Part shown: positions 1 to 64,000 of the stretch, in pieces
How positions within the stretch are numbered: the stretch's first letter is position 1
How the letters are laid out: every line of letters starts with the position of its first letter
From: Stegostoma tigrinum
Lineage: Eukaryota
DNA length: 64,000 nucleotides
Reading direction: 5' to 3'
NCBI RefSeq assembly: GCF_030684315.1
Contig: NC_081375.1
Span: 22,308,021-22,372,020 of the forward strand
Translations under genes and position numbers: made by a program
Notes under the pieces: generated by a model
Told to the model about the DNA's origin: nothing
Seen by the model: the letters and a program-made list of their open reading frames with translations, nothing else
Databases searched by the model: none

Positions 1-68
1 TCCCTGGGATAATCTAAAATTATTTGCCAACAAATACCATAACAGAAAAACTTATTCTGTTGTTTACA

Positions 69-71
<3 letters not shown>

Positions 72-115
<44 letters not shown>
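72..115. repeat. (TG)n microsatellite
   Basis: About 22 TG units. Confidence 0.98.
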
Positions 116-118
<3 letters not shown>

Positions 119-499
119 ATTAGCCACTTCTTGACAACACAGAAAATTGAGCTAAGCCCTTCTGACAAAGGAAACAAAAAAAATTTAGATTTGTGTAACG
201 TTAATTTGAAATATTGTTTTGATACACTTGTATTTATTAACATCATCCTCACATCCTGTTCACTCTGGGTAGTGTAGCCTACAGAGGTCTTTCTACTCCA
301 AAATCAAGTCAAATAATTTACTTAATGTCCACTCAAGGCTCACACAATAAAATATCCATTTGGTGATGTACCGCCATTTGTAATGATGCCTCAGCTAGAG
401 GTTACACAATTAATACAAAGACCTAGGCTGGAAAGATCTAGTCAGCAAGTACGTTACCCCATTTAAACAGAATGTCAACAACGGACCTCTTCTAATGAC

Positions 500-1350
500 A
501 GATCCAAAACACCAAATGTCTTTAACATTAAAATCTAACAACATGAAACGAGAAATGAGAGTGCTTACTCTCTTCAAAGTAAATGTTGAAACAGTTGTTG
601 GTAAATGGAATTGAAGGCTGTGGTGAAAGGCGGTGCTGACAGAGTCAGGCGCCGAACTACGAAACAAATTGGAGCGCCTTAATGACTTCCTCCTGTTGTT
701 CTCTGTAGTCCCAGTACTGCCGAAGTTGACAAAAGTCAGATGTCACAATACACCACCAAGTTATAGTCCAACAGGTTTATTTGAAATCACAAGCTTCCTA
801 AGCGCGGCTCCTTCATCACCTATTTCAGGCCGCAATAGAAAATGGAAAAGGCTGGTGACACTCAGACGCTCGGGCATCAGCTGAAGAGCTGGTCAGTCAC
901 ACTCCGACGTTCGGACACTCTCATAGGGGACACTGTTTGAAACGAGAACCGACTACGAATTCAGTGAATGCGTCTACCTCAAGCCGTTTCCAGACCTGAC
1001 AACCAGAAATGGCCAAACTGCCGGGAAACCGAATCACATGACAGTACCGGCGTCACACGCTCGGCCGGTCCACATCCACCCAGCCAAGCGGAGAGGTGTC
1101 AGCTCCTTCACCTCGCACCTCCCACTATTAACATCCCGCGCCCACCACACTGAAACGCACCCTCCCTCAAAGTGGTACAGTCCGACAACGGACGGTGTAG
1201 TTGTCGAGAAATAGTAGGAACTGCCGATGATGGGTTGTTATCGTTTCTTAGCAACAGAGAACATGGCGGACGGAGGGAGGTAATTTCATCACTTTGCTCA
1301 TTAATCCACAATACTTTTCATATTTCTAAAATGTCTACTTTTCTAAATGC
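500..1350 (+). repeat. Segmental duplicate of the promoter module at about 51290-52085
   Basis: 595-1192 matches 51371-51953 except 2 substitutions and a 15-nt indel; flanks on both sides align but are diverged. Confidence 0.95.
1243..1285 (+). pseudogene. Orphan copy of the X-box and first coding exon (ATG GCG GAC GGA GGG AG|gtaatt) of the divergent gene
   Basis: Homologous to 51979-52019; no copy of the downstream exons seen before the GAA 3' end. Confidence 0.6.
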
Positions 1351-1451
1351 TACCGTTACTTCACAGTTGCCGAAGTCGGAAATTTCAGATACCTTAATTA
1401 ATATTGTCGTTTAAACATTTCTGGACCTATCAAAACGACTACTCATTTGAT

Positions 1452-1651
1452 CAGAGATAGTAGGAACTGCAGATGCTGGAGAATCTGAGATAACAAGGTG
1501 TAGAGCTGGATGAACACAGCAGGCCAAACAGCATCAGAGGCTGACGTTTCGTGCCTGGACCCTTCTTCACACTAGGCCGGAAACGTCAGCCTTCTGGTCC
1601 TCTGATGCTGCTTGGCCTGCTGTGTTCATCCAGCTCTACACCTTGTTATCT
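1452..1651 (-). mobile_element. Fold-back Penelope-derived mini-element, 13-bp TSD ctactcatttgat
   Basis: Inverted arms homologous to the terminus of the 39.4-42.4 kb element; TSD at 1439-1451 and 1652-1664. Confidence 0.85.
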
Positions 1652-1799
1652 CTACTCATTTGATGTTTTAATTTGAAAAAAAAATGCCGGGACATTCAAA
1701 TTTGTTATCCATAATGACAGATTAGCAATCCATAACATGAGTTTTACATCCAGATAGTAATCAAAAACTACCCCAAAAATACCTTACAAAACAAGTTTC

Positions 1800-2545
1800 G
1801 TCCCAGCATCAGACTTTCCGTAGATATTCTTTAGAATCAGTCTCATTCTTGGACACACACATCACCATCAGGGATGGACACCTCAATACCTCATTCTACT
1901 GCAGCCTACGTATAACCTCCCAATGCTGCACTTCTCTAGCTTTCTCTCTAAACATATTAAAACAGCCATTCACTATGGACAAGCCCGACACATACACAGG
2001 ATCTGTTTGGATCAGAGGAACACGACAGACACCCAAATGTGTTGAAGGACACTCTCAGGGGAGTAGGATATGATACTCAACTAAGTTCCAGCGTGCCACA
2101 GTGATAAACTGTAATGATGTCCTCAAGATCGGCATGGGATACAACTGATAGAGTACCCTTCATCGTCCGATATTTCCCGGGATCACAGAAACTATGACAT
2201 GTTCTTCGCAGCCTTCAACACATTAACGATGATGATGAGAACCTCACCAAGATCTTCCCGACTTCTTGCCTTCAAACAACCGCCAAACTTTAAACACCCA
2301 TTGTTCACAGCAAACTACCCAGCCTTTAGAATAACGTTGACCACAACACTATACAACTCTGTCATGGCAACCTCAGATCTTTGACATGGACACTACCATC
2401 ACATTTGCGAACCAATGTGCATGGCAGATATTCACGTGACTCAGCCAATGTTGTCAATTTCTTATGCTGCAGGCAAGGATGACCCGAGGCATGGTATATT
2501 GGTGAAACCGTGCAGACATTACAAAATAATAGGAATAGCATTCTC
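1800..2545 (+). mobile_element. Degraded Penelope-like fragment (RT C-terminus and GIY-YIG endonuclease)
   Basis: SLESVSFLDTHITIRDGHLNTSFY and SANVV...CRQG.PEAWYIGET remnants. Confidence 0.75.
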
Positions 2546-3889
2546 TCGGACCACAGAAGAGATGGACCTGTTGAAGAGTGGGACAAATCGTTATTGTGTG
2601 TACTCAAGTTGTGTAATTAGAGTGAAATCATCAAGGCTGGAGCTGCCTGCAAATTACTGTTGAGAGGGATTGATGATGAAAAGAGGAAGAGGCTAATATT
2701 GAAAAGGAGCGCACTGGCAGAGTAGGCAGTCCTATGAAAATGAGAATGTATGCCTTCAATCACCATACCTTTGGAATGATTTAAGAAAAAGCCCAATTGC
2801 CATGGCTGCAGCATAATGTTAACTTGATTTTAGAAATGCAAGGTGGTAGACTCTTCAAAGCATATGAAGTTCAGCAACATGTAAATTACAGCTCATCAAC
2901 AATGGTTAGGAATAGCAATAATGGAAGGTTATAGCTTTAAAAAGAAGTGGAAAATAACCATTGATTACGTGCCTTCTAGCTCTTTGCAGTCGAAATAGTG
3001 CTTCCTCAAGGAGAGGAAAATGACTGCATCTGTTTTCAACATAATGCAGTTTTTACAACTTCAAAGGATTCTACATCATGCGTAGTGTGCCAGTGCTCGT
3101 GGACACAACAAGTTTTCCTTACAAATTAAAAAATAACCAAGGCCCATAGTTTGTCACGGTGTTGTTTTGACTCATTCTTTCAATCCTAAGAAAAAGTGGA
3201 GAAAGGAGCGAAAGGGTCGTGTTGTTGGTGTTTAGGGTAAATGGTGGTTCGTCCACAGTCTGTCTTTAACTAATTCCTTCAATATCCTAAGTAGCAAGCC
3301 ATCTGGTCCAATAGTTCAATGGGTTTTATCCCCATTAATTTCAGAGCACATTTTTTCTTGTAGAAGTTATTCATTTACTCCTTTCCCACCCTTAGTAGTG
3401 TATTCAGTACTCTGAAATGCAATTAGTATATTTTATTGTGAAGACAGTTGCAAAGTATTTATTCAACTCCTCTGCCATTTTCTAGTTCCCAATTATTTTT
3501 CGGCAAGCCATTGTGCTGGGGACCTATGTTTACTTTTGTTACTCCTTTTCACATATTAAGCGTCTTTTTTTTATTACTTGCCATTTTACCCTCTAAGTTT
3601 ATTTTCTCCATTTTCTAGGATGTGTATATCACTGTCTAGGCCAGCATTTATTGGCCAACTACAGACTCCTGCAAGCGGTTAACTTATTTGCTGGAGATCT
3701 GGAATCACATATAGACCAGACCAGGTAAGAATGCCAGATTTCCTTCCCTAAAGGACATTTGAAACTGGATAGGTTTAAAACAAAGAGCGATTTCATGGCT
3801 ATTGTTCTTGAGTTTTAAAATTGAATTTAAATTTCACCATCTGTCATGGTGGAATTTGAACCCATGTTCCCTGAACATTCGTCAGTCAA

Positions 3890-4640
3890 ACAGCACAGAA
3901 AGACCCTTCAGTCCAACCAGTCTATACCGATCATAGTCCCAAACTAAACCAGTCCCACCTGCCTGTGCTTGGCCTGTATCCCTCCAAACGTTTCCTATTT
4001 ATGTACTTACCCAAATGTCTTTTAAATATTGTAATTGTAGCCACACCCACCATTTCCTGTGGAAGTCCATTTGACACATGAACCATTCCATATAAAAAGA
4101 ATTGCGCCTCATGTCTTTAGATCTTTCTCTTCTCACTTCAAAAATATGCTCCTGAGTCTTGAAATACCCCATCCTAGGGAAAAGACACCTGCTGTCCACC
4201 TTATCTAAACCCCTCATGATTTTATAAACTACTCTCCAGTCAACTCTCAACCTTCTACACTCCAAGGAAAAAAGTCCCAGCCCACACAAACTCTTCATGT
4301 AGCTTAAACCCCTCATTCCTGGCCACATACTGGTACATCTTTTCTGAACTCTCTCCAGATAATAATATCTTTCCTAGAACAGGATGACCAGAACTGGACA
4401 TAGTATTTCAGCAGAGGTCTCACCCACACATCATGTACAACTTCAATATAATGCCTTAACACTCCAAGATTCAAAGCAATGAAGGCAAGCCTGCTAAATA
4501 CCTTCTTAACCATCTTATCTATAACATGATGCAAACTTCAAAGAGTTATGTATCTAAATGGCTAAGTCCCTGTTTTACCATAATGCCGAAGGCCCTATTT
4601 TTGGTTCTATAAGTCATCTTTCTTTGTTTTACCAAAAGTA
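3890..4640 (-). mobile_element. CR1 LINE 3' fragment
   Basis: RPLLKYYVQFWS and LGLFSLECRRLR..VYKIMRGLDKVD; frameshifted. Confidence 0.85.
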
Positions 4641-5511
4641 TAATGTTACCATTTTGCCACCTTGATCAGTCTTTGTTTTTCTTTCAATATACCCAAACCC
4701 CTGCTTTAGCAATAATCCCTGCCACATTATATATTTTTGCTTTCAATTTGATGCTATCCTTAACTCCTTTGGTTAACCATGGCCAGTTTATTTTCTTCCT
4801 AGAATCTTTCTTCCTCACTGGGGTATTTCTTCAGAGAATCAGGAACTATTTTATTAAACATCCATCCCACCATTGTTCATCAACTGTCTTTTTTGTTAAA
4901 CTCCTTTCCCAGTCCACTCCTGCCAACTCTACTGTCATTCCTTTGTAATTACCTTTACTAAGTTTAGCACAGTTGTTTCTGACACAAGTTTCTCCCTTTC
5001 AAAATGAACATTAAATCCAGTCAGATTATGGGCATTGTTTCCTTGGGGATCTTTTACTCTAATCATTTATTAAAGTTACCTCATTATATAAAATCCAAAA
5101 AAGCCTGATCGCTGGTTGAATCCACAACATATTGTCCTAGGAAAGTATCCTGAATACACCCTGAATTCTTACTAGCAGCTATCTTAGCCAATATGATTTT
5201 TCCCAGTCTACATGAAGATTGAAGTAATGTATGATTTATGTACTGCCTTTATTTTTACATGCCCTTGTATCCTAATTTGTTCTCTGTCTAAGTACAGTTA
5301 CTGTTAAGGGCCTAAAGTCAACTCCCACTAATGATTTTCATTTTTCTTAAAAGCTCCAACTATATCAATTCTACATCTTCTGATCTAAGATTATTTCTGT
5401 CATGGTTATTCCATCTCCTACTGTGGAAAGCTTTCCAACACTCTTTCCTCCCTATCTGTTCCTTCAAAAAGTTTCATACCTGTGAATATTTAGTACCCAG
5501 CTTTGATCATC

Positions 5512-5835
5512 ATAGAATCCTGACAGTGGGTAAACAGGCCATTTAACCCAACAAGTCCACGTCACCCCTCTGAACAGCTTCCCGCCCTGACTCATTCTCT
5601 TACTGCTGCATTTCTCCATACCTAACCCATCTAGCCTGAACTTCCTTGGACTCTGCGGGCAATTTAGCATGGACAATCCACCTAGCTTGCACATCTTTGG
5701 ACTCTGGGAGAAAGCCCACGCAGACACGGGGAGAATGTGCAAATTCCACTCAGTCAGTCACCTGAGGGCGGAATTGAACCCGGGTCCTTTGTGCTGTGAG
5801 GCAGCAGTGCTAACCACTGAGCCATCATGCTGCCT
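5512..5835 (-). mobile_element. tRNA-derived SINE (HE1-like shark SINE)
   Basis: Reverse strand has tRNA-like head tggctcagtggttagcactgctgcc...ggttcaattcc and a CR1-like tail. Confidence 0.8.
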
Positions 5836-5950
5836 ATTTTAAATTCAACCACCTGCTGTGGCAGGATTCAGACTTGGATCCCTGAACGTTACCTGGGTGT
5901 CTGGATTAAATTCTCAGTGATAATACCACTAGGCTATTGCCTCTCTAATA

Positions 5951-6212
5951 GGGTGGCATAGTGGCTCAGTGCTAAGCAGTGCTGTCTTACACCAACTGTG
6001 TGTGTGGAGCTTGCACATTCTCTCCTGTCTGTGTGGATTTCCTCTGGGTGTTCCAGCTTCCTCCCACTGTCCAAAGATGTGCAGGCTAGGTGGATCGGCA
6101 TAGTGTTCAGGGATGTGTGATTCAGAGGGGGATGGATCTGGGTGGGATGCTGAGGGGTAGTATAGACTTGTTGGGTCAAAGGGTCTGTTCCACACTGTAG
6201 GGATTCTATCAT
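5951..6212 (+). mobile_element. tRNA-derived SINE (HE1-like)
   Basis: gtggctcagtg head and ...ctgttccacactgtagggattct tail. Confidence 0.75.
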
Positions 6213-6612
6213 GTTTTGAGAAGATTTGTAGCTCAGGTTGAGGTTCTGGATGTGAGTTTGCTCGCTGAGCTGGAAGGTTAGTTTTCAGACGTTTCGTCAC
6301 CATTCTAGGTAACATCATCAGTGAGCCGCCGACGAAGCGCTGGTGTTATGTCCCGCTTTCTATTTATCTGGTTAGGTTTCCTTGGGTTGGTGATGTCATT
6401 TCCTGTTCTTTTTCTCTGGCTCCAAGTCAATCTACCATCCCCTGAGAAAAAGAACAGGAAATGACATCACCAACCCAAGGAAACCTAACAGATAAATAGA
6501 AAGCGGGACATAACACCAGCGCTTCGTTGGAGGCTCACTGATGATGTTACCTAGAATGGTGACGAAACGTCTGAAAACTAACCTTCCAGCTCAGCGAGCA
6601 AACTCACATCCA
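6213..6612. mobile_element. Fold-back Penelope-type mini-element (second family) with ~170-bp arms and 12-bp TSD ggattctatcat
   Basis: Arms 6246-6416 and 6444-6613; TSD at 6201-6212 and 6613-6624. Confidence 0.85.
6535..6574 (+). ncRNA. Minimal type I hammerhead ribozyme motif (mirror copy at 6285-6324 on the - strand)
   Basis: tca-CTGATGA-t-gttacc(tagaat)ggtgac-GAAA-cgtc-tga: core boxes, 6-bp stem II, 3-bp stem I, palindromic ACGT stem III. Confidence 0.7.
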
Positions 6613-6719
6613 GGATTCTATCATAATTAACCAAGTCAGTTTTCCAAGTCAAAAGGGGTTTATTTAGGCTGCACTAGAAAAAGGCAAAAGTGGCTCCGAA
6701 TGAAAGAACAAGGGCTGTC

Positions 6720-7170
6720 TGGGATTTTCCCATGCTGAAGACGATGAAATTCTGCTGATAATGTATTGGCATCAGTGACTTTTATTCCACATTTATTCCA
6801 AATTTCAGCACTCTGCTAACCCTCTGACAAACCTTTCAAAGGCAAAAAAAATCAAGTCGATATAGAAATTTAAGAATGCCTTCGATAACTACTCTAGCTT
6901 ACTAATTTTAACAGCACTATATAATGATTCAAAGGATCCACTACAGGAAGATTAGATGGAAATCAGATAACTAGTTACTTCTCATATTTCACTGATTATA
7001 TGCCAAAAGAAACAAACATTCAAATGGTGGAGAAAGAGACGTTCAGCTTGGTATTGGCTACACAACATTCTGAAGTATATATATCCTGTGATTCCACAGA
7101 GGTGGTTTTTTTGAATAGACCACAACCTTTCAACCATCCTGGATCGCTTCCATAATAAAAATCAAAAGAC
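6720..7170 (+). mobile_element. Degraded Gypsy-like RT/RNase H remnant
   Basis: FIPNFST...PLTNL and VEKETFSLVLATQHSEVYI...DHN-like segments. Confidence 0.6.
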
Positions 7171-7190
7171 TTTCATTAAATGCATAGTTT

Positions 7191-7196
7191 TTTATT
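7191..7196 (-). terminator. Candidate GAA polyadenylation signal AATAAA
   Basis: tttatt on the + strand, about 700 nt past the stop codon. Confidence 0.5.
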
Positions 7197-7894
7197 GTTG
7201 AAATCTGAACTTCACCCAATAAGTTTCTTGTATTAACCAGCTCTTATTATAAAGCTAGGTTGCTTCTCTATTAAAAATCTGCAACTTCCATGTAAATAGC
7301 CATTTGGAGAACAGAATGCTTTTTCAGTGTAAAATATTTAAGACCAAACTACATTATGAGAACTATAAGAAAAGTATGACTTTCTTCTCCACTTCCTCGT
7401 TACCTGCAATTCTGGTTTGGAATCCAATGAGCCCCTTTCTCCTGCTGTGAATTCTGTAATGAAGCAAGTTTGTACCATAAACAGAGACCACTATCCTTTT
7501 CAAACCAGGATGTTGACATAGAGGTCTCAAAAATGCTTCTGAGCTTCTCTGTGAAAAAGAGTACAATTTTCTTCATTTTCACTTGAAGCTTTGTTTGATA
7601 CAGTGAATGATGCAAAGGGGCAAATATCTCAATTACAGTTCCTTTTTCCCGTTACAACAACACCTCCTCCCCACCATATTACATTACAAGACATAATTGG
7701 AGCTGTGTCCCAGCACAATGAATCTTTCTGTATCCTTAATTCAGTTTCAAATGATATGCACTGATTTTTGTCTAACTATTAATCACAATCCATTAAGTAT
7801 CCCTTTTAAATTATTGCCAGCAGTATCAATGGTTTATGATTATTGTCTGTTCTGTTGTGGAAGGTTTCTTGATAGTTGCAGGTTCTGCTTCACT

Positions 7895-43785
<35,891 letters not shown>

Positions 43786-45452
43786 GTCACAATGTGGTGA
43801 TAACGTGACAAAAATATAATTGATCTTGAAGCTTGGTTCTAGTACCTAAAATGAGAGAGAAAGAAAGAAAAAAAGTTCAAGACTTACAGCAGTTTTGTGC
43901 TACCAATAATGCACACATTTATCTTAAATATATTTTAATAGGGCACTTATAAATTACAGGAAAGGTAGTACTAAGGCTCGCGAAGTCAATGGATAAGGGC
44001 AATACTGCACAATTCAAGATGACAAAGCATTAGCTTGTTGATTTTTATATAAAGAGGAGTCTATTTAAATCATTCAATCCAGACTGCATGTGCAAATCTC
44101 TGATATTGTGGCTGGTTAAATAGTGTTGTTATTAAACTTCAAAATATCAGACTCAACATGAACCTTATTCTATGGTATATGGCGCATCTAGCGCATTATC
44201 ATAGCAATAAGTCAGTATTAAAACTCGAAGCAGTGAGGCATTTGCATCAGTAAGCAGATAAAGGCTGAAAAGGTAATAACAGCATGACAGATGGGCTATA
44301 TTGTTTTCCCAATCATCAATAAATCTGAATTCACAGCTGAAATTACAACGAAAACAAAGACTAAAGTGCTACAGCCAAAACTAAATGCTATAAACTTGTA
44401 CTGAAGCATGGTGAATATGCTACCTCTCTCTTACAAACAAAAAAGAAAAAGGGCTTACAAAAAGCCTAGGACAGCTATCATTTAAAACGAAAGTGTTATC
44501 AAGTGCTGAAAGGCAGTTCCACTCTAGAAAAGAAATCCTGGAATAAAGTACAGACGTCAACAGCAAGAGAAAAATGTTTCCAAACTAAAGAAGCCTTACT
44601 GTTACCCAGACAGCCTATTCTACTATCTCCTTTTTCTGAAGTGGCATGAAAAGATTTTGGCCTTACTTTTACAAAGGAAAAGTGATTTTTTTTAACTAAA
44701 ATGAACAAGCCTGTGACCTTCAAAGGGGCAGCAACAATAAGGACCGAGATTTGGCAAAACAACCCCACAAATTGTGCTAAATTAAAATAAATTTTTTTCC
44801 CCTCACTTGAACTGGCAACCCGTTGACATATTCCAGGAACAGCCTGACAAATTTCTCACATTATAAAATCAAAATAAAGTTTGTATCATTTCAGGTTTAA
44901 ATTCTTGTCCTACCACCAAAAACTGGTTAAATAATCGACCAATTCATAGGTAAATCTTGACTTAAAGGAACAAAACATGATTTCAACGGAGCTAAGCCAG
45001 CTGAAATGCTTATGGTTTCTACACACATGAAAACCTCCAGAAATGCATTTCTAGACAAACTTGAATATACCATGGATGCGCTACTGAGTGGAGAATGCAC
45101 ATTCAAAGACGTTGGAGCAGATCAGCAGCATCTGAAAGAACCTTACTTTGGCACAATTATTGCAGCAGTCACCATATGCAGTGGAATGTTCAAATCTTTT
45201 AAAAGTTGTGGCATTTTTCATCTACAAAAACAACATGTTTCTTCAGATTCCCCATCTGCCAGAACATATTTTAATAACACAGACCTTTTCAAAAAAAGAC
45301 CCAGGGCACCTAAAAGTAGAGGCAAAATAGAAAATGTATAGAAGATGGTTAAGTAAAAAATAAAAAGGGCAACTGACGAAAGGCATCGCTGTTTCTTTTG
45401 CTGTTCGTTCCTGTACATTGAATTTTAAACAAAATCGTTTCTTTTTGAACTC

Positions 45453-46560
45453 AAAAACCGAAGATGCTGGGAATGGTCAGCTTATCTGGCAGCATCTGTG
45501 AGGAAAAAATAATTAGAGTCAACATTTCGGGTCCAGTGACCCTTCCGCAGAACTGCTTGTTGCTGCGAAAATGTCGGTTTTGTGTGCAGAAAATAGGGAG
45601 GGATATGGGGTAGGGAATAAATGATAGGATAGAACTCAAAAAGAGAGAGAAGAACCATTAGGTAGACAAAGGAGTTGATAATGATCTTTGCTATTGAACT
45701 CAATAATTATTGAACTATTACCTATTAAACTGAGTTCAATAATTTTAGGACCTAACATCTCCCATACACCATGCACAATGCCTTGCTATCACATCGCCTG
45801 CCATTACACACCGCCTATTGTTAGTCACTAACAGTCTGTGAAATAATTGTATGTTGAGACTGTTTAATTTAGGCCGAGTAGTAATGAGTTAAAATGATAC
45901 ATGACTCGGTGCATGAAGTAGAGAAACTCTAGCTTTATGAAACAGTGCATATTGCTGGAAATGCAACTTGCCTTTCCCTAGTCTGAGAAGTTACATAGGA
46001 CCGATAGCAAAAAGCTGGAGCTTGCAGCATCTGTACACTCTTATCTTCACTGCATTCTATTTTAATTATTGTCTGTCTGGTTGCGTAAGTAATGACCTTG
46101 CCTTGCTAAAACACAGTACAGTTTGTACCATTGTATAAAATACTGCTGCTTCTTAATGCTTGTCGAGATCTTCAGACCTGACCTTTTGTCAATGTTGACT
46201 CTCCAAAATATCACAAATAAAATCACTTTACTTCGAAGTGTGGACTTTTGGGTGTGTAACTTAATTTAGTCTCCTTGACACAGTCCCCATTAACAACTGT
46301 TCACCCTCCCAGCCTGCTCATTGTCTATCCAACTGCTCTTTTCTCTCTTTAGGCTCTATCCTATCATTAATTCCCTAACCCATACCCCTCCCTATTTTCT
46401 GCATATAAACTGATATTTTCCCAGCTACCATCTGTTCTGAGGAAGGTAACCAGACCTGAACTGATTTTTTCTCCCCCCCACTCCCTCACACAGATGCTGC
46501 TAGACCTGCTGAACATTTCCAGCAACTTTTGTTTTTGCTCCTAATTTATAGCATCCGCAT
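45453..46560. mobile_element. Older inverted pair of Penelope-type tails interrupted by a solo LTR
   Basis: About 45580-45670 is an imperfect reverse complement of about 46320-46405. Confidence 0.6.
45837..46280 (+). mobile_element. Solo LTR (444 bp), TG...CA termini, 5-bp TSD cagtc
   Basis: TSD at 45832-45836 and 46281-46285; TATAAAA at 46134-46140; AATAAA at 46216-46221. Confidence 0.8.
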
Positions 46561-46999
46561 AAAAACCTAAAGAGGAGAGTTCGGAGTAAGGATCATTAGA
46601 CCCGAAATGTTAACTCTGTTTTCTCCTCTGCGGATGCTACCAGACCTGCTAAACTTTTCCAGCAACTTTGTTTGTAATAGCATCCGCAGTTCTTTCAGTT
46701 GTTGGAGTTCTTCCTTGCCAAAAACACACCATACATGGAAGAAAGATCCACACTTGTCAATGTCTCAAAAAAAAATGCACCATCACACAATAACTGTGTT
46801 TTCATATTATGACGCCTCTAAGATTACCATGAAATAGATGCGCCTCAGAAAGGCCTCACAACATATTACAGGATGACAATCTTACTGAATTTGGTTCTGA
46901 GATCATTAAAACAGCTGATAACTGCTCTAATACTGATTGAGAAATTCTTGTTCGTTTTTGAGATACAACAATTTCATAGAAACCCAAATCAGCAAGAAT

Positions 47000-47980
47000 A
47001 TCATTCATACTGACTACAAACTGCCATAAGGTGATCTATCGAAAACTTCAAGTGTTGGAGATCAGTCATTTCAGCTCCAGATCTTCCCTGTCGAAGTTTC
47101 TCAGGGTAGTGTCTCAGCTATTTAAAAGGCATTGCCTTATGAGGTCAGAATTGGGGAAGTTGACTGATAATTGCACAACATTCAGTGCTATTCATCACCC
47201 TTCAGCTATTGAAGCAGTCCATATCCAAATGTAGAAAGACCCAGACAATATCCAGGTTTGGGCTGAAAAGTGGTAAGTCACATTCATGACACTCAAATAC
47301 CAGGCAAAGACCATCTCCAACAAGAGAGAATCTAACCATCGCCCCTTGACATTCAAAGGCAAAATGGAATCCCACACTATCACCATCCTAGGGGACACAA
47401 TTGACCAGAAACTCACTGCACTAACCACATAAATACAACAGCTACAAAACAAACAGATCAGCAGCTAGGAGTTTTACAGCAAGTAAGTTACCTTCTGACT
47501 TCCCAAAGTCTGTCCATCGTCTACAAGGCACAAGTTACGAGAACAATGGAATACTTCCCGCTTTCCTCATTGAGCACAACTCGAACAATACTTGGTAAGT
47601 TTGAGACCATCCAGAACAAAGCAGTTTGCTTGATTGTGGACATTGTGCCACTCACTCACTCCAGAGCTCAGTCGAGCACAGCATAATTTCAAGATGGACT
47701 GCAGAAATTCACGAAGGCTAGTCAGACAACACCTTCCACATCCACAACATCTAAAAAGGACTATGCAGATACACGGAAACATCACCATCTTCAAGTTCCC
47801 TGTATTCACATTCAGACTTGGAAATATATTGTTGTTCCTGGGACAAAATCCTGGAACTCCCACCCTATAGCTTTTTGAGCTTACCTACGCCACAGACTGC
47901 AGCTGTTCAATGCGGCAGCTCACCACGTTCTCATGGGCAATAAATGCCGACAGAGCCAGCAACAGCCACATCCCATGAAT
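47000..47980 (+). mobile_element. Degraded LINE (CR1/L2 group) 3' fragment; related copies at about 33270-33860 (-), 36740-37640 (-), 53200-54940 (+) and 58790-59185 (+)
   Basis: DNIQVWAEKW.VTF and ILG..IDQKL remnants; shared tail gggcaataaatgc...cacatcccatgaat. Confidence 0.7.
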
Positions 47981-48908
47981 AAATTTTTTTAAAAAACTGA
48001 CTAATGTAATAAGACACAAGACATACCCACCAACCACCAACCTTTTCTTGTGACAGCACACTGACAATAGGTTGAAGGGGCTTTCTGCCAGAAGTTTTTA
48101 ATTGCCTGCTGTCCTTTTCACTCAGGTTTACTCTGTGTTCAAGTTGTCTTTTCTAATGCTGTTTGAGAAGTTGCTTACCCCAGACTCTCTCCCACATTTC
48201 AGGGGAACAGACAAGAGCCTTACCGCTTCTGTGATGCTGCTTGGCCTGCTGTGTTCATCCAGCTCTACACACTTATATCAGAGGAACTCTCCTTCCACAG
48301 CGGATTTCATCTGGGCCACAGAGCAGGATTGCTACTGATTGGCAGGATTACTTTGTGCTGACTATTTCACCAATTCTCTTTTGCACAACAAAATCAAGTT
48401 ACTACCAGTGCAACAACATTATTGAAAAGGAAAGAGAAAATGGTACAAGAGCAGCATCAACAGGCATGTCGACATTTATTCCAATTTGAACCGAGGCAAA
48501 GCACACAAACTTGAGAATTTCTTACTAGTACATGGGATTATAGTAAGAGAGTACACCATTGTGTCCAGACTGGGTCAAATGATAGTAGAGAGTGCAATGG
48601 TCAAGTCCTATGAAGAAATAAATAACATATCCAGATCACATTTGATCAACTGACTGTCAATCAATTCGCCGACACAAATAGTAAACAGGTCTTGCCAAAC
48701 AACCATCATTTATCACTGTTAAAATGATATACATTCAATGATGACAGCACACCACAGGGAGGTGATGGCCTAAAGTTCTGAAGGCCTGGGTTCGAATACC
48801 ACCATGATAGATGATGGAATTTGAATTCAATAATTATCTGGAATTAAAAATCTAGTGATGACCACAAGATGATTGCCAATTGTTGGAAAAACACATCTGG
48901 TTCACAAA

Positions 48909-49131
48909 GATGATGGGAACTGCAGATGCTGGAGAATCCAAGACAACAAAATGTGAGGCTGGATGAACACAGCAGGCCAAGCAGCATCTCAGGAGCACAA
49001 AAGCTGACGTTTCGGGCCTAGACCCTTCATCAGAGGTCTCTGATGAAGGGTCTAGGCCCGAAACGTCAGCTTTTGTGCTCCTGAGATGCTGCTTGGCCTG
49101 CTGTGTTCATCCAGCCTCTCATTTTGTTGTC
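48909..49131 (-). mobile_element. Near-perfect fold-back Penelope mini-element with two back-to-back hammerhead motifs, 13-bp TSD tctggttcacaaa, nested in a SINE (48760-49325)
   Basis: 95-bp arms 48941-49035 and 49038-49132 (one mismatch seen); TSD at 48896-48908 and 49132-49144. Confidence 0.9.
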
Positions 49132-49974
49132 TCTGGTTCACAAATGTCCTTTTGGGAAAGAAACTGCCATGCTTACCCTGTCTGGCCTAAATGTGACTCC
49201 TGACCCACATCAATGTGGTTGACTCTCAACTGCCCTCTGAAATGGCCTAGCAAACCATTCGGTTCAGAGACAAGTAGGGACAGGTAATAACTGCTGGCCA
49301 GCAAACGACGCCTACGCCCCATATGTGAACAAAAACAAAAGATCGCGGGGAAGTGGTAGCAAAGTGGTAATGTCAACGGGCTAATACTGCAGAACTCAGC
49401 TCATGTTCTCAGGACGTAAAAATTCAAATCTGAACCTAAAGATTTGGAATTAAAAGCTTGTGATTGTCACAAAAAAAAACTGAGTCACGCGCATCATTCA
49501 GGGTCTGACTTCCACACCCAAAATGTGATTTACTCTTGAAGTGACCTCTGGACAAATCAGCAGATAGGCAATAAGTGCTGGCCGAGCTAGTGATGCCCAC
49601 ATCTTGCCAACAGACCAGAAGCAGGCAGATGGGACTAGTTTAGCTTGAGATTATGGTCAGCATGGACTGGTTGGGCTGAATGGTCTGTTTCTGTGCTGTA
49701 TGACCATGTCGTAGATCCAAAGCATTAACTGTATGCATAGAGACAATACTTATCTACAACCTTATCTGCAACTCGGTTCCTAGTCTCAAAGCAAAATGTG
49801 ACATTGTATCACAGCATAGATTTTCCAGACCTTTTTGAGCGATTTCCATGAAACAGTAATATGCGACATCCCAGAACTAAAGGTACCTAACTCACCTCAG
49901 TTGCTAATAGTTAGCATAGTGTTTACACTAAAAAAGCTGACAATAACAAACTAACATCAGTAAGCAGAGAATCT

Positions 49975-51051
49975 AGGCATGTAAGATATAGCAGTTTGGA
50001 TTGGAAATTGGCTTGATGAAAGAAGACAGAGGGTGGTAGTTGATGGGAAATATTCATCCTGGAGACCAGTTACGAGTGGTGTACCGCAAGGGTTGGTGTT
50101 GGGTCCACTGCTGTTTGTCATTTTTATAAGTGACTTGGTTGAGGGCGTAGAAGAATGGGTTAGTAAATTTGCAGACGACACGAAGGTCGGTGGAGTTGTG
50201 GATAGTGACGAAGGATGCGGTAGGTTGCAGAGAGACAGATAAGCTGCAGAGCTGGCAAATGGAGTTTAATGCAGACAAGTGTGAGGTGATGCACTTTGAT
50301 AGGAGTAACCGGAAGGCAAAGTACAGGGCTAACGGTAAGATTCTTAGTAGTGTAGATGAGCAGAGAGATCTCGATGTCCATGTACACAGATCCTTGAAAG
50401 TTGCCACCCAGGTTGACAGGGCTGTTAAGAAGGCATACAGTGTTTTAGCTTTTATTAATAGACGAATCGAGTTCCGGAACCAAGAGGTTATGGTGAAGCT
50501 GTACAAAACTCTGGTGCGGCTGCACTTGGAGTATTGTGTACAGTTCTGGTCACCACATTATAAGAAGGATGTGGAAGCTTTGGAAAGGGTGCAGAGGAGA
50601 TTTACTAGGATGTTGCCTGGTATGGAGGGAAGGTCTTACGAGGAAAGGCTGATGGACTTGAGGCCGTTTTCATTAGAGAGAAGGTGGTTGAGAGGTGACT
50701 TAATTGAAACATATAAAATAATCAGAGGGTTAGATAGGGTGGATAGGGAGAGCCTTTTTCCTAGGATGGTGACGGCGAGCACGAGTAGGCATAGCTTTAA
50801 ATTGAGGGGGTGAAAGATATAGGACAGATGTCAGAGGTAGTTTCTTTACTCAGAGAGTAGTAAGGTAATGGAACGCTTTGCCCGCAACGGTCGTAGATTC
50901 GCCAACTTTAGGTACATTTAAGTCATCATTGGATAAGCACATGGAATAGTGTAGGTTAGATGGGTTTCAGATCGGTATGACAGGTCAGCACAACATCGAG
51001 GGCCGAAGGGCCTGTACTGTGCTGTAATGTTCTATGTTCTATGTTCTATGT
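49975..51051 (+). mobile_element. CR1 LINE, 5'-truncated, frameshifted RT
   Basis: [32 protein letters not shown]; tail (ttctatg)n. Confidence 0.93.
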
Positions 51052-51370
51052 AAGTCAGCGTCTTGTAGCTGTGTAAGTAGCTGACGTTAGTCAACTTGAA
51101 GAAATCTAACTCAACAAAAAGAGGCTTGAGAGTATTTTAACATAGAAAAACACAAAGCAGGTCACTATTTGTGGTTGGTTGTAACTCATATGCATAGGTA
51201 CCTTTTCACTTCTCTCCAACTTAATGTCCTTCAAGATCTCTTCTGTTGACGACAGAAAGTACCTTCCAATGCTTTGGCAGATGCAATAAACCAAAATGCT
51301 TTCAACATTGAAGTATGAAGCAAGAAATGAAAGTACTTACTCTTCCAAAACCAAATGCCGAAATAGATTC

Positions 51371-51996
51371 TTGTTGGTAAATGGAATTGAAGGCTGTGGT
51401 GAAAGGCGGTGCTGACAGAGTCAGGCGCCGAACTACGAAACAAATTGGAGCGCCTTAATGACTTCCTCCTGTTGTTCTCTGTAGTCCCGGTACTGCCGAA
51501 GTTGACAAAAGTCAGATGTCACAATACACCACCAGGTTATAGTCCAACAGGTTTATTTGAAATCACAAGCTTCCTAAGCGCGGCTCCTTCATCACCTATT
51601 TCAGGCCGCAATAGAAAATGGAAAAGGCTGGTGACACTCAGACGCTCGGGCATCAGCTGAAGAGCTGGTCAGTCACACTCCGACGTTCGGACACTGTTTG
51701 AAACGAGAACCGACTACGAATTCAGTGAATGCGTCTACCTCAAGCCGTTTCCAGACCTGACAACCAGAAATGGCCAAACTGCCGGGAAACCGAATCACAT
51801 GACAGTACCGGCGTCACACGCTCGGCCGGTCCACATCCACCCAGCCAAGCGGAGAGGTGTCAGCTCCTTCACCTCGCACCTCCCACTATTAACATCCCGC
51901 GCCCACCACACTGAAACGCACCCTCCCTCAAAGTGGTACAGTCCGACAACGGAGTGGGGCTGCCGGGTTGTTGTTATCGTTTCTTAGCAACAGAGA
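51371..51996. promoter_or_regulatory. CpG-rich putative bidirectional promoter for GAA and the divergent gene; probably contains the GAA non-coding exon 1 (candidate minus-strand donor after 51873)
   Basis: Local CpG enrichment in a CpG-depleted background, 7.5 kb upstream of the GAA exon 2 acceptor and directly before the ATG exon of a + strand gene. Human GAA exon 1 is non-coding. Confidence 0.65.
51979..51991 (+). promoter_or_regulatory. RFX X-box motif GTTTCTTAGCAAC
   Basis: Matches the X-box consensus typical of ciliary gene promoters; 5 nt upstream of the ATG at 51997. Confidence 0.65.
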
Positions 51997-54900
51997 ATGG
52001 CGGACGGAGAGAGGTAACTCCACCACTTTGCTCATTAAGCCACAATACTTTTCATTTTTTAAAAATGCCTGTTTTTCGAAATGTTTCAGTAGGTATTTGG
52101 CAAAATAGCGAAGACCATGCTTCCTAAAGATATCTTTAGCAGGAAAGAATGTGCGAAATTTATATTTGAGGTCGGAAGAGATGGGAGGGCTAAGAATACT
52201 AATAGATGAAGAACAGCTGAAGTGGAATTATTGGACTTAACACTTATTTCCTTAGTTAGATTTGATAGAAATATGAATAAATTGGGATTGATTTTTAGTG
52301 TGCCACCTGTTTGTGAAATTTCCTGGTTGTCATTGACATTTGCTTACTCTTCTGGAAAAGTATGATTTTTATTTGAGGATATAAAAATTATGAGCCTTCC
52401 ATAAAAGATGGCCAGCCCAAATGTCAATTTTCCTGTAAGATGACATGTTAAAAATATGCCCAGTTTGTTGGTGTCAATTTGATAAAAACAATGTTCATCA
52501 AAATGCATGAAGACCTTATTATGCAGAGTAATTTGTTGGACAATGGAAAGCTTTGTAATAGTTCGTATCAAAAACAAAGTTGGTGGAAAACTTCAGCAGG
52601 TCTGGCAGCATCTGTGATGGAAAAACAGAGTTTCAGGTCCGGTGATGTGATAAGTTTGTATATCATTGGAATGAAATTAATAGAATGGAATCATTGGCAA
52701 ATGAGTAAACAGGGTTAGATGATGCATGAAGGAAGGAATTATCAAAGTGGAGCAAAATGACATAGATAGCAGTTTCAAAATAATGGAAAATGAACCAAAG
52801 CCTAAGCCTTCAACACTTGGGTGATCTGAGAGGAATCATTATAGCAAAATATGTTTATGTTTAAAGTGCTGTCTTAAAAAGTAATAACAAACCAGAGAAT
52901 TATTTGCATTATACAGTACAGACCATTTGTTTTATCTGGTTATTTAGTTTCTTTGTTTCATTTTTCATAGTCCCCCACCTGAGACTGTTCAAGCCTTGCA
53001 TGAGGATGAAGATGCACCAGAGAATGCCCAGATGGTAAATACAATATTTGGCAGTTTGGTTTTTATTATACATCTGGTAGCAGTTGTGCCTTGAATTGTA
53101 TAGCAAACTAATCACTTCAGTAGACTAGTTTTGTTGTTGTAAAATTTCTCCAAGCATTTGAGAGTTAATATTTGTTTTGAAGAATATTTCATCCCCATAA
53201 GTGGTGGTTTTATTGACTACCAACTCAACCCTTGGCCCATTGCACGTTATGGATGCTATCAGCAGGAGAGATTTGTACTCAGTCACCTCCTGTAACAGCT
53301 TGGTCCAGGATATTCCTCACTCTACCATACAGTCAAGTAAGGCAATTGATCCTGCTTCAGTAAAGAATGTAGGAAATCAAGCCAGGAGCACCAAAAGGCA
53401 TATATTAAGGTGCCAATACAGTTAAGCTACAATGCAGGATTACATGCATGCTAAACAGTAGAACCATAATGTCATAGAGAATGTGACACACAACCAGCGG
53501 ATAAGATCAAGCTGTGTAGTTTTACCACATCCAGTCATAAATAACGGTAAACAATTCAACAATTAACTGGAAGACGAGTCTTCAAGAACATTCCCATTGT
53601 CAATGATGGGAAAGCCCAACATGTTAGGTCCCAAACATTACATGCATGTTATCAGACAACATGATATATTTCACTTGTTTTCAAAAATCGTTTGGATGCA
53701 TTGGATACTGTAATGTCCATCCAACAATAGGACAGAATGTAACTATCACACTTGATGTTCAATGACATTTCCATCACTAAATCTCCCATTAATAGCATCT
53801 TAGGTTCCCTACAGTGTGGAAACAGGCCATTCGGCCCAACAAGTCCACACCGCCCCTCGAAGCATTCTACTCAAACCCAACCCTCTATAATCCACACACC
53901 CCTGAACACTATGGGCAATTTAGCATGGCCAGTCCACTGAGCCTGCACATCTTTGGACTGTGGGAGGAAACCTGAGCACCTGGAGAAAACCCACGCAGAC
54001 ACAATGCTGGCAACAACTGGCAGTCGGCACAACATTGTGGGCTGAAGGGCCTGTTCTGTGCTGTACTGTTCTATGTTCTATGTTCTAGACACGGGAACTC
54101 CACAAAGACAGTCCCTGAGGCTGGAATCGAACCCGGGTCCCCGGCGCTGTGAGGCTGTATTGCTAACCACTGAGCCACCATGCTGCCCTATCGTAGGGAC
54201 TACCTTTGACCAGGAACTGAACTGGACCAGGCATGCAAATGTTTGGCTAGAAGATCAGAAAAGAAATTCTTCAATGAGCAAGTCACCTCCTGTCTACTGA
54301 ACATCTGTCCACTATCAATCAGCATGTGATAGGATACTCTCCGTTTGTTTGAATGCATGCAGCTTCTAACAGCACTCAAGAAGCTTGACACCATCCAAGA
54401 CAAAGCATTCTGATGAAGAGTCAATGAACTTGAAACACTAATTCAGCTTTCTCCCCATGGATGCAGCCAGACCTGCTAAGTTTCATCAGCAATTTTAGTT
54501 CTTTGTTTTAATAAAGCAACTTGCTTGATTGGCACTTTACACCATCTTCAACATACACTCATTTCACCACTGACGCACAGTTTAAGTAGTGTATACCGTC
54601 TACAAAGTGCACTTGGTAGATCACCAAGGCTGCTTAGACATCAGCTTCCAAACACATGACTGTTATCATCTTAAAGAACAGCGGCAACAGATACATGGGT
54701 AGTCTACCACTGCATCTTCTTCTCTAAGCCACACAGTATCCTGACTTAGAGCTATATCATCATTCTGTCATTGTTTGCTGGGTTATAATCCTGGAACTCC
54801 TTTTATAACAGCACTGAGTGTTTTTATTACCCAAGGACTGCAGCAAATCAAGGAGGCAGCTCACTACTGCCTTCTAGAGTTTTGTTTGGGATTGGGCAAT

Positions 54901-57900
54901 TAATGTTGGCTGAACAAACACCACTCACATCCCATGAATGTGTTTTTAAAACCAGATCCATAACCAAATTGATTTCTGTGCCTGGATTGCCTGATAACAC
55001 AGGCCATCCCCTTCTCAGATTGCTCGATATTGTGGTAGCCCAAACCCAGTTGGCTGTCTAATGTGCTGAGGTTCTACCTACAAACCACCAAATACTTATC
55101 AATAAAGCCAGGCATTTTAAATGTGGTCACTAGCCTCATGGTTTTCTACTCTGTACTTCAGCTCTCCCTTCTTTCATTAAGCTGTTCAATATGTACCCCC
55201 TGGAATTTTTGATTTGAACACTTTCCCTGCTACTGCTTGCTGTTCAGTTATTTTTTCATCTCTGTGATATTTTTGGGATGTTTTCTTAGGTTAAGAGTAC
55301 ATCAAAAGTGCATGTTTGAAAAAGAGAGCCTTATGGTTTGAAGAGTCTCAGGTTGGGGCTATGAAAAATGAAACAAAGGAATTAAATAATCATGTAAAAT
55401 AAATGTTCAATACTGAATAATGCAAATAATTTACTGGTTTATTATTACTTTTTAAAAGAGAGCACTTCAAACATTAAACTTATGTTTAAATGTAAACCTT
55501 AAAATAAAGGCATATATTGTGTGGCATCTAATAGTCGTTACATTTTCTTGCAAATCAGATAGAAACTACTGAAGATGTTGCTGAGGATAGAGATCAGGCA
55601 CCCACTTCAGAACATCCCATATCACCAGATATTGTTGGAAATGTTCCAGAATATACACAAGAAAATACGGTAATTGACTTTTTTTTAAAAAAAACCATAT
55701 TTCATATATTTTGTTTTTATGTTATTTTAATTTTTAGGCTGATTTCTCATACACCAGGAGATATATCATTGAACAAAGTCGTTGAATTTTGCTTTCCTTT
55801 TTGGAATTTAACCTCAGGCAATGTGGAGAGAAAACTGGTCAAATCTGCTTTTTTTTATTTATTTGGTCATGAAATTGTTGGCAAGCAAGCATAACACTTA
55901 TTACCCTCCCTAATTGATCATGTTACGGTGGTGGTGAGCTGCCATCTGAAATCATAAAGGTGTGGAACTACCCACAGTGATCTGAGGGAGGGAGTTCCAG
56001 ATTTTCAGTGAAGATATCCTGCCAAGTCCGTTTGTGTCTGTGGTGCATAAGTAAGTGAATATGTGAACTCCATGAATGTTAGATCATCAATAATGGCAGA
56101 GCCAGGACATCTGCAAGTCAACACTGAAATGTTTGCATCCATCTTGGACTTTTTATAAAGGCCACATCTAACTGACTGAGCAAAACTCTAATTAATGGGA
56201 ATCAGGGAAGACTCACTGCTGGTTGAAGTCAAACCTAGTACATGGTGGTTGTGGTTTTTGGATGCCAGTCATCTCTGCTGCAGAACATCTCTGCAGGAGT
56301 TCTTCAGGGAAGTGTCCTCATCCTAACTATCTTTAGCATCCTACCCAGAACCAACCACCACTACCTCCCCCCCTGCCCACTCCTATCCCTGTAATCCTGC
56401 ATTTCCCATTGCTAATCCACCTAGTCTGCATATCCCTGGACAGTAAGGTTGATTGGCATTGCTAAATTACCCAAACCTGCACATCTTTAGACCTTCTCCT
56501 GTTCCAATATTCCTCTTCCTTTAAGATTTTAACCTCTTTTGCATTTTTCCTTCCTTGGCTGATAACTAGAGTCAGAGTTTTAATCCTTTTGATTCCAAGC
56601 CTGAAATGGTTTCCTTTAACTCTGATATCTTGCAATGTCTTTTGATTTCTTCAAACTACTTCTTGAATTTTGTCTTTAGTCACCGTAGTTCTTACTGGTT
56701 GATAGTTAATTTTTCACTTTGTAATGTTTTGTTATCTTTTGTCTTGTTCAAGTTTCGATGAAAGTGGAACTTTTTTAGCAAAGGGAAGGCCTATAGTAAA
56801 ATAAATCTACCATTAAATTTTGCTGTAGTTGTTTCTGCCACAACACTATGAAAAGCGATTCTTGCAAGCACTCAAATGCTTAAACTGAGAGCTGCTTTTA
56901 AGTTCGGCACCCCTTTCTGTCTCTGAATAATGCATTTTTCCAAGTTGGTGTCTTAAAACTATCTTCTTTATAATTACAATGGACTTTATTTTCAGTGTTG
57001 CCAAAATTTCTATAGATTGTGTCAGTGGCAACGTGGTATGTCAGTCTGTTTTACCATTAGTGTAATTCCTGCTGCCCTCCAATGGAAAGATATTTGGAAC
57101 TGTAATGCCTCCATCTGCTCAGGAGCTGCCAGAACTGATGAGGCAATTAAACATTCAGTACAGAAGGAACTCTGCTCCATCAGATTGCATCACTTTGGCC
57201 AGCTGTTAAGTGTTTGCTTGACTTCCTGAGAGCAAGCAATGGCACCTGTCTCATGTCATCATGGCTGTAGAAAATTAAGCAACAACCACATCTGATAATC
57301 ACCAACACCTTGTAAAGAAAGTATTATGTGTGGATTATGAATTCTCAGCTTGTTTTTCCACTGTTATTTAAAATCTTTACCCTTATTTTGTGCCCCTCCC
57401 CCACCCTCCAACATATCCCCTTTGCAAACAAATTTTGTTTTTTGTCTCTTTTTGATTCTTCTGTTTCTGAGACTTTCAGATGCTGGCATACATTACTGGG
57501 TAATTTTTTTATTTGTTTGGGCAACCTTGGAATAATCCTCTGACAATAATTTTCCTTTCCACACAAATCAGGGAGAAGCTGAGATAGCTGACCAAGGAGA
57601 TTTGCCTCTTGCTTCAGAACCTACTACATTTCCAGAAGTAGGTGGAAATGTCAGGGATAAAAAAAGTCTTAATTTTTAGAATGTTTAATATTTTATTGTT
57701 ATGTGGAATGTAATTCAGGAAATGTTATGCAGTTTGAATGGAAGCAGAATATTACAATATTTTGATAGTCTAATTGAACAAACAAACCAGTGGCAAATCG
57801 ATTTCAGTGTAGGCAAACCTGAGATCATCCACTTCAACTTGAAAATAAATATACTTTCTAAATCGTGAAAATTGGAAAAGGTGGAGTTGTAAAGAGGTTC

Positions 57901-60277
57901 GTGGGGTCATGTGCAAAGATTTTTAAAGTGGCTTGAATAGAGAAGGAAAATAATCAAAAGCCAAGTGGGATGCTTCTGTTCTAGAAAACTATGGTTAGAG
58001 TACAGTCAACTGGATTCTTCTTATCCGTGGGAATATGTACCTCCCACAGATAACAAGAAAAACTGCCAAAATGAAGTGCCGTATTTACTGCAAAGGACCA
58101 TGTGATTCTTCAGGCAGTCAATGGAGAAAAGAAAGTCAAGCCTGGCTGACCTCGTGAATACATGAGTCTATAGGTAGCAAATCCACGTTTAGCAGGGTGT
58201 GAGTGTGTTGTGTTCAGTTGCAGACACACATTTGCTATTTCTGTTGGCCATGAAGGATGTGTGCTGTAGTTTTTCCAAAATAATACCTGGACTCCAAAAC
58301 TTCAGAGAAAAACGCTATGTACCCTGACATTCATCAAAATTTCCTGAATATTTAGGGGAGCAAACAGAACAGAACTATGTCCACTGGCAAGTCTGGAACT
58401 AAAGGTCAAAATTTCAAGTCAGATCTTTCAGGAATGAAATTAAGAAAAAATGCCGCACTTGAGGACTGGTAGAAATTTAAAACTCTCTTTCTTAAATGGT
58501 AATGTTACATCAGTTGTTAATTTTAAATGTAAAATTTATAGTTTTTGTGAAATTGGTGCAAAGAAGTTGATTTATTTGAGTTCACTCAAATTATTGAGTT
58601 AGATTGCCATTCAGCTGTGATCTCACTGAAAGGTGGTGAAATGGGCCTGCAAGGCTAAATGACCCATCAATCAATGTTCCTTATGTATACAGATGAAAAT
58701 TTTAAAAAGGTTTTGACCATCCTCTGTGACCTCAATAGCAATATTGGGTGTAATGGTAAATCAAAGAAAGCATAGGCTGGAGGTCGATTAGCACCACATC
58801 CACAAGCATTCATTCCCTCTACCACTGAAGCTCAGTAGCAGCATTCTGTACTATCTACAAGATGCACTGTAGAAATTCACCAAAGATCCTTAGACAACAC
58901 CTTCTAAGCCCATGACCGCTTCCATCTAGATGAACAAGAGCAACAGATACATGGGAACACCACCTCAAGATCCCCACCAAGCAGTCACCATCCTTATTTG
59001 GGAATATATTTCATTTCACATCCTTCATTGTTGCTAGGTCAAAATCCCAGAATTCCCTCTCTAAGTGCGTTGTGGGTCAACCTACAGCATGTGGATTGCA
59101 GTGGCTCAGCACCACCACCTTCTCAAGGGCAATGAGGGAGAGGGAATAAATGCTGACCAGCCAGAGATACTCACATCCCACGATGAGTATAATCATATGA
59201 GGTGAATCATAACTGGGCAGAGATAATTCATCCCTGTTCCCTTGGTGTGGAGATGATTACATAAGTTACAAAACTAGACCAAATTTCTATCCCTCCATTT
59301 TAAAAAAAAGCTCATGTCCCAAACTCACCATTTTCACAACTATTTCTTTAATTTATAAGTGCTTTGTGATATGGCACGGTGTACATTTTCATCATGTCTT
59401 CATCATACATTTCAATACATGCCTCTGTATCCTGATAATGTCGGCTGACAATTAGAAATGGAACTTCAGTGGTTTTGATCCCAAACCTGAAATGGTCTTG
59501 CTAAATTTAGTGCATTATTGTTTCCCACATCTTTCATTTGAATTCTTAAAACCTCCCTTTTGAATTTTGCCTTAGTCGTCAAACCTAATCAACACAGTAG
59601 GCCAGGCAGCATCAGAGGAGTAGGAGAGTTGGCGTTTTAGGCCTAGACCCATCTTCAGTGGGTAACTGGGTAAGAGAAAGAGGAAAGAGCAGTGGGGCTG
59701 GGAGAGGTAGGTGGGATGGCAGTAGGGGTAGTGGTGATTGGTCAGTGGGAAGGATGGGGCAGAAGGAATTAGACAGGTAGGGTCAGGTGCATCCACCTAT
59801 CGCCATCCCATCTACCTAGCCCTAGCCCCACCCCTCTTCCCTCTATTTATTTCCCGGATTCCTGCTCCCTACCCAGTTCTGATGAAGTGTCTAGGCCTGA
59901 AACGTTGACTCTCCCACTCCTCTGATGTATCTCCACTGTCTCCAGCATCTGCATTTCATGTTATCTCATCATACCGAATGCTGTTTGATCTCCAGTTTTT
60001 TTTGTAGTTTGTAAAATCTTTCATGACTTTTTTGTTCAAGATGTTATGAAAGTAGAACTTAGTTGAAAATGAAAGTCTCATTGCAACCAAAAAAAAATAC
60101 AGGTTTAAGGTATTACTTGTCAGGGCAACTCTAGATTAATCATTTGACAGTTGTCTGCATTTTTATGGAAATCAGGGAGAAACTGATGTGATGGAGCAAG
60201 GAGATAAGACACCCTCTTCGGAACCTTCCAAATCACTGGAACTAATTGAAGACACATGGGAACCAGAAACAAATATG
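51997..60277 (+). CDS. 5' part of a divergent gene with an acidic low-complexity N-terminus (candidate CCDC40-like ciliary gene). Exons 51997-52013, 52971-53034, 55559-55669, 57572-57637 (less sure), 60176-60277. Probably continues beyond the window.
   Basis: Phase-compatible GT-AG exons give MADGES-PPPETVQALHEDEDAPENAQM-IETTEDVAEDRDQAPTSEHPISPDIVGNVPEYTQENT-GEAEIADQGDLPLASEPTTFPE-GETDVMEQGDKTPSSEPSKSLELIEDTWEPETNM. Identity is inferred only from the X-box, the acidic N-terminus and the known CCDC40-GAA adjacency in mammals. Confidence 0.6.
53800..54190 (-). mobile_element. HE1-like SINE with a CR1 tail fragment (about 54020-54087) inserted
   Basis: SINE head at 54120-54190; insert ends in (ttctatg)n. 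Confidence 0.7.
55335..55485 (-). repeat. Inverted duplicate of 52845-52995 (acceptor region of exon 2 of the divergent gene)
   Basis: agtctcaggttggggctatgaaaaatgaaacaaag...taatgcaaataatt..ctggttt is the reverse complement of the exon 2 3' splice region. Confidence 0.85.
59590..59967 (+). mobile_element. Older fold-back Penelope-derived element with degenerate hammerhead motif
   Basis: Purine-rich arm followed by a pyrimidine-rich arm; ctgatgaagtgtctaggcctgaaacgtt near 59879-59906. Confidence 0.65.
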
Positions 60278-60723
60278 GTAAATGCATTTTTCAGTGACTT
60301 TGCATATTTTACAATTCACATGATAATCTCAAATATTTAATATTGGAATATTTTTGTCTTCCTATCCTCTATGGCCCACTTGCTTCCAAGGTTGATTGCA
60401 ATTTGATGATACCAGCAAAGTCGCCTGAGGCTATTATGCAGTAGTAGGCAATCTGTGATTGAATTCATGGCAATTGGTGTAGAAGAGTGACTAGTTGAAT
60501 ACGATTCCCACTTTTCATCATAATGCAGTGCATTCTACTGAAAAATGTACATACTTAAATTTTAGCTGAGCATGGAACCATGTTCAAGCTTGAGTACTTC
60601 CTTCCTTACTCTCTGCCACAATCCCTATTTCCAGCCTAGGAATCATTTTGCAGCCTGATACTTATACATCCAGAATGATCACTTAGCAAAGGTAAAGTGT
60701 TGCTGTTATTTTTAGAACTTTAT

Positions 60724-62035
60724 CCCATAAGACCATAAGACATAGGAGTGGAAGTAAGGCCATTCGGCCCATCAAGTCCACTCCGCCATTTAAATCATGG
60801 CTGATGGGCATTTCAACACCACTTCCCTGCACTCTCCCCGTAGTTCTTGATTCCTTTTGAGATCAAGAATTTGTTGATCTCTGCCTTGAAGGCATCCAAC
60901 GTCCCGGCCTCCACTGCACTCTGTGGCAATGAATTCCACAAGCACACCACTCTCTGGCTGAAGAAATGTTGTCTCATTTCAGTTTTTAATTTACCCCCTC
61001 TAATTTTAAGGCTGTGCCCATGGGTCCTAGTCTCCCTGCCTAATGGAAACAGCTTCCTAGTGTCCACCCCTTCTAAACCATACATTATCTTGTAAGTTTC
61101 TGTTAGATCTCCCCTCAACCTTCTAAACTCAAATGAGTACAATCCCAGGATCCTTAGCCATTCATCATACGTTAAACCTACCATTCCAGGGATCATCCGT
61201 GTGAATCTCCGCTGGACACGCTCCAGGGCTAGTATGTCCTTCCTGAGGTGTGGGGCCCAAAATTGGACACAGTATTCTAAATGGGGCCTAACTAGAGCTT
61301 TATAAAGCCTCAGAAGCACATCGCTGCTTTTATATTCCAACCCTCTTGAGATAAATGACAATATTACATTCGCTTTCTTAATTACGGACTCTACCTGCAA
61401 GTTAACCTTTAGAGAATCCTGGACCAACACTCCCAGATCCCTTTGCACTTCTGATTTGCGAATTTTCTCACCATTTAGAAAATAGTCCATGCCTGTATTC
61501 TTTTTTCCAAAGTGCAAAACCTCACATTTACTCACATTGAATTTCATCAGCCATTTCCTGGACCACTCTCCTAAACTGTCTAAATCTTTCTGCAGCTTTC
61601 CCACCTCCCCAGTACTACCTGCCTGTCCACCTTTCTTCGTATCATCGGCGAACTTCGCCAGAATGCCCCCAGTCCCTTCATCCAGATCATTAATATATAA
61701 GGTGAACAGCTGTGGCCCCAACACTGAACCCTGCAGGACACCACTCGTCACCGGTTGCCATTCCGAAAAAGAGCCTTTTGTCTCAACTCTCTGCCTTCTG
61801 TCAGACAGCCAATCCTCAATCCAAGCCAGTAGCTCGCCTCGAACACCATGGGTCCTCACCTTGCTCAGCAGCCACCCGTGAGGCACTGTATCAAAGGCCT
61901 TTTGGAAGTCTAGATAGATAACATCTACTGGGTTTCCCTGGTCTAACGTACTTGTTACCTCTTCAAAGAATTCTACCAGGTTTGTCAGGCACGACCTCCC
62001 CTTACTAAAACCATGCTGACTTGTTTTATTCTGAC
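60724..62035 (-). mobile_element. CR1 LINE, 5'-truncated, open RT ORF (60813-62078)
   Basis: QHGFSKGRSCLTNL, YLDFQKAFD, SGVLQGSVLGP, KFADDTK, RPHLEYCVQFW; short cttatg-type tail repeats. Confidence 0.95.
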
Positions 62036-64000
62036 CCTGCACTTCCAGGAATTTACCATCCCAACAGAGTTCAGTCAAAATACAGGGAAAATTATTGGAA
62101 CTTATTGTTTTTGTGTTCAGATAAGCATAGTCCAGACCTTGAGGTATTTCTTCAAAGAGTATTTATTTATAATTCATACGTGATTCTCTTGCAGCAGACA
62201 TCTCTGCCTCAAGTTCTCTAGTTCCAACCTTCCAGCAGAGTCTCCCTCACATGACTCTGATGTCAACTCAGAGTGGCATCTGCAAATTCCTTAATTGCTA
62301 TCTCCACACTTATTGCATTAAAGAATCAAAAGAGTTTCCATTTCTTCAATAACTTTAAATTGCAAGTTAGATTTATTTCTGTCAGTCGAACATTTACAAT
62401 GGCCTCCATAGGGATTTATTGTGATATTGAATTGTACACTGATTGCAGATTAGAATGTGAATACACCACGGCATTGTACCATAGAATGGTATTTTGAATT
62501 TTTTTTAACAGAAAGTGTTTTCAGGGAAATAGTGAAGCACCCCTGCAGCTTCCTGGCCTTCTTCATTTCTAAAATCTGTTAATGGGATATGGACATTGCT
62601 GGCTAATTCAGCATTTTAAAAAAATCTTGCCATGGTCAATTGATTGTTATTGACTTTTCTTCCTAATGGCATTGTGGATCTACCTAAAGCACATGGACTG
62701 CAGTGGTTAAGAAGGCAGCTCACCACCACCTTCTCAAGGGCAACTGGAGATGGGCAATAAATGCTGGCTAGCTAGTGATGCCCTCATTTTCGTGTCCCCC
62801 ACCTCCAATCCTCCACCAGCAAAGAATTGATCTGCCTCTTCCTTTTCCCACTGCCACTCTCTACTGATCCCAGGATTACATCCCTGTTCTGAATCCACCT
62901 TAACAACCTCCAACTTCCCCACCACAGCACAAACCAACTGAGTTACCCCCATCCATCCGGTTCCCTTCAACCCCACAAATCCCCCACTCCACCCCCTTGC
63001 CCTCCTGCAATGTTAACCCCTTAAACACTTGCAAATCTACTCCAACTCCAATTTACCTTTGACACTTAATCTTCTCTCAACATATCAAAGTGCTTTCAGG
63101 ATCTTTATACCTTGTAATATAATAGCTAAGTGTCAAACAGGGGCATGGTTTCAACATCAATTCACTCAGCTATGTAGGCTCCTGACTTGGATTAAACTGC
63201 TGCAGCTGGGAGAGTCCCTGACATTTGCACAGAGAACTCCTTTTGTTTTGTCTAATCAGAGTCAGAAATCAGATTTTCAACTCTAATTGGAAGATCTGGG
63301 ACTGTCTCATAGACTAGAAAGGTTTGGCTCAGGAATCTCATTTTCAGAAAGGTCAAGCACTGCTTAATGTTAATGTTGTTTACTTTCTGACATGAGAGAA
63401 AATTGTCATACAAAATAGCACAGAGAAACCAAAGAGTTTCACAGTTGCAACAAGCCAACAATTGTGGGTTATTAACTAGCATGGTATCTAAAGTAAAGCA
63501 ACAAAACTCTGTTGTACTTTTATACAACTCAAGAAGCAGTTCTTGAAGAGCCAGCGGAGGAAGTGCAAAGTCCACTTCACCAGAATTGGTTTAAGGTACA
63601 GATTGTTTAAAATGTTAAATATAAATATATTTATCAATGTTGTTCTATAGACAGTTGTTGTAATTTGTAACCTGTAACATTTAATAATCCAAGGAAAAAG
63701 CTGCAGTGCCTGCTCGTGACAGCTGCATAATGCCTGTGGATGGAATCTTGTTGTGGTAACAAGAATTGCATCTGCTGGCTTAAGAGCCAGGGACAGAACC
63801 CACTTTGCCTTTTCTGATAAGGCCTGCCAAACCATGTGCTAATCATGCTTTGACAAGTCTACTGTGGGCCTTCAACTGAAATCAAGTTCCCATGACCATC
63901 AAGAACTGTTGGAAGATCTCAGCAGCTCTTGCAGTCTACAGCATTATGGAGTAGGTTGTGGCTGCTGCAGAAAGTACATCTCTTCCCATGAGTCCCAGGA

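Follow-up and report, generated by a model that had tools for sequence, protein, structure and literature searches.

Near-identical predicted CpG-island promoters of old tandem GAA genes in the zebra shark, probably kept alike by repeated non-allelic conversion

Recurrent, lineage-specific gene conversion that includes promoters is already documented, as excerpts of two reports describe it for HBB/HBD (PMC4390247) and for SIGLEC11/16 (PMC5701461). In mammals, conversion from HBB to HBD took place between old tandem paralogs and independently in separate lineages, and the HBD genes of galago, cat and microbat acquired a beta-like promoter; the tracts described are nested and differ in age, and those quoted extend from the 5' flank into exons (PMC4390247). 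In primates, conversion from SIGLEC16 to SIGLEC11 occurred per lineage and included upstream sequence. It covered ligand-binding exons, was infrequent, with the last events about 1-8 million years ago, and was tied by the authors to a change in expression (PMC5701461, in the part used here). In a third system, PRDM9-independent recombination at promoters and CpG islands, the quoted part concerns allelic recombination (PMC5519329).

Here we describe a pair of segments of about 590 bases in zebra shark (Stegostoma tigrinum) DNA; the whole stretch analyzed, 64,000 nucleotides in length, is referred to as the window. The two segments are real, near-identical copies of a predicted CpG-island promoter, and very probably they have been kept alike by repeated non-allelic conversion between old tandem GAA genes. 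The locus resembles the globin case in its old tandem paralogs, its independent conversions in separate lineages and its nested tracts of different ages, and it resembles the SIGLEC case in that conversion occurred per lineage and included upstream sequence. In contrast to the quoted globin tracts, which reach into exons, the GAA tract leaves about 7.5 kb between its end and the first coding exon of GAA. A distance of 50.8 kb separates its partners, and the segment, rich in CpG, is shared head-to-head with an unrelated gene. Unlike the SIGLEC genes, the GAA genes carry little conversion signal in their coding exons. PRDM9-independent recombination would put breaks into a promoter as rich in CpG as this one; the recombination described for it is allelic. 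What differs from the described cases is thus the restriction of the tract to non-coding DNA, the age and distance of the partners, and a predicted promoter shared with CCDC40.

A self-BLAST of the window yielded a single match, of 496-1349 with 51275-52083 on the same strand, and no third match to the core was present within the 64-kb window. Outside 496-1356, the only similarities found between the two neighbourhoods were matches read as common repeats. The near-identical pair claimed in an earlier note on this DNA was confirmed by self-BLAST and alignment: 595-1192 and 51371-51953, 50.8 kb apart, are identical at 581 of 583 aligned bases (97.16% over 598 columns including a 15-nt gap). The differences are two substitutions, A/G at 713 and A/G at 759, and the gap at 913-927, which is bordered by the 7-nt direct repeat GGACACT; no templated source for the 8 inserted bases was found in the window. 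The old, diverged homologous flanks that the note had described were also recovered. In the left flank (496-594), 70 of 91 aligned pairs are identical and gaps are numerous, and in the right flank (1233-1350) 103 of 116 pairs are identical, giving a profile of 77%, 99.7% and 89% for left flank, core and right flank. At the divergence of the right flank, the chance of two or fewer substitutions in 582 sites is 2.5e-27. A bounded, near-identical tract within diverged homologous flanks is what concerted evolution leaves. CpG islands are commonly defined by a GC content >0.5, a CpG observed/expected ratio >0.6 and a length >200 bases; the core, with a GC content of 0.52, a ratio of 0.83 (0.28 for the window) and 598 bases, has these sequence properties, and it contains motifs that we take to be of promoter type. 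A 24-base motif scanned against metagenome contigs gave 0 matches. The features of the two copies are:

595-1192, unstranded: core copy A, CpG-rich and homogenised, putative promoter of a second GAA paralog left of the window
51371-51953, unstranded: core copy B, CpG-rich, between GAA (minus) and CCDC40 (plus), predicted bidirectional promoter
496-594, unstranded: left diverged flank of copy A, homologous to 51275-51370, with a candidate minus-strand splice donor at 568
51275-51370, unstranded: left diverged flank of copy B, with a candidate GAA exon-1 donor (AGA/GTAAGT) at 51340, minus strand
about 732-825 (51508-51601 in copy B), unstranded: high-copy repeat fragment in both cores, placed by summed contig depth, limits approximate
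913-927, unstranded: 15-nt indel with 7-nt direct repeat borders, long form in copy A of the present assembly only
1193-1232, unstranded: copy A-specific segment with a repeat fragment, right tract end in the zebra shark
1233-1350, plus: right flank of copy A, with an X-box-like motif at 1243 and an orphan CCDC40 exon-1 stub (ATG 1263, donor 1280)
51970-52085, plus: right flank of copy B, with an X-box-like motif at 51979 and the true first coding exon of CCDC40 (ATG 51997, donor 52014)

Two genes of the window adjoin copy B:

7898-43845, minus: GAA paralog 1 (lysosomal alpha-glucosidase), 19 coding exons, from Pfam and the match to XP_048411059.1
51997-60280, plus: first five coding exons of CCDC40, which extends further, from the match to Stegostoma XP_048410737.1

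A Pfam scan, which covered 150 of the 162 long open frames, assigned GH31 and Trefoil domains to minus-strand exons. The exons between 43785 and 7898 give an exact match to 952 of the 953 residues of Stegostoma tigrinum XP_048411059.1, the one unmatched residue falling at an exon junction, and the GAA gene of the window is therefore the zebra shark gene. Right of copy B, five plus-strand exons match residues 1-121 of XP_048410737.1 exactly; the ciliary gene expected beside GAA is thus CCDC40. GAA and CCDC40 are arranged head-to-head with copy B between them, and the bamboo shark CCDC40 model starts within the right end of the core. Judged from sequence, copy B is predicted to be a bidirectional CpG-island promoter of GAA and CCDC40. 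The idea of a duplicated GAA/ciliary-gene promoter held for the promoter but not for CCDC40 as a gene: copy A retains only an orphan first-exon stub and the X-box-like motif, and no later CCDC40 exons were found near it.

The N-terminus of bamboo shark CCDC40 follows the B-type junction (16 of 22 residues). Because it reads through this junction, the derived state is the repeat-bearing segment 1193-1232, part of which matches repeats at 1457 and 36537 over 19 nt; this segment is likely to be a barrier to conversion in the zebra shark. A donor matrix built from 15 imperfectly cut GAA introns returned many candidates, the best of which, on the minus strand at 51340 and 568, lie just outside the core in the left flanks; the earlier note had placed the non-coding exon 1 of GAA within the core. 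By eye, the N-terminal extensions of shark GAA isoforms showed no visible match to the minus-strand frames of the core. Some smaller changes were seen at the gene starts. Whale and epaulette sharks have the first ATG of GAA paralog 1 at a site that reads ACG in the zebra shark (about 43804-43806, minus strand), and the zebra shark protein begins 7 residues later than theirs. The N-terminus of CCDC40 (55559-60280) consists of similar short acidic exons, the number of which varies by isoform and species. The orphan copy A retains, at 1261-1262, two bases before the CCDC40 ATG that are also present in bamboo sharks and that the functional copy B (51997) has lost.

An old tandem duplication with a second GAA gene to the left had been proposed as well, and database proteins support it. 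Two GAA proteins each exist in zebra, whale, epaulette and two bamboo sharks, with neighbouring accession numbers and contigs of equal size, and the zebra shark paralogs are 79.9% identical. An older bamboo shark gene model of 1742 aa fuses both: its N-terminal part corresponds to paralog 1 (99.9% over 753 residues) and its C-terminal part to paralog 2 (99.8% over 960 residues). This order places paralog 2 downstream of paralog 1 and hence left of the window, with copy A presumably upstream of paralog 2. The paralog clades span bamboo, epaulette, zebra and whale sharks with support of 100/100, and an AU test rejected grouping of the two Stegostoma proteins (p-AU 1e-6). In the comparison of the zebra and epaulette shark pairs, 81 columns group by paralog versus 1 column that groups by species, which gives little sign of conversion in the coding exons. 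The N-terminal exon is the most diverged part, with 30-41% identity in the first 120 alignment columns.

By these protein sequences the GAA duplication is older than the split of bamboo and zebra sharks, and the paralogs are thus older than the species compared. The carpet shark families other than those of whale and zebra sharks separated before the Cretaceous-Paleogene boundary, according to the portion of the report used (PMC8529718), which sets a minimum age for the duplication. GAA pairs were also found in Heterodontus, Mustelus, Mobula, Hemitrygon, Hypanus, Leucoraja and Amblyraja; the batoid, galeomorph and Heterodontus pairs group by lineage, in a tree with open forks, and may or may not go back to one duplication. 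The two Heterodontus proteins (P0013 and P0021) are 92% identical and group together, which reflects either a more recent duplication in this lineage or conversion of the coding region. A single GAA of the family was found for Scyliorhinus, Heptranchias, Cetorhinus and Carcharodon (P0005, P0026, P0020, P0024, P0027). This may be a limit of the search or a loss, as crossover between the cores would delete one gene cleanly. A search of titles and abstract openings, which left most subscription papers outside, found no literature on a shark GAA duplication or on the GAA/CCDC40 promoter.

A related species, organism B, was represented by a single run (X11) with contig depths of 2-8; positions 914-955 were uncovered, and 734-830 formed a repeat tangle. 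Its copy A flanks are orthologous to those of the window, with 22 of 212 and 16 of 221 bases differing. Two contigs carry the same G at 609 and both lack base 611, and they then merge into a single contig over 613-733, which has 7 differences and 2 gaps relative to the window. On the other side, contig 972-1301 splits into two contigs, both starting at 1272. The first (depth 3.7) follows copy A as far as 1389; the second (depth 2.3) follows it to 1349 and then departs, at the point where the window's own copies diverge. We read the two as copies A and B of organism B. The stretch 1272-1301, with three A/B differences in the window, is shared by both copies in organism B. The identity between its copies is high, with possible merging of SNP bubbles in the contigs.

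The collapsed regions 613-733 and 972-1301 of organism B differ from the window by about 6-10%, the same as the flanks. In the core, the difference between the species (7/121) exceeds that between the paralogs of the window (2/582; p 1e-4), so that the tract is more alike within than between species, as judged for the second species from the contig topology of one run. Homogenisation has been separate in each lineage, with different ends, at about 613-1301 in organism B. Species-specific pairs with their own ends point to recurrent conversion rather than to a single event or to ultraconservation. Of the recent gene conversion that had been postulated for the core, the conversion therefore stands, but not the notion of one recent event, as the pair of organism B has other boundaries. 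The paralog difference amounts to 0.039 of the species difference. For whale and zebra sharks, a dS of 0.06-0.11 over about 50 million years is given in the excerpt consulted (PMC13100897); if organism B is at this distance, the last homogenisation would date to within roughly the past 2 million years.

The pattern fits gene conversion and double crossover alike. In the explanation that we favor, an ancient duplication would have carried along with GAA both the promoter that it shares head-to-head with CCDC40 and part of CCDC40 exon 1 as a stub; the duplicated unit ends on the right near 1350/52085. The GAA introns would then have lost detectable homology and the proteins would have drifted to 80% identity, and the promoter may have been the sole long non-coding stretch where constraint held similarity adequate for a repair template. 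Each conversion, with its template 50.8 kb away, would restore the identity that permits the next one. The tract ends coincide with homology breaks, namely the zebra shark indels at 594 and the repeat insertion at 1193-1232, and likewise the breaks at about 612 and 1302 in organism B. A likely side effect, judged from the sequence, would be a common core-promoter input to both GAA genes; the earlier note had raised co-regulation of the paralogs as a possibility.

The locus offers clean vertebrate concerted evolution confined to non-coding upstream DNA in two species with different tract ends, between paralogs that predate the Cretaceous-Paleogene boundary. It also offers one place to separate three causes: passive maintenance of homology, selection for co-expression and promoter-directed breaks. 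A promoter change selected for CCDC40 could be transferred to the lysosomal gene GAA, and reads, methylation calls and ATAC peaks are not uniquely mappable at the two promoters. A much broader proposal, which we regard as quite improbable, is that, in slowly evolving shark genomes, very old tandem paralogs have their CpG-island promoters locked together by promoter-directed recombination, over tens to hundreds of millions of years in which their proteins diverge. If true, it would provide a standing route to co-regulation of old tandem paralogs, and the same perfect repeat would also account for sporadic losses of a GAA copy in certain lineages.

Two other explanations would add to repeated conversion rather than replace it. 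The first is that conversions are widespread and that selection retains the promoter conversions, which match expression of the two GAA enzymes, while purging coding-exon conversions. In line with such selection would be a tract that in two species is rich in CpG and free of coding sequence, a protein divergence that peaks in the N-terminal exon, and the retention of GAA protein pairs across many sharks and rays. However, the repeat fragment within the tract and the between-species change of about 6% fit passive copying, and loss of intron homology alone accounts for the restriction to the promoter; we therefore consider a role of selection possible, but on the unlikely side. The second is that meiotic breaks aimed at CpG-island promoters concentrate conversion there, a contribution to which we assign a similarly small likelihood. 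Species without functional PRDM9 recombine at transcription start sites and CpG islands, and the quoted part of the same report predicts the SSXRD domain of whale shark only weakly and lists none for Callorhinchus (PMC5519329). It nevertheless counts the whale shark domain set, tentatively, as present (PMC5519329). The 7-nt microhomology at the indel would also agree with breaks, but the idea rests on a single locus.

Explanations that dispense with recurrent exchange fare far worse. Extreme purifying selection could hold both copies unchanged without exchange, and the core does contain motifs resembling those of promoters. It is contradicted by the divergence between the species, which in the core is about that of the flanks (7/121 versus 38/433, p 0.35), and 400-1450 matched no Rfam family up to E 1. 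With neither near-identity across species nor an Rfam match, the core qualifies neither as an ultraconserved element nor as a structured RNA, and purifying selection is highly improbable as the sole cause. A single ancestral homogenisation is just as hard to maintain. The right flank, at 89%, is near the between-species level, and an older, wider tract is plausible there; for the core, however, one ancestral event predicts 6-10% between the copies, whereas those of the window differ by 0.3%, and the copies of organism B share their differences from the window.

Recurrent conversion presupposes that both copies are genuine, and read-derived contigs from 4 of the 21 listed runs were placed on 200-1440 of the window. 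Runs X2 and X4 are same-species DNA runs from separate samples, one of which may be the source of the assembly. The X2 contigs, which contain no other letters than the window save the 15-nt gap, cover 200-624 (depth 16.8), 595-758 (37.8), 774-1192 (39.8) and 1163-1440 (21.8), and their 30-base overlaps place branch points exactly at the core ends, 595 and 1192. The core depth is about twice the flank depth (37.8-39.8 versus 16.8-21.8), but contig depth is not a measure of copy number, and most of the weight is given to the branch topology. In X4, of low depth, contigs cover 200-624, 595-712 and 774-1440. Both junctions of copy A were bridged in the two samples by contigs without other letters, and both copies are thus present in the genome. 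The doubt that the core pair might stem from polishing or collapse is dispelled by the branching at 595 and 1192 with double depth between. The suspicion of a dispersed high-copy repeat can be dismissed for the segment as a whole and holds for about 90 bases: summed contig depth reached 8e4 to 1.5e6 in bins 746-829 of three large runs and 550-2400 in bin 1208-1249, while the rest of the core is low-copy at about twofold depth. The repeat-derived parts of the locus are limited to about 732-825 and 1195-1232.

The long allele of the 15-nt indel was absent from the contigs of both same-species runs (2 of 2). As X2 and X4 leave out the 15 bases, the long form is either private to the present assembly or an error, and the two copies do not appear to be fixed for different forms of the indel. 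At 713, the X4 contig breaks and the X2 contig continues, which hints that this substitution is not fixed either; contig assembly can merge isolated SNP bubbles, and this weakens the reading. An assembly or polishing artefact, or a dispersed repeat, is the least credible source of the pair, as the unseen long allele and the 90 high-copy bases stand against copy A junctions bridged in two samples, one of them possibly the source of the assembly, and a low-copy remainder of the core at double depth, so that it is contradicted for the core and only the 15-nt indel may yet prove an error or a private allele. In run X5 (38.6 million letters), one contig lies over 605-783 and another, with 19 unplaced letters, over 778-854; no minus-strand GT was found near the contig edge at 605, and the junction at 854 allows either reading, so this run was kept out of the evidence on expression and exon 1.

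The window contains further repeats. At 39490-42387, a GAA intron harbors an element with 623-nt inverted arms (99% complementary) and 39-nt tandem units, which we take to resemble a young Penelope-type insertion or an inverted pair; within it, 39793-40773 on the minus strand has a weak GIY-YIG match (E 0.0009). Intronic LINE-like repeats with reverse-transcriptase frames are located at 60816-62162 (minus) and 49985-50239 (plus). Two palindromes, at 6246-6613 (368 bases, 94% self-complementary) and 48941-49132 (192 bases, 98%), are apparently repeat-derived.
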